DNA of 64,000 nt, from positions 2,216-66,215 of the forward strand of contig SVPB01000001.1 of assembly GCA_015066065.1 (NCBI GenBank). Direction: 5' to 3'. The position numbers were made by a program, and so were the translations under genes. A model generated the notes under the pieces. It was given only the letters and a program-made list of their open reading frames with translations. It did no database searches and was not told where the DNA came from. This stretch comes from Oscillospiraceae bacterium. GTDB lineage: Bacteria > Bacillota > Clostridia > Oscillospirales > Acutalibacteraceae. Shown here one piece after another: positions 1-64,000 of this stretch (position 1 is its first letter; every line of letters starts with the position of its first letter).

Positions 1-1
1 T

Positions 2-1375
2 CGCCGTGACTATGCGGAAGAGCTGCTGCTGTTGATACGCAGCGGCCGCCCGCTGGTGGAATGGCGTGAACTGTTGCAGGAGTACCACGATAGCGATATA
101 GCGGATCTGTTAGAGGAGCTGACACCGGAAGAGCGTCGTCGTCTATACCGTGTGTTGGGCACCGAACGGATGAGTCAGGTGTTCACCTACCTGACGGATG
201 TGGGCACCTATATCGATGAGCTGGATCTTCAAAGTGCAGCTGACCTGATCGATGAGATGGACGCGGACGATGCGGTGGATCTGCTGGACGAGCTGGATAC
301 CGACAAGCGGCAGGAGCTGATCGAACTACTGGATGAGGATGTAGCGGAGGATATCCGTCTCATCGACTCCTACGACGACACCTGCATCGGCAGCCGTATG
401 ACTACCAACTATGTGGCCGTCGGCCGTGATCTGACGGTTAAGCAGGCCATGCGTTCCCTCATTCGGCAGGCGGCAGACAACGATAATATTTCCACCCTCT
501 TTGTACTGGAGAATGACGGAACCTTTTACGGAGCAATGGATCTAAAGGACCTTATTATTGCACGTGAGGATACCCCGCTGGAGGATCTGATCGTCACGTC
601 GTTCCCCTTTGTGTACGCCACCGAAAGCGTAGAGGAATGTATCGAAGAGCTCAAGGAATATTCCGAGGACTCCATTCCAGTTTTGGGAAAAGATAACCGT
701 CTCTTGGGCGTTATCACCGCCCACGATCTGGTGGAAGCGGTGGACGAGGAGCTGGGAGAGGATTATGCCCGTTTAGCCGGTCTGACCGAGCAGGACGATA
801 TGCGAGAGCCGCTGTTTAGCAGCTTGCGCAAGCGCATTCCCTGGCTATTGATCTTACTGCTCCTGAGCTTGGTGGTGTCCGGCGTGGTGACGGTATTCGA
901 ACCGGTGATGCAATCCCTGACTCTCATCACCTGCTTTCAATCCCTCATATTGGGCATGGCAGGCAACGTAGGCACCCAATCGCTGGCGGTGACCATCCGG
1001 GTGCTGATGGACGATAACCTGAGTGGCCGGGAGCAGCTGCAGCTGGTGTTCAAGGAGCTGCGTATCGGCTTGCTCAACGGCGGTGTACTAGGCGCTTTGT
1101 CGTTTGTGTGCATTGGTGTCTATATCTGGCTGATACAAGGAGAGACGTCGCTGTTTGCCTTTGCCGCCTCCGGCTGTATCGGTGTGTCACTTCTGCTGGC
1201 CATGGCGGTGGCCAGCTTGACCGGCACGGTGGTTCCTATCACCTTTAAGAAGATAGGGGTTGACCCGGCGGTGGCATCCGGTCCTCTTATCACCACCATT
1301 AATGACTTGGTGGCGGTGGTTACCTATTACGGCTTGGCATGGATATTATTGCTGCAGGTACTGCAGCTGGCATAA
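2..1375 (+). CDS. mgtE: Magnesium transporter MgtE (5' end upstream of window)
   Basis: Frame is open from nt 2 with no stop before the listed TTG at 32. Has an acidic helical N-domain, CBS-pair region and C-terminal multi-TM domain with GNVGTQS and PLITTINDL motifs. Confidence 0.9.
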   Translation, partial: RRDYAEELLLLIRSGRPLVEWRELLQEYHDSDIADLLEELTPEERRRLYRVLGTERMSQVFTYLTDVGTYIDELDLQSAADLIDEMDADDAVDLLDELDTDKRQELIELLDEDVAEDIRLIDSYDDTCIGSRMTTNYVAVGRDLTVKQAMRSLIRQAADNDNISTLFVLENDGTFYGAMDLKDLIIAREDTPLEDLIVTSFPFVYATESVEECIEELKEYSEDSIPVLGKDNRLLGVITAHDLVEAVDEELGEDYARLAGLTEQDDMREPLFSSLRKRIPWLLILLLLSLVVSGVVTVFEPVMQSLTLITCFQSLILGMAGNVGTQSLAVTIRVLMDDNLSGREQLQLVFKELRIGLLNGGVLGALSFVCIGVYIWLIQGETSLFAFAASGCIGVSLLLAMAVASLTGTVVPITFKKIGVDPAVASGPLITTINDLVAVVTYYGLAWILLLQVLQLA

Positions 1376-1399
1376 TGAATGTGTTTGGAGGAAGTCAAT

Positions 1400-2602
1400 A
1401 TGAATGTAGTCGTAGCGCAGTCTGGTGGTCCCACCAGCGTTATTAATGCCTCCTTGCTGGGGGTCTATCGCCAGGCCAAAGCATGGGATGCGGTAGATAC
1501 GGTCTACGGTTCTCTCAACGGTATCGAAGGGATCCTCAACGATAACCTGGTATCTCTCAATGAGGCGCTGGCTACGGATGAGACGATGGCATTACTGCGG
1601 CAGACACCGTCGGCGGCATTGCGCTCCTGCCGCCACAAGCTTCCTTCCTACGAGCAATCGCCTGAGGTGTACGAGAACATCCGCCGCACATTGGAGAAGC
1701 ACGATATCGGCGCTTTTTTCTATATCGGCGGTAATGATTCCATGGATACGGTACATAAGCTGTCTGCCTATTTTTCACTGGTGGATTGCCCCATCCGGGT
1801 GATGGGGGTGCCTAAGACGATCGATAATGACCTGATGGTCACCGACCACACGCCCGGCTATGGTTCAGCAGCCAAATTCGTGGCCACCACCATGCGTGAG
1901 ATCATCCGTGACTGCACCGTATACGATCTCAATTCTGTTACCATTGTAGAGATCATGGGCCGCGACACCGGCTGGCTGACTGCCGCGGCGGCTTTGCCTC
2001 GTCTCAATGGCGACACGGCACCGCATTTGGTCTACCTGCCGGAAGTGCCTTTCTCGGTGGATGCTTTTGTGGAGGATATACAACGCATCCAGCGGTATAG
2101 CCGGACGGTGGTAGTTGCTGTTTCTGAAGGGGTGGAGATCGACACCTTGGGGGATTATCAGTCCGGCAAGGTGGATAATTTTGGACATAAATACCTGTCC
2201 GGCATAGGTAAGTGCCTGGAAGATGTGGTGCGTGAACGCATCGGTTGCAAGGTGCGCTCCATTGAGCTTAATCTGCCTCAGCGTTGTGCGGCGCATGTCA
2301 GCTCCCTTACGGATGTGGAGGAGGCTGAGGGCGTAGGGGCGGCCGCCGTCCGTGCCGCCATGCAAGGGGTCACCGGGCACATGGCCATCATTCGCCGGGT
2401 AGGGGATACCCCTTACCGCGTGGATTTCGACCATATTCCTGTGTCTCAAGCTGCCAACGCTGTTAAATACGTGCCACGGGAATGGATCAACGAACAGGGG
2501 AATAACGTGACCGAGGAAGCATTGACGTATATCCGCCCGCTTATCCTCGGAGAACTGCCGGTGATCACCGAGAACGGTATGCCTAAGCATTTCACACTAT
2601 AA
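1400..2602 (+). CDS. pfk: 6-phosphofructokinase, probably PPi-dependent (Pfp-type)
   Basis: ATG at 1400 follows GGAGGA. Motifs: MNVVVAQSGGPTSVINAS, IGGNDS (Asp where ATP-PFK has GGDGS Gly) and PKTIDNDL. Confidence 0.85.
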   Translation: MNVVVAQSGGPTSVINASLLGVYRQAKAWDAVDTVYGSLNGIEGILNDNLVSLNEALATDETMALLRQTPSAALRSCRHKLPSYEQSPEVYENIRRTLEKHDIGAFFYIGGNDSMDTVHKLSAYFSLVDCPIRVMGVPKTIDNDLMVTDHTPGYGSAAKFVATTMREIIRDCTVYDLNSVTIVEIMGRDTGWLTAAAALPRLNGDTAPHLVYLPEVPFSVDAFVEDIQRIQRYSRTVVVAVSEGVEIDTLGDYQSGKVDNFGHKYLSGIGKCLEDVVRERIGCKVRSIELNLPQRCAAHVSSLTDVEEAEGVGAAAVRAAMQGVTGHMAIIRRVGDTPYRVDFDHIPVSQAANAVKYVPREWINEQGNNVTEEALTYIRPLILGELPVITENGMPKHFTL

Positions 2603-2624
2603 GATCCATAGACAAAACAAGTGT

Positions 2625-2660
2625 TTTTCGGGTGCTGTTTTCAGCACCCGAAAATTTTTT
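2625..2660 (+). terminator. Intrinsic terminator after pfk
   Basis: CGGGTGCTG / CAGCACCCG 9-bp stem, TTTT loop, followed by a T6 run. Confidence 0.8.
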
Positions 2661-2673
2661 GTAATCATTACAA
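2659..2673. promoter_or_regulatory. Per/Fur-type 7-1-7 operator (perfect palindrome TTGTAATCATTACAA)
   Basis: Perfect inverted repeat. It differs from the B. subtilis Per box TTATAATNATTATAA only at one symmetric position and sits just upstream of the -35 of the perR-like gene. Confidence 0.6.
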
Positions 2674-2680
2674 AAAACGC

Positions 2681-2709
2681 TTGACAAATTCAAAAAAGCA
2701 GTGTATTAT
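2681..2709 (+). promoter_or_regulatory. Sigma-A type promoter of perR-rbr
   Basis: TTGACA (2681-2686), 17-nt spacer, TATTAT (2704-2709). Confidence 0.6.
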
Positions 2710-2713
2710 ATGC

Positions 2714-2728
2714 TTGTAATCGATACAA
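2714..2728. promoter_or_regulatory. Second Per-box-like operator TTGTAATCGATACAA
   Basis: Imperfect 7-1-7 repeat immediately downstream of the -10. A third, weaker GTAACGATTAC lies at 2733-2743. Confidence 0.45.
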
Positions 2729-2758
2729 ACAAGTAACGATTACAGAAAGGAGGGAGCT

Positions 2759-3178
2759 ATGACACAGGAGCAGATGGCTCGGTTGCTGACAGAGAGGGGG
2801 GTACGCCCCACACAGCAGCGTTTAGCTGTATACGACTATCTGCTGCAGCATCGGACGCACCCTTCTGCCGAAGCGGTGTACAAAGCATTGGTTGTGCATC
2901 ATCCCACCTTCTCGCGTACCACGGTGTACAACTCACTGCACGCACTGGTCAAAGCCGGCTTGGTGCAGGAGTTATCCTTGGGAACAGAGGAGAAGCATTA
3001 CGACGGAGATGCCTCTCTGCATGGTCACTTCTATTGTTGCGGCTGTAGTCAGATCTATGATTTTCCTCTGCAAGAGGAAGCGATTAACGCTCTGCAACCC
3101 GATGGGTTTAAGGTTTATGGCAGAGCGATTCACTTCAGCGGATTTTGTTCCGCCTGCGGCAAGGCCGCATCCACTTAG
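2759..3178 (+). CDS. perR: Fur-family peroxide-responsive repressor (PerR-like)
   Basis: Fur-family winged helix (RPTQQRLAVYDYL), HGH and two CxxC pairs. Adjacent to rubrerythrin and preceded by Per boxes. Confidence 0.8.
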   Translation: MTQEQMARLLTERGVRPTQQRLAVYDYLLQHRTHPSAEAVYKALVVHHPTFSRTTVYNSLHALVKAGLVQELSLGTEEKHYDGDASLHGHFYCCGCSQIYDFPLQEEAINALQPDGFKVYGRAIHFSGFCSACGKAAST

Positions 3179-3231
3179 TCGGTAATACCCTTGATCATAT
3201 TAATTAACTAATGAATTTGGAGGAAAGAATT

Positions 3232-3774
3232 ATGAAAAAGTTTGTTTGCAGTGTTTGCGGTTATGTCCACACCGGTGATGAGGCTCCGGAGTCCTGCCCC
3301 GTTTGTAAGGTTGGTAAGGAGAAGTTTAACGAGCAGGTAGGGGAGCGCTCCTGGGCGGCTGAGCACGTGGTTGGCGTTGCTAAGGGTGTGGATCCCGAGA
3401 TCATCGAGGGCCTGCGTGCCAACTTTGAGGGTGAGTGCTCCGAGGTGGGCATGTATCTCGCCATGGCCCGTGTAGCCCATCGCGAGGGCTACCCCGAGAT
3501 CGGCCTGTATTGGGAGAAGGCCGCTTATGAGGAGGCAGAGCACGCCGCTAAGTTTGCGGAGCTGCTGGGTGAGGTCGTGACCGACAGCACCAAGAAGAAT
3601 CTGGAGATGCGTGTGGATGCCGAAAACGGCGCCACCGCTGGTAAGTTTGAGTTGGCTAAGCGTGCTAAGGAGCTGGGTCTGGATGCCATCCACGATACGG
3701 TCCACGAGATGGCCCGCGACGAAGCGAGACACGGCAAGGCATTTGAGGGCCTGCTGGCACGGTACTTTAAGTGA
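3232..3774 (+). CDS. rbr: Reverse rubrerythrin (N-terminal rubredoxin-like Cys4 plus diiron ferritin-like domain)
   Basis: ATG 3232 follows GGAGGAAA. CSVCGY...CPVCKV precedes the ExxH diiron helices ([18 protein letters not shown]). Confidence 0.9.
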
Positions 3775-3780
3775 TGCGTG

Positions 3781-3808
3781 AAAGGGGGCCGGTACCGGCC
3801 CCCTTTTT
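3781..3808 (+). terminator. Intrinsic terminator after rbr
   Basis: GGGGGCCGG / CCGGCCCCC stem followed by TTTTT. Confidence 0.8.
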
Positions 3809-3859
3809 GCCACTATGGTTCGGGTTAGCCGTGTCACCTTATGATCGGAGGAATGAACG

Positions 3860-4255
3860 ATGAAAAAGGTTTGGTCTTTAGCTTTGGTTTTTCTATTGCT
3901 CATTGCTCTTTCTGCTTGTGGTCAAGCGACGGCTGACCCTGCGGCAGTGCCGGCACCATCTGATAACGACGTCCCTGCGTCCACCGAGGTGCCCACCACC
4001 ACTACGACGGTGACACCCCCCACCACGGGTACGCCGACCGTCCACACCATCAGCCGTGACCGGGCGGTTGCGATCGCTTTGCAAGCGGCCGGTTTGACTC
4101 AAGAGCAGGTGTTCGACCTGGATGCGGAGCTGGATTGGGAACGCAAGATGATATATTGGGAGGTAGACTTCGAGACCCGGGAGTACGAGTACTCCTACTA
4201 TATCAACGCCGATAACGGTACCGTCGTGCGTTCGGACAAGGAGCCTAATGATTAA
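3860..4255 (+). CDS. PepSY-domain lipoprotein
   Basis: Signal peptide with lipobox LSAC, Thr/Pro-rich linker, PepSY-like C-terminal domain (ISRDRAVAIAL...YYINADNGTVV). Confidence 0.75.
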   Translation: MKKVWSLALVFLLLIALSACGQATADPAAVPAPSDNDVPASTEVPTTTTTVTPPTTGTPTVHTISRDRAVAIALQAAGLTQEQVFDLDAELDWERKMIYWEVDFETREYEYSYYINADNGTVVRSDKEPND

Positions 4256-4267
4256 ACGTAAATGAAA

Positions 4268-4298
4268 GAAGCCGCCGGTTTGCCCGGCGGCTTCTTTT
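4268..4298 (+). terminator. Intrinsic terminator
   Basis: GAAGCCGCCGG / CCGGCGGCTTC 11-bp stem plus TTTT. Confidence 0.8.
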
Positions 4299-4354
4299 CG
4301 TCGGTAGGTCTTTTGACGAGCATCATCGCATATGGTATAAGGGAGGTGAAGGCG

Positions 4355-4651
4355 ATGATTGCTCGCATTACGGACATGCACGATAAAGAGGTCATCAACA
4401 TAAGTGACGGTATGCGCTTGGGCTTTGTGGACGACGTAGAGGTGGATACCTGTACGGCTCAGGTGGTGGCTATCGTTATATTTGGTAAAGGGAAATGCTT
4501 CGGCCTTTTTGGCCGTGACAAGGACATCGTTATCAGCTGGAAGCAGATCGAGGTCATAGGGGAGGAGACGATACTGGTGAACTTTGATCACGGTGGCTGT
4601 TGTTGCCCCACCAAGAAAGGTCCGCAGATCCTCGGCGGTCTTTTTAGGTAA
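4355..4651 (+). CDS. ymxH: YlmC/YmxH-family PRC-barrel sporulation protein
   Basis: ATG 4355 follows GGGAGG. MIARITDMHDKEVINISDGMRLGFVDDVEVD matches the YlmC/YmxH pattern. Confidence 0.8.
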   Translation: MIARITDMHDKEVINISDGMRLGFVDDVEVDTCTAQVVAIVIFGKGKCFGLFGRDKDIVISWKQIEVIGEETILVNFDHGGCCCPTKKGPQILGGLFR

Positions 4652-4680
4652 AAAAGTTTGCAAAAAATGCAAAAAAGTTC

Positions 4681-4709
4681 TTGCTTTTTTATTGTATAAG
4701 TGGTATACT
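4681..4709 (+). promoter_or_regulatory. Sigma-A promoter of rpsB-tsf
   Basis: TTGCTT, 17-nt spacer, TGgTATACT (extended -10). Confidence 0.6.
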
Positions 4710-4820
4710 GTTACGGCAAAACGCACGCGAGAGCCAACATAGGCGACCGGTGCCGCATCCGGATGTACCGGACGGTGGCCGTCTGTGCTCGCGGAGGTAA
4801 AACCAAGGAGGAATTTTATT

Positions 4821-5564
4821 ATGGCAGTTATCTCTATGAAACAGTTGCTGGAAGCCGGTGTCCACTTCGGTCACCAGACCCGCCGCTGGAACCCCAAGAT
4901 GGCCCCCTACATCTTCACCGAGCGCAATGGTATCTATATCATTGACCTCCAGAAGACCGTCCGTAAGCTGGAGGAGGCGTACATGTTCGTGCGCGATCTG
5001 TCCGCTGAGGGCAAGGAGGTACTGTTTGTCGGCACCAAGAAGCAGGCGCAGGACTCCATCCGTGAGGAAGCCGTCCGTGCCGGCGCTCACTTTGTCAACG
5101 CTCGTTGGCTGGGTGGTATGCTGACCAACTTCCGCACCATCCGTGGTCGTATTGCCCGTCTGAACCAGCTCAAGGCGATGGAGTCTGACGGCACCTTCGA
5201 TCTGCTTCCCAAGAAGGAAGTGGTCAAGCTCAACCACGAGATCGAGAAGCTGGAGAAGTTCCTGGGCGGCATCAAGGAGATGAAGGCTCTGCCCGGCGCT
5301 CTGTTCATTGTTGATCCCCGTAAGGAGAAGATCGCGGTTGCTGAAGCTAAGAAGCTGGGCATCCCGGTGGTTGCCATCGTGGATACCAACTGCGATCCCG
5401 ACGATGTGGATTATGTTATCCCCGGTAACGACGACGCTATCCGCGCCGTGAAGCTGATCGCTTCCTGTATGGCCGATGCTATCATCGAGGGTCACCAGGG
5501 CGAGCAGGGCGAGGCCGCCGCTGAGGAGGCTCCCGCCGAGGCGGAGGAAGCCGCTGCGGAATAA
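4821..5564 (+). CDS. rpsB: 30S ribosomal protein S2
   Basis: [37 protein letters not shown] upstream. Confidence 0.97.
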
Positions 5565-5600
5565 TCCCGATCATCAATACTTGACAGGAGGAACAATATC

Positions 5601-6524
5601 ATGGCTTTTACCAGTAAAGATGTTATGGCGCTGCGTGAGAAGACCGGCGTTGGTATGATGGATTGCAAGAAGGCTCTGCAGGAGTCCGACGGCGATATGG
5701 AGAAGGCGATCGACTACCTGCGCGAGAAGGGTCTGGCCAAGCAGGCCAAGAAGGCTTCCCGTGTGGCTGCCGAGGGTATGGCTTACGCCGTAGCCGATAT
5801 CGACAAGAAGGTCGGTGTGGTCGTGGAGGTCAACTCCGAGACCGACTTTGCCGCTAAGAGCGACAAGTTTATCGAGTTTGTACAGCAGGTTGCCCAGGTT
5901 ATCATGGACAAGGCTCCTGCCGACGTGGATGCCCTGATGGCTTGTGACGCCGGCAACGGCCAGACGCTGGCTGACGTGCTGCGTGACAAGGTCATGGTCA
6001 TCGGTGAGAACCTGAGTGTACGCCGTTTTGTCCGCTACGAGGGCGATTGCGTTGCCTACGTGCACGGCGGTGGCCGTATCGGTGTTCTGGTTAAGTTCGA
6101 CGCAGATGCCGCTGCTTCCGGCTCCGACGCTCTGGTGGAGTGCGGTAAGGACGTGGCCATGCAGATTGCGGCTCTTAACGCTCCTTACCTGAACGAGGCT
6201 TCTGTGCCTGCCGATGTGGTGGCTCACGAGAAGGAAGTGCAGCTCGCTCTGATGAAGAACGATCCCAAGAACGCCAACAAGCCGGAGAACATTCTGGAGA
6301 AGATGATCACCGGTAAGATGCGCAAGTACTTCGAGGAAGTTTGCCTCGTTAACCAGGCTTTCGTGAAGGACGGTAACCTGACCGTTGGTCAGTACGTGGA
6401 GCAGCAGGCTAAGGCCGCCGGCGGCGCTATGACTCTGGCTTCCTTCGTCCGCTACGAGAAGGGCGAGGGCCTGCAGAAGCGCGAGGATGACTTCGCCAGC
6501 GAAGTTGCCTCCATGATGAAATAA
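5601..6524 (+). CDS. tsf: Elongation factor Ts
   Basis: UBA-like N-terminus (VMALREKTGVGMMDCKKAL) and EF-Ts dimerisation domains. Follows rpsB. Confidence 0.97.
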   Translation: MAFTSKDVMALREKTGVGMMDCKKALQESDGDMEKAIDYLREKGLAKQAKKASRVAAEGMAYAVADIDKKVGVVVEVNSETDFAAKSDKFIEFVQQVAQVIMDKAPADVDALMACDAGNGQTLADVLRDKVMVIGENLSVRRFVRYEGDCVAYVHGGGRIGVLVKFDADAAASGSDALVECGKDVAMQIAALNAPYLNEASVPADVVAHEKEVQLALMKNDPKNANKPENILEKMITGKMRKYFEEVCLVNQAFVKDGNLTVGQYVEQQAKAAGGAMTLASFVRYEKGEGLQKREDDFASEVASMMK

Positions 6525-6539
6525 GCTTCTAACATCGCA

Positions 6540-6577
6540 AAAACGCCGAAAGCAATCTTGCTTTCGGCGTTTTTTTG
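6540..6577 (+). terminator. Intrinsic terminator after tsf
   Basis: ACGCCGAAAGCA / TGCTTTCGGCGT 12-bp stem plus T7. Confidence 0.85.
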
Positions 6578-6583
6578 TAAAAT

Positions 6584-6615
6584 AAAAGGGCATCACCCAC
6601 GGGTGATGCCCTTTT
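6584..6615 (-). terminator. Terminator of the minus-strand beta-helix gene
   Basis: GGGCATCACCC / GGGTGATGCCC stem flanked by A4/T4 runs, 3 nt past the stop codon. Confidence 0.7.
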
Positions 6616-6618
6616 AGC

Positions 6619-8364
6619 TTATTGGACGGTGATATCCTCGCACGCCTCCGTCACGGGTGCGATGGACTGGGTAAAGTTGCCGATCCATTCGTTATCCTTT
6701 ATGGTGGTGGCGGTGCAGTTTTTGAGACGAATATACCCCTCAGCGGCGTGCCACCGTTCTGCCGACGGACTGCGGAAGATCCGGTTATCGGTAAACCGCA
6801 GGTCGGTGGTGGCATAGGCATACAGCGCCGGAGTATCCGCCACGTCAAAGGTGTTGTGATGGATGCGCACGTGCTTGTGATAAGGCTTAGCGTTATCGGG
6901 CTGAGGCACGATGGGGCAAAGACTGATGACTCCTTCGCAGAACTGGTAGTCGGAGGTCAGACACGCATCGGTAAACACGTTGTTACGGATCTCCACGTCG
7001 TTACATTCGCCGGACTCGAACCAGTAGTTGGAGTCGCCGGCTACCAGGATAGCGGAGCCGGAGGACTCAAAGTAGTTATCGGCGATAAGCACCGGCTTGG
7101 GGGTGGACACCAGGATGCCACGGGCACGGCAGCTGCCAAAGCGGTTTTTGGTGCATACAAAGGCGGCGGTGTTGGTCAGATTATCCAGCGCCAGAGCGTC
7201 CCCCTTCTTCGCCAGCTCCAGCACCTCGTCGGGCAGGGGAGCCGTAAACGAAAGGCGGAAGGTGTCGATCTGCTCCAGATCGTATTCCGCCACCGTGGCG
7301 GTGTGGATGCGATGCATGCTGCCCCGTTCAATGAAAGCGATCTCGTCACCGGGCTTCGCCCAGTACCGGAATCCCATAGCCTGCTTGTGACGGTACTTAC
7401 ACCGCAGCTCCGTGCTGTTGACCACCTCGTCCGAGGTGACACAGCAGCCGTGTACGTTGATGGGATCATCCATCAGCCCCAGGAAGGTGGACTCGGTGAT
7501 GGTTACGGTGCCGGAGTTACAGGTGATGTGCATACCGTCATCCCGTCCGTTGGTGACCAACCGCCCGGCCGCACGGTCGGGGACGAAGTGCATCCCTCGG
7601 AAGGTCAGGTTATGACAGAACTGTGCCAGACATCCCAATCCACCGCAGGAGTGTACCGTGATGTTTTCAAAGGTAAGGTCACGGCATCGCTCGGAGAAGA
7701 TGCCGGCGTGCCGGCGGTAGTTATGCCGCAATACCAGGATATCGCCTACCGCCAACGGAAAGTCCTTACTGCGCTCCATCCGATAGATGTTGTTGCCCAA
7801 CTCTTTGGTGGCCATGGGGAAGAAGCAGTCGCCGGTGGCACGACGCACCTTGCGTGAATGCGGCTCGTAGATGATGATGGCCGGGCAGATGGGATACCAC
7901 TCGTCTGCCCCGATATCAAATTCCAGCTTTCCGTCGGTGAGACGGTGGGGGAATGCCGTTGGGTCGATGTACATATCCACATATGTGTCGGAGAAACCGG
8001 TGACAATTCCCTCGGCTACCATGGGCTTCTTCCAATTAATCGTAAAGTTCTCCACCTTTACATCAGAACAGCTATCCAGCGTAAAGGGCTGCATGTGCCC
8101 TTCAAACCATAGGCGAGCGCCATTACCCAGCAGGGCGCAGTTTTCCATCTCCTTAAGCCACAGGCCCAGGGTGCGCACCGGATAGACGTCCGAGTTAGAG
8201 ATGCGATAGTCCACCTGCATCTCCGGATGGGGTTTGAAAAAGTAGTCGGCGTTTTCAAATACAAACGTGGTGTCTTTTTTGTGTTCTTTCATCAGCGCAG
8301 CTAATGAGAGGGTAATATCGGCACCGGGGACAATGCCCACTTCCTTGAGACGGATCGTATTCAT
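6619..8364 (-). CDS. Right-handed parallel beta-helix repeat protein (putative cytoplasmic glycosidase/lyase)
   Basis: ATG at 8364 follows GGAGA. The 581-aa product has no signal peptide. Reiterated about 22-25-aa segments fit the PbH1 pattern (CHNLTFRGMHF, NSGTVTITESTF, DVEIRNNVF, HVRIHHNTF, DLRFTDNRIF). Confidence 0.65.
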   Translation of the reverse strand: MNTIRLKEVGIVPGADITLSLAALMKEHKKDTTFVFENADYFFKPHPEMQVDYRISNSDVYPVRTLGLWLKEMENCALLGNGARLWFEGHMQPFTLDSCSDVKVENFTINWKKPMVAEGIVTGFSDTYVDMYIDPTAFPHRLTDGKLEFDIGADEWYPICPAIIIYEPHSRKVRRATGDCFFPMATKELGNNIYRMERSKDFPLAVGDILVLRHNYRRHAGIFSERCRDLTFENITVHSCGGLGCLAQFCHNLTFRGMHFVPDRAAGRLVTNGRDDGMHITCNSGTVTITESTFLGLMDDPINVHGCCVTSDEVVNSTELRCKYRHKQAMGFRYWAKPGDEIAFIERGSMHRIHTATVAEYDLEQIDTFRLSFTAPLPDEVLELAKKGDALALDNLTNTAAFVCTKNRFGSCRARGILVSTPKPVLIADNYFESSGSAILVAGDSNYWFESGECNDVEIRNNVFTDACLTSDYQFCEGVISLCPIVPQPDNAKPYHKHVRIHHNTFDVADTPALYAYATTDLRFTDNRIFRSPSAERWHAAEGYIRLKNCTATTIKDNEWIGNFTQSIAPVTEACEDITVQ

Positions 8365-8534
8365 AGGATATCTCCTTCCACAACAGTTACGATCATTATA
8401 CCATTGATTGCTTATATTGGCAATCAAAAACTTCACAAAATTTTCCTTAAAATCTTCATGGAACATCTTTACAGATACGTAGAATTTTTGTATAATAGAT
8501 GAGAAATAATTCGGTGAAAGGATGTTGGCTCATT

Positions 8535-9239
8535 ATGCAACCTAAGTACAAGCGCATTCTTCTCAAGCTCAGCGGCGAGGCTATGGCCGGCCCTGCTCAT
8601 ACCGGCCTTGATTTTGATACGGTTCTTCACATCTGTCAATATGTTAAGGAGGCCGCCTCTTTAGGCACCGAGATCGCCATCGTGGTGGGCGGCGGCAACT
8701 TCTGGCGTGGCCGTTCCAGCGGTAAGATGGACCGCACCCGTGCGGATCACATGGGCATGCTGGCTACCACCATCAATGCTCTCGGCCTGGCGGATGCGCT
8801 GGAGCAGCTGGGCTGCGAGGTGCGTGTACAGACCGCTATCGCCATGAATGAGATTGCCGAGCCCTATATCCGCAACCGGGCGGTGCGACATCTCGAGAAG
8901 GGCCGCATCGTGATTTTTGGCTGTGGTACCGGTAATCCCTTCTTCTCTACCGACACGGCCGCTGCACTGCGTGCCGCTGAGATTGAAGCGGACGTTATCT
9001 TTAAGGCGAGTATGGTGGATGGCATCTATGATAGCGATCCTCATAAGAATCCGGATGCCAAGAAGTTTGATCACCTGACCTACATGGATGTGCTTAACAA
9101 GGATCTTAAGGTCATGGATTCCACTGCGGCTACCTTGTGCAAGGATAACGGCATTTCATTATTGGTCTTTAACCTGGAAGACCCCGAAAATATCGTGCGT
9201 GCCGTGAAGGGCGAAGCCATCGGCACCGTGGTTGACTAA
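8535..9239 (+). CDS. pyrH: UMP kinase
   Basis: [13 protein letters not shown] and GGGNFWRG motifs. Confidence 0.96.
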
Positions 9240-9259
9240 TCGACGTAAGGAGAATGGAT

Positions 9260-9814
9260 ATGAATACGATTTTTGCTACTGCTGAAGAGAAGATGAACAA
9301 GAGCCTCAACAATCTGGTCTCCGAGTTTGCTTCCATCCGCGCCGGCCGAGCCAATCCCGGTGTGCTGGATAAGCTGTCGGTGGATTACTATGGCAGCCCC
9401 ACTCCCATCAATCAGGTGGCGGCGGTGTCGGTGCCGGATCCTCGCACCTTGATGATCGCTCCGTGGGACAAGAGCGTGCTCAAGGAGATCGAGAAGGCCA
9501 TTCTCACCTCCGACATCGGCATTAATCCCCAGAACGATGGCACCTCCCTGCGTCTGATTTTCCCCCCGATGACCGAGGAGCGCCGCAAGGAGCTGACCAA
9601 GGATATCGCTAAGATGGGCGAGGATTGTAAGGTGGCTATCCGGTCCATCCGCCGGGATGCCATCGACAAGATCAAGGACATGAAGAAGAAATCCGAGATC
9701 ACCGAGGACGATCAGAAGAACGGCGAAAAGAAAATGCAGGATCTGACCGACCGCTTCGCCAAGGAGGCCGACAAGCTGACCGAGGCCAAGCAGAAAGAGA
9801 TCATGGAGATCTGA
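9260..9814 (+). CDS. frr: Ribosome recycling factor
   Basis: ATG 9260 lies 7 nt after AAGGAG (9254 is an alternative). Full-length RRF pattern. Confidence 0.95.
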   Translation: MNTIFATAEEKMNKSLNNLVSEFASIRAGRANPGVLDKLSVDYYGSPTPINQVAAVSVPDPRTLMIAPWDKSVLKEIEKAILTSDIGINPQNDGTSLRLIFPPMTEERRKELTKDIAKMGEDCKVAIRSIRRDAIDKIKDMKKKSEITEDDQKNGEKKMQDLTDRFAKEADKLTEAKQKEIMEI

Positions 9815-9888
9815 GTGATTACCGCGCAGTAAGTCTTCGTCATCCCCCGGATGGCGAAGGCTTTTCGCGCTAAGAGAGGGCTGTAAAG

Positions 9889-10635
9889 ATGCTTTTCTTT
9901 AAGAAAAAGACAACCCCGGTACCGTTGGAAGAACGGTTGGTTCCGCAGAATCTGGGCATCATCATGGATGGCAACGGCCGCTGGGCGCGCAAGCGCGGCT
10001 TACCTCGGCAGGCAGGCCACGTGACCGGCGCCCAGACCTTTCGTAAGATCACCAAATATTGTGAACGGTGTGGCATCCGCTATCTGACGGTATACGCCTT
10101 TTCTACCGAAAACTGGAAACGCCCTCAGGAGGAAGTGGATGCGATCATGAACCTCCTGCATCAATATCTGCGAGAATCTCTGGCGGATTTCCAGAAGGAG
10201 AATATCCGGGTACGTTTTATCGGTGACAGAGCACCGCTGGCAGAGGATATTCGCCAGCTCATGGAGGAGGCGGAGGAGTCCACCGCCCACAAGGAGGGGA
10301 TGACCCTCAATATTGCCCTCAACTATGGGGGTCAGCAGGAGATCACCGCGGCTGCTCGCCGCTTGGCAGAGCGAGTACAAGCAGGGGAGATAACCCCTGC
10401 CGATGTTACCGAGGAGTCTTTACAGCAGGCGCTGTATACCGAGGATCAACCGCCGGTGGATCTGATTCTTCGTCCCAGCGGAGAGTATCGGCTGTCCAAC
10501 TTCCTCATTTGGCAGTCTGCTTATGCGGAGTTTGTGTTCATGGAGGATATTCTGTGGCCGGATTTTAAGGAAAGTGATCTGGAACGGGCATTTGCCGAGT
10601 TTGCTCGTCGTAATCGCCGTTTTGGCGGTGTATAA
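9889..10635 (+). CDS. uppS: Undecaprenyl diphosphate synthase
   Basis: IIMDGNGRWA, FSTENWKRP and RLSNFLIWQ motifs. Confidence 0.95.
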   Translation: MLFFKKKTTPVPLEERLVPQNLGIIMDGNGRWARKRGLPRQAGHVTGAQTFRKITKYCERCGIRYLTVYAFSTENWKRPQEEVDAIMNLLHQYLRESLADFQKENIRVRFIGDRAPLAEDIRQLMEEAEESTAHKEGMTLNIALNYGGQQEITAAARRLAERVQAGEITPADVTEESLQQALYTEDQPPVDLILRPSGEYRLSNFLIWQSAYAEFVFMEDILWPDFKESDLERAFAEFARRNRRFGGV

Positions 10636-10648
10636 AGGAAGTGTGTTT

Positions 10649-11515
10649 ATGAAAACGCGTATCATTTCGGGTCTGGTGGCAACAGTAATACTGTTTGCGG
10701 TGCTTCTGTGTCCATGGAGTTGGGTCTTTGCTCTGATATTGTCGGTCATTGCCGGCATCGCCGTGTATGAGCTTCTGCACAACACCGGCCGGGTGTCTGA
10801 CAAGGCGATCATCTACGGCAGTATGATGTTCACCACATTGGAGGTGCTGGCGGTATTCCATTCCCGGGAGCTCCTGCTGCACAGCTATTCGGTCAATCCT
10901 ACTTTGGCGCTGTGGCTTGCATTCTCCCATGCGCTGCCTTTACTGCTGCCGCTGGCATATGCTCTGTTCTTGATGCTGACCCTGTTGGCCGGCCATCAGC
11001 GTATGGATATCAACGAGGGTGGTTACGCCTTCTTTATGACCGCTTACGCTACGGTTGGTTTTTCAGCATTAGTGGCATTACGTGTCATTAACCATGCCGG
11101 TATTTATTACGTGCTGTTGCCGATGGTCATTTCCTTCATGAGTGACACCGGGGCCTACTTTGTGGGCACCTTCCTTGGTAAGCATAAGATGACCCCCATC
11201 ATCAGCCCCAAGAAAAGCTGGGAAGGCTTTTTTGGCGGATGGATCATTTCGGTGGGGGCGACAGCATTATATGCGGTGATCGCCAACGCCATTTTGATGC
11301 CGGAAGCCTCGGTTAGTCTGGTGCAGTTTACCATAATGGCGGCGGTACTGGCGCCGCTGTCGGTATGCGGTGACCTGTTCGCTTCGGTCATCAAGCGTCA
11401 GAGTGGCATCAAGGACTATGGCAACATCATGCCTGGACATGGCGGCGTTATGGACCGCTTTGACAGCGTGGTCTTTGTGGCTCCTCTGGTATACGTGCTC
11501 TGCATCACTCTGTAA
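10649..11515 (+). CDS. cdsA: Phosphatidate cytidylyltransferase
   Basis: Polytopic membrane protein with the signature SVIKRQSGIKDYGNIMPGHGGVMDRFDS. Start ATG 10649 (MKTRIISG). Confidence 0.92.
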   Translation: MKTRIISGLVATVILFAVLLCPWSWVFALILSVIAGIAVYELLHNTGRVSDKAIIYGSMMFTTLEVLAVFHSRELLLHSYSVNPTLALWLAFSHALPLLLPLAYALFLMLTLLAGHQRMDINEGGYAFFMTAYATVGFSALVALRVINHAGIYYVLLPMVISFMSDTGAYFVGTFLGKHKMTPIISPKKSWEGFFGGWIISVGATALYAVIANAILMPEASVSLVQFTIMAAVLAPLSVCGDLFASVIKRQSGIKDYGNIMPGHGGVMDRFDSVVFVAPLVYVLCITL

Positions 11516-11536
11516 TAACAAGAAGGAGAAACCGTT

Positions 11537-12712
11537 ATGTGTGACCGTACCCGTATTCATAAGTCGTTGGTGATCCTTGGTTCCACCGGCTCCATCGGCA
11601 CCCAGGCGCTGGAGGTGGCTGAGGCGGCCGGCTACCGTATTCTCGGTCTGGCGGCCGCGCGCAACGTGGATCTGCTGGAACAGCAGGTGCGCCACTATCA
11701 TCCGGAAGTGGCGGTCATGTATGACGAACAGGCGGCCGAAGAGCTCAAGCGGCGGCTGGCCGGTCTGCCGGTATTGGTACTGGGTGGTATGCAGGGGCTG
11801 TGCGATCTGGCCGGCTGGCATGACGCCGACATGGTGCTCAATGCGGTGGTAGGTATGGTGGGCCTGCGCCCCACCTTGGCTGCCATTGCTGCCGGTAAGG
11901 ACGTAGCATTGGCCAATAAAGAGACATTGGTAGCCGGCGGTGCCTTTGTGATGGAGGCGGTAGCCAAAGCCGGAGTACGGTTGCTTCCGGTGGACAGTGA
12001 GCATAGCGCTATCTTCCAATGTCTTCAGGGACAGCCACCGGTGGAGCGAGCGCTTAAGCGTCTTATTCTCACCGCCTCCGGCGGTCCTTTCTTTGGACGT
12101 TCCAGAGAGGAATTGGAGCAGGTAACATTGGCGGATGCCCTTAAACATCCCAACTGGAGCATGGGCCAGAAGATTACCATCGATTCCGCCACCATGATGA
12201 ACAAAGGGCTGGAGCTCATTGAGGCACGCTGGCTGTTTGATATGCCGCCGGAAAAGATCGACATCGTGGTGCATCGGGAGAGCATTGTTCACTCGTTAAT
12301 TGAATATGATGATAACGCTGTATTGGCACAGCTGGGTTTGCCGGATATGCGGGTACCCATACAATATGCATTGACCTATCCGGATCGAATGTCCTGTCCC
12401 GTGGGCCAGCTTCGTCTGGAGGATTGGCAAAAGCTGACCTTCTATGCTCCGGACAACGAAGCGTTCCCGGCTATGGATCTGGCGCGTCAAGCGCTGACCA
12501 TGGGCGGCCTTTACCCGGCGGCTCTCAACGCCGCCAACGAAGTAGCGGTAGGCGCTTTTATCGATGGCAAGATCGGCTTCCTGGATATTACCCGACTGGC
12601 GGCGGCGGCGCTGACATATGATCTGCCCGATCCGCAGACGGTGGATGATGTGTTTGAGACGGATACCTGGATACGGGAAAAAACCCGTCAGGCGATTCAC
12701 GACATGAAATGA
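11537..12712 (+). CDS. dxr: 1-deoxy-D-xylulose-5-phosphate reductoisomerase
   Basis: LGSTGSIG NADPH motif, LANKE and DSEHSA motifs. Confidence 0.96.
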   Translation: MCDRTRIHKSLVILGSTGSIGTQALEVAEAAGYRILGLAAARNVDLLEQQVRHYHPEVAVMYDEQAAEELKRRLAGLPVLVLGGMQGLCDLAGWHDADMVLNAVVGMVGLRPTLAAIAAGKDVALANKETLVAGGAFVMEAVAKAGVRLLPVDSEHSAIFQCLQGQPPVERALKRLILTASGGPFFGRSREELEQVTLADALKHPNWSMGQKITIDSATMMNKGLELIEARWLFDMPPEKIDIVVHRESIVHSLIEYDDNAVLAQLGLPDMRVPIQYALTYPDRMSCPVGQLRLEDWQKLTFYAPDNEAFPAMDLARQALTMGGLYPAALNAANEVAVGAFIDGKIGFLDITRLAAAALTYDLPDPQTVDDVFETDTWIREKTRQAIHDMK

Positions 12713-12737
12713 GGGTTGACCTATCGGTATTTTACTG

Positions 12738-13868
12738 ATGATTCTCAAGATATTGGCCGCCTTGGTGGCGTTGGGAATAATCATCACGCTTCATGAATTC
12801 GGTCATTTTCTGGCAGCCCGTGCCATGGGTGTGCGGGTCAATGAGTTTGCTATCGGCATGGGCCCCAAGCTGTTCAAATTTGGTAAAGGGGAGACGCTTT
12901 ACACCATCCGCGCCCTTCCCATTGGCGGCTTTTGTGCTATGGAAGGGGAGGACGAGGGAGCTGAGACCCCCTCTGCGGTAGGCGGCAATGGCGGCCGCAC
13001 CTTGCCGCCTGATCCCACCCGTTCCTTTGCCAACAAAAAAGTCTGGCGTCGTGTCATCATCGTAGCGGCCGGCGCTGTCATGAATCTGCTGCTGGGATAT
13101 CTTCTGTTGCTGGGATATTATGGCTTTCTGCAGCAACCCCACGGAGACAGCGGCAAGGTGCTGTTTGCTACTACGACCATTGCCCAGTTGGATGAGACCA
13201 CTCCTGCCTATCAGAGTGGTTTGCGCCCCGGCGATACGATCCGTTCGGTTAACGGCCGCCGTGTGTTTATGAACGGCGACTTGGCCATGGAGATGGAAAA
13301 TGATCCGGATGGTGTTCTGCAGATGGTGGTGGAACGTCCTACCGCCGAGGGGACCCGTGACGTCACTCTTGATGCGGTGAAGTTTGACCAAAAGACCGAT
13401 CCGGAGACCGGCCGTCGGTATCTGGTGTACGATTTTGTCGTTTTAGGAGTGGAGCGCACCTTCGGCAACACCTTTGTGCAGGCGGCCAAGCAGGAGATAT
13501 CGGTGGCTACCATCGTATGGCGCAGTTTGGTGGACATGGTGCGTGGTCGCTACGGCCTTAATGATCTGTCCGGCCCGGTGGGTACGGTGGATATCATTGC
13601 GGATGCTGTGGGAAGCGCCAATACGATGGAAGGCCTGCAGACGTTGGTGATGCTGATGGTGATGATCACCGTGAATTTGGGCGTGTTTAACCTGCTGCCG
13701 TTACCGGCATTGGACGGCGGCCGACTGGTGTTTTTGCTGTGGGAGGGTATCACCCGCAAACGGATTCCTCCCAAGTACGAAGGCTTAGTGCATCTGGTGG
13801 GGATTTTACTCCTCCTTCTTTTGATGCTGGTGGTCACCTATAGCGATATCTCTAAATTTTTTGCTTAG
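12738..13868 (+). CDS. rseP: RIP (site-2) zinc metalloprotease RseP/RasP
   Basis: HEFGH motif in TM1, PDZ-like middle domain, NLLPLPALDGG motif. Confidence 0.93.
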   Translation: MILKILAALVALGIIITLHEFGHFLAARAMGVRVNEFAIGMGPKLFKFGKGETLYTIRALPIGGFCAMEGEDEGAETPSAVGGNGGRTLPPDPTRSFANKKVWRRVIIVAAGAVMNLLLGYLLLLGYYGFLQQPHGDSGKVLFATTTIAQLDETTPAYQSGLRPGDTIRSVNGRRVFMNGDLAMEMENDPDGVLQMVVERPTAEGTRDVTLDAVKFDQKTDPETGRRYLVYDFVVLGVERTFGNTFVQAAKQEISVATIVWRSLVDMVRGRYGLNDLSGPVGTVDIIADAVGSANTMEGLQTLVMLMVMITVNLGVFNLLPLPALDGGRLVFLLWEGITRKRIPPKYEGLVHLVGILLLLLLMLVVTYSDISKFFA

Positions 13869-13883
13869 TAAGGAGTGAATACG

Positions 13884-14933
13884 GTGCAGCGACGGACGAG
13901 CAAGAGGATTATGGTGGGCGGTGTGGCCATGGGCGGCGATGCCCCTATCACGGTCCAGTCCATGCTTAACGTACCGGCCAGCGACATTGCCGGAAGTGTG
14001 GCTCAGGCTAAACGCCTGCAGGCCTGCGGCTGTGATATCATCCGTGCCGCTGTGCCGGACATGGAATCGGTGGCACTGATTGCCGCCCTTAAGCAGGCGG
14101 TGGATGTTCCCATTGTGGCAGATATTCACTTTGATTATAAGCTGGCGCTGGAAGCGGCCGCCGCCGGTGTGGATAAGATCCGCATCAACCCCGGCAATAT
14201 TGGGGATGAAAGCCGCGTAAAAGCGGTGGCTGACGCTTGCCGCCAGCGAGGGATTCCTATCCGCATCGGGGTCAATTCCGGCTCCTTGGAAAAAGAGATT
14301 CTGCACAAGTATGGGCATCCTACTCCGGAAGCCATGCGTGACAGCGCTCTGTACCACGCCTCGTTGCTTGAGAAATACGACTTTAACGACATCGTGCTCT
14401 CTATTAAATCCTCCGACGTGGAGACCATGGTCAACGCTTACCGGCTGACGGCGGAAGCCTGTGCGTACCCTCTACATTTGGGGGTAACTGAGGCAGGGAC
14501 TGAGCGTATGGGGGTACTTAAGTCGGCGGTGGGTATCGGCACCCTGCTGATGCTGGGTATCGGCGACACGATCCGAGTATCTTTGACGGCAGCACCCGAA
14601 AAGGAAGTGACAGCCGGTATCGACCTTTTGCGTGCCGCCGGTCATCGGACGGGAGAGCCTCGTCTGGTGTCTTGTCCCACGTGTGGCCGTACGGCTATCG
14701 ATCTGATCGGCATTGCCGGACAGGTTGAGGAACGTCTGCAGCAGGTACACAAGCCGATCACCGTGGCGGTAATGGGCTGTATCGTCAATGGCCCGGGGGA
14801 GGCCCGGGAGGCGGATATCGGCATCGCCGGCGGTAAAGGCCGTGCGGTAATATTCCGCAAAGGGGAAGTTTTGTGTACTGTTGACGAACGGGATGCCGTG
14901 GAGACTCTGATGCGAGAGATCGAAAAACTATAG
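13884..14933 (+). CDS. ispG: 4-hydroxy-3-methylbut-2-enyl diphosphate synthase
   Basis: GcpE family. GTG 13884 lies 8 nt after AAGGAG (the listed 13875 overlaps the RBS). CPTCGR cluster ligands present. Confidence 0.94.
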   Translation: MQRRTSKRIMVGGVAMGGDAPITVQSMLNVPASDIAGSVAQAKRLQACGCDIIRAAVPDMESVALIAALKQAVDVPIVADIHFDYKLALEAAAAGVDKIRINPGNIGDESRVKAVADACRQRGIPIRIGVNSGSLEKEILHKYGHPTPEAMRDSALYHASLLEKYDFNDIVLSIKSSDVETMVNAYRLTAEACAYPLHLGVTEAGTERMGVLKSAVGIGTLLMLGIGDTIRVSLTAAPEKEVTAGIDLLRAAGHRTGEPRLVSCPTCGRTAIDLIGIAGQVEERLQQVHKPITVAVMGCIVNGPGEAREADIGIAGGKGRAVIFRKGEVLCTVDERDAVETLMREIEKL

Positions 14934-14944
14934 GATGGATTTGT

Positions 14945-17900
14945 ATGAACCAACAACTGTTCGGGGCACTTTTTGGCGAATATCTGCCGCAGGAAGGCCC
15001 TTGGAAACAACTGTATAACGCCACCGTTTGCGGTATTGATATGCGGCATGCGTCTCGCTGTATGATGGTATCGGTGCGCGCAGAGGCCCCCATGGAGGCG
15101 GAAGATCTGTTTACGGCAGAACAAGCCATGGCAAGGGCTTTTGGCCTGCAGTCGGTTACCTTGCGTCCGCAGTACCCGTCGGCATGCTTTGATGTGTCGG
15201 TGTTACCGTCTGTAGTACAGCACCTCAAGCGCCGTAACGTGGCTGTCAACGGTACCTTCGATGATGCTGTTTTTACGCTGAACGAGGAGAAACTCTTGGT
15301 GGAGTTTCCTCACGGCGGTCTCAATATTTTGCGTGCTACTCAGGCGGATAAAGCCTTGCAGGAGCTGATCTTTGAGCAGTTTGGCCTTCATCTGGAGCTG
15401 GAGTTTGTGGGAGAGGAATTGCCACAAGAGGACGATCATTATCGGCAGATGATGGAGCAGGCTGAACGGGAAGCGGCTGAACGTGCGGCCCAGCAGGCGG
15501 CTCGTCTGGCGGCCGAAGCGGCGGCGGCACCCAAGCCGGCAGAGGGCGGAGAACCGGCACGACCGGGCAAACCGTCGGATCCCACGCGTCCGCCGGCGGA
15601 CGGCCTGCCGGTGTATCTGGAAACAGCACAGCCGGTGCTGGGCGCTCCCATCAAGGATCGGCCTACCCCTATCAAGGACCTGGAGGCTGACGGTTCCATG
15701 GTTACCGTTTGGGGTCAGATCTTCAAGATTGATGCCGGAGAGAACCGGGACGGCACCAAAAGCCGCCTTACCCTTCTTATCACCGATCTGACCAGCTCGG
15801 TGGCGTTGAGCCTTTGGCTGGATAAGAAGAAGGATTCCCAAACCATTACGGCGGTGGAAGGCCTCAAGATGGGGGATAATGTGGTCGTTAGCGGCCGTTA
15901 CGACTATAATGAGTTTGCTAAGGCCAACCAGATTAAGCCTCGATCCATTTCCATTGTGAGCCGGTATCAGCGGCAGGATCTGGCGCAGGACAAGCGTGTG
16001 GAATTACATATGCACACCAAGATGTCGTCCATGGACGGCGTATCCGAAGCCAAAGATCTGGTCAAACGTGCGGCCGCCTTTGGTCATAAAGCGGTCGCCA
16101 TCACCGACCACGGTGTGGTGCAGGCTTTTCCGGATATCATGAATATGGCAGAGGAGCTGGCCGGTAAGGGGAAGGATATCAAGATCCTCTACGGCATGGA
16201 GGCTTATTATGTCAATGACATGGTTTCGGTGGTCAACGGAGCCGATGATAGCCCCCTGGACGGCGAGTTTATCGTGTTTGATATTGAAACCACCGGCCTT
16301 AGCGCCGCCACCGAACGGATGACCGAGATCGGTGCGGTACGCATGATTGGCGGCGAGGTCAAGGACAGCTTTAATATTTTTGTCAACCCCGGCAAGCCCA
16401 TTCCCTCCAAGATCGTGGAGCTGACCGGTATCACCGATGCTATGGTAGCTGACGCTCCTGACGAAGGAGAAGCTCTGCGGCAGTTCTATGCATTCTGCGG
16501 TGACTGCCGGGTGCTGGTGGCACATAACGCCCCCTTTGATACGGGATTTATCAAGGCGGCCGCCAAGCGTGCCGGTATGCCCTATGAGTTTACTGCGGTG
16601 GATACCGTGCCGGTGTGCCGTACCCTTTATCCGGGACACAAGAACTATAAGCTGGACACCGTGGCAGAGTTTCTGAAATTACCGCCCTTCAATCATCACC
16701 GCGCCTGCGATGATGCCAAGATTCTGGCAGACATCTTTACCCATTGCATTAAGGATATGCAGGATAAGCAGATTGCTACGCTTCAGCAGATCAACACCAG
16801 CGTGACTGGCGTGGATCCCAAGAAGGCCAAGTATTATCACATGATCCTTATCGCACGCAACCTCACTGGTCTTAAGAACTTGTATAAGCTGGTGACTTAT
16901 TCCAACGTGGAGTGCTTCGCTCGTAAGCCGCGCATCACACGTTCTAAGCTCAACCAGCACCGGGAAGGTCTGCTGGTGGGCAGTGCTTGTGAGGCCGGCG
17001 ACCTGTATCAGGCAATCCTGGAAGGCAAGCCATGGGGTGAACTGTGCGACATGGCTTCCTTCTATGACTTTCTGGAGATTCAGCCCTTGGGGAATAACGC
17101 TTTTATGCTGCGTCCCAGCAAGGGTAAGGGGGGAGAGATGATCCCTCCGGTATGCAAGAGTGAGCAAGAGCTCATCGAGCATAACAAGACCATCTGCCGT
17201 CTGGGCGAAAAACTGGGTATCCCGGTGTGTGCCACCTGTGACGTCCACTTTATGGATCCGGAGGATGAGGTGTACCGCCGCATCTTGATGGCCGGTTCCG
17301 GTTTTGACGATGCGGACCAGCAGGCACCTTTGTTCTTCCGTACCACCGATGAGATGCTCGGCGAGTTTGCTTATCTGGGCAAGGAAAAAGCCCGTGAGGT
17401 GGTTATTACCAATCCCAACTATATTGCCGATTGCGTGGAACGGTTTCGTCCCATTCCGCTGGGTACCTTCCCACCGCATATGGATGGTGCGGATGAGGAC
17501 CTTCAGCGCATCTGTTGGGACAAAGCCCGGGAGATCTACGGTGATCCCATGCCGGAGCTGGTGTCGGCCCGTCTGGAAAAGGAGCTTTCCTCCATTATCA
17601 AGCACGGCTTTGCGGTGCTCTACATGATCGCCCAGAAGCTGGTGGCCAACTCGGTAGAAAACGGCTATTTGGTTGGCTCCCGTGGTTCGGTCGGTTCCTC
17701 TTTTGTTGCCCATATGGCCGGTATTTCGGAGGTTAACCCCTTGGCACCGCACTATGTGTGCCGTAATCCTGCGTGCAAGCACACCGAGTTCTTTACCCAC
17801 GGTGAAGTGGGCTCCGGCTTTGATCTGCCGCCCAAGGCGTGCCCTCAGTGCGGTGAGCCTCTTGGTCGTGATGGACATGAGATCCCCTTTGAGACATTCT

Positions 17901-19357
17901 TGGGATTTGATGGTGATAAATCCCCTGATATTGATCTTAACTTTGCCAGCGAATACCAGAACCGCGCTCACCGGTATACCGAGACGCTGTTTGGCTTGGA
18001 CCACGTGTTCAAGGCCGGTACCATCGGTACGATTGCCGACAAGACCGCCTACGGTTACGTGCGCAAGTACGCCGAGGAACGAGAGATGATTCTGCCACCG
18101 GCGGAGATCGACCGATTGACCTTGGGCTGTACCGGTGTCAAGCGCACCACCGGCCAGCATCCCGGTGGCATGGTGGTCGTGCCGGATGACTACGAAGCGG
18201 AGGATTTTTGCCCCATTCAGCACCCGGCGGAAAAGGTGGAATCCGGCATTCTGACCACCCACTTTGATTTCCATTCTATCCACGATACCATCCTTAAGCT
18301 GGATAATCTGGGTCACGTTATTCCTACCATCTGTAAGTATTTGGAGGAATACACCCACACCTCCATTAAGGATGTGGATATGTCTGATCCGGCGGTGTAC
18401 AGCCTGTTTACCTCTCCGGAAGCCTTAGGCTTGACGGTGGAACAGCTGGGATGTGAGACGGGCACGCTGTCCATTCCGGAGATGGGTACCGGTTTTACCC
18501 GGCAGATGCTGTTGGATTGTAAGCCCAAGACCTTTGCGGATCTGTTGCAGATTTCCGGTCTGTCCCATGGCACCGATGTATGGCTTGGTAACGCGCAGGA
18601 CCTCATCCGTGCCGGCACCTGTACCATTTCTTCGGTGATCGGTACACGTGACAGCATCATGGTGGAGCTGATGCACAAGGGCCTGCCGCCCAAGATGGCC
18701 TTTAAGATCATGGAGATCGTTCGTAAGGGCAAGGCAACCAAGCTGTTGACGGAGGAGCATCTGACCGCTATGCGTGAGCACGACGTGCCGGAATGGTACA
18801 TTGACTCCTGCATGAAGATCAAGTATATGTTCCCCAAAGCGCATGCGGCGGCGTATATCATCGCCGCTTTGCGTGTGGCTTGGTATAAGGTGCATTATCC
18901 AGCAGAATATTATGCGGCTTTCTTTACCGGTCGTGGTGGTGACTTTGATGCGGCTACGGTGCAGGCAGGCATCGATCGGGTGAAGGAGGTCATGGATGAC
19001 ATCCGTGCTCGCGGTAAGGAGGCCAGCCAAAAGGAACAGGATACAGCGGAAATCCTGCACGTCATCTTTGAAGCGATGCTGCGTGGCGTGGAATTCTTGC
19101 CGGTGGATCTGTATAAGTCCCACTCCTATAAGTTCATTATGGAGGACGGCAAGATTCGCTTGCCCTTTACCGCTATTGCCGGTCTGGGTGAGGCAGCGGC
19201 AGAGAGTATGTACAAAGCGGCGGATCCTAAGGATCCGTATATCTCCTGCGATGACCTGCAGAGTCGTACCGGCATCACCAAGGCGGTGCTGCAGTCTCTG
19301 CAGGAACTGGGCGTGGTAGCCGGCCTGCCGGAAACCAGCCAGATGACCTTCTTCTAA
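14945..19357 (+). CDS. polC: DNA polymerase III PolC (Gram-positive type)
   Basis: 1470 aa. PHP domain (HMHTKMSSMDG), DEDDh exonuclease (FIVFDIETTGL, HNAPFD), zinc finger and pol III alpha core. Confidence 0.98.
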   Translation: MNQQLFGALFGEYLPQEGPWKQLYNATVCGIDMRHASRCMMVSVRAEAPMEAEDLFTAEQAMARAFGLQSVTLRPQYPSACFDVSVLPSVVQHLKRRNVAVNGTFDDAVFTLNEEKLLVEFPHGGLNILRATQADKALQELIFEQFGLHLELEFVGEELPQEDDHYRQMMEQAEREAAERAAQQAARLAAEAAAAPKPAEGGEPARPGKPSDPTRPPADGLPVYLETAQPVLGAPIKDRPTPIKDLEADGSMVTVWGQIFKIDAGENRDGTKSRLTLLITDLTSSVALSLWLDKKKDSQTITAVEGLKMGDNVVVSGRYDYNEFAKANQIKPRSISIVSRYQRQDLAQDKRVELHMHTKMSSMDGVSEAKDLVKRAAAFGHKAVAITDHGVVQAFPDIMNMAEELAGKGKDIKILYGMEAYYVNDMVSVVNGADDSPLDGEFIVFDIETTGLSAATERMTEIGAVRMIGGEVKDSFNIFVNPGKPIPSKIVELTGITDAMVADAPDEGEALRQFYAFCGDCRVLVAHNAPFDTGFIKAAAKRAGMPYEFTAVDTVPVCRTLYPGHKNYKLDTVAEFLKLPPFNHHRACDDAKILADIFTHCIKDMQDKQIATLQQINTSVTGVDPKKAKYYHMILIARNLTGLKNLYKLVTYSNVECFARKPRITRSKLNQHREGLLVGSACEAGDLYQAILEGKPWGELCDMASFYDFLEIQPLGNNAFMLRPSKGKGGEMIPPVCKSEQELIEHNKTICRLGEKLGIPVCATCDVHFMDPEDEVYRRILMAGSGFDDADQQAPLFFRTTDEMLGEFAYLGKEKAREVVITNPNYIADCVERFRPIPLGTFPPHMDGADEDLQRICWDKAREIYGDPMPELVSARLEKELSSIIKHGFAVLYMIAQKLVANSVENGYLVGSRGSVGSSFVAHMAGISEVNPLAPHYVCRNPACKHTEFFTHGEVGSGFDLPPKACPQCGEPLGRDGHEIPFETFLGFDGDKSPDIDLNFASEYQNRAHRYTETLFGLDHVFKAGTIGTIADKTAYGYVRKYAEEREMILPPAEIDRLTLGCTGVKRTTGQHPGGMVVVPDDYEAEDFCPIQHPAEKVESGILTTHFDFHSIHDTILKLDNLGHVIPTICKYLEEYTHTSIKDVDMSDPAVYSLFTSPEALGLTVEQLGCETGTLSIPEMGTGFTRQMLLDCKPKTFADLLQISGLSHGTDVWLGNAQDLIRAGTCTISSVIGTRDSIMVELMHKGLPPKMAFKIMEIVRKGKATKLLTEEHLTAMREHDVPEWYIDSCMKIKYMFPKAHAAAYIIAALRVAWYKVHYPAEYYAAFFTGRGGDFDAATVQAGIDRVKEVMDDIRARGKEASQKEQDTAEILHVIFEAMLRGVEFLPVDLYKSHSYKFIMEDGKIRLPFTAIAGLGEAAAESMYKAADPKDPYISCDDLQSRTGITKAVLQSLQELGVVAGLPETSQMTFF

Positions 19358-19370
19358 ACATCTTCAAAGG

Positions 19371-19401
19371 ATAAGGGACACACCGGCGGTGTGTCCCTTA
19401 T
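19371..19401 (+). terminator. Hairpin terminator after polC
   Basis: ATAAGGGACACACC / GGTGTGTCCCTTAT 14-bp stem with a weak T tract. Confidence 0.6.
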
Positions 19402-19534
19402 CTATTGGTGATAACGAGGGCTTGCATCCCCATTAGCATACCATCGATAAAGATGGGAATACCGAATATACTGCAAATTGCGGTAAAACGACACACAACT
19501 GTCGCTGTTCAGTATACTTGGTATGGTGAGAGGA

Positions 19535-19738
19535 ATGCTATATAAAAGGATACGCGATCTGCGGGAAGACAAGGATATGACACAAAAGGAAATGGTGGCG
19601 CTTCTGCATTGTTCTCAGCAAGTGTACAGCAATTATGAGCTGGGACAGCGAGACCTGCCCACCGAACAGCTGATTCGATTAGCACGGTATCATTGCGTTT
19701 CGGTAGATTACATTCTGGGCCTGACCGACAAAAAATAA
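19535..19738 (+). CDS. XRE-family HTH transcriptional regulator (67 aa)
   Basis: MLYKRIRDLREDKDMTQKEMVALL...SNYELGQRDLP fits the HTH_3 pattern. ATG follows GAGAGG. Confidence 0.8.
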   Translation: MLYKRIRDLREDKDMTQKEMVALLHCSQQVYSNYELGQRDLPTEQLIRLARYHCVSVDYILGLTDKK

Positions 19739-19768
19739 GCCGGGGAGTTCTAGCGAACTCTCCGGCTT
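19737..19768. terminator. Bidirectional terminator between the XRE gene and galE
   Basis: AAGCCGGGGAGTTC / GAACTCTCCGGCTT stem (one G-T pair) between convergent genes. Confidence 0.65.
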
Positions 19769-19779
19769 GCTTGTCTTGA

Positions 19780-20796
19780 TTATTCGTCGTAGCCCTTGGG
19801 ATTCTGAGACTGCCAGCGCCAGGAATCACGGCACATATCCTCCACCGTTTTTTCGGCTTTCCAGCCCAGCAGACGGGCGGCCTTGGAGGGGTCGGAGAAG
19901 CAGGTGCCGATGTCGCCGGGACGACGGGGGGCGACGACGTAGGGAACGTCCACGCCGTTGGCCGCTTTGAAAGCGTTGACCAGCTGCAACACACTGCAGC
20001 CGTTACCGGTGCCCAGGTTGATGGCTTCGTCGCCGGTGTGGGCCAGTGCGTAATCCACCGCCTTGACGTGTCCCTTGGCCAGATCGACCACGTGGATATA
20101 GTCACGCACGCCGGTGCCATCCGGGGTGTCGTAGTCGTCACCAAAGACCGACAGCTGGCTCAGCTTGCCGATGGCCACCTGAGAGACGTACGGCATGAGG
20201 TTGTTGGGAATACCGTTGGGGTCCTCACCGATGCGACCGCTGATGTGCGCACCGATGGGATTAAAGTACCGCAGAATGACCGCTGACCACTCGGGGTCAG
20301 AGTTGCACAGGTCGTGGAGAATTCCTTCGATCATGAACTTGGTGCGCCCGTAGGCGTTGGTCACCGCACCGGTGGGCATATCCTCGGTCAAGGGAGAGGT
20401 GTTGGCGTTGCCGTACACGGTAGCGGAGGAGGAAAACACCATACGCTTACAGCCCATTTCGCTCATGACCTGACACAGGGTGACGGTGCCTCCCACGTTA
20501 TTGTCGTAGTAGGTCAGGGGAATGCGCACGGATTCACCCACGGCCTTAAGACCGGCAAAATGGATGACCGCTTCGATTTTGTGAGCAGCAAAGATCTTCT
20601 TGAGCCCTTCAGCATCACGAATATCGCACTCGTAGAAAGGGAATTCCTTGCCGGACAGCTCCTTGACCCGACGTAACGCTTCAGGCTTGGAGTTGTAATA
20701 ATTGTCGATAACAACGATGTCGTAGCCAGCTTGCAGCATCTCGATGCAGGTGTGACTGCCGATATAACCGCAGCCCCCGGTGATAAGTATGGCCAT
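19780..20796 (-). CDS. galE: UDP-glucose 4-epimerase
   Basis: MAILITGGCGYIGSH Rossmann motif and YGRTK catalytic motif. ATG 20796 follows AGGAGGAA. Confidence 0.95.
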   Translation of the reverse strand: MAILITGGCGYIGSHTCIEMLQAGYDIVVIDNYYNSKPEALRRVKELSGKEFPFYECDIRDAEGLKKIFAAHKIEAVIHFAGLKAVGESVRIPLTYYDNNVGGTVTLCQVMSEMGCKRMVFSSSATVYGNANTSPLTEDMPTGAVTNAYGRTKFMIEGILHDLCNSDPEWSAVILRYFNPIGAHISGRIGEDPNGIPNNLMPYVSQVAIGKLSQLSVFGDDYDTPDGTGVRDYIHVVDLAKGHVKAVDYALAHTGDEAINLGTGNGCSVLQLVNAFKAANGVDVPYVVAPRRPGDIGTCFSDPSKAARLLGWKAEKTVEDMCRDSWRWQSQNPKGYDE

Positions 20797-20827
20797 AATA
20801 ATTCCTCCTGTTGTTCTTGTTACTACT

Positions 20828-20856
20828 ATTATAGCCGTGTTTGTCAAGTTATGCAA
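20828..20856 (-). promoter_or_regulatory. galE promoter (mirror copy)
   Basis: On the minus strand: TTGCAT, 17-nt spacer, TATAAT, then AGTAGTAAC. Part of the inverted duplication with 20905-20941. Confidence 0.5.
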
Positions 20857-20904
20857 TAGCAATTTTGTATCGGTTTCCATGAAAAATGGCGCACAGAATT
20901 ACTA

Positions 20905-20932
20905 TTGCTTTTTTTGGATGAAGCGGTATAAT
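20905..20932 (+). promoter_or_regulatory. Nucleotidyltransferase-gene promoter (mirror copy)
   Basis: TTGCTT, 16-nt spacer, TATAAT, then AGTAGTAAC. Confidence 0.5.
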
Positions 20933-20967
20933 AGTAGTAACCTAACAGGAAAGGAACGTTACATATC

Positions 20968-21879
20968 ATGAAACCGACTCTTATCATTATGGCTGCCGGT
21001 ATGGGCAGTCGTTTCGGCGGCCTTAAGCAGATCACCCCTGTTGGTCCTGCCGGCGAAAAGATCATTGATTATTCTGTTTACGATGCCGTTCGCGCCGGCT
21101 TCGGCAAGGTGGTTTTCGTCATTAAGCACGCCATTGAGGCGGAGTTCAAGAAGGAGATCGGCGATGTGGTGGCACAGCATGTGCCGGTGGAATATGTTTA
21201 TCAGGAGCTGGATGCGCTTCCGCAGGGCTATACTGTCCCGGAAGGCCGTGAGAAGCCCTGGGGTACCGGTCACGCCGTTCTGTGCTGCCGTGAGGTGGTC
21301 AAGGAGCCGTTTGCCGTCATCAATGCGGACGACTACTACGGCCGGGAGTGCTTCCGCTTGCTGGCTGATTTTCTGCAGAAGCCCCAGACCGGTGATCGCC
21401 TGCACATGGCCATGGCCGGCTATCTTCTGCGCAACACCCTGACCGAGAACGGTTACGTATCCCGTGGCATCTGTGAGGTGGCGGCAGACGGTCAGTTGAC
21501 CGGACTGACCGAGCGCACACACATTGAGATCCGTGATGGCAAGCCTCAGTTTACCGAGGACGATGGTGCTACCTGGACGGTGCTGCCGGAGGAGTGCTAT
21601 GTGTCGATGAACTGCTGGGCTTTCCCGGCCGGCACGCTGGATCACTTTGAACAGCGTTTCTGTGCGTTCCTGGACGCCCGGGGAACCGAGATGAAATCGG
21701 AATTCTATCTGCCGTTTGCGGTGGATTCCATGATGGACGCCGGCGAAGCGGATGTACAGGTGCTGCCCACCAGTGATAAGTGGTATGGCATGACCTATGC
21801 TGCCGATCATGAGATGGTGCGCCGTGCGCTGGCCGATCTGACCGACAGCGGTGTGTATCCCAACGGTCTGTGGAAGTAA
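20968..21879 (+). CDS. Sugar-1-phosphate nucleotidyltransferase family protein
   Basis: N-terminal IIMAAGMGSRFGG..K signature of the NTP-transferase fold. Divergent from galE. Confidence 0.8.
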   Translation: MKPTLIIMAAGMGSRFGGLKQITPVGPAGEKIIDYSVYDAVRAGFGKVVFVIKHAIEAEFKKEIGDVVAQHVPVEYVYQELDALPQGYTVPEGREKPWGTGHAVLCCREVVKEPFAVINADDYYGRECFRLLADFLQKPQTGDRLHMAMAGYLLRNTLTENGYVSRGICEVAADGQLTGLTERTHIEIRDGKPQFTEDDGATWTVLPEECYVSMNCWAFPAGTLDHFEQRFCAFLDARGTEMKSEFYLPFAVDSMMDAGEADVQVLPTSDKWYGMTYAADHEMVRRALADLTDSGVYPNGLWK

Positions 21880-21885
21880 ACAGCC

Positions 21886-22416
21886 ATGTACAGTAAGCAA
21901 CAATATCGTACGGTGCTGGCGGCGTTGTTTCTCGCCGTCGGACTGGTGTTGCCGTTATTGACGGCACAGGTCAAGGAGATTGGCGATTCTTTACTTCCCA
22001 TGCATCTGCCGGTGATGCTGTGCGGACTGCTATGTGGTGCCGCTTACGGTACGGCAGTCGGTGCGATGCTCCCGTTTCTGCGTTCTGTTATCTTTGGCAT
22101 GCCGCCCCTTTACCCCAATGCGTTGTGGATGGCACTGGAACTGGCCACTTATGGTCTGGTCATCGGTTTGGTGTATGCCGCACTGGGGCGCCGGCGCTTA
22201 CTTCATGTTTACGTCAGTCTGCTGACGGCGATGCTTGTCGGACGCTTGGTCTGGGGCGCTTCCAAGGCGCTTTTGCTGGGGCTGTCGGATAAAGGCTTTA
22301 CCTTGCAGGCGTTTATTGCCGGAGGCTTCGTTGACGCCTTGCCGGGTATCGTGTTACAGCTCATTCTTATCCCTTTGCTGATGACACTTTTGCGTAAATG
22401 GCGTTCCACTACATAA
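21886..22416 (+). CDS. ECF-transporter S-component-like membrane protein
   Basis: 176 aa with about 5-6 TM helices. The pattern resembles ECF substrate-capture subunits. No adjacent A/T components. Confidence 0.55.
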   Translation: MYSKQQYRTVLAALFLAVGLVLPLLTAQVKEIGDSLLPMHLPVMLCGLLCGAAYGTAVGAMLPFLRSVIFGMPPLYPNALWMALELATYGLVIGLVYAALGRRRLLHVYVSLLTAMLVGRLVWGASKALLLGLSDKGFTLQAFIAGGFVDALPGIVLQLILIPLLMTLLRKWRSTT

Positions 22417-22420
22417 ATCA

Positions 22421-22454
22421 AAAAGGCTCTTGCCAATCGGGCAAGAGCCTTTTC
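22421..22454. terminator. Bidirectional terminator
   Basis: GGCTCTTGCC / GGCAAGAGCC stem flanked by A4 and T4 runs, between convergent genes. Confidence 0.75.
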
Positions 22455-22459
22455 TCTGC

Positions 22460-24532
22460 TTATTGCACGCCGCGCCGATACAGTCCACGGGTGATGTTGA
22501 TCGGTAAGGAATCACCACGCTTGTAGGCGTTCAACACGGATGTCACCTCGTCGGTGGACTCGATAGTAAAGTGGTACAAATGAAAAGCCGTCGCCGGCAC
22601 TTCGCTCATGCGGTCGCCCCAATAGAGAGGAACGGAGTTGATCACTTCGGCACAGCCACCGGTGCATTGGACGGGGAATGTGGTGCCGGTGCGGTCGATA
22701 AGACCTTGATGCTGACAGTCACGGCAATGTCCGGCGGCACAGCGCCGGGGACAGTTTCGGGTGAGCATCAATGGCTGTCGTCCGTACACAAGCAAGCCCA
22801 CCGGCAGGGAGAACGTCTTCATGGCTTTTATCTGGTCAAAGGACAGTTCCATGGACAAGGTGGCCGCTTTTAAGCCTTTTTCAGCATAAAAAGCGACGGC
22901 TTGTCGATTGGTGATATTCAAACCAAATCCGCCGATGGGATAAAGACCGGCCTCCATGGCCAACGGCAGAGCGCCTACGTTACCGCAGAGAGCCGCCACT
23001 GCGCCGGCTTGACGGGCGGTCATCAGTTGAGAACGAACAGCCGATTCGGTGCCAAACATGCCTCGTGGGATCTCTACCCCCACCGGCTGAAAGGAGCTGA
23101 CACGCTCTATATGCTCCACCGGCGTATCGAGTGGCAGTATCACAAGAGAGGCGTCGTTGGCCGTCCACTGCGTATAGGTGAAAAAACGCAGTACCTGCGC
23201 GGTACTGTTAGCAGAAACCGACTCCGGTAAGGGCGGTATTTTGTGATAATAAGGGATGGGGGCGGTTCCTCCTCTTACTTTCAGCAGCTCTTCGAGCGCA
23301 TCACGCCGTAAAGCATTAAGCCTTGACAGGGGTAAGGTCTGCCCGTCGGCGATATGTATGCCGATTTTTTCTACCATAAAAGGGGTGCCGCCGGTTTTGC
23401 GTAGCTGCTGTTCGGCCTTGTCTGGCGAGAGGGCTTGCTGTCGTGCTGTTTCGGTGCCTTGCCCGCTGACGGTTACCGTGTGTCCTTGCCGATCGGAAGC
23501 TGTTAAATGGCACCGTTCCGGGGTAGCCGAAAGGTGCATGTTCACCCCTACCAACGGTTGCTCTCGCTCATAGGCGTGGGCAAGGCGGCCGAGCACATCG
23601 GAGGCGGCCAGCACGTCCTCCTTGCGGCGTACGCCAAACATGGATGCCCCTCGTTTGCCGGTGAAATATCCGTCGGTAAACCCGGTGCGAGAAAAGACGC
23701 GCTGCAGGTCGCATAAAGCATCAGGGTCAACTGCTTGCCCACGGGCGGCGGCACCGTACACGGCGCATGCGGCTGCGACGTATTCCGGCCGTTTCATCCT
23801 GCCTTCGATTTTCAGAGACGTCACGCCAAGGGCGATCAGCTCCTCGACATAATCGATCAGGCAATTATCTTTTAGACTGAGTGCGGCTTTGTCAGGAGGG
23901 GCTTGCCGTAACAGACCGTCTGTCGGGGCGAAAGGAAGTCGGCAGGTCTGTGCACACAGACCACGGTTGCCACTGCGTCCTCCCAGCATGGCGGAGAAAT
24001 AGCATTGTCCGGATACACTCATGCACAGAGCTCCGTGAACAAACACCTCTGTTTCCACCCCTAAACGGGTGCAGGCGGCGATCTCTTCCCGGCTCATTTC
24101 CCGGGAAAGCACCACCCGAGAAAAACCGGCATCACGCAGGAACCGCACCCCCTCCGGTGTGTGGCAGGACAGTTGCGTCGATGCGTGTAGGGGCATATGA
24201 GGGGCGGCGACACGCAGGATGCGAGCCAGGCCCACATCCTGTACGATAAGAGCGTCTACACCGCTTTCACAAGCCATACGGGCGGTGTGCAGCGCTTCCT
24301 CCAGCTCATCATCGCGCACCAGCGTGTTGAGCGCTAGGTGTACCGCCACCTCGCGTGCATGGCAATAGGTCACCACCTCGGCCAGCTCCTCCGTGCGGAA
24401 GTTGTGCGCGCCTTGACGAGCGTTAAATTGGCCCACACCCAAATAAACAGCGGCGGCACCGCTACGCACCGCCGCTGTCAAGGCATCCGGCGATCCGGCC
24501 GGTGCCAATATTTCAATACGTCTGCCGTTCAC
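22460..24532 (-). CDS. U32-family peptidase / RNA-hydroxylase-like protein (long form)
   Basis: IEILAPAGS...AVYLG N-terminus and E..VHGALC core typical of the U32 family. 690 aa. Confidence 0.85.
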   Translation of the reverse strand: MNGRRIEILAPAGSPDALTAAVRSGAAAVYLGVGQFNARQGAHNFRTEELAEVVTYCHAREVAVHLALNTLVRDDELEEALHTARMACESGVDALIVQDVGLARILRVAAPHMPLHASTQLSCHTPEGVRFLRDAGFSRVVLSREMSREEIAACTRLGVETEVFVHGALCMSVSGQCYFSAMLGGRSGNRGLCAQTCRLPFAPTDGLLRQAPPDKAALSLKDNCLIDYVEELIALGVTSLKIEGRMKRPEYVAAACAVYGAAARGQAVDPDALCDLQRVFSRTGFTDGYFTGKRGASMFGVRRKEDVLAASDVLGRLAHAYEREQPLVGVNMHLSATPERCHLTASDRQGHTVTVSGQGTETARQQALSPDKAEQQLRKTGGTPFMVEKIGIHIADGQTLPLSRLNALRRDALEELLKVRGGTAPIPYYHKIPPLPESVSANSTAQVLRFFTYTQWTANDASLVILPLDTPVEHIERVSSFQPVGVEIPRGMFGTESAVRSQLMTARQAGAVAALCGNVGALPLAMEAGLYPIGGFGLNITNRQAVAFYAEKGLKAATLSMELSFDQIKAMKTFSLPVGLLVYGRQPLMLTRNCPRRCAAGHCRDCQHQGLIDRTGTTFPVQCTGGCAEVINSVPLYWGDRMSEVPATAFHLYHFTIESTDEVTSVLNAYKRGDSLPINITRGLYRRGVQ

Positions 24533-24882
24533 CGGACAGCCAGCTTTCTCTCAAGCTCTTCCTTTTCTCTCTTCAGGCGTTCCACCTCGCGGCGCAAGGT
24601 CTCGGCCTCGCCACGAGAACGGTTGTTATCGTCAAAGAAGGACTTAAGCTGCTTGCGCAGATTATCGGCGGACTGCACCGCCTTTTTGGCCTCATCAGCT
24701 TGGGTGAGGGCGGTCATAACGGCGGCCATGACCAGGGAGGTACGCTCGCTGGTATTCATAAAGTTGCGGATACGGGTATCAACGGTAGCACCCAGCTCCT
24801 GCATGTAGCCGGCATCCTCGTCGGTCGTGATTACATAGTCGGTTCCACAGATGTTGAGGGTAACTTTGCGCACAGATTCCAT
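24529..24882 (-). CDS. zapA: Cell division protein ZapA
   Basis: VTLNICGTDYVITTDEDAGYMQELG followed by a coiled-coil tail. Its stop overlaps the U32 start by 4 nt. Confidence 0.88.
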   Translation of the reverse strand: MESVRKVTLNICGTDYVITTDEDAGYMQELGATVDTRIRNFMNTSERTSLVMAAVMTALTQADEAKKAVQSADNLRKQLKSFFDDNNRSRGEAETLRREVERLKREKEELERKLAVR

Positions 24883-25023
24883 CGTTCATCTTCCTTTCGT
24901 GCTTATTCGACAAGTTTATTATAAATCATTTACTGATCGTGGTCAAGAGGAATGTGTTTTTCTCTTGATGAATTTTTAATAATATGGTAGAATGAAGCAA
25001 AACAGAGGGAGGAGGGGAGACAG

Positions 25024-26142
25024 GTGCATAAGATCGGGCTGTACGTGCATGTTCCTTTTTGTGTGAGCAAGTGCCCGTATTGCGATTTTTACTCCCTTCC
25101 CAACCTGTCCGACGAGTTGTTGGATCGGTATACACAAGCGCTGATGGCGGCGATGGATCACTGGGCTGATACTACTGACGTGGTGGCGGATACCCTTTAC
25201 TTTGGCGGCGGTACACCTTCTCTTTTAGGCGGCGAGCGATTGGGCCGTCTTATCCGCCATGCGGATGCCCGTTTCCAACTGTTTGAGGGGGGGACGCCGG
25301 AGATTACCCTGGAGGCTAACCCGGCAGACGATCTGCGAGAAACCTTTTGCCGCTTTGCCGATGCCGGCGGCAATCGCCTTTCCTTAGGGATGCAATCGGC
25401 ACATGCGGAAGAACTGCAGAGTCTCGGACGCCGCCACACGCCGGCGCAGGTTGAACGGGCTATCCGTGATGCACATGATGTGGGACTCGCTAACCTATCT
25501 CTGGATCTGATGCTGGGTATTCCCGGACAGACGGTGAACTCTGCGGTGGCTTCCGTTCACCGGGCGGTGGCATGGGGAGCCCGTCACCTGTCCGCCTATA
25601 TGCTCAAGCTGGAACCGCAGACTCCATTTGGCCAACAGCCTCCACTCCTGCCGGACGACGATGACACGGCGGACATTTATATGGCGGTGATGGACACACT
25701 GGATAGATGCGGCTTTGAACAGTACGAGATCTCCAATGCCGCCTTGCCCGGTTACGCCAGCCGGCATAACCGAAAGTATTGGGTGGGGGATGCTTATCTT
25801 GGTTTTGGGCCTGCGGCTTCTTCCTATTTTGACGGCCGCCGGTTTTCCTATCCCCGGGATCTGGCCCATTTTCTCAACAATGGGGGCGTGTTGCCTGAGC
25901 AGGATGAGGCGATCCCCTCCGGTAGCCCTGAAGAATATGCTATGTTACGCTTGCGCTTGGCAGAGGGACTTGCCGATAGCGACTACCTTTCTCGCTTTGG
26001 TACGCCCATTCCGGCGGAGTGGTACGAACGGGCCGATGCACTGCCGGATAATCTGGTTTCGGTTACCGACGAGAGCATGCGGCTGACTCGTGAAGGGTTT
26101 TTGGTGTCAAATTCATTGATTTGTCACATTTTGGGGGTATAA
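25024..26142 (+). CDS. hemW: Radical SAM heme chaperone HemW (HemN-like)
   Basis: LYVHVPFCVSKCPYCDF CxxxCxxC motif. HemN C-terminal domain. Confidence 0.9.
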   Translation: MHKIGLYVHVPFCVSKCPYCDFYSLPNLSDELLDRYTQALMAAMDHWADTTDVVADTLYFGGGTPSLLGGERLGRLIRHADARFQLFEGGTPEITLEANPADDLRETFCRFADAGGNRLSLGMQSAHAEELQSLGRRHTPAQVERAIRDAHDVGLANLSLDLMLGIPGQTVNSAVASVHRAVAWGARHLSAYMLKLEPQTPFGQQPPLLPDDDDTADIYMAVMDTLDRCGFEQYEISNAALPGYASRHNRKYWVGDAYLGFGPAASSYFDGRRFSYPRDLAHFLNNGGVLPEQDEAIPSGSPEEYAMLRLRLAEGLADSDYLSRFGTPIPAEWYERADALPDNLVSVTDESMRLTREGFLVSNSLICHILGV

Positions 26143-26215
26143 ATTTAATTTCTGTTCATACTCCAATGACAAAATGTGATAAACTACTGTTAGTACCTTA
26201 CTTGGAGGTGTTGGT

Positions 26216-26908
26216 GTGGCAGGTATCAAGATCATGGTCGTCGATGACGACAGCAACATTTGCGAACTTCTTCATCTTTATCTGATGAAAGAGAATATGG
26301 AAACGGTTATTGCATCGGATGGCGCACAGGCGTTGGCTTTGTTTGATACAGAGAAGCCGGATCTCATCTTACTGGATGTCATGATGCCTCGTCTGGATGG
26401 CTGGCAGGTTTGTCGTGAGATTCGGAAGAAATCGCAATGCCCCATCATTATGCTGACCGCTAAGGGTGAGGTGTTTGACAAGGTGCTCGGTCTGGAGCTG
26501 GGTGCTGACGATTATGTGGTCAAGCCCTTCGAGACCAAGGAGGTCATTGCACGCATCAAGGCGGTTCTTCGCCGCAGCGGCGTTTCGGATGCCAAGAAAC
26601 AGCGTATTGTCGAATACGACGGCTTGTATATCAACATGGAAAACTACGAGCTTCGTGTCGGAGGCAAAGTGATCGATACCCCCCCAAAAGAGATGGAGCT
26701 TATCTACCATTTGGCCAGCAACCCCAACCGGGTGTACACGAGAGATCAGTTGCTGGATGAGGTGTGGGGCTTCGAATACTACGGCGACAGCCGGACGGTG
26801 GACGTGCACGTTAAACGCCTGCGCGAAAAGCTGGACGGGGTATCCGATCGCTGGACGCTCAAGACGGTTTGGGGTGTCGGTTACAAGTTTGACGTACGAG
26901 ATAATTGA
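26216..26908 (+). CDS. OmpR-family response regulator
   Basis: Receiver domain (IMVVDDD, DLILLDVMMP, LTAK) plus winged-helix output (VWGF...RTVDVHVKRLREKL). Confidence 0.93.
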   Translation: MAGIKIMVVDDDSNICELLHLYLMKENMETVIASDGAQALALFDTEKPDLILLDVMMPRLDGWQVCREIRKKSQCPIIMLTAKGEVFDKVLGLELGADDYVVKPFETKEVIARIKAVLRRSGVSDAKKQRIVEYDGLYINMENYELRVGGKVIDTPPKEMELIYHLASNPNRVYTRDQLLDEVWGFEYYGDSRTVDVHVKRLREKLDGVSDRWTLKTVWGVGYKFDVRDN

Positions 26909-26921
26909 TTTGGAGTAGGGT

Positions 26922-28397
26922 ATGTTTAAAAGTGTCTTTTCCAAGTACTTCTCGGTCATCATTACCATTGTTGCCGCCGGTTTTCTCCTGATGACCGGTC
27001 TGCAGGTGACATTGTTCACCCGTACTGTTTCCAATGACAAACGGGAGCTTTTGCTGGAAAATTCGCGGAACATCGCCAAGCACGTGGAGATCTATTATGC
27101 ACGCAGCTATCTCGAATCAGATGGCAACGTAAAGTATCTTTTGGATGCTGCTCATGCTTCTCCCATGCTGCATCTGTTCTCCGAAGCGGTGGATGCCTGC
27201 GTATTTGTGGTGGATAACTCCGGCAAGGTGCTGGTTGCTGCCGAGACGGAACAGCTGTCATTGCAGACATCTGTGGCACCATTGCCTTTTGACAGTAAGG
27301 ACGACAGCTCTCATTTTGCGGTTAGCACCATGAGTGGGATGTTCCGGGAGGTCTGCTATGTAGCTGTCACCCCCATCACGATTAACAACGTTCGGGTTGG
27401 CGGCGTGTATATGGCGGCACCGGCTACGACGGTCCTGGAGGTGCTACGTTCCAATTTCAAAGTATACTTGATGTCCACGGTTGGTGCGCTAGTGCTTTCT
27501 TTTGTGGCGGTGTACTGGTTATCCTATCGATTTGTACGTCCTCTTCGCCAGATGGCGTCTGCCACCAGACGATTTGCCCGGGGCGATTTTAGTGCTCGTA
27601 TCCAGGTGAAAGGGAATGATGAGGTGGCTGAGCTGGCCGATTCTCTCAACCACATGGCCATCTCTTTATCCTCTAGTGAACAGATGCGACGCAGCTTTGT
27701 GGCCAATGTATCCCACGAGTTAAAAACGCCCATGACCACCATCGCCGGATTTATTGACGGCATGTTGGATGGTACGATCCCTCCCGAAAAGCACCATCAC
27801 TACATGACCATTGTTTCGGAGGAGGTCAAGCGCTTATCCCGTATCGTACGCTCCATGCTGGAGCTTTCCCGCATTGACAGCGGTGATGTGCACCTCAACA
27901 AGGTGCGTATCGACTTGACGGATGTGGTTTGCAGCGTGCTTGTGTCCTCGGAACAGCGGATCGAACAGAAGCATCTGCGTATCACCGGCATGGAGGATTG
28001 TGCCCGCGTAGAGCTGGATGGCGATCGCGATCTGATCAGTCAGGTGATGTACAACCTGCTGGACAACGCTATCAAGTTTACCGATGAAGGCGGAGAGATC
28101 GACATTCGCCTGCGCTCCACTCCCGGACGGGCGGAATGCGTTATCCGTAACACCGGAGCAGGCATTCCTCCCCATGAGATGCCCCAGATATTTGAACGGT
28201 TTTACAAGAGTGACCGTTCTCGCAGCTTGGATAAAAACGGAACCGGATTAGGCTTGTATATTGTTAAATCGGTGATTGCCTTGCATGGCGGTGAGGTCAC
28301 TGTCCGTTCGGTGGAAGGTGAGTTTACCGAGTTTGCCGTCTGGCTGCCCACTGCCGACGCAGAGACTCGTGAGTTGACCGATGGTACCGTTCGGTAA
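26922..28397 (+). CDS. Sensor histidine kinase (HAMP-HisKA-HATPase)
   Basis: Two TM segments flank an extracytoplasmic domain. H-box SHELKTPMTTI, plus N, G1 and G2 boxes (LLDNAIKF, GTGLGL). Confidence 0.93.
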   Translation: MFKSVFSKYFSVIITIVAAGFLLMTGLQVTLFTRTVSNDKRELLLENSRNIAKHVEIYYARSYLESDGNVKYLLDAAHASPMLHLFSEAVDACVFVVDNSGKVLVAAETEQLSLQTSVAPLPFDSKDDSSHFAVSTMSGMFREVCYVAVTPITINNVRVGGVYMAAPATTVLEVLRSNFKVYLMSTVGALVLSFVAVYWLSYRFVRPLRQMASATRRFARGDFSARIQVKGNDEVAELADSLNHMAISLSSSEQMRRSFVANVSHELKTPMTTIAGFIDGMLDGTIPPEKHHHYMTIVSEEVKRLSRIVRSMLELSRIDSGDVHLNKVRIDLTDVVCSVLVSSEQRIEQKHLRITGMEDCARVELDGDRDLISQVMYNLLDNAIKFTDEGGEIDIRLRSTPGRAECVIRNTGAGIPPHEMPQIFERFYKSDRSRSLDKNGTGLGLYIVKSVIALHGGEVTVRSVEGEFTEFAVWLPTADAETRELTDGTVR

Positions 28398-28463
28398 CCC
28401 ATTATCCATCGTTATTTCTGTTTTAATGCGTGTTTGATCATACGTTAGAAAGGTTGTATTGCT

Positions 28464-29948
28464 ATGAATGATAACTGGAATCCCTCCGAGAATCCCTCTA
28501 CCCCGGAGGAGGCGGTGACGCCGCCTGCAGAGACAACTGGTGTTCCCGATACGGTGTCCACACCGGCCGCCGAGCCCGTCTCTCCAGCTGAGCCTGTTTC
28601 TCCAGCCGAGCCTTCCGCCTATAATGGGTGGATGGGTGATAACGGTTACCGATATGTGCCGCGTGCCGAGGGTACTCCGGCTCCGAGCGCGCCTTCGCCA
28701 ACGGCCGGAACGACCGGGGGATGGACTTATGCGCAAGCACCGGCTTCGCCTTCCGGCAACGCTTACCAGCCCCCCAAAAAGAACAAACCGTGGTTGGTGG
28801 CGGTCGCTATCGTAGCGGCGATTGTGGTTTTCTTTGGCAGTATTTTCGCCAGTTATCGGTTCATCTTTGGCGGTAGTGATCGGGACAGCGCCGACAATTA
28901 CTGGGGCGACGATATTTCTTATGATAATCCTAATGGGGGAGTCGGTGTGGAAAACGCGCCCCCATTGGAGATCACCCCTTGGGAAGACGATGACGGCGGT
29001 CTGTCTACCAATGAAGTGGTTAACCGCAATTTAGATTCCACCGTGGTACTGACCAACTATGTGGAGAGCAACAACTTCCAGTTTGGGGAAAGCTCCTTGG
29101 TGGAATCTGGCGCGGCCAGCGGTATTGTAATGAGCGCCGACGGATTTATCATCACCAACTGGCACTGTGTCATCAATGAGGAAACCGGTTCACGGTATGC
29201 TCGTATTGATGTGACTACCCATGATGGTAAGGTGTATGAGGATGCCGATATCATTGGCGTTGACGAATCTACCGACCTGGCTGTTATTAAGATCAAAGCT
29301 ACCGGCTTGTCGGTAGCGAAGTTTGGTGACAGCTCCGCTTTGTCGGTGGGTGACCGGGTAATTGCGCTGGGCAATGCGGCCGGCCTATCTTGGACTGCGA
29401 CCCAGGGTATTGTCTCTGCGCTGGCGCGCGATGTGTATGACGATACCGGCTACGCCATCAAATGTCTGCAGACGGATGCGGCTATCAACTATGGTAATTC
29501 CGGAGGCCCCTTGCTGAACAATCAGGGCATGGTTGTTGGTATTAATTCCGCCAAGATCGCTGCCAGTGGATACGAAGGACTTGGCTTTTCCATTCCGATT
29601 AACGAGGCGAAGCCCATCATTGAATCTCTGCTTAAGTTTGGCTATGTGAAGGGACGTGTCGCCTTGGGTATTACCGGGCAGACGGTTTCCTCGGGTATGT
29701 ACAGTGGATTTTTGATCGCTTCCATTGATGAAGGTTCCTCCCTCAAGGGTACAAAGGCGCAGGTGGGAGACTTGATTGTGGCGGTGGATGATGTGGAGGT
29801 TACCGACTACAGCACTCTGCGTGCTGAGCTGGCAAAGCATAAGGTGGGGGATAAGGTCACCTTGACATTGCTGCGGTCGGAGAGCCGAAGCGGTCGGGTC
29901 AGCTCCTTGACCGTAACGGTGACCTTAAAAGAACAGACAGCGAACTGA
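28464..29948 (+). CDS. htrA: HtrA/DegP-family S1C serine protease with PDZ domain
   Basis: Pro-rich N-terminus, one TM segment, catalytic triad contexts TNWHC, TDLAVIKI and GNSGGPL, C-terminal PDZ. Confidence 0.92.
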   Translation: MNDNWNPSENPSTPEEAVTPPAETTGVPDTVSTPAAEPVSPAEPVSPAEPSAYNGWMGDNGYRYVPRAEGTPAPSAPSPTAGTTGGWTYAQAPASPSGNAYQPPKKNKPWLVAVAIVAAIVVFFGSIFASYRFIFGGSDRDSADNYWGDDISYDNPNGGVGVENAPPLEITPWEDDDGGLSTNEVVNRNLDSTVVLTNYVESNNFQFGESSLVESGAASGIVMSADGFIITNWHCVINEETGSRYARIDVTTHDGKVYEDADIIGVDESTDLAVIKIKATGLSVAKFGDSSALSVGDRVIALGNAAGLSWTATQGIVSALARDVYDDTGYAIKCLQTDAAINYGNSGGPLLNNQGMVVGINSAKIAASGYEGLGFSIPINEAKPIIESLLKFGYVKGRVALGITGQTVSSGMYSGFLIASIDEGSSLKGTKAQVGDLIVAVDDVEVTDYSTLRAELAKHKVGDKVTLTLLRSESRSGRVSSLTVTVTLKEQTAN

Positions 29949-30008
29949 TTATCTGCCATAACCTCCGGCGTTTGTCGGAGGTTATGGTGCGTTAGAGGAG
30001 TTGTATCA

Positions 30009-31070
30009 ATGGAGATACAAACAGAAGAACAACGGCAGGAATACGCGCGGCGGCGAGCTAGACGTCGTCGGATGTACCGTGTCCGCCAACGGTCCATTGA
30101 ACTTGCCGTTTTACTGGGGATTGTGGCCGGTGTGGTGGTGCCTATATGGCTCTTTTCCGGCAACACCGTTGCGCCGTCATCTGGCCCAGCTCCGTTGGCT
30201 TCGACAGCGGCGCCTACTCCTGCACCGGTCTATCCGGCGGTGACGGCGGATACGTACACGCTTACCGATGAGGTGGATGCCAATCACGCCATATTGGTGG
30301 ATGTGACCGATCATACGGTGGTGGCCTCCAAGTCACCCGATACGGTTTGCTTTCCGGCCTCGGTGTCAAAGGTTATGACCCTCTTGGTAGCGGTGGAAAA
30401 TATCACGGATTTTACCGACACCTTCACCATGACCTACCATATCACCAACCCTTTGCATGAGGCAGAAGCCACGGTAGCCGGTTTTATTTCCGGGGAAGTC
30501 ATCGTTCTGGAGGATCTGCTGTACGGAGTCATTTTGCCCTCTGGCGCAGACGCTTGTCAGGCGTTGGCGGTGTATGTGTCCGGCAGTGAAGAAGCCTTTG
30601 TGCAGAAGATGAACGATCGGGCTAAGCAGATGGGGCTTAAGAATACGCATTTTGCCAACACCAGCGGCCTGCACGATCCTCAGCACTATACCACTTGTGA
30701 GGATATGGTCATCATCTTGAATGAGGCTATGAAGAACCCCCATTGCCGGCAGGTGCTCTCCACCTACCAGTATACCACCGCGGCGACAACACAGCACCCG
30801 GAAGGTCTTTTGCTGACTAGTACCATGTTCAGCCGTATGCGTGGCGATGAACCGGACGGCGCTCTCGTGATTGCCGGTAAAACGGGCTACACCAGCCAGG
30901 CCAGACACACCATGGTAAGCTACGCGCAAGGGGAGAACGGACACGATTACATATTAGTGACCATGGACGGCTCCAATCGTTGGAAGGCGACCTACGACGC
31001 TATTGATACGTACACGATGTTCTGCTCTTCAGCCGGAACGACCGGCACAGCATCGACGACCACACCATAA
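30009..31070 (+). CDS. D-alanyl-D-alanine carboxypeptidase (S11 family)
   Basis: N-terminal TM anchor, SxxK (SVSKVMT) and KTG (AGKTGYT) motifs. Confidence 0.85.
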   Translation: MEIQTEEQRQEYARRRARRRRMYRVRQRSIELAVLLGIVAGVVVPIWLFSGNTVAPSSGPAPLASTAAPTPAPVYPAVTADTYTLTDEVDANHAILVDVTDHTVVASKSPDTVCFPASVSKVMTLLVAVENITDFTDTFTMTYHITNPLHEAEATVAGFISGEVIVLEDLLYGVILPSGADACQALAVYVSGSEEAFVQKMNDRAKQMGLKNTHFANTSGLHDPQHYTTCEDMVIILNEAMKNPHCRQVLSTYQYTTAATTQHPEGLLLTSTMFSRMRGDEPDGALVIAGKTGYTSQARHTMVSYAQGENGHDYILVTMDGSNRWKATYDAIDTYTMFCSSAGTTGTASTTTP

Positions 31071-31111
31071 AAAACGACGAAGGCGATCACGGTCACCTTC
31101 GTCATTTTTTT
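31070..31111. terminator. Bidirectional terminator
   Basis: GACGAAGG / CCTTCGTC stem flanked by A5 and T7 runs, between convergent genes. Confidence 0.7.
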
Positions 31112-31490
31112 ACAACACGTTATGCAACAGAGGTTTTTCTTCTTCCTGTATGATTTGCAGCTGCAGCCGGAGAAGCTGTATCCCTTGATGCGTTTTGTCG
31201 GTATCACCGTATTTCGCTGCCAGTAACAGGGAGGATGCCGTCTCACGGGCCTCCTCCAGCCCACTGTGGTTCATAAAGCAAGGGAAAAGCCGTGTCTGTT
31301 TTTCATAATCATCTACAAATACTTCGATCTCATTTTTAAGGTTTTCTGCGGTTTCTTCGGCCAAATGATGTTCAATATCATTCAACCGGACGATTAACCG
31401 ATCGATCTGCCGGTGCTGATAGACGACAGATCCCCAGCATAGCACCAGTATGCTTATCAGCAGTCCCCCGGCTATCCATAGTCGTTTCAA
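31110..31490 (-). CDS. DUF4363-like small membrane-anchored protein
   Basis: N-terminal TM plus helical domain. The usual downstream partner of DUF421 genes in Clostridia; overlaps it by 4 nt. Confidence 0.65.
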   Translation of the reverse strand: MKRLWIAGGLLISILVLCWGSVVYQHRQIDRLIVRLNDIEHHLAEETAENLKNEIEVFVDDYEKQTRLFPCFMNHSGLEEARETASSLLLAAKYGDTDKTHQGIQLLRLQLQIIQEEEKPLLHNVL

Positions 31491-32191
31491 TGTTTCCCCT
31501 CCGATGCCGTCACATCCTTGTTTTTAAGCAGGAAGAAATCACCGGTTTTGGTGGCGGTCATGATAAATACGTCTTCAATGGTACAGTGCATTTTTTGCAG
31601 GGTTTTGGCAAGCCATTTTTCATCAAGATCGCACATTTGCAGTCCCCACGGCATACATTTTCCGTCGCTGATGACCACCATTGGCAGCCCGTCATCCTTG
31701 ACCTTGACGCCCATGTCCTCTAGCGTGATCGTTTGATACGGCGGATGACAGAAAGCGCTGATGTGCCCATTCGTTTCAACGATGGCATATTGCACATGCC
31801 GTATATCAAACACGTTTTCCTGCCGCAATGCCTCTGCCAGATCGTCCACCGTCATACGCAGCCGGCGCATGGCGGCTTTGTCAATACGTCCATCCTTGAT
31901 GACAGCAATGGGGGAACCGGCAACCGCTTTGGAGACGACGGGAAACTTGAGCATGAGCCCGGACAGGATGATTTCCAAGGATACCAGCACCAGTATAGGA
32001 ATGATACCATTAAACAGAGGTAACCCGTTGTCCTGCATAGGGACAGCCGCCAGATCCGAAAGAAGCATGGTCACCGCCAGCTCGGATGGCTGTAATTCTC
32101 CCAACTGCCGTTTACCCATCAACCGCATGGCTATCATAAGAAGGATGTACAATATGATCGTTCGAATGGCCGCTATTGCCATGGGCTTCAC
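31487..32191 (-). CDS. DUF421 (YetF-like) membrane protein
   Basis: 3 N-terminal TM helices, the GKRQLGELQPSELAVTMLLSD motif and a YetF C-terminal domain. Confidence 0.8.
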   Translation of the reverse strand: MKPMAIAAIRTIILYILLMIAMRLMGKRQLGELQPSELAVTMLLSDLAAVPMQDNGLPLFNGIIPILVLVSLEIILSGLMLKFPVVSKAVAGSPIAVIKDGRIDKAAMRRLRMTVDDLAEALRQENVFDIRHVQYAIVETNGHISAFCHPPYQTITLEDMGVKVKDDGLPMVVISDGKCMPWGLQMCDLDEKWLAKTLQKMHCTIEDVFIMTATKTGDFFLLKNKDVTASEGKH

Positions 32192-32274
32192 CTCTTTATT
32201 ATATATGGCTAGTGTATCCGGAAGAACGCCGATTATAACCGCAGAGAATTTCTGAAATTTTTTTCAATTTAGAC

Positions 32275-32303
32275 TTGACTTTTCGATATATAGGCTGTAT
32301 AAT
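32275..32303 (+). promoter_or_regulatory. Promoter of tRNA-Arg
   Basis: TTGACT, 17-nt spacer, TATAAT. Lies 25 nt upstream of the mature tRNA 5' end. Confidence 0.7.
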
Positions 32304-32328
32304 CTAATGCGTTGCCGATGCGGCACAT

Positions 32329-32405
32329 GCGCTCGTAGCTCAGTTGGATAGAGTGTTTGACTACGAATCAAAAGGTCAGGGGTTCGAATCCCTTCGGGCG
32401 CGCCA
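32329..32405 (+). tRNA. tRNA-Arg (anticodon ACG), CCA encoded
   Basis: Hand-folded 77-nt cloverleaf. Acceptor GCGCTCG/CGGGCGC, D arm GCTC..GAGT, anticodon arm TTTGA-CTACGAA-TCAAA, T arm AGGGG-TTCGAAT-CCCTT, G73, CCA. Confidence 0.95.
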
Positions 32406-32462
32406 AGCAAAGCACCACCTACGGGTGGTGCTTTTGTTTTTGCCCGAGGGATTCGAACCCTG
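32388..32462 (+). repeat. att-like direct repeat, copy 1
   Basis: Consists of the tRNA 3' 18 nt, a terminator hairpin and an inverted T-arm-like 20-mer. Repeated at 32570-32643 with a single T-run length difference. Confidence 0.9.
32409..32441. terminator. Terminator hairpin after tRNA-Arg
   Basis: AAAGCACCACC / GGTGGTGCTTT 11-bp stem, TACG loop, TTTGTTTTT tail. Confidence 0.8.
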
Positions 32463-32482
32463 AGAGGGTGAGCGCCGTAAAG

Positions 32483-32506
32483 AAAACAGTCCGGTGGACT
32501 GTTTTT
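32483..32506. terminator. Second terminator-like hairpin in the inter-repeat spacer
   Basis: AAAACAGTCC / GGACTGTTTT stem with flanking A and T runs. Confidence 0.55.
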
Positions 32507-32569
32507 AGGTGCGAAGTCCGCCGCGGCTGCGCCGCAAGGACGCAAGTCACCGGCAGAGCCGGTGACTGT

Positions 32570-32643
32570 ATCCCTTCGGGCGCGCCAAGCAAAGCACCAC
32601 CTACGGGTGGTGCTTTTGTTTTGCCCGAGGGATTCGAACCCTG
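32570..32643 (+). repeat. att-like direct repeat, copy 2 (no tRNA body attached)
   Basis: 74 nt matching 32388-32462. Confidence 0.9.
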
Positions 32644-33559
32644 TGCAAAAGCAAGGTTGTCGCCGGAACTGAATGATCTGCTAAAGGTAGCGTATGATTG
32701 TCGAAAAGGGCCGATTGTTAAAAGACATTACAAAAATTGAAATAGCCACCAAGGGTGACTACGGATCAAATACGCTAAATGCGAAGTCCGTATCCCAAGG
32801 TGGCTTTTCCAGCACCAATGTATCACAAAATACAAGCGGTGTCAATCCCCAGTCTATGCAAACCGAGGGAGAAAATACACAGCATGCGGTGGTAGATCCT
32901 GCCGGGAGGCGCCGGGGTGCTGCCGTTAAGAACAACGCACCCACGTCACCGGACGATCGAATGGATGTGTGGCACAAGCTCCAAAACGAAATCATTTTAG
33001 GTGGGGCGCTGTATACGGTTACCTTTAACAACGACGTAAAAGAAAACGGACGCACGGTCAACCATACGGCCATAGAAGGCCTCCGGCTTGCTTACCGTGC
33101 ATCCGATGGCAAGAGAGTATCACAAAAAAGATCTCTTGTCAATACCCAGTCTATGCAAACCGAGGGAGAAAATACACAGCATGCGGTGGTAGATCCTGCC
33201 GGGAGGCGCCAGGGTGCTGCCGTTAAGAACAACGCACCCACGTCACCGGACGATCGAATGGGTGTGTGGCACAAGCTCCAAAACGAAATCATTTTAGGTA
33301 GGGCGCTGTATACGGTTGCCTTTAACATCGACGTAAAAGAAAACGGACGCACGGTCAGCCATACGGCCATAGAAGGCCTCCGGCGTGCTTACCGTGCATC
33401 CGATGGCAAGAGAATATCACAAAATAGATCTCTTGTCAATACCTAGTCTATGCAAACCGAGGGAGAAAATACACAGCATGCGGTGGCTATGATGTTTTTG
33501 GTAAAGCCGACGGCGAGAACCGCATCATAATTGTTCGCAGACAGTGCATTTATAAATAA
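32644..33559 (+). pseudogene. Unit V: 5'-truncated modular ORF remnant
   Basis: Frame 0 is open 32691-33443 and starts mid-module (GRLLKDITKIEIA). It carries the 99-aa tandem repeat and an in-frame TAG at 33444. Coding continues in another frame as GGYDVFGKADGENRIIIVRRQCIYK, with TAA at 33557. Confidence 0.5.
32820..33486 (+). repeat. 297-bp tandem repeat, about 2.25 copies
   Basis: Unit starts at 32820, 33117 and 33414. The two full copies differ at 9 of 297 positions. The period equals 99 codons in the open frame. Confidence 0.92.
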
Positions 33560-33566
33560 AACAAAA

Positions 33567-34215
33567 ATGGTAGAGGATTCCGCACTCCACCAATGCGTTG
33601 AACCTTGGCGAAACGTCTAAAAACGAAAGCGCAGTATCCTCTACCGACACCAATGTATCACAAAACACAAGTGGCGTCAATACCCGTTCTATGCAAGCGG
33701 TGCAAGGCGGCTACGACGTCTTTGGCAAGCTGATGACGTGTTCCGCAAGGATATCGCTGAGGATATCTATTTTCCCAAAGATCCGGAACTGGCGGAAGGC
33801 TTCAAGCGGTATATGGCCAACAAAACAAAGGACTTGCAAAATGGCCAAAGAAAGAATATACTTTTATATGTAGGGATGAACGCTTATTTCGTTGAGGCGG
33901 ATGGATATTTGACCGGCAACATCACCAAGGTGATGCCTGTTTTGGGGAATGAGCGACCGCTTCCGATGCTGAAGGAGGAATTTGAAAGTGTCACAGAAGG
34001 AAGAATTGACGGAAGTCGGGAAAATGTTGATGAAATGGCTGGTGACTTGGGGGTTCGAGTTCGACGAAGTGGTGTGCGTGTACACGGCGCTGGAGACGGA
34101 TCAGGAGAAGGTGGACTTGATGTACTATATGGCAGATCACCGGGAGTCGACCAAGTCGGACGTGATTGGGGAGATTATACGGATGAAGCGGGCGGTGGAC
34201 AAGACCTGGAAATAA
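33567..34215 (+). pseudogene. Unit W: frame-switching modular ORF
   Basis: ATGGTAGAGGA start at 33567, where frame 0 stops after 17 codons. Coding-like sequence runs in frame 1 (33574-33732, NVSQNTSGVN..SMQAVQGGYDVFGKL), then frame 0 (33732-33987, DDVFRKDIAEDIYFPKDPELAEGFKRY...), then frame 1 (33988-34215), ending TAA. Confidence 0.45.
33988..34215 (+). CDS. Candidate free-standing 75-aa ORF (hypothetical, helical)
   Basis: GTG 33988 lies 8 nt after GAAGGAGGA. VSQKEELTEVGKMLMKWLVTWGFEFDEVVCVYTALETDQEKVDLMYYMADHRESTKSDVIGEIIRMKRAVDKTWK has normal protein composition, whereas the overlapping frame-0 read-through is a G/R/V-rich out-of-frame type. Confidence 0.35.
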   Translation: MSQKEELTEVGKMLMKWLVTWGFEFDEVVCVYTALETDQEKVDLMYYMADHRESTKSDVIGEIIRMKRAVDKTWK

Positions 34216-34259
34216 TCGACGATTATATCCAGTTGCCAGACGGAACGATCACCAACGCC

Positions 34260-34412
34260 CCCATGGTGGAGGAACAATTATATTCACAACAGAACGATGA
34301 TGAGGATAGCTCGTCTCAGCCAGCGGCTGAGCCGGGCTTTTGTGATGCCCAAAAATGCGGTGGTGGATCCTGCCTGGATGCGTGGCAGCACCTCCGTTGA
34401 TCGCTTTGGCAA
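34260..34412 (+). repeat. Dispersed direct repeat, copy X (153 nt)
   Basis: Matches 35773-35924 with 5 substitutions plus one extra A in an A-run (34351-34355). Confidence 0.9.
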
Positions 34413-35746
34413 TCCCGTCGAATCCGCCCCTTTGCAGTCAAATGCAGCCGAGGGAAGCGTTGTAGACCTTTCGGAGAATAACGAGTTGTCACAGCGCGTG
34501 GATGGGGTGTTTGGAGCCGAAAAGTATAAAAGGGTCCGTGATTATATTTTAGGTTCCTTGGGCGATCAACCGTTTAGATTAAGCGACGGAACTGTGGCAG
34601 TGGTGGATCGAAGTGATGCGTTACATATTGCGAATAAGTCTGGAACGGAAAAACAGCGCAAATATCACAAATAAAACGAATCGTTAAGATGGCGACATTG
34701 TATGCGGTTGATCAGAATGCCAGCCATAACAAATTTGATAGCTTTCGTTACTATTTTGCGGATGTTCGCTACAGAGGCGAAGAGTACCCACTATTCTTGA
34801 ATGTTGGGCACGGGAAGGCTGATGGGCAATATCATCTTTATGATATTACCAAAAAAATAAGAGACACCGCCGACCGAATTAACGGTCTGGAGCGCCCCAA
34901 ACCAAACGAGGGCTACGCTCTAGAAAACGATGTCTCTAATGTTAGTATACCCAATGTTGACCAAATTGTCAAGGCAAAAGCTCCCAATGCCGATGGGGGG
35001 AACCATCTACGGTTTCATTCGCAGTATATCACAAAAGCGGGGGAACGTCAACGGAAGTGGTGATGGAAGTGCTGTTACAAAAAACGAAACCGACGGAGGT
35101 TTTCAGACCCAAGGGCAACTCGTTGTGCCAATGAGTGAAACGACCGACGGTTCCGCTGATATTATAGCGCAAAACAAAGGAGCTGTCAACACAGAGCGAG
35201 ATGGACAAAATGTTGACAGATACACCGCAAAACAGTATAATGACTTCGGTTGGGTGGCGGTAAATAACGTCTTGACCGGCAAGGAGCTCAAAAAGTTATA
35301 TAGCCAATTTGCCAAGGTGAAAGTCAATAAAGAGTACAGCTTTAAGAACAAATTGGGTGAGTATTTAATTCCTGTTGGTGATAAGTATGGTAGCATTGAC
35401 AAAATCGTCTACATCAAGGGGACTAAAAAACACCCGATTATCCGTCAAGTGGTCGTATTAAATAAAACACATCTCGAAAATGCCGAAAAGCACATTATGG
35501 AGGTTGTGAAGTATGAGGCAACAGGACTCTACTACGATGCGTTTGAAATTCATATGGCTTATGCAGGAGAAGGAATATTCAGTTTACACAAGGCTCTCTC
35601 TTTCCCTTCATATAGCGAACTTAAAAACGAGAGAGCAAGGGGACGAGATGGTCAAGGAACTCATGACAATGGTAGAGAAGGGGACGCCGGAGGCCGAGTT
35701 TCGGAAATTCGCTCAGGAGAAGTACGGAGTGACAATGGTAGGGTAA
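34263..35746 (+). pseudogene. Unit X: 493-codon ORF interrupted only at four homopolymer runs
   Basis: Modules: acidic leader, a nuclease-like module and an NFGW module. Segments run frame 0 (34263-34355), frame 1 (to 34653), frame 0 (to 35000), frame 1 (to 35627) and frame 2 (to TAA 35746). Switch points are A5, A5, G6 and A5. 1484 nt -1+1-1-1 = 1482 = 494 codons. Confidence 0.6.
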
Positions 35747-35772
35747 GCTCTCCTGATATCGTTGCCAACGAT

Positions 35773-35924
35773 CCCATGGTGGAGGAACAATTTTATTCAC
35801 AACAGAACGATGATGAGGATAGCTCGTCTCAGCCAGCGGCTGAGCCGGGCTTTTCTGATGCCCAAAATGCGGTGGTGGATCCTGCCTGGATGCGTGGCAA
35901 CACCTCTGCTGATCGCTTTGGCAA
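35773..35924 (+). repeat. Dispersed direct repeat, copy Y (152 nt)
   Basis: See 34260-34412. Here the A-run is A4 and the frame is intact. Confidence 0.9.
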
Positions 35925-35949
35925 AAACTCTTCCACGATTGATAAATAG
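35776..35949 (+). CDS. Unit Y: 57-aa stub duplicating the first ~50 codons of unit X
   Basis: MVEEQFYSQQNDDEDSSSQPAAEPGFSDAQNAVVDPAWMRGNTSADRFGKNSSTIDK. No convincing RBS, so it may be a non-functional remnant. Confidence 0.3.
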   Translation: MVEEQFYSQQNDDEDSSSQPAAEPGFSDAQNAVVDPAWMRGNTSADRFGKNSSTIDK

Positions 35950-35982
35950 AGGGAAGGCGCCAGCAATTGGCGCCTTCCCTCT
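35948..35982. terminator. Perfect 15-bp-stem hairpin at the right edge of the islet
   Basis: AGAGGGAAGGCGCCA / TGGCGCCTTCCCTCT with loop GCAAT. Lies between unit Y and the convergent DUF378 gene. Confidence 0.65.
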
Positions 35983-36004
35983 GCTCTTTTGCGTATGATT
36001 TTCG

Positions 36005-36202
36005 TCAATCGGCCTTTGCTCTGTCCTTAAATAACAGGGTAATGCACCACAGTCCGGCGAGAGCGACCACGGTATACACAATGCGAGCCAGCAAGGTGCC
36101 GGCGCCGCCAAAGATCCAGGCGACGATGTCGAATTGGAACAGGCCGATGCTGCCCCAGTTCAAGGCACCGATGATGGTGATAATGAGAGCCAGTTTGTTC
36201 AT
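36005..36202 (-). CDS. DUF378 small membrane protein
   Basis: MNKLALIITIIGALNWGSIGLFQFDIVAWIFGG matches the DUF378 pattern. ATG 36202 follows AGGAG. Confidence 0.8.
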   Translation of the reverse strand: MNKLALIITIIGALNWGSIGLFQFDIVAWIFGGAGTLLARIVYTVVALAGLWCITLLFKDRAKAD

Positions 36203-36348
36203 GAACGAGTAACTCCTTTCTCTTTGATGACTTGTGCTCACATTCAGTATGTATCAATTACAGAAAAATATTCGAAAAAAAGCGAAAACATCTTTTCATA
36301 TACGAAAATGTGTGTTAAAATGTTAAAAAAGAAAAAGGAGATAACGCT

Positions 36349-36618
36349 ATGAGAGCAGTTATTACGGTTGTTGGTAAAGATGCCGTTGGTATTTTAACTA
36401 AAGTATCCGGCGTGTGCAGTGATCATCACATCAATGTGGTGGAGGTCACCCAGTCCATTCTGCAGGATATGTTTGCGATGATCATGTTGGTGGAGATCGA
36501 CGGATGCGATATCCCATTTACAGCCTTGGTGGACGAGCTGGACGCTTTGGGCAAAGAAAATCATCTCGTTATACATTGCATGCACGAGGATATTTTTAAC
36601 GCTATGCATACGATTTGA
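36349..36618 (+). CDS. ACT-domain protein (UPF0237 family)
   Basis: [21 protein letters not shown] fits the ACT fold. 89 aa, the conserved partner of UPF0210. Confidence 0.85.
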
Positions 36619-36628
36619 GGTATCTCCT

Positions 36629-37990
36629 ATGATTAATACAAAAGATATATTGGAAACGATCACCATGATCCAGGACGAAAACCTGGACGTGCGTACCATC
36701 ACCATGGGTATTTCTCTGCTGGATTGCTGTGACAGTTCGGTGGACGCTATGTGCCGTAAGGTGTACGACAAGGTTACTCGCTCTGCCAAGGATCTTGTCA
36801 GTACGGGCGAGGCAATTGAGAAGGAATTCGGCATTCCCATTGTCAACAAGCGCATTTCCATCACCCCGGCTGCCATTGTGATGGCGGCGTGCGAGAATAA
36901 AGACGCTGTAAAACTGGCCCTGACCCTGGAAAAGGCCGCGACTGCCTGCGGCGTTAACTTTCTGGGCGGCTTTTCCGCCTTGGTACATAAAGGGTTTTCG
37001 GCTGGCGATCGTGAGCTGATCGAGGCGATTCCCGAAGCGTTGGCGGTGACCGACCATGTTTGCGCATCGGTCAATGTGGGCTCCACCAAGTCCGGTATTA
37101 ACATGGATGCGGTAGCTATGATGGGGCATATTGTACGGGCGGCCGCTGAGCGTACTGCCGACCGCGGCTGTATTGGCCCGGCGAAGCTGGTCGTGCTTTG
37201 CAATGCCCCGGAGGACAACCCCTTTATGGCAGGCGCTTTTCACGGCGTGGGCGAACCCGATCGCGTAATCAACGTAGGTGTTTCCGGCCCCGGTGTGGTG
37301 CGTGCCGCACTGGCTAAGGCTGGTCCGGACAAGAATCTGACGGAGATCGCTGATATTATTAAGAAAACCGCCTTTAAGATCACACGTATGGGTCAGCTGG
37401 TAGCACAAGAAGCCTCCCGTAGGCTGGATGCGCCTTTTGGCATTGTGGATCTGTCGCTGGCTCCGACGCCGGCGGTAGGTGACTCGGTGGCCCATATTCT
37501 TGAAGAGATTGGCTTGGAGCAGTGCGGCTGTCACGGCACCACAGCTACGCTGGCGATGCTCAACGATGCCGTCAAGAAGGGCGGTGTCATGGCGTCTTCT
37601 CATGTTGGAGGGCTTTCCGGTGCGTTTATTCCGGTGACCGAAGATGCCGGTATGATCGATGCGGCTCGCAGCGGTTGTCTGAGTATTGAAAAGCTGGAGG
37701 CCATGACCTCCGTTTGTTCGGTGGGTCTGGATATGATCAACATACCCGGCGACACGCCGGCGGAGGTGATCTCTGCCATTATTGCGGATGAGGCGGCGAT
37801 CGGCATGGTCAACTCCAAGACGACAGCAGTACGTGTGATCCCTGCCATCGGCAAACAAGTGGGGGAGGAGCTTAACTTTGGCGGTTTGTTGGGCGAAGGT
37901 CCGGTCATGCCGCTGAACACGGCCTCTCCGGCGGTGTTTATCAACCGCGGCGGCCGTATTCCGGCGCCGATGCAGAGCCTTAAGAACTAA
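36629..37990 (+). CDS. UPF0210 (DUF711, PFL-like) protein
   Basis: 453 aa. [27 protein letters not shown] is the characteristic N-terminus. Confidence 0.85.
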
Positions 37991-38015
37991 TGAAAGTCAA
38001 CGAGAGGTGAACGGT

Positions 38016-38561
38016 ATGCATAACGATATTAAACGTGTTTTGCTTTCCGAAGAGGAGTTGGAATCCATTATTACCCGTCTTGCGGGTGAGTTGGATCGGG
38101 ACTATGCCGGTAGAGACGGTCGCCTTGTGTTGCTTTGCATTCTGAAGGGGTCGGTGGTGTTTATGGGCGAATTAATGAAGAAGATCACTGTGCCGGTTGA
38201 GATTGATTTTATGAAGGTGTCTTCTTATGGCGCCGGGACTACTACCACCGGTAATATTCACATCGCCCTCGATATCAACCGTAAGGATATTGAATGCTGT
38301 GATATTGTGATCGTTGAAGATATCATCGATAGCGGCCGCACCCTGTCCCATCTGTCCAAATACTTGACACTTAAGGGCGCACGCAGCGTTAAAACATGTA
38401 CCTTATTGGATAAACCTAGCCGACGTGAGGTGGACTTTGAAGCCGATTACGTAGGCTGTAATATCCCGGATGAGTTTGTTGTCGGTTACGGTTTGGATTA
38501 CGACGAGCGCTACCGAGCGCTTCCTTATGTGGGGATTCTCAAGCCGGAAGTGTATATGTGA
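38016..38561 (+). CDS. hpt: Hypoxanthine phosphoribosyltransferase
   Basis: PRPP-binding loop VIVEDIIDSGRTL. ATG 38016 follows GAGAGG. Confidence 0.94.
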   Translation: MHNDIKRVLLSEEELESIITRLAGELDRDYAGRDGRLVLLCILKGSVVFMGELMKKITVPVEIDFMKVSSYGAGTTTTGNIHIALDINRKDIECCDIVIVEDIIDSGRTLSHLSKYLTLKGARSVKTCTLLDKPSRREVDFEADYVGCNIPDEFVVGYGLDYDERYRALPYVGILKPEVYM

Positions 38562-38565
38562 AATA

Positions 38566-38604
38566 AAATAACGGACTGTGCCATTGAGCACAGTCCGTTA
38601 TTTT
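38566..38604. terminator. Bidirectional terminator
   Basis: TAACGGACTGTGC / GCACAGTCCGTTA 13-bp stem with flanking A and T runs. Confidence 0.8.
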
Positions 38605-39445
38605 AGCGTTTGCTGTTTGTGTTGAGACGATCTGCAGCCGGAGAAACTTGATATCTTTTCTTGTAGGCACGGAAAAAGGCCGAATAGTCACGAAAACCGC
38701 AGTTAATAGCCGCCTGTGTAACGGGAATGCCGGACAATATTTGGCGCCGTGCCTCGATGAGTCTCTTGATAAGGATATAGTCCCAAGTGGTAGAGCCGGT
38801 GGCTGATCGGAATAGGCGCCCCAGCTGCGCTTTGCTGATGAAGAAATGGCTACATATATCATCCAACGAAAGCTCATCATAAAGGCGCTCATTGATGTAG
38901 GTGATGATGCTTTGTATTTGAGAGGGAGACTCCCTTTCCAGCGAGGAAGAGCTTTGTCGAAGTTTAAAACTGCGGCAAAGCTCGTTGATCATGACCGGAA
39001 GAATAGGAGAAATGATCTGCTTCGCATTATCCTGACAGGTGTTACGTTCGATGTATTGGAACAGCTGCTGCATAAACCCGTTGTCGTACTCTTCAAAGGT
39101 GAATCGGTTCCATACACCCAGTGGCCGATGGGTAAAAGGCGCCATCAATTCAGCGCGTTGCTCCAGAAGTGAGGACAGCTCCTCCTCGCGGAACTGGATG
39201 ACGATACGCTCGTAAGGGGTATCCGGAAGCAGCTCCGGGGAATGAACTTCGCCCGGGCGCATCAGCAGTATCGTGCCCGGCTGTAGGGGATAGGCGGAGC
39301 TTTCTACCAGATACCGCCCATGTCCGGATATGAAATAATAGAATTCGCAGAAATCGTGGGCGTGAAATCGCTGGGATATGTGATGATAGGACTTTGAATG
39401 AGAATAATACAACCCCTCATATTCAAATTCGTATAGCGCAGGCAT
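38603..39445 (-). CDS. AraC-family transcriptional regulator (cupin sensor plus HTH)
   Basis: N-terminal cupin (HAHDFCEFYYFISG). C-terminal double HTH (AAINCGFRDYSAFFRAYKKRYQVSP). Confidence 0.9.
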   Translation of the reverse strand: MPALYEFEYEGLYYSHSKSYHHISQRFHAHDFCEFYYFISGHGRYLVESSAYPLQPGTILLMRPGEVHSPELLPDTPYERIVIQFREEELSSLLEQRAELMAPFTHRPLGVWNRFTFEEYDNGFMQQLFQYIERNTCQDNAKQIISPILPVMINELCRSFKLRQSSSSLERESPSQIQSIITYINERLYDELSLDDICSHFFISKAQLGRLFRSATGSTTWDYILIKRLIEARRQILSGIPVTQAAINCGFRDYSAFFRAYKKRYQVSPAADRLNTNSKR

Positions 39446-39633
39446 TGCTTACCCCTCCATCTTGGTGGATTTGCACATATATCATAGCATAACATGATCA
39501 TATTTGCAATATGTTTTTCTCCTTTCGTCACCATAAGCAATGTATTTATTAGGATAAAAATGTATAATTAAATTAACGCTGAAAGAGGGCGATTGCGGTT
39601 GCTCTTGTCAGCAACTGTCAAGGAGGAATTGTG

Positions 39634-40671
39634 ATGAAACTGACATTCCGTTGGTATGGTGACAACGACCCGGTTACGCTGGATCATATTCGGCAGATCC
39701 CGACAATGACGGGCATTGTTTCCGCTGTTTATGACGTGCCGGCAGGCGGCGTCTGGAGTGAGGAGAGCATCTTGGCTCTCAAGAAAAAGGCGGAAGATAA
39801 AGGCCTGGAATTTGAGGTAGTTGAAAGCGTCCCCGTTCCGGAGGACATCAAACTGGGCACCGAAAAGGCCCCCGAGCTAATTGCTAATTATTGTGAAAAT
39901 GTCCGCCGCCTCGGTAAAGCAGGCGTCAAGTGTATTTGTTACAATTTTATGCCGGTATTTGACTGGCTTCGTAGCGAGCTGGAGCATCAGCAGGCCGATG
40001 GTGCCAACGCTCTGGCATATGATGAGCAGACGGTTCTGCAGATGAATCCTCTGACCTGTGAGCTGTCTCTTCCCGGCTGGGATGAAAGCTATTCCAAGGA
40101 TGAGCTTAAGGCGCTCCTGGAGAAGTACCACGCGATGGGCGAAGAGCAGTTGTGGGAGAATCTCAAGACCTTCCTGCAGGCGGTCATTCCCGTGGCGGAA
40201 GAGGTGGGCGTTAAGATGGCCATTCACCCGGATGATCCTCCGTGGGGTATGTTCGGTCTGCCGCGCATCATTACCACCGAGGCCAACCTGGAACGGTTCC
40301 TCAAGTTGGTGGATAGTCCTGCTAACGGCCTGACCTTCTGCACCGGTTCTCTGGGTGCCGATGTCAATAACGATCTGCCCGGTATGATCCGCAAGTTTGG
40401 CAAGCGCATTCACTTTGCCCATCTGCGCAACATCAAGCACACCGGTTACCGGCAGTTTGAGGAGGTGGGCCATCCCACCACCTGCGGTTCTCTGGATATG
40501 CTGGAGATCGTTAAAGCGTTGGTGGAGAGTGGCTTTGATGGCTACGTGCGTCCCGATCACGGACGTATGATTTGGGGCGAAAAAGGTCGCTATGGGTATG
40601 GCCTGTTTGACCGTGCTCTGGGTGCGGCCTATATCACCGGTCTGTTTGAAGCTGTGGAGAGGAGTAAGTAA
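39634..40671 (+). CDS. uxuA: Mannonate dehydratase
   Basis: MKLTFRWYGDNDPVTLDHIRQIP is a UxuA N-terminus. Full-length TIM barrel. ATG lies 7 nt after AGGAGG. Confidence 0.9.
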   Translation: MKLTFRWYGDNDPVTLDHIRQIPTMTGIVSAVYDVPAGGVWSEESILALKKKAEDKGLEFEVVESVPVPEDIKLGTEKAPELIANYCENVRRLGKAGVKCICYNFMPVFDWLRSELEHQQADGANALAYDEQTVLQMNPLTCELSLPGWDESYSKDELKALLEKYHAMGEEQLWENLKTFLQAVIPVAEEVGVKMAIHPDDPPWGMFGLPRIITTEANLERFLKLVDSPANGLTFCTGSLGADVNNDLPGMIRKFGKRIHFAHLRNIKHTGYRQFEEVGHPTTCGSLDMLEIVKALVESGFDGYVRPDHGRMIWGEKGRYGYGLFDRALGAAYITGLFEAVERSK

Positions 40672-40672
40672 A

Positions 40673-41455
40673 ATGCGTTTTGGTGTTTGTATTGCTACTA
40701 ACATTAGCAAAATTCCCGTTGTCAAGGCGGCTGGCTACGATTATGTTGAAATGAGCCTTGTCGGCGTTGCCGGCTGGTCGGACGAGAAGGTCGCGGAAGT
40801 ACGTGCGATTCTCGACAAGGAAGGCATCGAGATGGAGGCTACCAATGGCTTCTTTGGGTTTGAGGAAGGGTATCTGACCGACGACCGCCTGGATCTTAAG
40901 GTAGTGGAGGAGTATACACGCCGTGCGATGAAGAATGCTTCTCAGTTGGGTCTCAAGGTGGCCGTTCTTGGCAGCGGCACCGCCCGTCAGATCTTGGACG
41001 AGAGCAAACGCGATCAGGCGGAGGAGCAGTTTGTGCAGGTGCTTCGTCTGTGCGGCGATATCTGCGCCGAGTACGGTGTCAAGATTGCCATTGAACCTTT
41101 GCGCACCGAGGAGACCAACTTCATCAACACGGTGGCAGATGGTCTGGAGATGTGCAAGAAGGCCAATCACCCCAACGTGTTTGTGCTGGCGGATTTCTAC
41201 CATGTGTTCATGAACGGCGAAAGCCTGGATACGGTGCGTACCTGCGGCGATATGCTGCAGCACACCCACATTGCTCGCAGTAACCCGGATCGTCTGATGC
41301 CGGTCAACCCGGAGGATATGGCCGCCTGTAAGGAATGGGCAGCTGCGCTTAAGGAGAACGGGTACGATCTGCGCATGAGCTTGGAGGGCGGCTTCGGAGA
41401 AGACTGGGATGCTACCGTTATCAAGATGCGCGATGTTCTCAAGGTGTTTGAATAA
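40673..41455 (+). CDS. Sugar phosphate isomerase/epimerase (xylose-isomerase-like TIM barrel)
   Basis: 260 aa with an AP-endonuclease-2/TIM pattern (IAIEPL..EETNF, HTHIA). Starts 1 nt after the uxuA stop. Confidence 0.75.
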   Translation: MRFGVCIATNISKIPVVKAAGYDYVEMSLVGVAGWSDEKVAEVRAILDKEGIEMEATNGFFGFEEGYLTDDRLDLKVVEEYTRRAMKNASQLGLKVAVLGSGTARQILDESKRDQAEEQFVQVLRLCGDICAEYGVKIAIEPLRTEETNFINTVADGLEMCKKANHPNVFVLADFYHVFMNGESLDTVRTCGDMLQHTHIARSNPDRLMPVNPEDMAACKEWAAALKENGYDLRMSLEGGFGEDWDATVIKMRDVLKVFE

Positions 41456-41473
41456 GAAAGGGAGAGTGTAACG

Positions 41474-42298
41474 ATGAGTAAAGTAGTCGTAATCACCGGT
41501 GCGGGCGGCGTGCTGTGCTCCTCCTTTGCCGCAGCTATGGCAAAGGAAGGTCATAAGGTTGCCCTGCTGGATCTTAACGAGGAGGCGGCCAAGAAGGCGG
41601 CTGAGGCTATTGTGGCCGACGGCGGTGTTGCCAAGGGTTACAAAGCGAATGTTCTGGATAAGGATAATCTGGAGGAGGTGCACGCCCAGATTATAGAGGA
41701 CTTCGGCAAGTGCCAGATCCTCATCAACGGTGCCGGTGGTAACAGCCCCAAGTGCACTACCGCCCACGAGACCTTCCAGGATGGCGATGAGTCTGCAACC
41801 GATATTGCTACCTTCTTCAATCTGGACAAAGCCGGTTTTAACTTCGTGTTTGATCTCAACATGATGGGTACCCTGCTTCCCACACAGGTGTTTGCCCGGG
41901 ATATGCTGGGCGTGGAAGGCTGCTGTATCCTCAACATCTCTTCCATGAACGCTTTCCGCCCGTTGACCAAGATCCCTGCTTACAGCTCTGCCAAGGCCGC
42001 TGTTTCTAACTTCACTCAGTGGCTGGCGGTACATTTTGCCGAGCAGGGCATCCGTGTCAATGCGATGGCTCCCGGTTTCTTTGTTACCAACCAGAACCGT
42101 GCCCTGCTGTTTGATGACAACGGCAATCCCACCCCCCGTACCGAGAAGATCCTTCGTGCGACTCCTATGGGCCGTTTTGGCGATCCCGAGGAGCTGTTGG
42201 GTACGCTTTTGTGGCTTACCGATGAGAAGGCGTCCGGATTTGTGACCGGTATCGTGGTACCGGTAGACGGTGGCTTCTCTGCGTATAGCGGCGTGTAA
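41474..42298 (+). CDS. SDR-family oxidoreductase, UxuB(YjmF)-like putative D-mannonate oxidoreductase
   Basis: ITGAGGVLC cofactor motif and YSSAK catalytic motif. Size and context resemble the Bacillus SDR-type UxuB. Confidence 0.7.
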   Translation: MSKVVVITGAGGVLCSSFAAAMAKEGHKVALLDLNEEAAKKAAEAIVADGGVAKGYKANVLDKDNLEEVHAQIIEDFGKCQILINGAGGNSPKCTTAHETFQDGDESATDIATFFNLDKAGFNFVFDLNMMGTLLPTQVFARDMLGVEGCCILNISSMNAFRPLTKIPAYSSAKAAVSNFTQWLAVHFAEQGIRVNAMAPGFFVTNQNRALLFDDNGNPTPRTEKILRATPMGRFGDPEELLGTLLWLTDEKASGFVTGIVVPVDGGFSAYSGV

Positions 42299-42320
42299 TG
42301 GTTTTTAAGGAGGTTATACT

Positions 42321-43163
42321 ATGAACAAGGTGATTATTGGCGCGTTTGCCGATGAGGCAGGCGGCCGCTTGGATGACCAGATTGCGGCCATGCTGGACAA
42401 CGGTGTCAAGCATCTGGAAGCCCGTATGGTGGATGGCAAAAACTTTGTGGATTGCACCGCCGAAGAGGCTCGTGCTATCAAGGCAAAACTGGATGCCAAC
42501 GATCTGCGCATCTGGAGCATTGGTTCTCCTCTGGGTAAGATCAACATTACTGATCCTATGGAACCCCATCTTGACAAGCTCAAGCATACGCTGGAGCTGG
42601 CGGCCATCATGGGCTCTGAGCGTATCCGCATGTTCAGCTTCTTCATCCCGGAAGGGGAAGACCCGGCTGTGTACCGTGATGAGGTCATGGAGCGTCTTTC
42701 CCGTATGGTGGAAGTGGCTGCCGGCAGCGGCGTCAAGCTGTGCCATGAGAACGAGAAGGGCATCTATGGCGACGTGGCTGTGCGTTGTAAGGATATTCTG
42801 GATTCTGTTCCCGGTCTGGGCGGCATTTTCGACCCGGCCAACTTCATCCAGTGCGGCCAGAACACGCTGGAGGCGTGGGATCTGCTGAAGGACCGCATCG
42901 ACTATTTCCACGTAAAAGATTGCCTGGAGGACGGCAAGGTAGTACCCTGCGGCAAGGGCATCGGTCACGTTCCCGAGATCCTGAGCAAGTTCATTGCTGC
43001 CGGCGGTCAGCAGCTGACGGTGGAACCCCATCTGACGGTGTTTGATGGCTTTGCCGCTTTGGAGAAGGATGGCGCCAAGACCAAGATGGATGCGTTTGCT
43101 TATCCTTCCAAGCGAGCCGCTTTTGATGCTGCCGTTGCAGCGCTTAAGGAGTCCCTGGTATGA
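42321..43163 (+). CDS. Sugar phosphate isomerase/epimerase (xylose-isomerase-like TIM barrel), second copy
   Basis: 280 aa with an LCHENEKG..FDPANF..HVKD pattern. Not closely similar to the first TIM-barrel gene. Confidence 0.75.
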   Translation: MNKVIIGAFADEAGGRLDDQIAAMLDNGVKHLEARMVDGKNFVDCTAEEARAIKAKLDANDLRIWSIGSPLGKINITDPMEPHLDKLKHTLELAAIMGSERIRMFSFFIPEGEDPAVYRDEVMERLSRMVEVAAGSGVKLCHENEKGIYGDVAVRCKDILDSVPGLGGIFDPANFIQCGQNTLEAWDLLKDRIDYFHVKDCLEDGKVVPCGKGIGHVPEILSKFIAAGGQQLTVEPHLTVFDGFAALEKDGAKTKMDAFAYPSKRAAFDAAVAALKESLV

Positions 43164-44329
43164 GTAGTACGCTGCGTATAGCGGTGGTTGGTCTGGGCAA
43201 CATGGGCAGCGCCCATGCTGAATCCTTGATAGCCGGAAACGTGCCTGAGGCACGGTTGACCGCCGTGTGCGATACCGCTGAGGCCCGTCGTGTGTGGGCG
43301 ACAGAACACCTGCCCGATGTGGCGGTGTTTGATGACTTTGGTGTTATGCTGGATGCGGATGTTGCGGATGCTGTGATCATCGCTACGCCTCATTATCTGC
43401 ACCCGCCAATGGCGGTGTTGGCGTTCCAGAAAGGCCTGCACGTCCTATCCGAGAAGCCCGGCGGTGTGCAGGTGAGTGAAGTGCGTAAGATGTGCCAGGC
43501 GGCCGATGCTTCCGGCAAGGTGTTTGGCGTCATGTTTAACCAGCGCACCCATCCGTTGTTTCAGAGGGCACGACAGATAGTGCAAAACGGTGAGCTGGGC
43601 GAGCTCAAACGTCTCCAATGGACGGTGACCAACTGGTATCGCACCCAGAAGTATTATGACTCCGGTTCTTGGCGTGCCTCCTGGGCAGGGGAGGGCGGTG
43701 GCGTGTTGATCAACCAAGCCCCCCACCAGCTGGATCTGTGGCAATGGATCTTTGGCATGCCCAGCGCTATCTGGGCTAATTGCACTTGTGCCCATTATCA
43801 CCACATTGAAGTGGAAGATGATGCAACCATTTTTGCCCGTTACGAAAACGGCGCTACGGCTACCTTCATCACCACTACCGGCGAATCTCCCGGCACCAAT
43901 CGCTTGGAGATCGTTGGCGATCTCGGCAAGCTGGTTTTGGAGGAAAACAAGCTCCGTTGGTGGCGTTTGGAATGCCATGAGCGAGAAGCCTGCTTCGATC
44001 CGTCTGGCAAGGAACCTACCTTTACATATCAGGAGATTCTGCCGGATCATAAGGAAGAGGCGCACAATGGCATATTGCGCAACTTTGTCAGCGCCGTGCT
44101 TCATGGAACGCCCTTGCTGGCGCCCGGTCATGACGCATTGCAAGAGCTGACCATCTCTAATGCCGCCTATCTGTCTGCATGGACGGGGGAGATCATCTCC
44201 CTTCCGATGGACGAGGAACGCTTCAACGCCTTGCTGGCAGAGCGTGTAGCGCATTCTTCCTATCATCCCACCAACGCCGTCAGCGAGGCGGACGGCACCT
44301 ATAAGGCTCGCTGGAACGTGAGCTGGTAA
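43160..44329 (+). CDS. Gfo/Idh/MocA-family oxidoreductase
   Basis: VVGLGNMGSAHA Rossmann motif and EKP motif. C-terminal domain has NWYR..YYDSGSWRASWAGEGGG. Confidence 0.88.
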   Translation: MSSTLRIAVVGLGNMGSAHAESLIAGNVPEARLTAVCDTAEARRVWATEHLPDVAVFDDFGVMLDADVADAVIIATPHYLHPPMAVLAFQKGLHVLSEKPGGVQVSEVRKMCQAADASGKVFGVMFNQRTHPLFQRARQIVQNGELGELKRLQWTVTNWYRTQKYYDSGSWRASWAGEGGGVLINQAPHQLDLWQWIFGMPSAIWANCTCAHYHHIEVEDDATIFARYENGATATFITTTGESPGTNRLEIVGDLGKLVLEENKLRWWRLECHEREACFDPSGKEPTFTYQEILPDHKEEAHNGILRNFVSAVLHGTPLLAPGHDALQELTISNAAYLSAWTGEIISLPMDEERFNALLAERVAHSSYHPTNAVSEADGTYKARWNVSW

Positions 44330-44384
44330 CCGTATCACTTATACCCGTAGGGGTAATCATATTGCGAAAGGAACAGTGACAATC

Positions 44385-45551
44385 ATGGAAAAAGTACGTT
44401 TAGGTATCATTGGCTTCGGTAACATGGGTAGCGGCCATGCACGCAGCATCCTCAAGGGCGAAAGCCCCGAGTTGGAGATCACCGCCGTGGCGGATATCAA
44501 CCCCGATAAGATCGCCTGGGCAAAAACCATGCTGCCGGAGACGGTGACCTATTTTGACGATGCTATCAAGCTGATGGATAGCGGCCTGGTGGATGCCCTC
44601 ATCATTGCGACTCCCCACTACTTCCATCCGCCTCTCTCCATTGAGGGCTTCAAGCGTGGTTTGCACGTGATGTGCGAAAAGCCTGCCGGCGTGTACGCCA
44701 AGCAGGTGCGCGAGATGAATGCGGAGGCCGAGAAGGCCAACGTTACCTTCGGTATGATGTTCAACCAGCGGACCAACTGCGTGTACCGCAAGATGAAGGA
44801 GATCATCGACAGCGGCGAGATGGGTGCTATCCGTCGTGTTAACTGGATTATCACCAACTGGTACCGTCCCCAGGCTTACTATGATTCCGGTGCCTGGCGT
44901 GCGACCTGGTCCGGCGAGGGCGGCGGCGTACTGCTCAACCAGTGCCCCCATCAGCTTGACCTGATGCAGTGGATCTGCGGTATGCCCGTTAAGGTGGATG
45001 CTCACGTGCATCTGGGCAAGTGGCATGATATCGAAGTGGAAGATGATGTGACCGCTTACATGGAGTACGCCAACGGCGCTACCGGCCTGTTTATCACTTC
45101 TACCGGCGATGCTCCTGGCAGCAACCGCTTTGAGATCACCTTGGATAAGGGCAAGCTGGTTGTAGAGGGCGATAAGCTCTACAAGTGGGAGCTGGATGTT
45201 CCCGAACCGGAATTCACCAAGACCTGCACCTACGCCTTCGGCGAACCGAAGATCACCTACAGTGAGGTGGAGACCGATGGCCTTAATGAGCAGCATAAGG
45301 GCGTACGTAATGCCTTTGCCGCTAACATCCTGCGCGGCGAGCCCTTGGTGGCCAGCGGCGTGGAGGGTATCAATGGCGTTATCTTGTCTAACGCCATGCA
45401 TCTTTCCTCCTTCCTCGGCAAGCCGGTTGAACTGCCCATCGATGATGAGCTGTACTATGAAGAGCTGATGAAGCGTGTGGCTACCTCCCGTCGCAAGGTC
45501 GACGTGGTGGATAAGGTCAGCGACACCTCCAACAGTTACAAGGGTGTATAA
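44385..45551 (+). CDS. Gfo/Idh/MocA-family oxidoreductase (tandem paralog)
   Basis: Collinear similarity to the preceding gene (IGFGNMGSGHA, NWYRPQAYYDSGAWRATWSGEGGG). Start is ATG 44385 or GTG 44376. Confidence 0.88.
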   Translation: MEKVRLGIIGFGNMGSGHARSILKGESPELEITAVADINPDKIAWAKTMLPETVTYFDDAIKLMDSGLVDALIIATPHYFHPPLSIEGFKRGLHVMCEKPAGVYAKQVREMNAEAEKANVTFGMMFNQRTNCVYRKMKEIIDSGEMGAIRRVNWIITNWYRPQAYYDSGAWRATWSGEGGGVLLNQCPHQLDLMQWICGMPVKVDAHVHLGKWHDIEVEDDVTAYMEYANGATGLFITSTGDAPGSNRFEITLDKGKLVVEGDKLYKWELDVPEPEFTKTCTYAFGEPKITYSEVETDGLNEQHKGVRNAFAANILRGEPLVASGVEGINGVILSNAMHLSSFLGKPVELPIDDELYYEELMKRVATSRRKVDVVDKVSDTSNSYKGV

Positions 45552-45571
45552 TCGTTCTACCTGAAACTCCT

Positions 45572-45606
45572 AACGGCGGAAAAGCGAACGCTTTTCCGCC
45601 GTTTCA
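45572..45606 (+). terminator. Intrinsic terminator ending the sugar cluster
   Basis: AACGGCGGAAAAGCG / CGCTTTTCCGCCGTT 15-bp stem plus a T-rich tail. Confidence 0.8.
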
Positions 45607-45710
45607 TATTTCCCTTGAAATTCCCGGTAAACTATTATATAATATAACTATATGCGATGGCATACATATTCTCTGTTGTCCCTTGCCACAATAAGGGCGA
45701 GGTGACAGGT

Positions 45711-46418
45711 ATGAATAACGATGACAAGAAGAAACAGTCGGAATCGGAAGAGAACGAAACTACCCGTATGCAGGAACGTCTTCGCATGGTGGAGGATACC
45801 GGCTCGGTGACCACCGATGACGGTCATCACCGCATCCATTGCATGACCATCGTTGGGCAGATCGAGGGCCATTACACCCTGCCGTCAGAGAGCAAGACCA
45901 CTAAGTACGAGCACGTGATCCCACAGCTGGTGGCGGTGGATGAAAGCCGGGACATTCAAGGCCTTTTGATTCTCCTCAATACGGTAGGCGGAGATGTTGA
46001 AGCTGGTTTGGCCTTGGCGGAACTGATAGCCGGCATGAAGAAGCCCACCGTTTCGTTGGTGCTGGGTGGTGGTCATTCCATCGGTGTTCCGTTGGCGGTA
46101 GCGGCTCGCCGGTCGTTCATTGTTCCTTCCGCTACTATGACCATCCATCCGGTGCGCATTAACGGCCTTGTGCTGGGTGTGCCTCAAGCGTTTACTCATT
46201 TTCAGCGCATGCAGGAGCGTATTGTTCATTTTGTCAGTGCGCATTCCAACATGCCGGCGGATCGCTTTGTGGATCTGTGTATGAATACGGGGGAGCTGGC
46301 CACCGACATTGGTACGGTGCTGGATGGCGAAGAAGCGGTACAGGAAGGCTTAATTGATTCGTTGGGCAGTCTCCGCGAGGCGATGTCCAGCCTTTATGAT
46401 ATGATTGACGCCAATTAG
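45711..46418 (+). CDS. tepA: ClpP-fold serine protease, TepA-like
   Basis: ClpP/crotonase fold (LLILLNTVGGDVEAGLA, SATMTIHPV). Sits upstream of ftsK/spoIIIE as in Bacillus. Confidence 0.8.
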   Translation: MNNDDKKKQSESEENETTRMQERLRMVEDTGSVTTDDGHHRIHCMTIVGQIEGHYTLPSESKTTKYEHVIPQLVAVDESRDIQGLLILLNTVGGDVEAGLALAELIAGMKKPTVSLVLGGGHSIGVPLAVAARRSFIVPSATMTIHPVRINGLVLGVPQAFTHFQRMQERIVHFVSAHSNMPADRFVDLCMNTGELATDIGTVLDGEEAVQEGLIDSLGSLREAMSSLYDMIDAN

Positions 46419-46466
46419 GGTGACAAGTTGTCTCCCTTTACATATTAAGATAGTGAGGAGATACAT

Positions 46467-48860
46467 ATGGCAACGAAGAAAGGCACCGGAAAAGGCGCCG
46501 GAAAATGCACGCGTCGCCCCACCGCCAAGCAGATGGAGGCACGCCGTCACGCCAGCCGCCAGGTCAAGGCGATTCTGCTGCTGGCCATTTCCGTGTTTCT
46601 GTTTTGCGTAGCAGTGATTAAGGGCCAAAATGTTTGGACGTGGCTGCATGATACTTTGCTGGGCATTTTCAGCTTCAGCGCTTATATTTTCCCCCTCTTT
46701 CTGGGGACGTTTGCTATTCTGCTGGCACTTGACAAGGACAAGTCCCGGTTGTCTCTGCGTGTGTGGGAGTGCTCGATCTTTATCGTGATGCTCAACAGCA
46801 CGGCCTTTGCTTTCACCGGAAGTGATTCCCTTGGCTACTTTGATACCATTTCTCTTTGCTTCACAGCCGGTCAGTCCTGCGACGGCGGCGGCGCACTGGG
46901 CACCTTGCTGGGCTATCCTGTCCTGAGTATGTTTGGCGCCACGGGAGCTAAAGTGTTTCTCATCATTCTGATGGTAGTGTTCTTGATGCTGGCGACGGGT
47001 ACCACTATTCTCTCCGTCCTGCGCGTCATGCGTCGACCGGCGGAAAAAACTAAAGAGGTCATCGAGCACGCCATTACGCAGACAGCGGAGCGACAAGAAG
47101 CAAGACGCAAGAAGATTGACATTGACATGGGAGACGGGTACGCTCGTAACCGTCGTAAGGGGAAAGAAGAACAGGATACCGAAGAAGGACCTGCGGATGA
47201 ACCGGCACCGGAGGAGACAGCGGAGCCGGTCAACGAGAAGCTGGAGGCGTTGGAGCGCTCGGCTGGTGAATTAAGCAAGAGCGAAGAGACTGTTTCCGCT
47301 GAGGATGTCAAGGCGGCCGAGGAGGAGTTTGCCGAGGAAATGGCGGCGGAAAGCGACCGTCAGGAGGAAGCGAAGGCCATCTACCGTCTGCCCCCCTTGA
47401 CCTTGCTGGAAGAGCCGAAGCCCGGCCAGACCTCTTTTGGCTCTGAGGCGGAGCGTCGTGCGAATGGCGAATTGTTGGTTAATACGCTCAAGGACTTTGG
47501 GATCAGCACCCGTCTTGTCGATATTACCAGCGGTCCTGCAGTGACTCGCTATGAGCTGGAACCTAGTGCCGGTGTCAAGATCAGCCGCATCACCGGCTTG
47601 GCAGACGATATTGCTCTGCGCCTGGCTACGACCGGCGTTCGTATTGAAGCCCCCATCCCCAATAAGGCGGCTGTGGGTATCGAAGTGCCTAATAAAGCAC
47701 GACGCACCGTCTGCCTGCGTGGGCTGCTGGATTCGGCACAGTTCCGTGGGTCCAAGGGAAAGCTGACGGTGGCGCTGGGTCAGGATATTGAGGGCAACAC
47801 CGTCCTGACCGATCTGGCTAAGATGCCGCACCTGCTCATCGCCGGTACGACTGGTTCCGGTAAATCCGTCTGCACCAATTCGATGATCCAGTCGGTGCTG
47901 TTCCGTGCCACGCCGGATGAGGTTAAGATGATCCTCATTGATCCCAAGAAGGTGGAGTTTGGCGTTTATAACGGTGTGCCGCACCTGCTGGTTCCGGTGG
48001 TCACCGATCCGCATAAGGCGGCCGGTGCACTGAGCTGGGCGGTCAATGAGATGCTCAAGCGCTACCAGATGTTTGCCGAAGCCAACGTACGTGATATCGG
48101 CGGCTACAACGAGCTGGCACAAAAGGACGATAGCCGTCAACCGTTGCCGTTGGTACTGATCGTCATTGATGAGTTGGCTGACCTGATGATGGCAGCTGCC
48201 AATGCGGTGGAAGATTCCATCTGCCGTCTGGCGCAGATGGCCCGTGCTGCCGGTATGCATATGGTCATCGCTACCCAGCGCCCCTCCGTTGACGTTATTA
48301 CCGGCCTTATTAAAGCGAACATACCCAGCCGACTGGCATTGACTGTCGCCAGCGCTGTGGATAGCCGTACTATTCTGGATGCCGGCGGCGCAGAGCGTTT
48401 GCTGGGATATGGTGATATGCTGTTTATGCCGGTTGGTCAGTCCAAGCCCCGCCGTCTGCAAGGCTGTTTTGTGACCAACCAAGAGATTGAGCGTGTCATT
48501 GATTTCCTCAAGAACGCAGACCAGCCCACAGAATATGATCAGGATGTAATCGACGAGATCGAGAAGCAGGCGGCTGCTGCTGGGCGTAACAGCCGGGATA
48601 ATGACGATAATGGTGATTCCGATGAAGCCGATGAGGCGCTGCCCCAGGCCATTGAGATCGCTGTGGAAGCCGGTCAAATATCCACCTCCATGCTGCAGCG
48701 TAAGATGCGCTTTGGCTATGCCCGTGCCGGCCGTATTATTGACCAGATGGAACAGCGCGGCATCGTTGGCCCCAGTGAGGGCAGTAAACCGCGCAAGGTG
48801 CTGATCACCAGACAGCAGTGGATCGAGCGCAATATGAACAGCGCCGACGAAGAGCAATAA
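46467..48860 (+). CDS. ftsK: DNA translocase FtsK/SpoIIIE
   Basis: N-terminal TM helices, acidic linker, motor domain (GTTGSGKS, VIDELADL) and gamma winged helix. Confidence 0.96.
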   Translation: MATKKGTGKGAGKCTRRPTAKQMEARRHASRQVKAILLLAISVFLFCVAVIKGQNVWTWLHDTLLGIFSFSAYIFPLFLGTFAILLALDKDKSRLSLRVWECSIFIVMLNSTAFAFTGSDSLGYFDTISLCFTAGQSCDGGGALGTLLGYPVLSMFGATGAKVFLIILMVVFLMLATGTTILSVLRVMRRPAEKTKEVIEHAITQTAERQEARRKKIDIDMGDGYARNRRKGKEEQDTEEGPADEPAPEETAEPVNEKLEALERSAGELSKSEETVSAEDVKAAEEEFAEEMAAESDRQEEAKAIYRLPPLTLLEEPKPGQTSFGSEAERRANGELLVNTLKDFGISTRLVDITSGPAVTRYELEPSAGVKISRITGLADDIALRLATTGVRIEAPIPNKAAVGIEVPNKARRTVCLRGLLDSAQFRGSKGKLTVALGQDIEGNTVLTDLAKMPHLLIAGTTGSGKSVCTNSMIQSVLFRATPDEVKMILIDPKKVEFGVYNGVPHLLVPVVTDPHKAAGALSWAVNEMLKRYQMFAEANVRDIGGYNELAQKDDSRQPLPLVLIVIDELADLMMAAANAVEDSICRLAQMARAAGMHMVIATQRPSVDVITGLIKANIPSRLALTVASAVDSRTILDAGGAERLLGYGDMLFMPVGQSKPRRLQGCFVTNQEIERVIDFLKNADQPTEYDQDVIDEIEKQAAAAGRNSRDNDDNGDSDEADEALPQAIEIAVEAGQISTSMLQRKMRFGYARAGRIIDQMEQRGIVGPSEGSKPRKVLITRQQWIERNMNSADEEQ

Positions 48861-48871
48861 GGAGTTTTATA

Positions 48872-49804
48872 ATGGCAAAGAGGAGAAGCCCGTTATCCGG
48901 TCTCTTGTGGGTCGTGGCGGTTGTGGCAGCACTGTTAGTGATTGCCGAAGTACTTACCCTGACCGGTGTGTTCAGCTGGAGAAGTTTATTTAGCAGCGCA
49001 GAGATCACCAGTTCTGCCGCCCCACTGGAGGGCACTCTTGAGGTGCACTATATCGACGTAGGAAATGCGGATTGCATCCTTCTCATCCAAGGCGAGAAGA
49101 CCATGCTCATCGATGCAGGTGAACGTGGTGATGCGGATGAGATACTGGACTATCTGCGTCAAGAAGGTGTGCAGCGACTGGATTTGGTCATTGCCACACA
49201 CGCCCATGCCGATCATATTGGCAGTATGGATCGGATCATCAAGGAGATGCCTGTTGGCCAATTTCTGATGGCCTTTATGCCGGAAGGGGAGGAGCCGACC
49301 TCGGCGGTTTACACCCGCATGCTGGAGGCGTTGGCTGACAAAAAGATCGAGGTTACCGAGGTGCTACCGGGTGACGTGTACTCCTTTGGCGCCGCCAAGG
49401 TGCATATACTTGGCCCGGTGAATGAGAGTAACGACTGTAACGCTATGTCGGTGGTGGCACGGGTCGATTACGGCAAGCATCGGTTTCTGTTCACCGGTGA
49501 TGCGGAGGAAGCGGCTGAGATGGATATACTCCAGACCGGAGCTGATCTGAAAGCAGACGTGCTCAAGGTGGGGCATCATGGTAGCCGCACGGGGACTTGT
49601 GCGCCATTTCTGGAGGCGGTAAAGCCGGAGTATGCTGTTATTACGTGCGGAGAGGGTAACTCCTACGGTCATCCGCATAAGCCGATCCTAAGTGCTTTGG
49701 AGAAGGCAAAGGTGAAGTTACTGCGAAGCGACCTTAACGGTAATATCACCTTCGTGAGCGACGGTGTCGCATTGCTCTATAGCTGCGAAAGGAGCGTCGA
49801 CTGA
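48872..49804 (+). CDS. MBL-fold metallo-hydrolase (ComEC C-terminal-domain-like), membrane anchored
   Basis: TM anchor, HAHADH motif and GHHGS motif. Confidence 0.85.
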   Translation: MAKRRSPLSGLLWVVAVVAALLVIAEVLTLTGVFSWRSLFSSAEITSSAAPLEGTLEVHYIDVGNADCILLIQGEKTMLIDAGERGDADEILDYLRQEGVQRLDLVIATHAHADHIGSMDRIIKEMPVGQFLMAFMPEGEEPTSAVYTRMLEALADKKIEVTEVLPGDVYSFGAAKVHILGPVNESNDCNAMSVVARVDYGKHRFLFTGDAEEAAEMDILQTGADLKADVLKVGHHGSRTGTCAPFLEAVKPEYAVITCGEGNSYGHPHKPILSALEKAKVKLLRSDLNGNITFVSDGVALLYSCERSVD

Positions 49805-50028
49805 TGCTGTACAGTGTTGATCGATTTGAGGAAGAGATAGCGGTGCTGGTGGATGAATCGGGTACCAGTCATGAGGTGCCCCGTACGGCCTTGCCGGTCT
49901 CCTGCCGACCGGGAGTTATGGTGCGTGAACAGAATGGCTGCTTCACCATTGATGAATCGGCCACGGAAGAACGACGTGCTTACGTGGCCCACTTGCAAAA
50001 CACGGTCTGTAAGCGCCGCAGGCGATGA
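49804..50028 (+). CDS. DUF3006-like small protein
   Basis: MLYSVDRFEEEIAVLVDESG. ATGA overlap with the MBL gene, its usual partner. Confidence 0.7.
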   Translation: MLYSVDRFEEEIAVLVDESGTSHEVPRTALPVSCRPGVMVREQNGCFTIDESATEERRAYVAHLQNTVCKRRRR

Positions 50029-50033
50029 TGATG

Positions 50034-50070
50034 AGAAGTGCCGATACATCCTATCGGCGCTTCTTTTATT
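50034..50070 (+). terminator. Intrinsic terminator
   Basis: AGAAGTGCCGATA / TATCGGCGCTTCT stem (one G-T pair) plus TTTTATT. Confidence 0.7.
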
Positions 50071-50096
50071 ATATTTAATTATTAACACGCAAAACC

Positions 50097-50125
50097 TTGA
50101 CACTTGCGCATTTGGATGGTAAAAT
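50097..50125 (+). promoter_or_regulatory. Sigma-A promoter of the yicC-remA-gmk-rpoZ operon
   Basis: TTGACA, 17-nt spacer, TGgTAAAAT (extended -10). Confidence 0.65.
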
Positions 50126-50179
50126 GTAGGGTAACAAAATAGGTTTATTATGTGCCTTAATAGGGAAGGAGAATCAGCG

Positions 50180-51058
50180 ATGATCAGAAGCATGACCGGC
50201 TTTGGTCGCGGTCAGGATACCGTTAACGGTCTATCATTGGCTGTGGAGATCAAATCCGTGAATCACCGCTATTACGAATATTCCTCGCGGCTTCCGCGAG
50301 CGTATGGTTTCCTTGACGATAAGCTCAAGAATTACCTGCAGCAGCGCATTAGCCGCGGCAAGGTGGATGTGTACGTTCAGATCGAGTCGCTGGAAACGGC
50401 AGGCAGTGAAGTGGTGCTCAATGCGGCGCTGGCCGAAAGCTACCTGACGGCGCTCAAGGAGCTGTCTGACCGCTATGGCGTGCGTGACGATATCTCGGTG
50501 ACCAATCTTTCTCGTTATCCCGATGTGCTGACGGTGCGCCAGACTGCTCTGGACGAGGATGCCGTGTGGGAATCGGTACGCACGGTAACCGATATGGCGC
50601 TGACTCGCTTTGTGGCTATGCGTGAGCAGGAGGGAGCGCGCCTTCGTGATGACGTGCTGTCTCGCGCCGCGACCATCCTGCAGGCGGTCAAAGCGGTGGA
50701 AGAGCGCTCCCCCCAGACGGTCAAGGAGCATATGGATAAGGTGGTCGCCCGCATGAGAGAGTTGCTGGATGGCGCAGCTGTGGATGAGGGACGATTATTG
50801 ACCGAGGCAGCTATTTATGCCGATAAGGTGGCTGTGGCGGAAGAGACCGTTCGCCTGCGCAGCCACATCGACCAGCTTCATCAGCTGTTGGAAAGCGATG
50901 AACCGGTGGGTAAGAAACTGGATTTCTTGGTGCAGGAGATGAATCGAGAGACCAACACCATCGGCTCCAAGTGCAACGATCTGCAGCTGACACGCATCGT
51001 AGTGGATATCAAAGCGGAGATCGAAAAGATCCGTGAACAGATCCAGAACATCGAGTAA
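50180..51058 (+). CDS. yicC: YicC-family stress-induced protein (endoribonuclease-like)
   Basis: [12 protein letters not shown]-terminus and C-terminal [12 protein letters not shown] motif. Confidence 0.92.
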
Positions 51059-51074
51059 GGATGAGGTGCATAAG

Positions 51075-51335
51075 ATGAAGCTGATCAACATAGGTTTTGG
51101 CAATATGGTGGCCGCTGGCCGCCTGATAGCCATTGTCAGCCCCGAGTCTGCCCCGATCAAGCGTATTATTCAGGACGCTAAGGAACGCGGCACCCTGATT
51201 GATGCTACTTATGGCCGCCGTACCCGTGCGGTACTGATTGCGGATAGCGATCATGTCATCCTTTCGGCAGTACAGCCGGAGACAGTAGCCAATCGTATGA
51301 GCGAAGACACGCAGGAGGAACCGGATGAAGAATAA
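51075..51335 (+). CDS. remA: Biofilm/extracellular-matrix regulator RemA (DUF370)
   Basis: [12 protein letters not shown]...[34 protein letters not shown] is near-colinear with Bacillus RemA. Confidence 0.93.
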
Positions 51336-51945
51336 AGGTCAGTTAATTGTTTTGTCCGGCCCTTCCGGATGTGGCAAGGGGACGATCATTCACTCCTTGC
51401 TGGAGCAACGCCAGGATACCGTCCTGTCCGTTTCCATGACCACCCGTCAGCCTCGCAAGGGAGAGGTGGACGGTGTTCACTACTTTTTCGTTGATCGTGC
51501 AACCTTTGAAAAGACGATAGCGGAAGACGGGTTCCTGGAATATGCGGAGTATAACGGTAACTATTACGGTACACCGCTGGCTCCCATTAACCGTTGGCTG
51601 GAGGAAGGCAAGAATGTGATCCTGGAGATTGAAGTGCAAGGAGCAGAAAAGGTCATGGCTCGTTGCCCGGAGCATATGTCGATCTTCCTGCTGGTGCCCT
51701 CTTTAGTTGAACTGGAGCGACGTCTGCGTAACCGTGGTACCGAAACGGAAGAAGTTGTTCTCAACCGTTTGCGACTTGCTCGAGAGGAGCTGCAGCGCTC
51801 CTCACACTATCAGTATGTTGTCCTCAACGATGTTGTAGAAGAGGCTGTCGCCCGGATCAACACCCTCATTGAGGCAGAAAATATGCGTTATTCCCGTATG
51901 GAAACAACAGTAATGGAGGTAATGAAATATGTTAGCACCCAATGA
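51325..51945 (+). CDS. gmk: Guanylate kinase
   Basis: [10 protein letters not shown]-loop. [17 protein letters not shown]. Confidence 0.96.
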
Positions 51946-52126
51946 TATTGAAGAGTTGAAGGGCGAAAACAGCCGCTACGCCGTGGTGATCGGTGTTGCC
52001 AAGCGTGCTCGTCGTATTGCCGAGGAGGCAGAGGAGAACAAGGAGATCCTGATTGAAAAGCCGGTAAGCCTGGCTATCAACGATTTCCGCAACGGTGATT
52101 GCACCATTGTCGCTGAGAACGATTAA
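51929..52126 (+). CDS. rpoZ: RNA polymerase omega subunit
   Basis: 65 aa, SRYAVVIGVAKRARRI. Follows gmk. Confidence 0.9.
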   Translation: MLAPNDIEELKGENSRYAVVIGVAKRARRIAEEAEENKEILIEKPVSLAINDFRNGDCTIVAEND

Positions 52127-52159
52127 TCGGTCATAAATTTCAGGTAGGGGGGTGAGTCT

Positions 52160-54613
52160 GTGTCCACAACGATACTGGTTAAGGTTGCTGTTGACCAGGC
52201 CACCGTATCCTATGACAAGGAATACACCTACCTTTGGCCAGCCGATCTGGGCACTCCCCAGAAAGGGGTCCGGGTGTTGGTTCCCTTCGGCAACGGTAAC
52301 CGCCGCCGTCAGGGACTGGTGCTGGAGATCCTGCAGGGGATGGTTGGTGCCGGTTATAAGCCGGTGTATGCCCTTATTGATGATACCCCTATTCTTGATG
52401 ATGAGATGTTGGCGCTGGCTCGCTTTGTTCAGGAACGTACGCTTTGTCCCTTCTTTGATGCGGTACGTGCGATGTTACCTACGGGCCTGTATATGCAGGT
52501 CAAGCCGGTGCTGCGCCACGCTGCCGAAGTATCGCCGGAGGTGCTGGAGACGTTGTCTCCCAATCAACGGCAGATTCTGGCGTATGTGTCTAAATGCCCC
52601 GGAGGTGTGGAGCTGTCCACCCTCTGTAAGCGCCTTGGCTTGCAGGAGGACGCCCCTTGTCTCCATTATCTTATTGAACAAAAGGTGTTACTGCGCTCTG
52701 AGGATGCTGTGCGTCGCATGGGTGACGCTTCTGTCCAGATGGTACGTCGCATGGACGCCCCTTCGGAGGAAGCGGCATCCAAGCTGACCGACAAGCAGCA
52801 GGCGGTGCTCAATCTTCTGGACGATGTAGGGGCGGCCTCCGTCAAGGAGGTGTGCTACTTTGCTGGTGTTACACCGGTGGTGGTGCATGCCTTAGCCCGA
52901 AAAGGTCTGGCCGAGATATACGAGGCCGAGCGCTTGCGCTCTCCCTATGCGTGTCAGGCGGAGGATAAGCCTATTGTATCTCACTGTCTTAGTCCGGAAC
53001 AACAGCGAGCCTTTGCCACGCTGCAAGATTTGTATATGGCTGGCAAGGCGGCCGCTGCACTTCTGTACGGTGTCACCGGCAGCGGTAAAACAGCCGTGTA
53101 TCTTAATCTGATCGATCGAGTGTTGGCGGATGGCCGGCAGGTCATTGTGCTGGTGCCGGAGATTTCATTAACCCCTCAGATGATGTCGATCTTCATCGGC
53201 AAGTACGGTCATCGGGTGGCGGTGCTTCACAGCGGTCTTGCTTTGGGCGAGAGAATGGATGAGTGGAAAAGGATCAAAAGGGGAGAAGCCCGCATTGTGG
53301 TGGGTACCCGTTCTGCCATCTTTGCCCCCTGCACTGAGCTGGGATTAATCGTGATGGACGAGGAGCAGGAGCATACCTACAAGTCCGAATCCTCTCCCCG
53401 TTACCACGCCCGAGATATCGCTCGTTTTCGGTGTGCTCATCATGGCGCTTTGCTTGTTTTGGCATCGGCTACACCTTCTGTTGAGAGCTACTATGCCGCT
53501 ACCACCGGCCGCTATACGTTGGTAGAACTGACCGAACGTTACGGTGATGCGCTTTTGCCGGAGGTGGAAGTGGCCGATATGCGTGAAGATCCTGCACCGT
53601 ATCGGATCATCGGCAGTCGCCTGCAACAGGAGATGCAAGCGTGTCTGGATGAGGGGCGGCAGGTTATCCTACTGCTCAACCGTCGTGGCTACCATACGCA
53701 CATTTCCTGCCGTTCCTGCGGTCAGGTGGTGACCTGCCCGTCCTGTAGCATTTCCATGACCTATCACCGTGCGAATGCACGGATGATGTGTCATTACTGC
53801 GGTCATTCACAGCTGCCGCCCCAGACATGTCCACAATGTGGCTCGGATAAGATCCGTTATGCCGGCCTGGGGACCCAGCTGGTGGAGCAGGAGCTGGAAA
53901 CATTATTCCCTGACATACCAGTGTTGCGTATGGACGCCGACAGTACCCTTTCCCGTCATTCCTATGAGCGTCATTTCGGTGCGTTTGCCGCCGGAGACTA
54001 CCGCATTATGGTTGGCACCCAGATGGTAGCAAAGGGACTTGACTTTCCTCAGGTTGGTCTGGTAGGCGTACTCAGCGTCGATCAGTCCTTATATGGTGAC
54101 GATTATCGCAGTTATGAGACCACCTTTTCCTTGCTGACCCAGGTTATTGGCCGTGCAGGCCGCCGTCAGCAGCGAGGCAAAGCGATTATACAGACCTTTA
54201 CTCCAGACAACCCCATTATCGAGCTGGCATCGATGCAGGATTACGTTGGCTTTTATGGACTGGAGATCGCCTCCCGTCGGATGATGCATTATCCACCGTA
54301 TGCTGACCTGTTTTTGTTTGGCTTTGTGGGACAGCAGGAAGAGCAGGTACGACGAGCAGGCAACTGGATGCTGAAGCATTTACGCACCTTGGCCACCGGC
54401 GAATACGATGACCTACCGCTGATTGCTCTGGATCCCACGCCGGCATCGGTACTGCGGGTTGCCGGTAAGTATCGTTACAAGATGCTTGTCAAAGCAAGAA
54501 ACACACAGCGGATGCGTGAGATGATTCGACTCATGGTACAGGAGTTTCACAAGGACCCCTCTAATCGTGGTGTCAGCGTATACACAGATATTAATCCTGC
54601 CGCTATGCTATAA
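52160..54613 (+). CDS. priA: Primosomal protein N' (PriA helicase)
   Basis: GVTGSGKT Walker A, MDEEQE (DExx) motif, Cys-rich zinc-binding insert (CRSCG..CPSC..CHYCG..CPQCG). Confidence 0.96.
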   Translation: MSTTILVKVAVDQATVSYDKEYTYLWPADLGTPQKGVRVLVPFGNGNRRRQGLVLEILQGMVGAGYKPVYALIDDTPILDDEMLALARFVQERTLCPFFDAVRAMLPTGLYMQVKPVLRHAAEVSPEVLETLSPNQRQILAYVSKCPGGVELSTLCKRLGLQEDAPCLHYLIEQKVLLRSEDAVRRMGDASVQMVRRMDAPSEEAASKLTDKQQAVLNLLDDVGAASVKEVCYFAGVTPVVVHALARKGLAEIYEAERLRSPYACQAEDKPIVSHCLSPEQQRAFATLQDLYMAGKAAAALLYGVTGSGKTAVYLNLIDRVLADGRQVIVLVPEISLTPQMMSIFIGKYGHRVAVLHSGLALGERMDEWKRIKRGEARIVVGTRSAIFAPCTELGLIVMDEEQEHTYKSESSPRYHARDIARFRCAHHGALLVLASATPSVESYYAATTGRYTLVELTERYGDALLPEVEVADMREDPAPYRIIGSRLQQEMQACLDEGRQVILLLNRRGYHTHISCRSCGQVVTCPSCSISMTYHRANARMMCHYCGHSQLPPQTCPQCGSDKIRYAGLGTQLVEQELETLFPDIPVLRMDADSTLSRHSYERHFGAFAAGDYRIMVGTQMVAKGLDFPQVGLVGVLSVDQSLYGDDYRSYETTFSLLTQVIGRAGRRQQRGKAIIQTFTPDNPIIELASMQDYVGFYGLEIASRRMMHYPPYADLFLFGFVGQQEEQVRRAGNWMLKHLRTLATGEYDDLPLIALDPTPASVLRVAGKYRYKMLVKARNTQRMREMIRLMVQEFHKDPSNRGVSVYTDINPAAML

Positions 54614-54640
54614 GCGGCGATTAAGTGAAAGGAGATCATA

Positions 54641-55108
54641 ATGGCAATCAGATCCATTATTACCGATACTGATCCGCTTCTGCACAAGGTTTGCCGTCCG
54701 GTGGAGAAGTTTGATGAACGGCTGTGGCAGTTGCTGGACGACATGAGCGATACTCTGGCAAAGGCCAACGGTGTTGGCTTAGCGGCGCCGCAGGTGGGCG
54801 TGCTTCGTCGGTTGTTTATCATGAACACCGGCGATGGCGTCAAGGAATATATTAACCCCACGATTCTGGAAGAATCCGGTACACAGGAATGTGTGGAGGG
54901 ATGCTTGTCCAGCCCCGGTGAATACGGGATTATCCATCGTCCCCAAAAGGTCAAGATCCAGGCGCAGAACCGAAACGGTAAATTCTTTATCCAGTCGCTG
55001 GAAGGCCTGGCGGCAGAATGTGTCTGCCATGAGACCGATCATCTGGACGGTGTGTTATTCAAGTCAAAAGTGGTAAGAATGTTGTCACCGGAAGAATTGG
55101 CTAATTAA
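54641..55108 (+). CDS. def: Peptide deformylase
   Basis: GVGLAAPQ, EGCLS and HETDH motifs. Confidence 0.97.
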   Translation: MAIRSIITDTDPLLHKVCRPVEKFDERLWQLLDDMSDTLAKANGVGLAAPQVGVLRRLFIMNTGDGVKEYINPTILEESGTQECVEGCLSSPGEYGIIHRPQKVKIQAQNRNGKFFIQSLEGLAAECVCHETDHLDGVLFKSKVVRMLSPEELAN

Positions 55109-55138
55109 CGTCTGTTGTTACGATAAGGAGGTGTGGGT

Positions 55139-56065
55139 ATGGATTTGATTTTTATGGGTACGCCGGATTTTGCCGTACCCAGCCTGGAACGATTGCTGTC
55201 AGATGGTCATAACGTACGCCTGGTGGTGACGCAACCGGATAAACCGGTAGGACGCAAGCGTGTGATGACCCCTCCTGCTGTAAAGGCGTGCGCCTTGTCA
55301 CACAATTTACCCGTGTATCAGCCGGAATCCATGCGCACGGACGAGACTATAGCACACTTGGAGCAGGTGGAGGCGGATGCCATCATCGTGGTGGCATACG
55401 GCAAGATCCTGCCGCGCCGGATCCTGGATATGACCTCGCTTGGATGTATCAATGTACACGGGTCGTTGTTACCGCGTTACCGTGGTGCGGCGCCGGTGCA
55501 GTGGGCGGTCATTAACGGCGATGCTGAAAGTGGTGTGACCACGATGCGTTTGGATGAAGGCGTGGACACCGGTGATGTACTGCTGATGTCTCGCCGTCCC
55601 ATTGATGACAACATGACCGGTGGGGAGCTTTTTTCCCTGCTGGCTGAAGATGGCGCACAGCTTCTGAGTGAAACGCTGCGTCGTTTGCAGGAGGGCAGTT
55701 TAACGGCCACGCCTCAGCCGACAGAGGGGGCTTGTTACGCCTGTATGCTGGATAAGTCCATGTGTCCCATTGACTGGAATAAGGAAGCGAAGGTTATTCA
55801 CAACCAGGTACGGGGTATGAACCCGTGGCCGGTGGCGACCTGCTCGGTTCCGGATAAAGGGACTATGAAGATATACAGCACCCACGTAGGGGAGGCGGTG
55901 AACGCTGTTCCCGGAACGGTGGTGTGCAGTCAGCCGTTGACCGTAGCCTGCGGCAACGGGACATCGCTGGTGATTGAGGAGCTGCAGGCAGAAGGGGCTC
56001 GCCGCATGATGGCATCAGACTATTTGTGCGGACACCCCATTCCGATAGGGACGGTGTTGGCATGA
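55139..56065 (+). CDS. fmt: Methionyl-tRNA formyltransferase
   Basis: FMGTPDFAVP and HGSLLPRYRGAAP motifs. ATG lies 8 nt after AAGGAGG. Confidence 0.96.
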   Translation: MDLIFMGTPDFAVPSLERLLSDGHNVRLVVTQPDKPVGRKRVMTPPAVKACALSHNLPVYQPESMRTDETIAHLEQVEADAIIVVAYGKILPRRILDMTSLGCINVHGSLLPRYRGAAPVQWAVINGDAESGVTTMRLDEGVDTGDVLLMSRRPIDDNMTGGELFSLLAEDGAQLLSETLRRLQEGSLTATPQPTEGACYACMLDKSMCPIDWNKEAKVIHNQVRGMNPWPVATCSVPDKGTMKIYSTHVGEAVNAVPGTVVCSQPLTVACGNGTSLVIEELQAEGARRMMASDYLCGHPIPIGTVLA

Positions 56066-57417
56066 CGGCCTCTTTCAACGCTCGTGACGGGGCTGTTACA
56101 GCGCTTTTATCTGTCCAGGAGCAGGGGGGATATTCCAACATTGTTCTGGAGGAGCTCCTCAAAGGCCAGACGGTAAATGCCGCCGACCGCGCCTATATGA
56201 CTCGCTTGGTGTACGGTGTTACCGAGCGACGCTTGACCATTGACTACTGTCTCAATAAGCTGTCCAGCATGCCGGTTATCAAGATGGACGCCACCATTCG
56301 GGAGATTCTGCGTATTGGTGTTTATCAGCTGCTCTTTATGGATAAAACCCCCGATTTTGCTTCGGTGCACGAGTCGGTAGAGCTGGCACGTAGGCGTGGG
56401 TACGCACGCTTAACGGGGTACGTAAATGCGGTGCTGCGGGCGGTACAGCGAGAAGGGGAATCCCTGCTGTCGGCTCTGCCCTCTAACGATAAGGGGCTGG
56501 AGCTGCGCACCTCTTGTCCTCGAGGGTGGATTCGCTACTGGCGTGAAGCGTATGGTGAAGTGATCACCAACGGTATTCTCTCCACCATTAACGAAGCGCC
56601 TCCGTCTTACATTCGTGTCAATACGTTTGTTACCACGAAGCAAGACCTTGTTGATGAATTGGAGAAGCATGGATGCACCTGCGTACCGGTGGACGGCCTT
56701 CCACACGCTTTGTGCGTGACCGGTCTGTCCCTGTCCTCTCTCTCCGATTTACCTCCCTCCGTACGGCGAGGCTTCTATTTTCAAGATGCTGCATCTCAAT
56801 GGTGCTGTGCCGCCTTGCAGGCACAGCCGGGTGAACGGATTGCCGATGTGTGCGCTTCTCCCGGTGGTAAGAGCTTTACGGTGGCGCAATACATGAACGG
56901 GCAAGGCTCCATTGAAGCTTCGGACATTTACCCTCATAAGTGTGATGTTATCGCCAACCGTTCCAAAGAGCTAGGCATCTCCTGCGTGCAAACTGCCTGC
57001 CGTGATGCCAGCCAGACACCGCCGGAGGAGAAGCGGGAACAGTTTGACCGGGTCATCTGTGACGTTCCTTGTTCCGGATTGGGCGTTATCCGCCGTAAGC
57101 CGGAGATTCGCTATAAGTCCACGGATGGATTTGATGAACTTCCTGCCCTTCAATATCGCATTCTTTCCCAAGCGGCGGCTTTGGTTCGTCCCGGCGGCGT
57201 ACTGCAGTATTCTACCTGCACCCTTCGCCCGGAAGAAAACGAAAAGGTCGTAGAAGCCTTTTTGCAGGAGCATCCCCAGTTTATACCGCGGATATTACCT
57301 ATTCCGCTTTGTTTTGAGCGTATGGGCGATGAGCCACAGCATATGATTACCTTGTTTCCCCATATACACCATTCCGACGGCTTCTTTATTGCCGGTTTTA
57401 CCCGACTCGATTCGTGA
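56062..57417 (+). CDS. rsmB: 16S rRNA (cytosine967-C5)-methyltransferase
   Basis: NusB-like N-domain, SAM motif DVCASPGGKS, catalytic PCSGLG and TCT. ATGA overlap with fmt. Confidence 0.92.
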   Translation: MTASFNARDGAVTALLSVQEQGGYSNIVLEELLKGQTVNAADRAYMTRLVYGVTERRLTIDYCLNKLSSMPVIKMDATIREILRIGVYQLLFMDKTPDFASVHESVELARRRGYARLTGYVNAVLRAVQREGESLLSALPSNDKGLELRTSCPRGWIRYWREAYGEVITNGILSTINEAPPSYIRVNTFVTTKQDLVDELEKHGCTCVPVDGLPHALCVTGLSLSSLSDLPPSVRRGFYFQDAASQWCCAALQAQPGERIADVCASPGGKSFTVAQYMNGQGSIEASDIYPHKCDVIANRSKELGISCVQTACRDASQTPPEEKREQFDRVICDVPCSGLGVIRRKPEIRYKSTDGFDELPALQYRILSQAAALVRPGGVLQYSTCTLRPEENEKVVEAFLQEHPQFIPRILPIPLCFERMGDEPQHMITLFPHIHHSDGFFIAGFTRLDS

Positions 57418-57426
57418 GGTGACTGT

Positions 57427-58482
57427 TTGAGTACCATTGATCTGCGATCCATGACCACCGAAGAATTGGCGGACCATCTGCAGCAGCAGGGGTACCCCTC
57501 CTTTCGGGCTAAGCAGATCCGGCAGTGGCTGGATCAAGGCGTTACGGATTTCCGTTGTATGACCAATCTGCCCCTTTCTATGCGAGAAACGTTGGCGGCC
57601 GCCTATACCGTCCCCGGTTGTACCATTGTGCGCAAGCTGGTCTCCTCCATCGATGGTACTGTTAAGTACCTTTACGGTTTGGACGACGGCGAAACGGTGG
57701 AATCCGTTCTTATGCAGTATAAGCACGGATGGAGTCAGTGTATTTCCACTCAAGTAGGGTGTCGTATGGGCTGTACCTTCTGCGCTACCGGTATGGGTGG
57801 CCTTGTACGTAATCTTTCTTCTGCCGAGATGCTATCCCAGATTGAAACAGCACAGCGTGATTCCGGTGTACGGGTATCCTCGGTGGTACTCATGGGGATG
57901 GGCGAGCCGCTGGATAATTACGATGAGGTGATCCGTTTCCTTCGCCTCTTGATGGAGGATGGGGGAGTACACATCGGTATGCGGCACATATCCCTTTCCA
58001 CGTGTGGTGTCGTTCCGGGTATTCTGCGCCTTATGGAAGAGAAGATACCCCTTACGTTATCCATTTCCTTGCACGCCCCCAACGATGAGATTCGTTCCCG
58101 GACGATGCCGGTCAACCGTCGTTGGCCTATCGATCAGCTCTTGGATGCTTGCCGTCGTTATGTGGCAGCGACTGGTCGCCGCATTTCGTTTGAATACGCT
58201 ATGATCGACGGCGTTAATGATTCCGATGCTTGCGCAGCCGAATTGGCTGACCGCCTTCGTGGCATGCTGTGCCACGTCAATCTTATTCCGGTTAATTCTG
58301 TATCCGGGAAAACACAGAAGCGTAGCGACAGGCGGCGCATAGAACGCTTTATGGAAATACTTAAGAAGGAAAGCATCAATGTGACGGTTCGCCGCACATT
58401 GGGTTCCGATATCAATGCTTCCTGCGGCCAACTGCGTCGACAGGCAGACCAGCAGGAAAACAGAAAGGAGGCGTTACCATGA
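57427..58482 (+). CDS. rlmN: 23S rRNA/tRNA (adenine-C2)-methyltransferase RlmN
   Basis: Radical SAM CRMGCTFCATG and MGMGEPLDN motifs. TTG start after GAGGTGA. Confidence 0.94.
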   Translation: MSTIDLRSMTTEELADHLQQQGYPSFRAKQIRQWLDQGVTDFRCMTNLPLSMRETLAAAYTVPGCTIVRKLVSSIDGTVKYLYGLDDGETVESVLMQYKHGWSQCISTQVGCRMGCTFCATGMGGLVRNLSSAEMLSQIETAQRDSGVRVSSVVLMGMGEPLDNYDEVIRFLRLLMEDGGVHIGMRHISLSTCGVVPGILRLMEEKIPLTLSISLHAPNDEIRSRTMPVNRRWPIDQLLDACRRYVAATGRRISFEYAMIDGVNDSDACAAELADRLRGMLCHVNLIPVNSVSGKTQKRSDRRRIERFMEILKKESINVTVRRTLGSDINASCGQLRRQADQQENRKEALP

Positions 58483-59210
58483 ATGTGACGGGAGATACCC
58501 ACATTGGCCTTGTAAGGGACAACAACCAGGACGCTATGGTGTGCGGCCCGCTATGCCAGCAGGCTGAATATGCTGTTGTCTGTGATGGCATGGGTGGTGC
58601 TAATGGCGGTAACGTAGCCAGTGAGATTGCGGTGCGTGTCATTGGTGAACGGATACGTTCTGCCTATGAAAGCGGTCAACCGGTACGGTCAGTAGACCAT
58701 CTTTTGGAAAGCGCCACGGCTGCTGCCAATATCGAAATATACGATAAAGCCAAAAGCACCCCGGAACTGCAGGGCATGGGCACCACGGTTGTCTCGGTTA
58801 TACGATACGGTCGTACGGCGTATCTGTCCCATGTTGGTGACAGCCGGGCATATCTCTTGCGTGGTGACGTGCTGGAACAGGTCACCCGTGATCACTCGGT
58901 GGTGCAGGAGATGATTGAAAGTGGTCAGATCACCGAGGAGCAGGCGAAGTCGCATCCTCGCCGCCACTTTGTGACCCGCGCCCTGGGTGTGGCAGAAGAG
59001 GAATTCGGTGAGTATGACGAGCTGGATTTGCTTCCGGGCGACAAGCTGCTTCTGTGTACCGATGGCTTGACAAACATGGTCTCGCTGGAACAGGTAGCAC
59101 AGATGCTGACCGAGGAAGACAATAAGATGGCTGTCTCCAACCTTATCAAAGCGGCTTTGGATGCCGGAGGTGCTGACAACGTGACGGTCGTTATTATGGA
59201 TATTTGCTAA
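58479..59210 (+). CDS. stp: PP2C-family Ser/Thr phosphatase Stp/PrpC
   Basis: VRDNNQDA, CDGMGG and GGADNVT motifs. Overlaps rlmN by 4 nt. Confidence 0.94.
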   Translation: MNVTGDTHIGLVRDNNQDAMVCGPLCQQAEYAVVCDGMGGANGGNVASEIAVRVIGERIRSAYESGQPVRSVDHLLESATAAANIEIYDKAKSTPELQGMGTTVVSVIRYGRTAYLSHVGDSRAYLLRGDVLEQVTRDHSVVQEMIESGQITEEQAKSHPRRHFVTRALGVAEEEFGEYDELDLLPGDKLLLCTDGLTNMVSLEQVAQMLTEEDNKMAVSNLIKAALDAGGADNVTVVIMDIC

Positions 59211-59260
59211 GGTGTTTGCCTTGTCAATCTTGATTATCAAAGAAAGAAGAGGACAGATCG

Positions 59261-61330
59261 ATGGATAAGTATTTGGGCAAGCGACTGGATGGTCGTTACG
59301 AAATGCGCGAGCTTATCGGCGTGGGCGGAATGGCCTACGTCTATAAGGCGTACGATTGTCTGGATGACCGCACGGTGGCGGTGAAGATCCTCAAGGACGA
59401 GTTTCTTACTAACGAGGAGTTTACCCGCCGTTTTCGCAATGAATCCAAGGCGATTGCTATTTTAAATCACCCCAACATCGTCAAGGTGCTGGATGTAGGC
59501 TTTGGTGAGCGTCTGCAATATATCGTCATGGAATACATTGACGGTATTACCCTGAAAGAGTACCTTGATCAGCGACGTGACATCCGCTGGAAGGAAGCGG
59601 TGCACTTTGCCGTGCAGATTCTTCGTGCTTTGCAGCATGCCCACGATAAAGGGATCGTGCATCGGGATATTAAGCCCCAGAATATCATGCTTCTCTCGGA
59701 CGGCACGATTAAGGTGACCGACTTTGGCATCGCTCGCTTGTCTCGCAATGAGCTGCGTGCCACCGTGGAAGGTGAGAAAGCGATCGGTTCGGTGCACTAC
59801 ATCAGCCCGGAACAGGCGCGCGGCGACATTACCGACGAGAAGGCTGACCTGTATTCGGTGGGTGTCGCTTTGTATGAGATGCTCACCGGGCGTCTGCCTT
59901 TTGAGGCGGACAATGCGGTTTCCGTGGCCATTATGCAGATGCAAACGGAACCCACCCAGCCGCATCTCATTAATGCGGAGATCCCGGAGGGCCTGGAACA
60001 GATTACCATGAAGGCCATGCAGAAGGATACGTCCAAGCGTTACCAATCTGCCGCAGAGATGCTGAGCGATTTTGAAGAGTTCAAGAAGAATCCGTCTATT
60101 CGCTTTGAGTATACCTACTTTGTGGATGAGACGCCCACTCGATACGTGGATGCCATCACCCGTGTTCGCGGTGAGGGAGACGGTGCTGTCACCGATGTGT
60201 CTGTTACCCGAGAAAAGAAAAAAATCTCCTCTGTGGCCATCCTTAGCGCCGTAGCGGCCGCCGTTGTCATCGTATGCGTGGCCTTTGTCTTGATTTTCAC
60301 CGGTATGTTCAGCGGCGACTCCGTGGAAGAGATCCCGATGGACAATTTTGTCGGCAAGGATTATAACGATGTATTGAATCATCCTAACATCAGCTTTTAC
60401 GATATCGATGTTAGACAGGAGCCTAAGGCCGACATCCCCGAAAATCAAGTGTATAAACAGGATCCGCTTCCCAATACCATAGTTAAGAAGGGTTGTCGCG
60501 TCACTTTGTATGTGGCACAAGCGGCCTACGTTAAGGTTCCTGATTTCCAGCCGGGTGAAAATAAAGAGGATGTCGAAAAGAGACTGAAAGGGAAAGGGTT
60601 TAAGGTGCAGACCTCCGATGAGGTGAGCACCACGTATGCCAAGGATACCGTTATTCGCTTGGACCCGAAGCCGGGCGAATCGTTGGTGTACGGCTCTACC
60701 GTGATCATGCACGTCAGCAGTGGTGAGGAGCCGCCCAAGCCCATTGATATGCCTAACGTGTTGGGCTTGTCCTTTGACAACGCTAAGAAAAAATTGCTTG
60801 AAGCAGGGTTTAGCAATGTCGAACCTGAATATGTCAATGCCGATGCGGCTAAGGATACGGTCGTTGCGGCTACTCCCGACCACAGCATGGATCAGCTGCC
60901 CAGCGTGGAGATCGTTCTTCAGGTGAGCACCGGCTACCGTAACGTGGAAATTGAGATGGCGTTGCCCAAAACGCAGCTGACCGCTTCCTTGGAGTTTTAT
61001 GTAAACGGCACCGAGGATGAGGCACTTTCTGCCAGCCATGCCAGCATCATTCCTATCACCAAGAATCCGCTTAAATTCACCGTTGGCGCCGCCAAGGACA
61101 CCTACTCGGTGATTGTTAAGCTCTCCATTGGCGATAAGATCAACAGCGAGCTTTACGCCGAATATACGGTTAACGGCAAGACCGGTGAGTACCAGCTGGT
61201 CAGCCAGATGACCGGTGACGAGTTTGAAGCAAAGCTCAACGGCACTACTCCGTCCGAGCCTGATGGCTCCGGCACAGAGAATCCCAATCCAGATGATCCC
61301 AGTCAAGGTGAGTCTGGCGGCGGCACATGA
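59261..61330 (+). CDS. prkC: Ser/Thr kinase PrkC/PknB with PASTA repeats
   Basis: Kinase motifs (VAVK, HRDIKPQN, DFGIA), one TM segment, three PASTA-like repeats and a C-terminal extension. Confidence 0.95.
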   Translation: MDKYLGKRLDGRYEMRELIGVGGMAYVYKAYDCLDDRTVAVKILKDEFLTNEEFTRRFRNESKAIAILNHPNIVKVLDVGFGERLQYIVMEYIDGITLKEYLDQRRDIRWKEAVHFAVQILRALQHAHDKGIVHRDIKPQNIMLLSDGTIKVTDFGIARLSRNELRATVEGEKAIGSVHYISPEQARGDITDEKADLYSVGVALYEMLTGRLPFEADNAVSVAIMQMQTEPTQPHLINAEIPEGLEQITMKAMQKDTSKRYQSAAEMLSDFEEFKKNPSIRFEYTYFVDETPTRYVDAITRVRGEGDGAVTDVSVTREKKKISSVAILSAVAAAVVIVCVAFVLIFTGMFSGDSVEEIPMDNFVGKDYNDVLNHPNISFYDIDVRQEPKADIPENQVYKQDPLPNTIVKKGCRVTLYVAQAAYVKVPDFQPGENKEDVEKRLKGKGFKVQTSDEVSTTYAKDTVIRLDPKPGESLVYGSTVIMHVSSGEEPPKPIDMPNVLGLSFDNAKKKLLEAGFSNVEPEYVNADAAKDTVVAATPDHSMDQLPSVEIVLQVSTGYRNVEIEMALPKTQLTASLEFYVNGTEDEALSASHASIIPITKNPLKFTVGAAKDTYSVIVKLSIGDKINSELYAEYTVNGKTGEYQLVSQMTGDEFEAKLNGTTPSEPDGSGTENPNPDDPSQGESGGGT

Positions 61331-61342
61331 TGGTGACGTGGG

Positions 61343-62230
61343 ATGAGTAAGACGTTACAAGGATTGATATTACGTTGCATTGGCGGCTTCTACTATGTAG
61401 AGGCCGCCGATGCGGTGTATACCTGCCGTGCCCGGGGCGCTTTTCGCAAGCAGGGCATAACGCCGGTGGCTGGCGATCGGGTCGTTATTACAGCACAGGA
61501 AAGCGGCGAGGGAACCCTGCAGGAGATACTGGAACGCCGTAATGTGCTGGTGCGTCCACCGGTTGCCAATGTGGATCTGCTGGTACTGGTGGCCTCCATT
61601 TGCGAGCCGGTTACCAACACCTTAATATTGGATAAAATGCTTGCTGTTGCGGAGTACAAGGGGATCACACCGTTGGTAGTGGTCAATAAAAGCGATCTGC
61701 AGGACCCCACGCCTTTGATGGAGGTCTACCAGAGAGCCGGACTGGAGTGCTTTGCTGTTTCGACACAGGATTTGCCCTCTCTGGAGCCGTTGCGTCGTCG
61801 CCTTTCCGGATGCGTGAGTGTGTTTACCGGCAATTCCGGTGTGGGCAAGAGCAGTATTATCAACGGCCTGGATCCCTCTCTTGTACTGGAAACGGGAGAG
61901 ATCAGTCACAAGCTGGGCCGTGGACGTCACACCACCCGTACAGCCTCCCTCTATCGGTTAGCCGATGGATATCTGGTGGATACACCCGGCTTTTCATCTC
62001 TGGATTTAGAGATGTTGGAGTCGATTGACAAAGAATCGCTACCGGACTGTTTTCGTGAGTTTGAGCCGTATCTGGGACAATGTCGGTTTACCGGCTGTGC
62101 CCATTATCGTGAGCCGGGTTGTGCAGTCCGCCAAGCGGTAGAGGCAGGTGTGATCTCTGCTTCCCGGTACGACAGCTACGTGTCTATGTATGAATCGGTG
62201 AAGGATAAAAAGGAGTGGGAAAAGGCGTGA
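61343..62230 (+). CDS. rsgA: Ribosome small-subunit-dependent GTPase A
   Basis: Circularly permuted GTPase (VVNKSDL then GNSGVGKSS) with a C-terminal zinc knuckle (CRFTGCAHYREPGC). Confidence 0.95.
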   Translation: MSKTLQGLILRCIGGFYYVEAADAVYTCRARGAFRKQGITPVAGDRVVITAQESGEGTLQEILERRNVLVRPPVANVDLLVLVASICEPVTNTLILDKMLAVAEYKGITPLVVVNKSDLQDPTPLMEVYQRAGLECFAVSTQDLPSLEPLRRRLSGCVSVFTGNSGVGKSSIINGLDPSLVLETGEISHKLGRGRHTTRTASLYRLADGYLVDTPGFSSLDLEMLESIDKESLPDCFREFEPYLGQCRFTGCAHYREPGCAVRQAVEAGVISASRYDSYVSMYESVKDKKEWEKA

Positions 62231-62856
62231 AGCGCTGTGTGATTTTATCGGCAGGTCCCGTCGACGACTATGCGTCCCTTCGCTCCTTACTGCTTCCGGA
62301 CGATTACATGGTGGCGGCTGACGGCGGCTTGCGGTTGGCGCAGCAGCTGGGGGTAATCCCCCATGAGGTGGTGGCCGATTTTGATTCCGGCGATCCTGCC
62401 ACCGTGCCGCCGGGTACGGCTATTGCTCGCTTGCCGGTAGAAAAGGATGTTACCGACACAGCGGCGGCTGTACAGATAGCTGTTCGCCACGGATTTGATG
62501 AACTGCTGCTATTGGGGTGTACCGGCGGTCGCCTTGATCACCAATACGCAAACCTTTTGCTCTTGACTTCCTTGTCTGAGCAGGGCGTCCATGCCGTTCT
62601 GGCCGATGAAAGAAACCGGATAGAAGCCGTGATGACCTCTCCGGTCGTGATACCTTGCCGTCCCGGCTGGCAGTTATCGTTGTTTGCTTTTGGGGCGCCG
62701 GTAGAGAATCTGTGTATCCATGGGGCCCATTATGCACTGGAGAATTATCGATTACTGCCCAATGATCCGTTGTGCATCAGCAATCGGATTGTGGCGGACA
62801 AGTGTGAGATTACCTTCCGTAGCGGCATGCTGTTAATTTTTCAGTCGTGTGATTAA
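62227..62856 (+). CDS. thiN: Thiamine diphosphokinase
   Basis: DGG..L, VADFDS and GGRLDH motifs. GTGA overlap with rsgA (alternative GTG at 62215). Confidence 0.88.
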   Translation: MKRCVILSAGPVDDYASLRSLLLPDDYMVAADGGLRLAQQLGVIPHEVVADFDSGDPATVPPGTAIARLPVEKDVTDTAAAVQIAVRHGFDELLLLGCTGGRLDHQYANLLLLTSLSEQGVHAVLADERNRIEAVMTSPVVIPCRPGWQLSLFAFGAPVENLCIHGAHYALENYRLLPNDPLCISNRIVADKCEITFRSGMLLIFQSCD

Positions 62857-62918
62857 CCAAATTTCCTTCTCTTGCATAGTCTGTGAATAGGCAGGCGTGT
62901 CACAGAGGAGGGAAGGGT

Positions 62919-63065
62919 ATGAGGAATCGGCATCATCGAGGTACCGGATGGCCGTGTTATGCCGCGTTTGGCGCTGGGATGCTGTTGTTTGCTATGCTAC
63001 CTACAACGGTTGTCGTGTTTGTTTTGGCTGCAGCGCTGGTTCTGTGTGGCATTACCTGCTCATAA
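62919..63065 (+). CDS. Hypothetical 48-aa membrane micro-protein
   Basis: Strong RBS GAGGAGGGAAGGG. Basic N-terminus followed by two hydrophobic stretches. No family recognised. Confidence 0.4.
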   Translation: MRNRHHRGTGWPCYAAFGAGMLLFAMLPTTVVVFVLAAALVLCGITCS

Positions 63066-63082
63066 TCTATAGTAAGGGGCGG

Positions 63083-63175
63083 ATGCTTGTGCAGGTGGTT
63101 GTTGTTCGCAGTCCCAAGGTTCTAAGCGGTGTTCTCAGACGGTTATTTAAGATTCCCAAGCAGAATAAAGAATAA
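63083..63175 (+). CDS. spoVM: SpoVM-like sporulation micropeptide (about 27-30 aa)
   Basis: VVVVRSPKVLSGVLRRLFKIPKQNKE aligns with B. subtilis SpoVM IKLPKFLGGIVRAMLGSFRK (shared P-K-x-L-x-G-[IV]-[VL]-R). Position after thiN is the same as in Bacillus. The exact start is uncertain (ATG 63083 or GTG 63095). Confidence 0.6.
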   Translation: MLVQVVVVRSPKVLSGVLRRLFKIPKQNKE

Positions 63176-63187
63176 CGTATCCCATTG

Positions 63188-63219
63188 AAAAGGCCTGCAG
63201 TACTGCTGCAGGCCTTTTC
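63188..63219 (+). terminator. Intrinsic terminator after spoVM
   Basis: AGGCCTGCAG / CTGCAGGCCT 10-bp stem plus TTTT. Confidence 0.8.
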
Positions 63220-63221
63220 TG

Positions 63222-63250
63222 GCATATCTGTCCACGCCGTGGCATATAGT
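63222..63250 (+). promoter_or_regulatory. Possible mother-cell (sigma-E/K-like) promoter
   Basis: GCATATC, 14-nt spacer, CATATAGT. Resembles the sigma-E consensus (..ATATT / CATACA-T). Lies upstream of a DUF3794 gene. Confidence 0.3.
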
Positions 63251-63272
63251 GTGTTGAAAAGGAGTGAGTGGC

Positions 63273-64000
63273 ATGGACAGCAAAATGAATAAGCAAGCAA
63301 TTCCCCTTTTGCGCCCGGTTTTAGATGCACGTGAAGAGTACGTGCTGAGTAACGATTTTGTTCTTCCTGAGTATTGCCCGGATATGGCGGTGGTATTAAA
63401 ATGTATGGTAACCCCTCTCATACATAGTCGTCAGTGGACGGCCGGACAGCTGATGCTGGAGGGCTCCGCCACGATCCGGGTGCTTTATCTTGACGAGGAG
63501 CGCAACGTGATACGCAAGGCAGAGTTTAATCACCCAATTTCCTTGACGGTGCGATGCGAGGAGGGGCACGATATACCGCTGACGCAGGTATCGGTGACGC
63601 AGGAGTACGTCAATTGCCGCGCCACCAGTCCTCGTCGTCTGGAGGTGCGAGGGGCGTTTTCTGTACATGCTTGGGCGCATTGCGCTCAGGACCTACCGGT
63701 GCTTTCTGCCGACTGTAAGAATGTTCATGTCAGACGGTGTGAGACAGAGGTATCCTCCATCAAGGCGTTTACCGAGCGTGTGATGGTTCTCAACGACGTG
63801 TTGGATCTTAGTTCCCCTTTGCCAACGGAAGATAATCTGCTATATGATGCTTATCAGGTATGTGTACAGGAATGCAAGCTGCTTACCGGCAAGGCTATCG
63901 TTAAAGGCACGGTATACCTTCGCCAGCTATACGGCGATCCTAAGAACGGTGATATGCTGCCGGTGACACATACGGTTCCCTTTAGCCAGATCCTGGATCT
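63273..64000 (+). CDS. DUF3794 (SPOCS-like) domain protein, 3' end outside window
   Basis: Not in the supplied ORF track because it runs off the window. ATG 63273 lies 9 nt after AAAAGGAG and is open to nt 64000. The reading (VLPEYCPDMAVVLKC...GQLMLEGSATIRVLY...EYVNCRATSPRRLEVRGAF) fits the repeated DUF3794 pattern. Confidence 0.7.
   Translation, partial: MDSKMNKQAIPLLRPVLDAREEYVLSNDFVLPEYCPDMAVVLKCMVTPLIHSRQWTAGQLMLEGSATIRVLYLDEERNVIRKAEFNHPISLTVRCEEGHDIPLTQVSVTQEYVNCRATSPRRLEVRGAFSVHAWAHCAQDLPVLSADCKNVHVRRCETEVSSIKAFTERVMVLNDVLDLSSPLPTEDNLLYDAYQVCVQECKLLTGKAIVKGTVYLRQLYGDPKNGDMLPVTHTVPFSQILD

Follow-up and report, generated by a model that had tools for sequence, protein, structure and literature searches.

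Polyvalent proteins, for which our reference is the account of Iyer, Burroughs, Anand, de Souza & Aravind (2017, J Bacteriol 199:e00245-17; PMC5512222) together with the Pfam models LPD1-LPD39 and ART-PolyVal, are chains of unrelated domains that are proposed to enter a new host with the invading DNA. An embedded metallopeptidase is predicted to cut the chain into units that counter host defences, and the family has been described as mosaic, through duplications and rearrangements. In Faecalibacterium, polyvalent proteins occur in ICEs, and remnants of integrated elements are also observed, some of them at the 3' ends of tRNA genes (PMC12084326). A third arrangement that bears comparison is that of the orphan C-terminal cassettes of CdiA, Rhs, LXG and the MuF-toxins of temperate phages.

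Within the 64-kb window, the whole stretch of DNA analysed here, an islet of about 3.3 kb lies beside a tRNA-Arg gene. We give a probability of roughly 80% to the reading that it is a non-functional mobile-element remnant in which the interior of one giant polyvalent-protein gene survives. As in polyvalent proteins, unrelated domains of 80-190 aa are arranged like beads on a string on one strand. One of these (X1) belongs by sequence comparison with LPD3, two others (X2 and W1) recur within proteins of 2,000-4,100 aa, some of which carry LPD38, LPD1, LPD3 or ART-PolyVal, and one half of a linker is shared with a phage polyvalent ORF. The likeness to very large polyvalent proteins proposed in the earlier note is thus correct and extends beyond a single X module to X1, X2, W1 and part of the junctions, and its statement that no named system could be matched is superseded. 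Unlike polyvalent proteins, however, the islet is fragmentary and frame-broken and sits in the core part of the chromosome. It does not form one long ORF, lacks a metallopeptidase, methylase-helicase, ParB or any further hallmark enzymatic domain, and is not surrounded by phage or conjugation genes. Furthermore, no Pfam model covers X2, W1, unit V or the 161-nt junction repeat.

The islet also resembles the decayed elements, or CIME-like 'remnants', of Oscillospiraceae (PMC12084326) in lying beside a tRNA gene with a duplicated 3' segment, in its foreign composition and its lack of integrase and transfer genes, and in carrying cargo of the ICE or prophage type. It departs from them in consisting of part of a single gene, and in having its att-like repeats 107 nt apart on the tRNA side rather than flanking it. 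With orphan C-terminal cassettes it shares tandem modules, a conserved junction, variable downstream parts and small ORFs behind some modules. However, it includes no parent toxin gene, no secretion or trafficking domain and no recognised toxin or immunity family, and its breaks fall inside domains. Those junctions that have outside homologs are internal polyvalent-protein linkers rather than pre-toxin junctions.

Boundaries and genomic setting

The tRNA-Arg(ACG) gene (32329-32405, + strand; ARAGORN; Rfam tRNA, 67.6 bits) is intact and has its own promoter-like site (32275-32303, TTGACT-17-TATAAT). Its 3' end is duplicated, as the earlier note had reported. The first copy (32388-32462, +; 75 nt) comprises the last 18 nt of the tRNA, a terminator hairpin (32409-32434) and an inverted fragment resembling the tRNA T-arm (32442-32462). 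The second copy (32570-32643, +; 74 nt) differs in length by one T indel and likewise contains a terminator (32591-32616) and the inverted T-arm fragment (32623-32643). A hairpin-rich spacer of 107 nt, read from sequence (32463-32569, unstranded), separates the two copies and forms a 182-nt unit with the first; no homolog of it was found, and it may be what an earlier integration or deletion left behind. The second copy looks like an att site. This reading is indirect, because both copies lie on one side of the islet instead of around it and no third copy of the segment exists. The right boundary is a hairpin with a perfect 15-bp stem (35948-35982, unstranded; arms 35948-35962 and 35968-35982), again as first described, which is a two-way terminator common to the islet and the convergent DUF378 gene (stop codon 36005-36007).

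The G+C content of the islet is 47.6%, against a window mean of 53.8%, and ranks 5th of 304 when 3.3-kb windows across the whole stretch (sd 2.1%) are used as the baseline. Local recounts exactly reproduced the earlier hand counts of 24/60 (34681-34740), 22/60 (35281-35340) and, inside rpsB, 39/60 (5041-5100). Contig L030, which is identical to the window, extends beyond the islet by about 6 kb on the left and 10 kb on the right, and no mobility gene was called on it; no recombinase lies within about 6-10 kb.

In relatives with about 90% identity in the neighbouring DUF711 protein, ackA or PFOR directly adjoins DUF378, and both islet and tRNA are absent. In the closest DUF421 relative, the tRNA-Arg gene and terminator are followed by unrelated genes. 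The position of the islet is a synteny breakpoint beside the duplicated tRNA end, which, with the lower G+C content and the absence from the relatives examined, supports the horizontal acquisition suggested earlier. The earlier note had proposed comparing this interval among related genomes to find empty sites or a parent element. The islet proved absent from the relatives examined, and neither a same-species empty site nor a full-length parent was found. Because all contigs of this organism are identical, they can demonstrate neither polymorphism nor when the islet was acquired.

Modules and junctions of the array

A codon-usage map trained on 29 core ORFs from the window is coding-like over the whole islet, on one strand only, and assigns to the + strand the frame succession f0, f1, f0, f1, f0, f1, f0, f1. 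This agrees with the one-strand, frame-switching units described in the earlier note, one of whose switches is qualified below. No open frame of at least 350 codons occurs in 31068-36481, the longest such gap of the window. The claim that no intact long ORF is present is nevertheless true only in a loose sense, as ORFs of 250, 220 and 339 codons do exist. At least six breaks interrupt the reading frame, among them a nonsense codon, two one-base differences in A-runs and out-of-frame joints at short repeats. Recurring junction peptides were recounted as 5-6 occurrences of [IV]SQ[NK]..VN and four each of SMQ and AVVDPA. In part, the peptides [IV]SQ[NK]..VN..SMQ correspond to the second half of a conserved polyvalent linker, whereas AVVDPA has no match outside the islet.

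Unit V (32691-33443, +, frame 0), annotated as the 250-aa hypothetical protein MBE6777789, begins with a degenerate linker followed by two tandem repeats of 297 nt (99 codons; 32820-33116 and 33117-33413, 95% identity, with a partial third copy to 33486). Each repeat consists of SMQ..AVVDPA, a short domain fragment and a VSQ[KN]..VN linker. The two copies differ at 9 of 297 nt, every difference being nonsynonymous, and no homolog of the unit was found outside this organism. The broken third copy (33444-33556, +) has TAG at 33444 where its sister copies have CAG, and continues, through an out-of-frame joint that lies at the microhomology GCGGTGG (about 33480), into a stub, GGYDVFGK..., that ends at TAA.

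Unit W (33610-34001, +) opens in frame 1 with the second-half linker NVSQNTSGVNTRSMQ, changes frame at about 33725 and continues as the W1 domain (33729-34001, +, frame 0). W1 matches residues 217-329 of P0171 (E about 2e-16), residues 2446-2488 of P0064, P0086, and a phage ORF on contig L062 at 8470-8670. Its G/R/D-rich, linker-like continuation (34002-34251, +, frame 0) lies within the 220-codon ORF at 33738-34400. A 75-codon ORF in frame 1 (33988-34215), with AAGGAGG upstream of a GTG start, overlaps this continuation; it probably arises as a by-product, in an alternative frame, of the purine-rich DNA. Within unit W, the switch from f0 to f1 at about 33975, one of those in the earlier note, may not be genuine, because the 220-codon frame reads the same kind of G/R/D-rich linker that follows W1 in intact homologs.

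A 161-nt junction repeat, PMVEEQLYSQQNDDEDSSSQPAAEPGF.DAQNAVVDPAWMRG..DRFG, occurs once after W (34252-34412, +) and once in unit Y (35765-35924), with 95% identity between the copies and no homolog found outside this organism. An A-run at about 34351 reads A5 in the first copy and A4 in the second, which breaks the frame from W to X1; the indel is placed there on the basis of a shift in D4/D5 repeat spacing from 1513 to 1512.

The LPD3-type domain X1 (34453-35027, +) is split between frame 1 (34453-34662) and frame 0 (34650-35027), with A5 at about 34640 where A6 is needed; intact homologs are uninterrupted at this A-run. Among 45 homologs of X1 the best is P0017, with 67% identity across 95% of the domain; it reaches 38.9 bits against the Pfam LPD3 model (cut-off 27), a threshold that P0153 and P0171 also pass. 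X1 itself scores below the Pfam threshold, and its placement in LPD3 is therefore by transitivity. P0153 carries an X1-like and then an X2-like domain, in the order found in the window. The first half of the conserved polyvalent linker, KIRDTADRINGLERPKPNEGYALENDVSN (34848-34949, +), is 88% identical in nucleotide sequence over 102 nt to phage contig L062 (8992-9093) and 92.6% identical over 81 nt to contig L038, and its peptide trails unrelated domains in many metagenome ORFs.

At the X1-to-X2 joint (35022-35211, +), the linker repeat TATCACAAAA takes the reading from frame 0 to frame 1, and the linker-like sequence ISQKRGNVN ... IAQNKGAVN follows. X2 (35212-35764, +), an uncharacterised polyvalent-protein domain with a core extending to about 35640 and then a G/R/D-rich linker, finds 382 representative clusters with this core at E<=1e-3, many of them internal to proteins of 2,000-4,100 aa, and is 67% identical to residues 406-591 of P0062 (2,316 aa). 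Its AF2 model (pLDDT 92) had no match in PDB or BFVD at E<1e-3. Unit Y (35765-35949, +) is the second junction copy followed by 23 nt and a TAG stop. By these comparisons W1, X1, X2 and the first-half linker have their homologs in the interior of polyvalent proteins.

Origin, decay and competing readings

Two viral contigs, both from the same metagenome (3300031555), carry giant ORFs of this kind. One (L061) has, next to a major-head-like gene, a 2,429-aa ORF with LPD38, LPD1, ART-PolyVal and an X2-like domain, and the other (L062) a 2,489-aa ORF in which LPD3 (55.7 bits) occurs together with a W1-like domain and the linker. A prophage is the most likely source element, an ICE or IME being less likely, a choice that cannot be made with certainty because only part of one gene is left. 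No full-length parent element was found, nor a parent gene more than 85% similar to the islet in nucleotide sequence; only the linker reaches such similarity. A mobile element with a giant gene for a 2,000-4,000-aa chain of unrelated effector domains would have integrated at or next to tRNA-Arg, and the duplicated 75-nt segment may be what is left of its att sites. Most of the element would then have been deleted. Recombination between linker repeats (TATCACAAAA for [IV]SQ[NK], GCGGTGGTNGATCCTGCC for AVVDPA) and at the microhomology GCGGTGG could have produced internal deletions, the 297-nt tandem duplication and the duplicated 161-nt junction, and later point decay (CAG to TAG; one-base differences in A-runs) would have left the present relic, presumably without function. 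Since ORFs of 220-339 codons are still present and codon usage looks coding-like along the entire islet, the decay may be recent or some pieces may still be translated. The description of the islet as conflict-type cargo was too strong for a promoter-less, frame-broken relic that is not an operating system; most likely it is an ordinary mobile-element scar and not a new system.

The islet might instead be a working reservoir in the style of orphan polymorphic toxins, an option that the earlier note had raised. Homologous recombination would transfer each module, together with its conserved junction, to some full-length polyvalent or toxin gene that a resident or incoming element carries, and the small overlapping ORFs would be immunity-like partners. 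The junctions that bound modules are indeed conserved at the nucleotide level (88-93% identity to unrelated contigs), a single linker stands behind many unrelated domains in ORFs from metagenomes, and small arrays of a similar kind are present at several chromosomal loci. The 75-codon ORF behind W1, with its AAGGAGG and GTG start, also lies in the frame that the codon statistic prefers. However, the 64-kb window holds no full-length recipient or parent toxin gene, no toxin, immunity or defence family was matched, and the small ORFs are without homologs. At the corresponding place behind X2, comparison with homologs identifies the linker frame as the ancestral one, rather than the alternative frame. 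Modules are also cut or frame-broken inside domains, as in X1 at about 34640, and relics in other genomes have different, independent breaks. We consider such a reservoir very unlikely, and the toxin-cassette reading is not supported.

Alternatively, the array could represent one or two live genes expressed through programmed ribosomal frameshifting, transcriptional slippage or phase variation at A-runs. Two frame breaks do fall in A5 runs (about 34351 and 34640), the coding signal with its coding-like codon usage is confined to one strand, and the sequence is the same in all assemblies. Productive slippage usually needs runs of 8 or more, however, and A5 runs are short both for this mechanism and for phase variation. 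The sequence G GAA AAA C does not fit the X XXY YYZ pattern of a slippery heptamer. Other breaks, namely a nonsense codon and the out-of-frame joints left by deletions, could not be repaired by slippage; units W and X lack a start codon or promoter, no promoter-like site occurs on the + strand from 32303 to 33834, and two terminators lie upstream of the array. The homologous relic on contig L037 is broken elsewhere, by a T insertion. This explanation is very improbable.

That the mosaic and its frameshifts arose as an artefact of assembly or sequencing, for example from a chimeric MAG contig or from collapsed repeats, is scarcely credible: some contigs break within repeats (L033 begins at window position 32912 and L035 at 34262) and single-repeat variants of the V ORF (151 aa) occur on contigs of 0.8-1.5 kb, but six contigs from different samples in JGI and ENA assemblies, up to 295 kb long and spanning both flanks, match the window with 100% identity wherever they overlap positions 31401-36400, and an NCBI MAG has the same ORFs.

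Decayed fragments comparable to this remnant of a polyvalent-protein gene occur at other chromosomal sites in related Clostridia. The closest parallel (L037), next to a tRNA-Pro that is partly duplicated, is an LPD3 module in which an extra T has shifted the frame independently (+1). Contig L064 carries metallopeptidase, X2 and ART fragments with a frame break, L036 an intact 290-aa solo ORF with a truncated module, and L038 a linker fragment and module beside tail-fibre-like, holin-like and amidase genes.

Polyvalent-protein domains and their linker

The low-G+C islet that follows tRNA-Arg(ACG), whose units V, W, X and Y all read from the + strand, is most probably (at about 80%) the dead remnant of a polyvalent-protein gene of prophage type or, less likely, of ICE type. 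Polyvalent proteins are giant multi-domain proteins of phages and conjugative elements (Iyer et al. 2017), and the hunch of the earlier note that the islet recalls them is supported by homologs of modules X1, X2 and W1 and of their linker that reside within such proteins. Searches of Pfam, PHROGs, NCBIfam and PADLOC with the frame-repaired modules gave nothing significant, apart from a marginal PHROG match (E = 0.002) that linked X1 to a giant-protein profile of 2,118 positions. X1 likewise found no relative by sequence in PDB, plasmid and phage collections gave tRNA matches only or none by blastn and tblastn, and the modules have no match in the rest of the 64-kb window.

X1 (34453-35027) has 45 protein homologs, the best of which, P0017, is 67% identical across 95% of X1. 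This protein scores 38.9 bits on Pfam LPD3 (large polyvalent protein-associated domain 3; cut-off 27), as do P0153, P0171 and an ORF of viral contig L062 with passing scores of their own. Because X1 itself falls below the Pfam threshold, its LPD3 membership is assigned by transitivity. An exhaustive search with the X2 core (35212-35640) yielded 382 representative clusters, with many matches internal to proteins of 2,000-4,100 residues; for example, residues 406-591 of P0062 (2,316 aa) are 67% identical to X2. In P0153 an X1-like domain precedes an X2-like domain, which is the order found in the window, and W1 (33729-34001) matches internal segments of P0171, P0064 and P0086. Long ORFs with related domains are also present on two IMG/VR viral contigs from metagenome 3300031555, the source of the longest contig of this organism as well. 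The first (L061) encodes a 2,429-aa ORF with LPD38, LPD1, ART-PolyVal and an X2-like domain and adjoins a major-head-like gene, and the second (L062) encodes a 2,489-aa ORF with LPD3 (55.7 bits), a W1-like domain and the linker peptide KIRDTADRINGLERPKPNEGYALTNGIS.

X2 is an undescribed polyvalent-associated domain. Its AlphaFold2 model is confident (pLDDT 92), and Foldseek comparison with PDB and BFVD found no structural relative at E<1e-3. Together with W1 and the very conserved linker, X2, with its many clusters and confident fold, points to a gap among the described protein families; none of the three matched any Pfam model. The giant X2-containing proteins P0062 and P0064 (3765 aa) themselves match no Pfam family at E<=0.001, and HExxH peptidase-like and ParB-like motifs are visible in them by eye; these two polyvalent proteins are uncharted over much of their length. 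Homology searches found no relatives outside this organism for the AVVDPA peptide, unit V or the 161-nt junction, and scans of viral contigs found none for V and the junction.

Conservation of the linker peptide DTADRINGLERPKPNEGYAL far exceeds that of the surrounding domains. Window positions 34848-34949 are 88% identical at the nucleotide level over 102 nt to positions 8992-9093 of L062 (the KIRDTADRINGLERPKPNEGYALTNGIS region), and the linker also matches 2855-2935 of L038, a chromosomal locus, with nucleotide identities of 88-93% across hosts of differing G+C. In homologs it continues as ...[IV]xQNxxxVNTxSMQxG, and therefore the recurring [IV]SQ[NK]..VN and SMQ peptides that had been noticed in the islet are the second half of a polyvalent inter-domain linker. 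These peptides and AVVDPA are real and recur as DNA too (TATCACAAAA; GCGGTGGTNGATCCTGCC). A degenerate scan of viral contigs for VNTQSMQ gave one chance match only, in a capsid-like gene. The linker may be a recombination handle or a protease-processing site, in the latter case as a candidate substrate of the polyvalent-protein peptidase.

Compared with described polyvalent proteins (Iyer et al. 2017), the islet shows the LPD-type domain repertoire, through P0017 for X1 and through the ORFs with LPD38, LPD1, ART-PolyVal and LPD3 that contain X2- and W1-like domains. It differs from them in that their 2-15 domains form one continuous polypeptide, and it is thus the remnant of a gene and not a working member. 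Genes for polyvalent proteins lie beside virion or T4SS genes, whereas the islet lies among core genes (DUF421, DUF4363, PBP, DUF378, ACT and DUF711); its intact relatives do lie in viral contigs. A processing metallopeptidase (MPTase or zincin-like, HExxH) is common in the group, although not universal. The islet translations show no HExxH module and have no such match in Pfam, and the motif can be read by eye in P0062, P0171, L062 and the chromosomal locus L064. The proposal of an unnamed conflict system is not supported. The islet carries little weight as a system, being a relic whose mobile-element gene and site are both of kinds already known; its side value comes from two undescribed domains, X2 and W1, and from a linker that is a candidate signal for processing or recombination.

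The tRNA-Arg site and relics at other loci

The sole tRNA of the window is tRNA-Arg(ACG) (32329-32405 by ARAGORN; 67.6 bits in Rfam), and Rfam recognizes nothing else in the islet region. The last 18 nt of the tRNA, its terminator hairpin and 28 nt more (32388-32462) are duplicated at 32570-32643, with one T indel and a spacing of 182 nt. This repeat, consisting of the exact 18-nt tRNA 3ʹ end and 57 nt downstream, has both of its copies on the tRNA side of the islet. The far end, closed by a hairpin with a perfect 15-bp stem (35948-35982), has no copy, and because the repeats fail to flank the islet, their reading as an att scar is indirect. The tRNA, its duplicated end, the internal repeats and the terminal hairpin are all present in the sequence as first described. 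A 14-nt direct repeat at 32690 and 35991 was considered as a target-site duplication and rejected: by our own estimate, chance alone should yield about one such pair per 4 kb, and short repeat families with two copies are often fortuitous. Each tRNA-end copy closes, after the terminator, with a 21-nt piece (32442-32462 and 32623-32643) whose reverse complement CAGGGTTCGAATCCCTCGGGC resembles the T-arm and acceptor strand of a minus-strand tRNA. The window holds no minus-strand tRNA, and these pieces may be what is left of a convergent tRNA or of a further att site.

Genomes with approximately 90% identical DUF711 keep the DUF378-ACT-DUF711 block, where the convergent gene directly beside DUF378 is ackA or PFOR, without tRNA or islet. 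The islet is absent from the five loci at this level of identity (L056-L060) and from a further compared locus (L001). Relatives of DUF421 recovered by scans of genome and metagenome contigs reach at most 62% identity, and in the nearest of these (62%) tRNA-Arg(ACG) and its terminator adjoin DUF421 and are followed by unrelated genes. The DUF421 product and the 78-aa DUF378 product had no database record when looked up as exact sequences. The islet is therefore lineage-specific at the available resolution and lies at a synteny breakpoint. This breakpoint is the left side of the conserved block (36005-36241 in the window; also seen in L056-L060), which is occupied by ackA, by PFOR or, here, by the tRNA-Arg/DUF421 block.

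The islet shares foreign composition and absence from relatives with tRNA-integrated remnants (relics of ICEs, IMEs or prophages, CIME-like), and differs from them in having no integrase or recombinase gene or pseudogene. Gene calls on the identical contig L030, which cover about 6 kb on the left of the islet and about 10 kb on its right, include no recombinase, transposase or integrase, and Pfam detects no integrase or recombinase in the islet, which bears out the earlier statement that no mobility gene is recognizable. The missing integrase fits a highly decayed remnant without proving one. Integrated elements in so advanced a state of decay, some of them located at tRNA 3ʹ ends, have been reported in Faecalibacterium (PMC12084326). 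In the course of events that we infer, an element would have integrated at tRNA-Arg, been left beside it and lost most of its length, and the remnant would have been reshaped by recombination between repeated linker sequences and by point decay.

Module homologs are also found on longer contigs in core chromosomal contexts, where most are fragmentary too. Small islets of polyvalent-gene fragments are a recurrent feature of Clostridia chromosomes. An intact 290-aa solo ORF that ends just past the start of the next module lies between the rpmG-secE-nusG genes and aroA (L036), and a cupin-family gene and htpG (L064) enclose a metallopeptidase fragment, X2 and an ART-type module, the reading frame being broken once. 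After pcrA (L038, 2811-9633), a linker fragment and one module that ends in the same linker are followed by tail-fibre-like ORFs, two holin-sized, holin-like ORFs and an Amidase_3 gene, an arrangement that resembles a prophage remnant. Behind the linkers at this locus, the 'protein' tails are translated G+C-rich hairpin repeats (GGGACGGCAAGCCCGTCCC). A further relic, an LPD3-type module with an independent +1 T frameshift (L037, 8763-9116; MAG GCA_054278575.1), is separated by about 110 nt from a direct duplication, 90 nt long and spaced at 207 nt, that takes in the 5ʹ half of tRNA-Pro(TGG) together with the region upstream of it. Its geometry parallels that of the window, with a tRNA, a repeat, about 110 nt, a repeat and then a relic reading away. 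Duplication of a tRNA 5ʹ end is not the usual trace of tRNA-targeting integrases.

This recurrence, and the many metagenome ORFs in which the linker is joined to unrelated or truncated domains, bear on the possibility that the islet is a maintained cassette reservoir, which we regard as unlikely. We are equally sceptical, if not more so, of a general form of this idea, in which integrase-less one-strand arrays of polyvalent modules are kept as a reservoir, with the linker DTADRINGLERPKPNEGYAL...[IV]xQN..VN..SMQ as recombination handle or protease-processing signal, or are decoy modules kept by the host. If this were true, resident or infecting phages and ICEs could gain or shed effector modules through the linker, and the arrays at several Clostridia loci, two of them by partly duplicated tRNAs, would reflect a mechanism and not independent decay. 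Mosaicism of polyvalent proteins through duplication and rearrangement has already been described (PMC5512222).

Reading frames, composition and reproducibility

A nonsense codon, internal stops and four or more frame changes interrupt the array, whose longest ORF has 339 codons. Unit V (ORF 32691-33443) contains a 297-nt tandem repeat on the + strand (32820-33116 and 33117-33413, 95% identical) with a partial third copy, which has TAG at 33444 in place of CAG and is joined out of frame to a GGYDVFGK stub at the microhomology GCGGTGG. A 161-nt repeat on the same strand (34252-34412 and 35765-35924, again 95% identical) carries A5 in its first copy and A4 in its second, and W is thereby separated from X1. 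X1 is short of one A in the run at about 34640, where homologs read through as ...KSGTEKAAQIAKIKEL..., and the X1-X2 joint is out of frame at a linker repeat. A live gene read by slippage would make use of these A-runs, and it is a very improbable explanation of an array that also holds a TAG codon and out-of-frame joints. Moreover, the + strand has no promoter-like site from the tRNA promoter to 33834, and the tRNA terminator stands twice upstream of the array.

The full V repeat copies (within 32850-33443) differ at 9 of 297 nt, and all nine differences are nonsynonymous; under neutrality, the probability of no synonymous change is about 0.09. Copy 1 has A at five of these positions, copy 2 at three, and neither at one. 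DGR-like mutagenesis of the repeats was considered and rejected: Pfam finds no reverse transcriptase in the islet, none is among the genes called on L030, and the differences run in both directions, unlike the pattern confined to template adenines that marks the targets of diversity-generating retroelements.

Trained on 29 core ORFs, a map of reading frames by codon usage reproduced the + strand frame succession that had been described. The switch after W1 is a doubtful part of that succession. There, a 220-codon frame-0 ORF reads linker-like G/R/D-rich sequence resembling the linkers behind W1 and X2 in intact proteins. A frame-1 ORF of 75 codons in this region (33988-34215) starts with GTG, is equipped with AAGGAGG and outscores the linker frame on codons, and gene callers annotate it as a 75-aa protein. 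A second alternative-frame ORF (35513-35746) overlaps a purine-rich linker and again outscores the linker frame on host codon usage, and in this analogous place after X2 the better-scoring frame is demonstrably not ancestral. Comparison with intact homologs and L064 suggests that both ORFs are by-products of composition. The alternative-frame peptide after X2 does match a protein, P0065, but was rejected as a real domain because the L064 DNA shows P0065 itself to be a frame-shifted relic, in which the linker frame continues into the ART-type module. Polyvalent fragments can mislead gene callers, because alternative frames stay open and resemble coding sequence across the purine-rich linkers.

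None of the candidate small ORFs, the 75-codon ORF included, has homologs in homology searches or the viral-contig scan, and Pfam, NCBIfam, PHROGs and PADLOC yield no toxin, immunity or defence family on the islet. Polymorphic-toxin orphan arrays accompany a full-length toxin gene and comprise toxin CT domains and immunity genes. The islet has none of these, the window holds no parent gene, and the suggestion of a toxin-cassette array accordingly finds no backing.

The G+C content of the islet is 47.6%, compared with 53.8% for the window, and ranks 5 of 304 windows of 3.3 kb; the hand-counted local values of the earlier note proved exact on recount. Promoter-like sites are enriched across the islet (14 found versus 5.6 +/- 2.2 expected), which is common in foreign DNA richer in A+T. 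The linker before X2 contains two back-to-back sigma-70 sites that match the consensus perfectly (12/12; TTGACA-17-TATAAT), at 35161-35189 on the - strand and 35213-35241 on the + strand.

The adjoining ACT-domain protein has an exact match on 23 metagenome contigs, and six examined contigs from JGI and ENA samples (up to 295 kb) are 100% identical to the window over 31401-36400 where they overlap it. The frame breaks are therefore reproducible, and an assembly artefact has next to no probability. As every copy is identical, the breaks give no reading of polymorphism. The islet ORFs are deposited as hypothetical proteins MBE6777789-93 of an uncultured 'Ruminococcaceae/Oscillospiraceae bacterium' MAG, and these five calls (E7541_00180-00200) are explained as pseudogene pieces. 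Contigs of 766-1548 nt encode 151-aa versions of the V ORF (P0003-P0005) with a single repeat unit that combines parts of copy 1 and copy 2 as a mosaic, which may represent repeats collapsed in assembly or real copy-number variation by unequal crossing-over.
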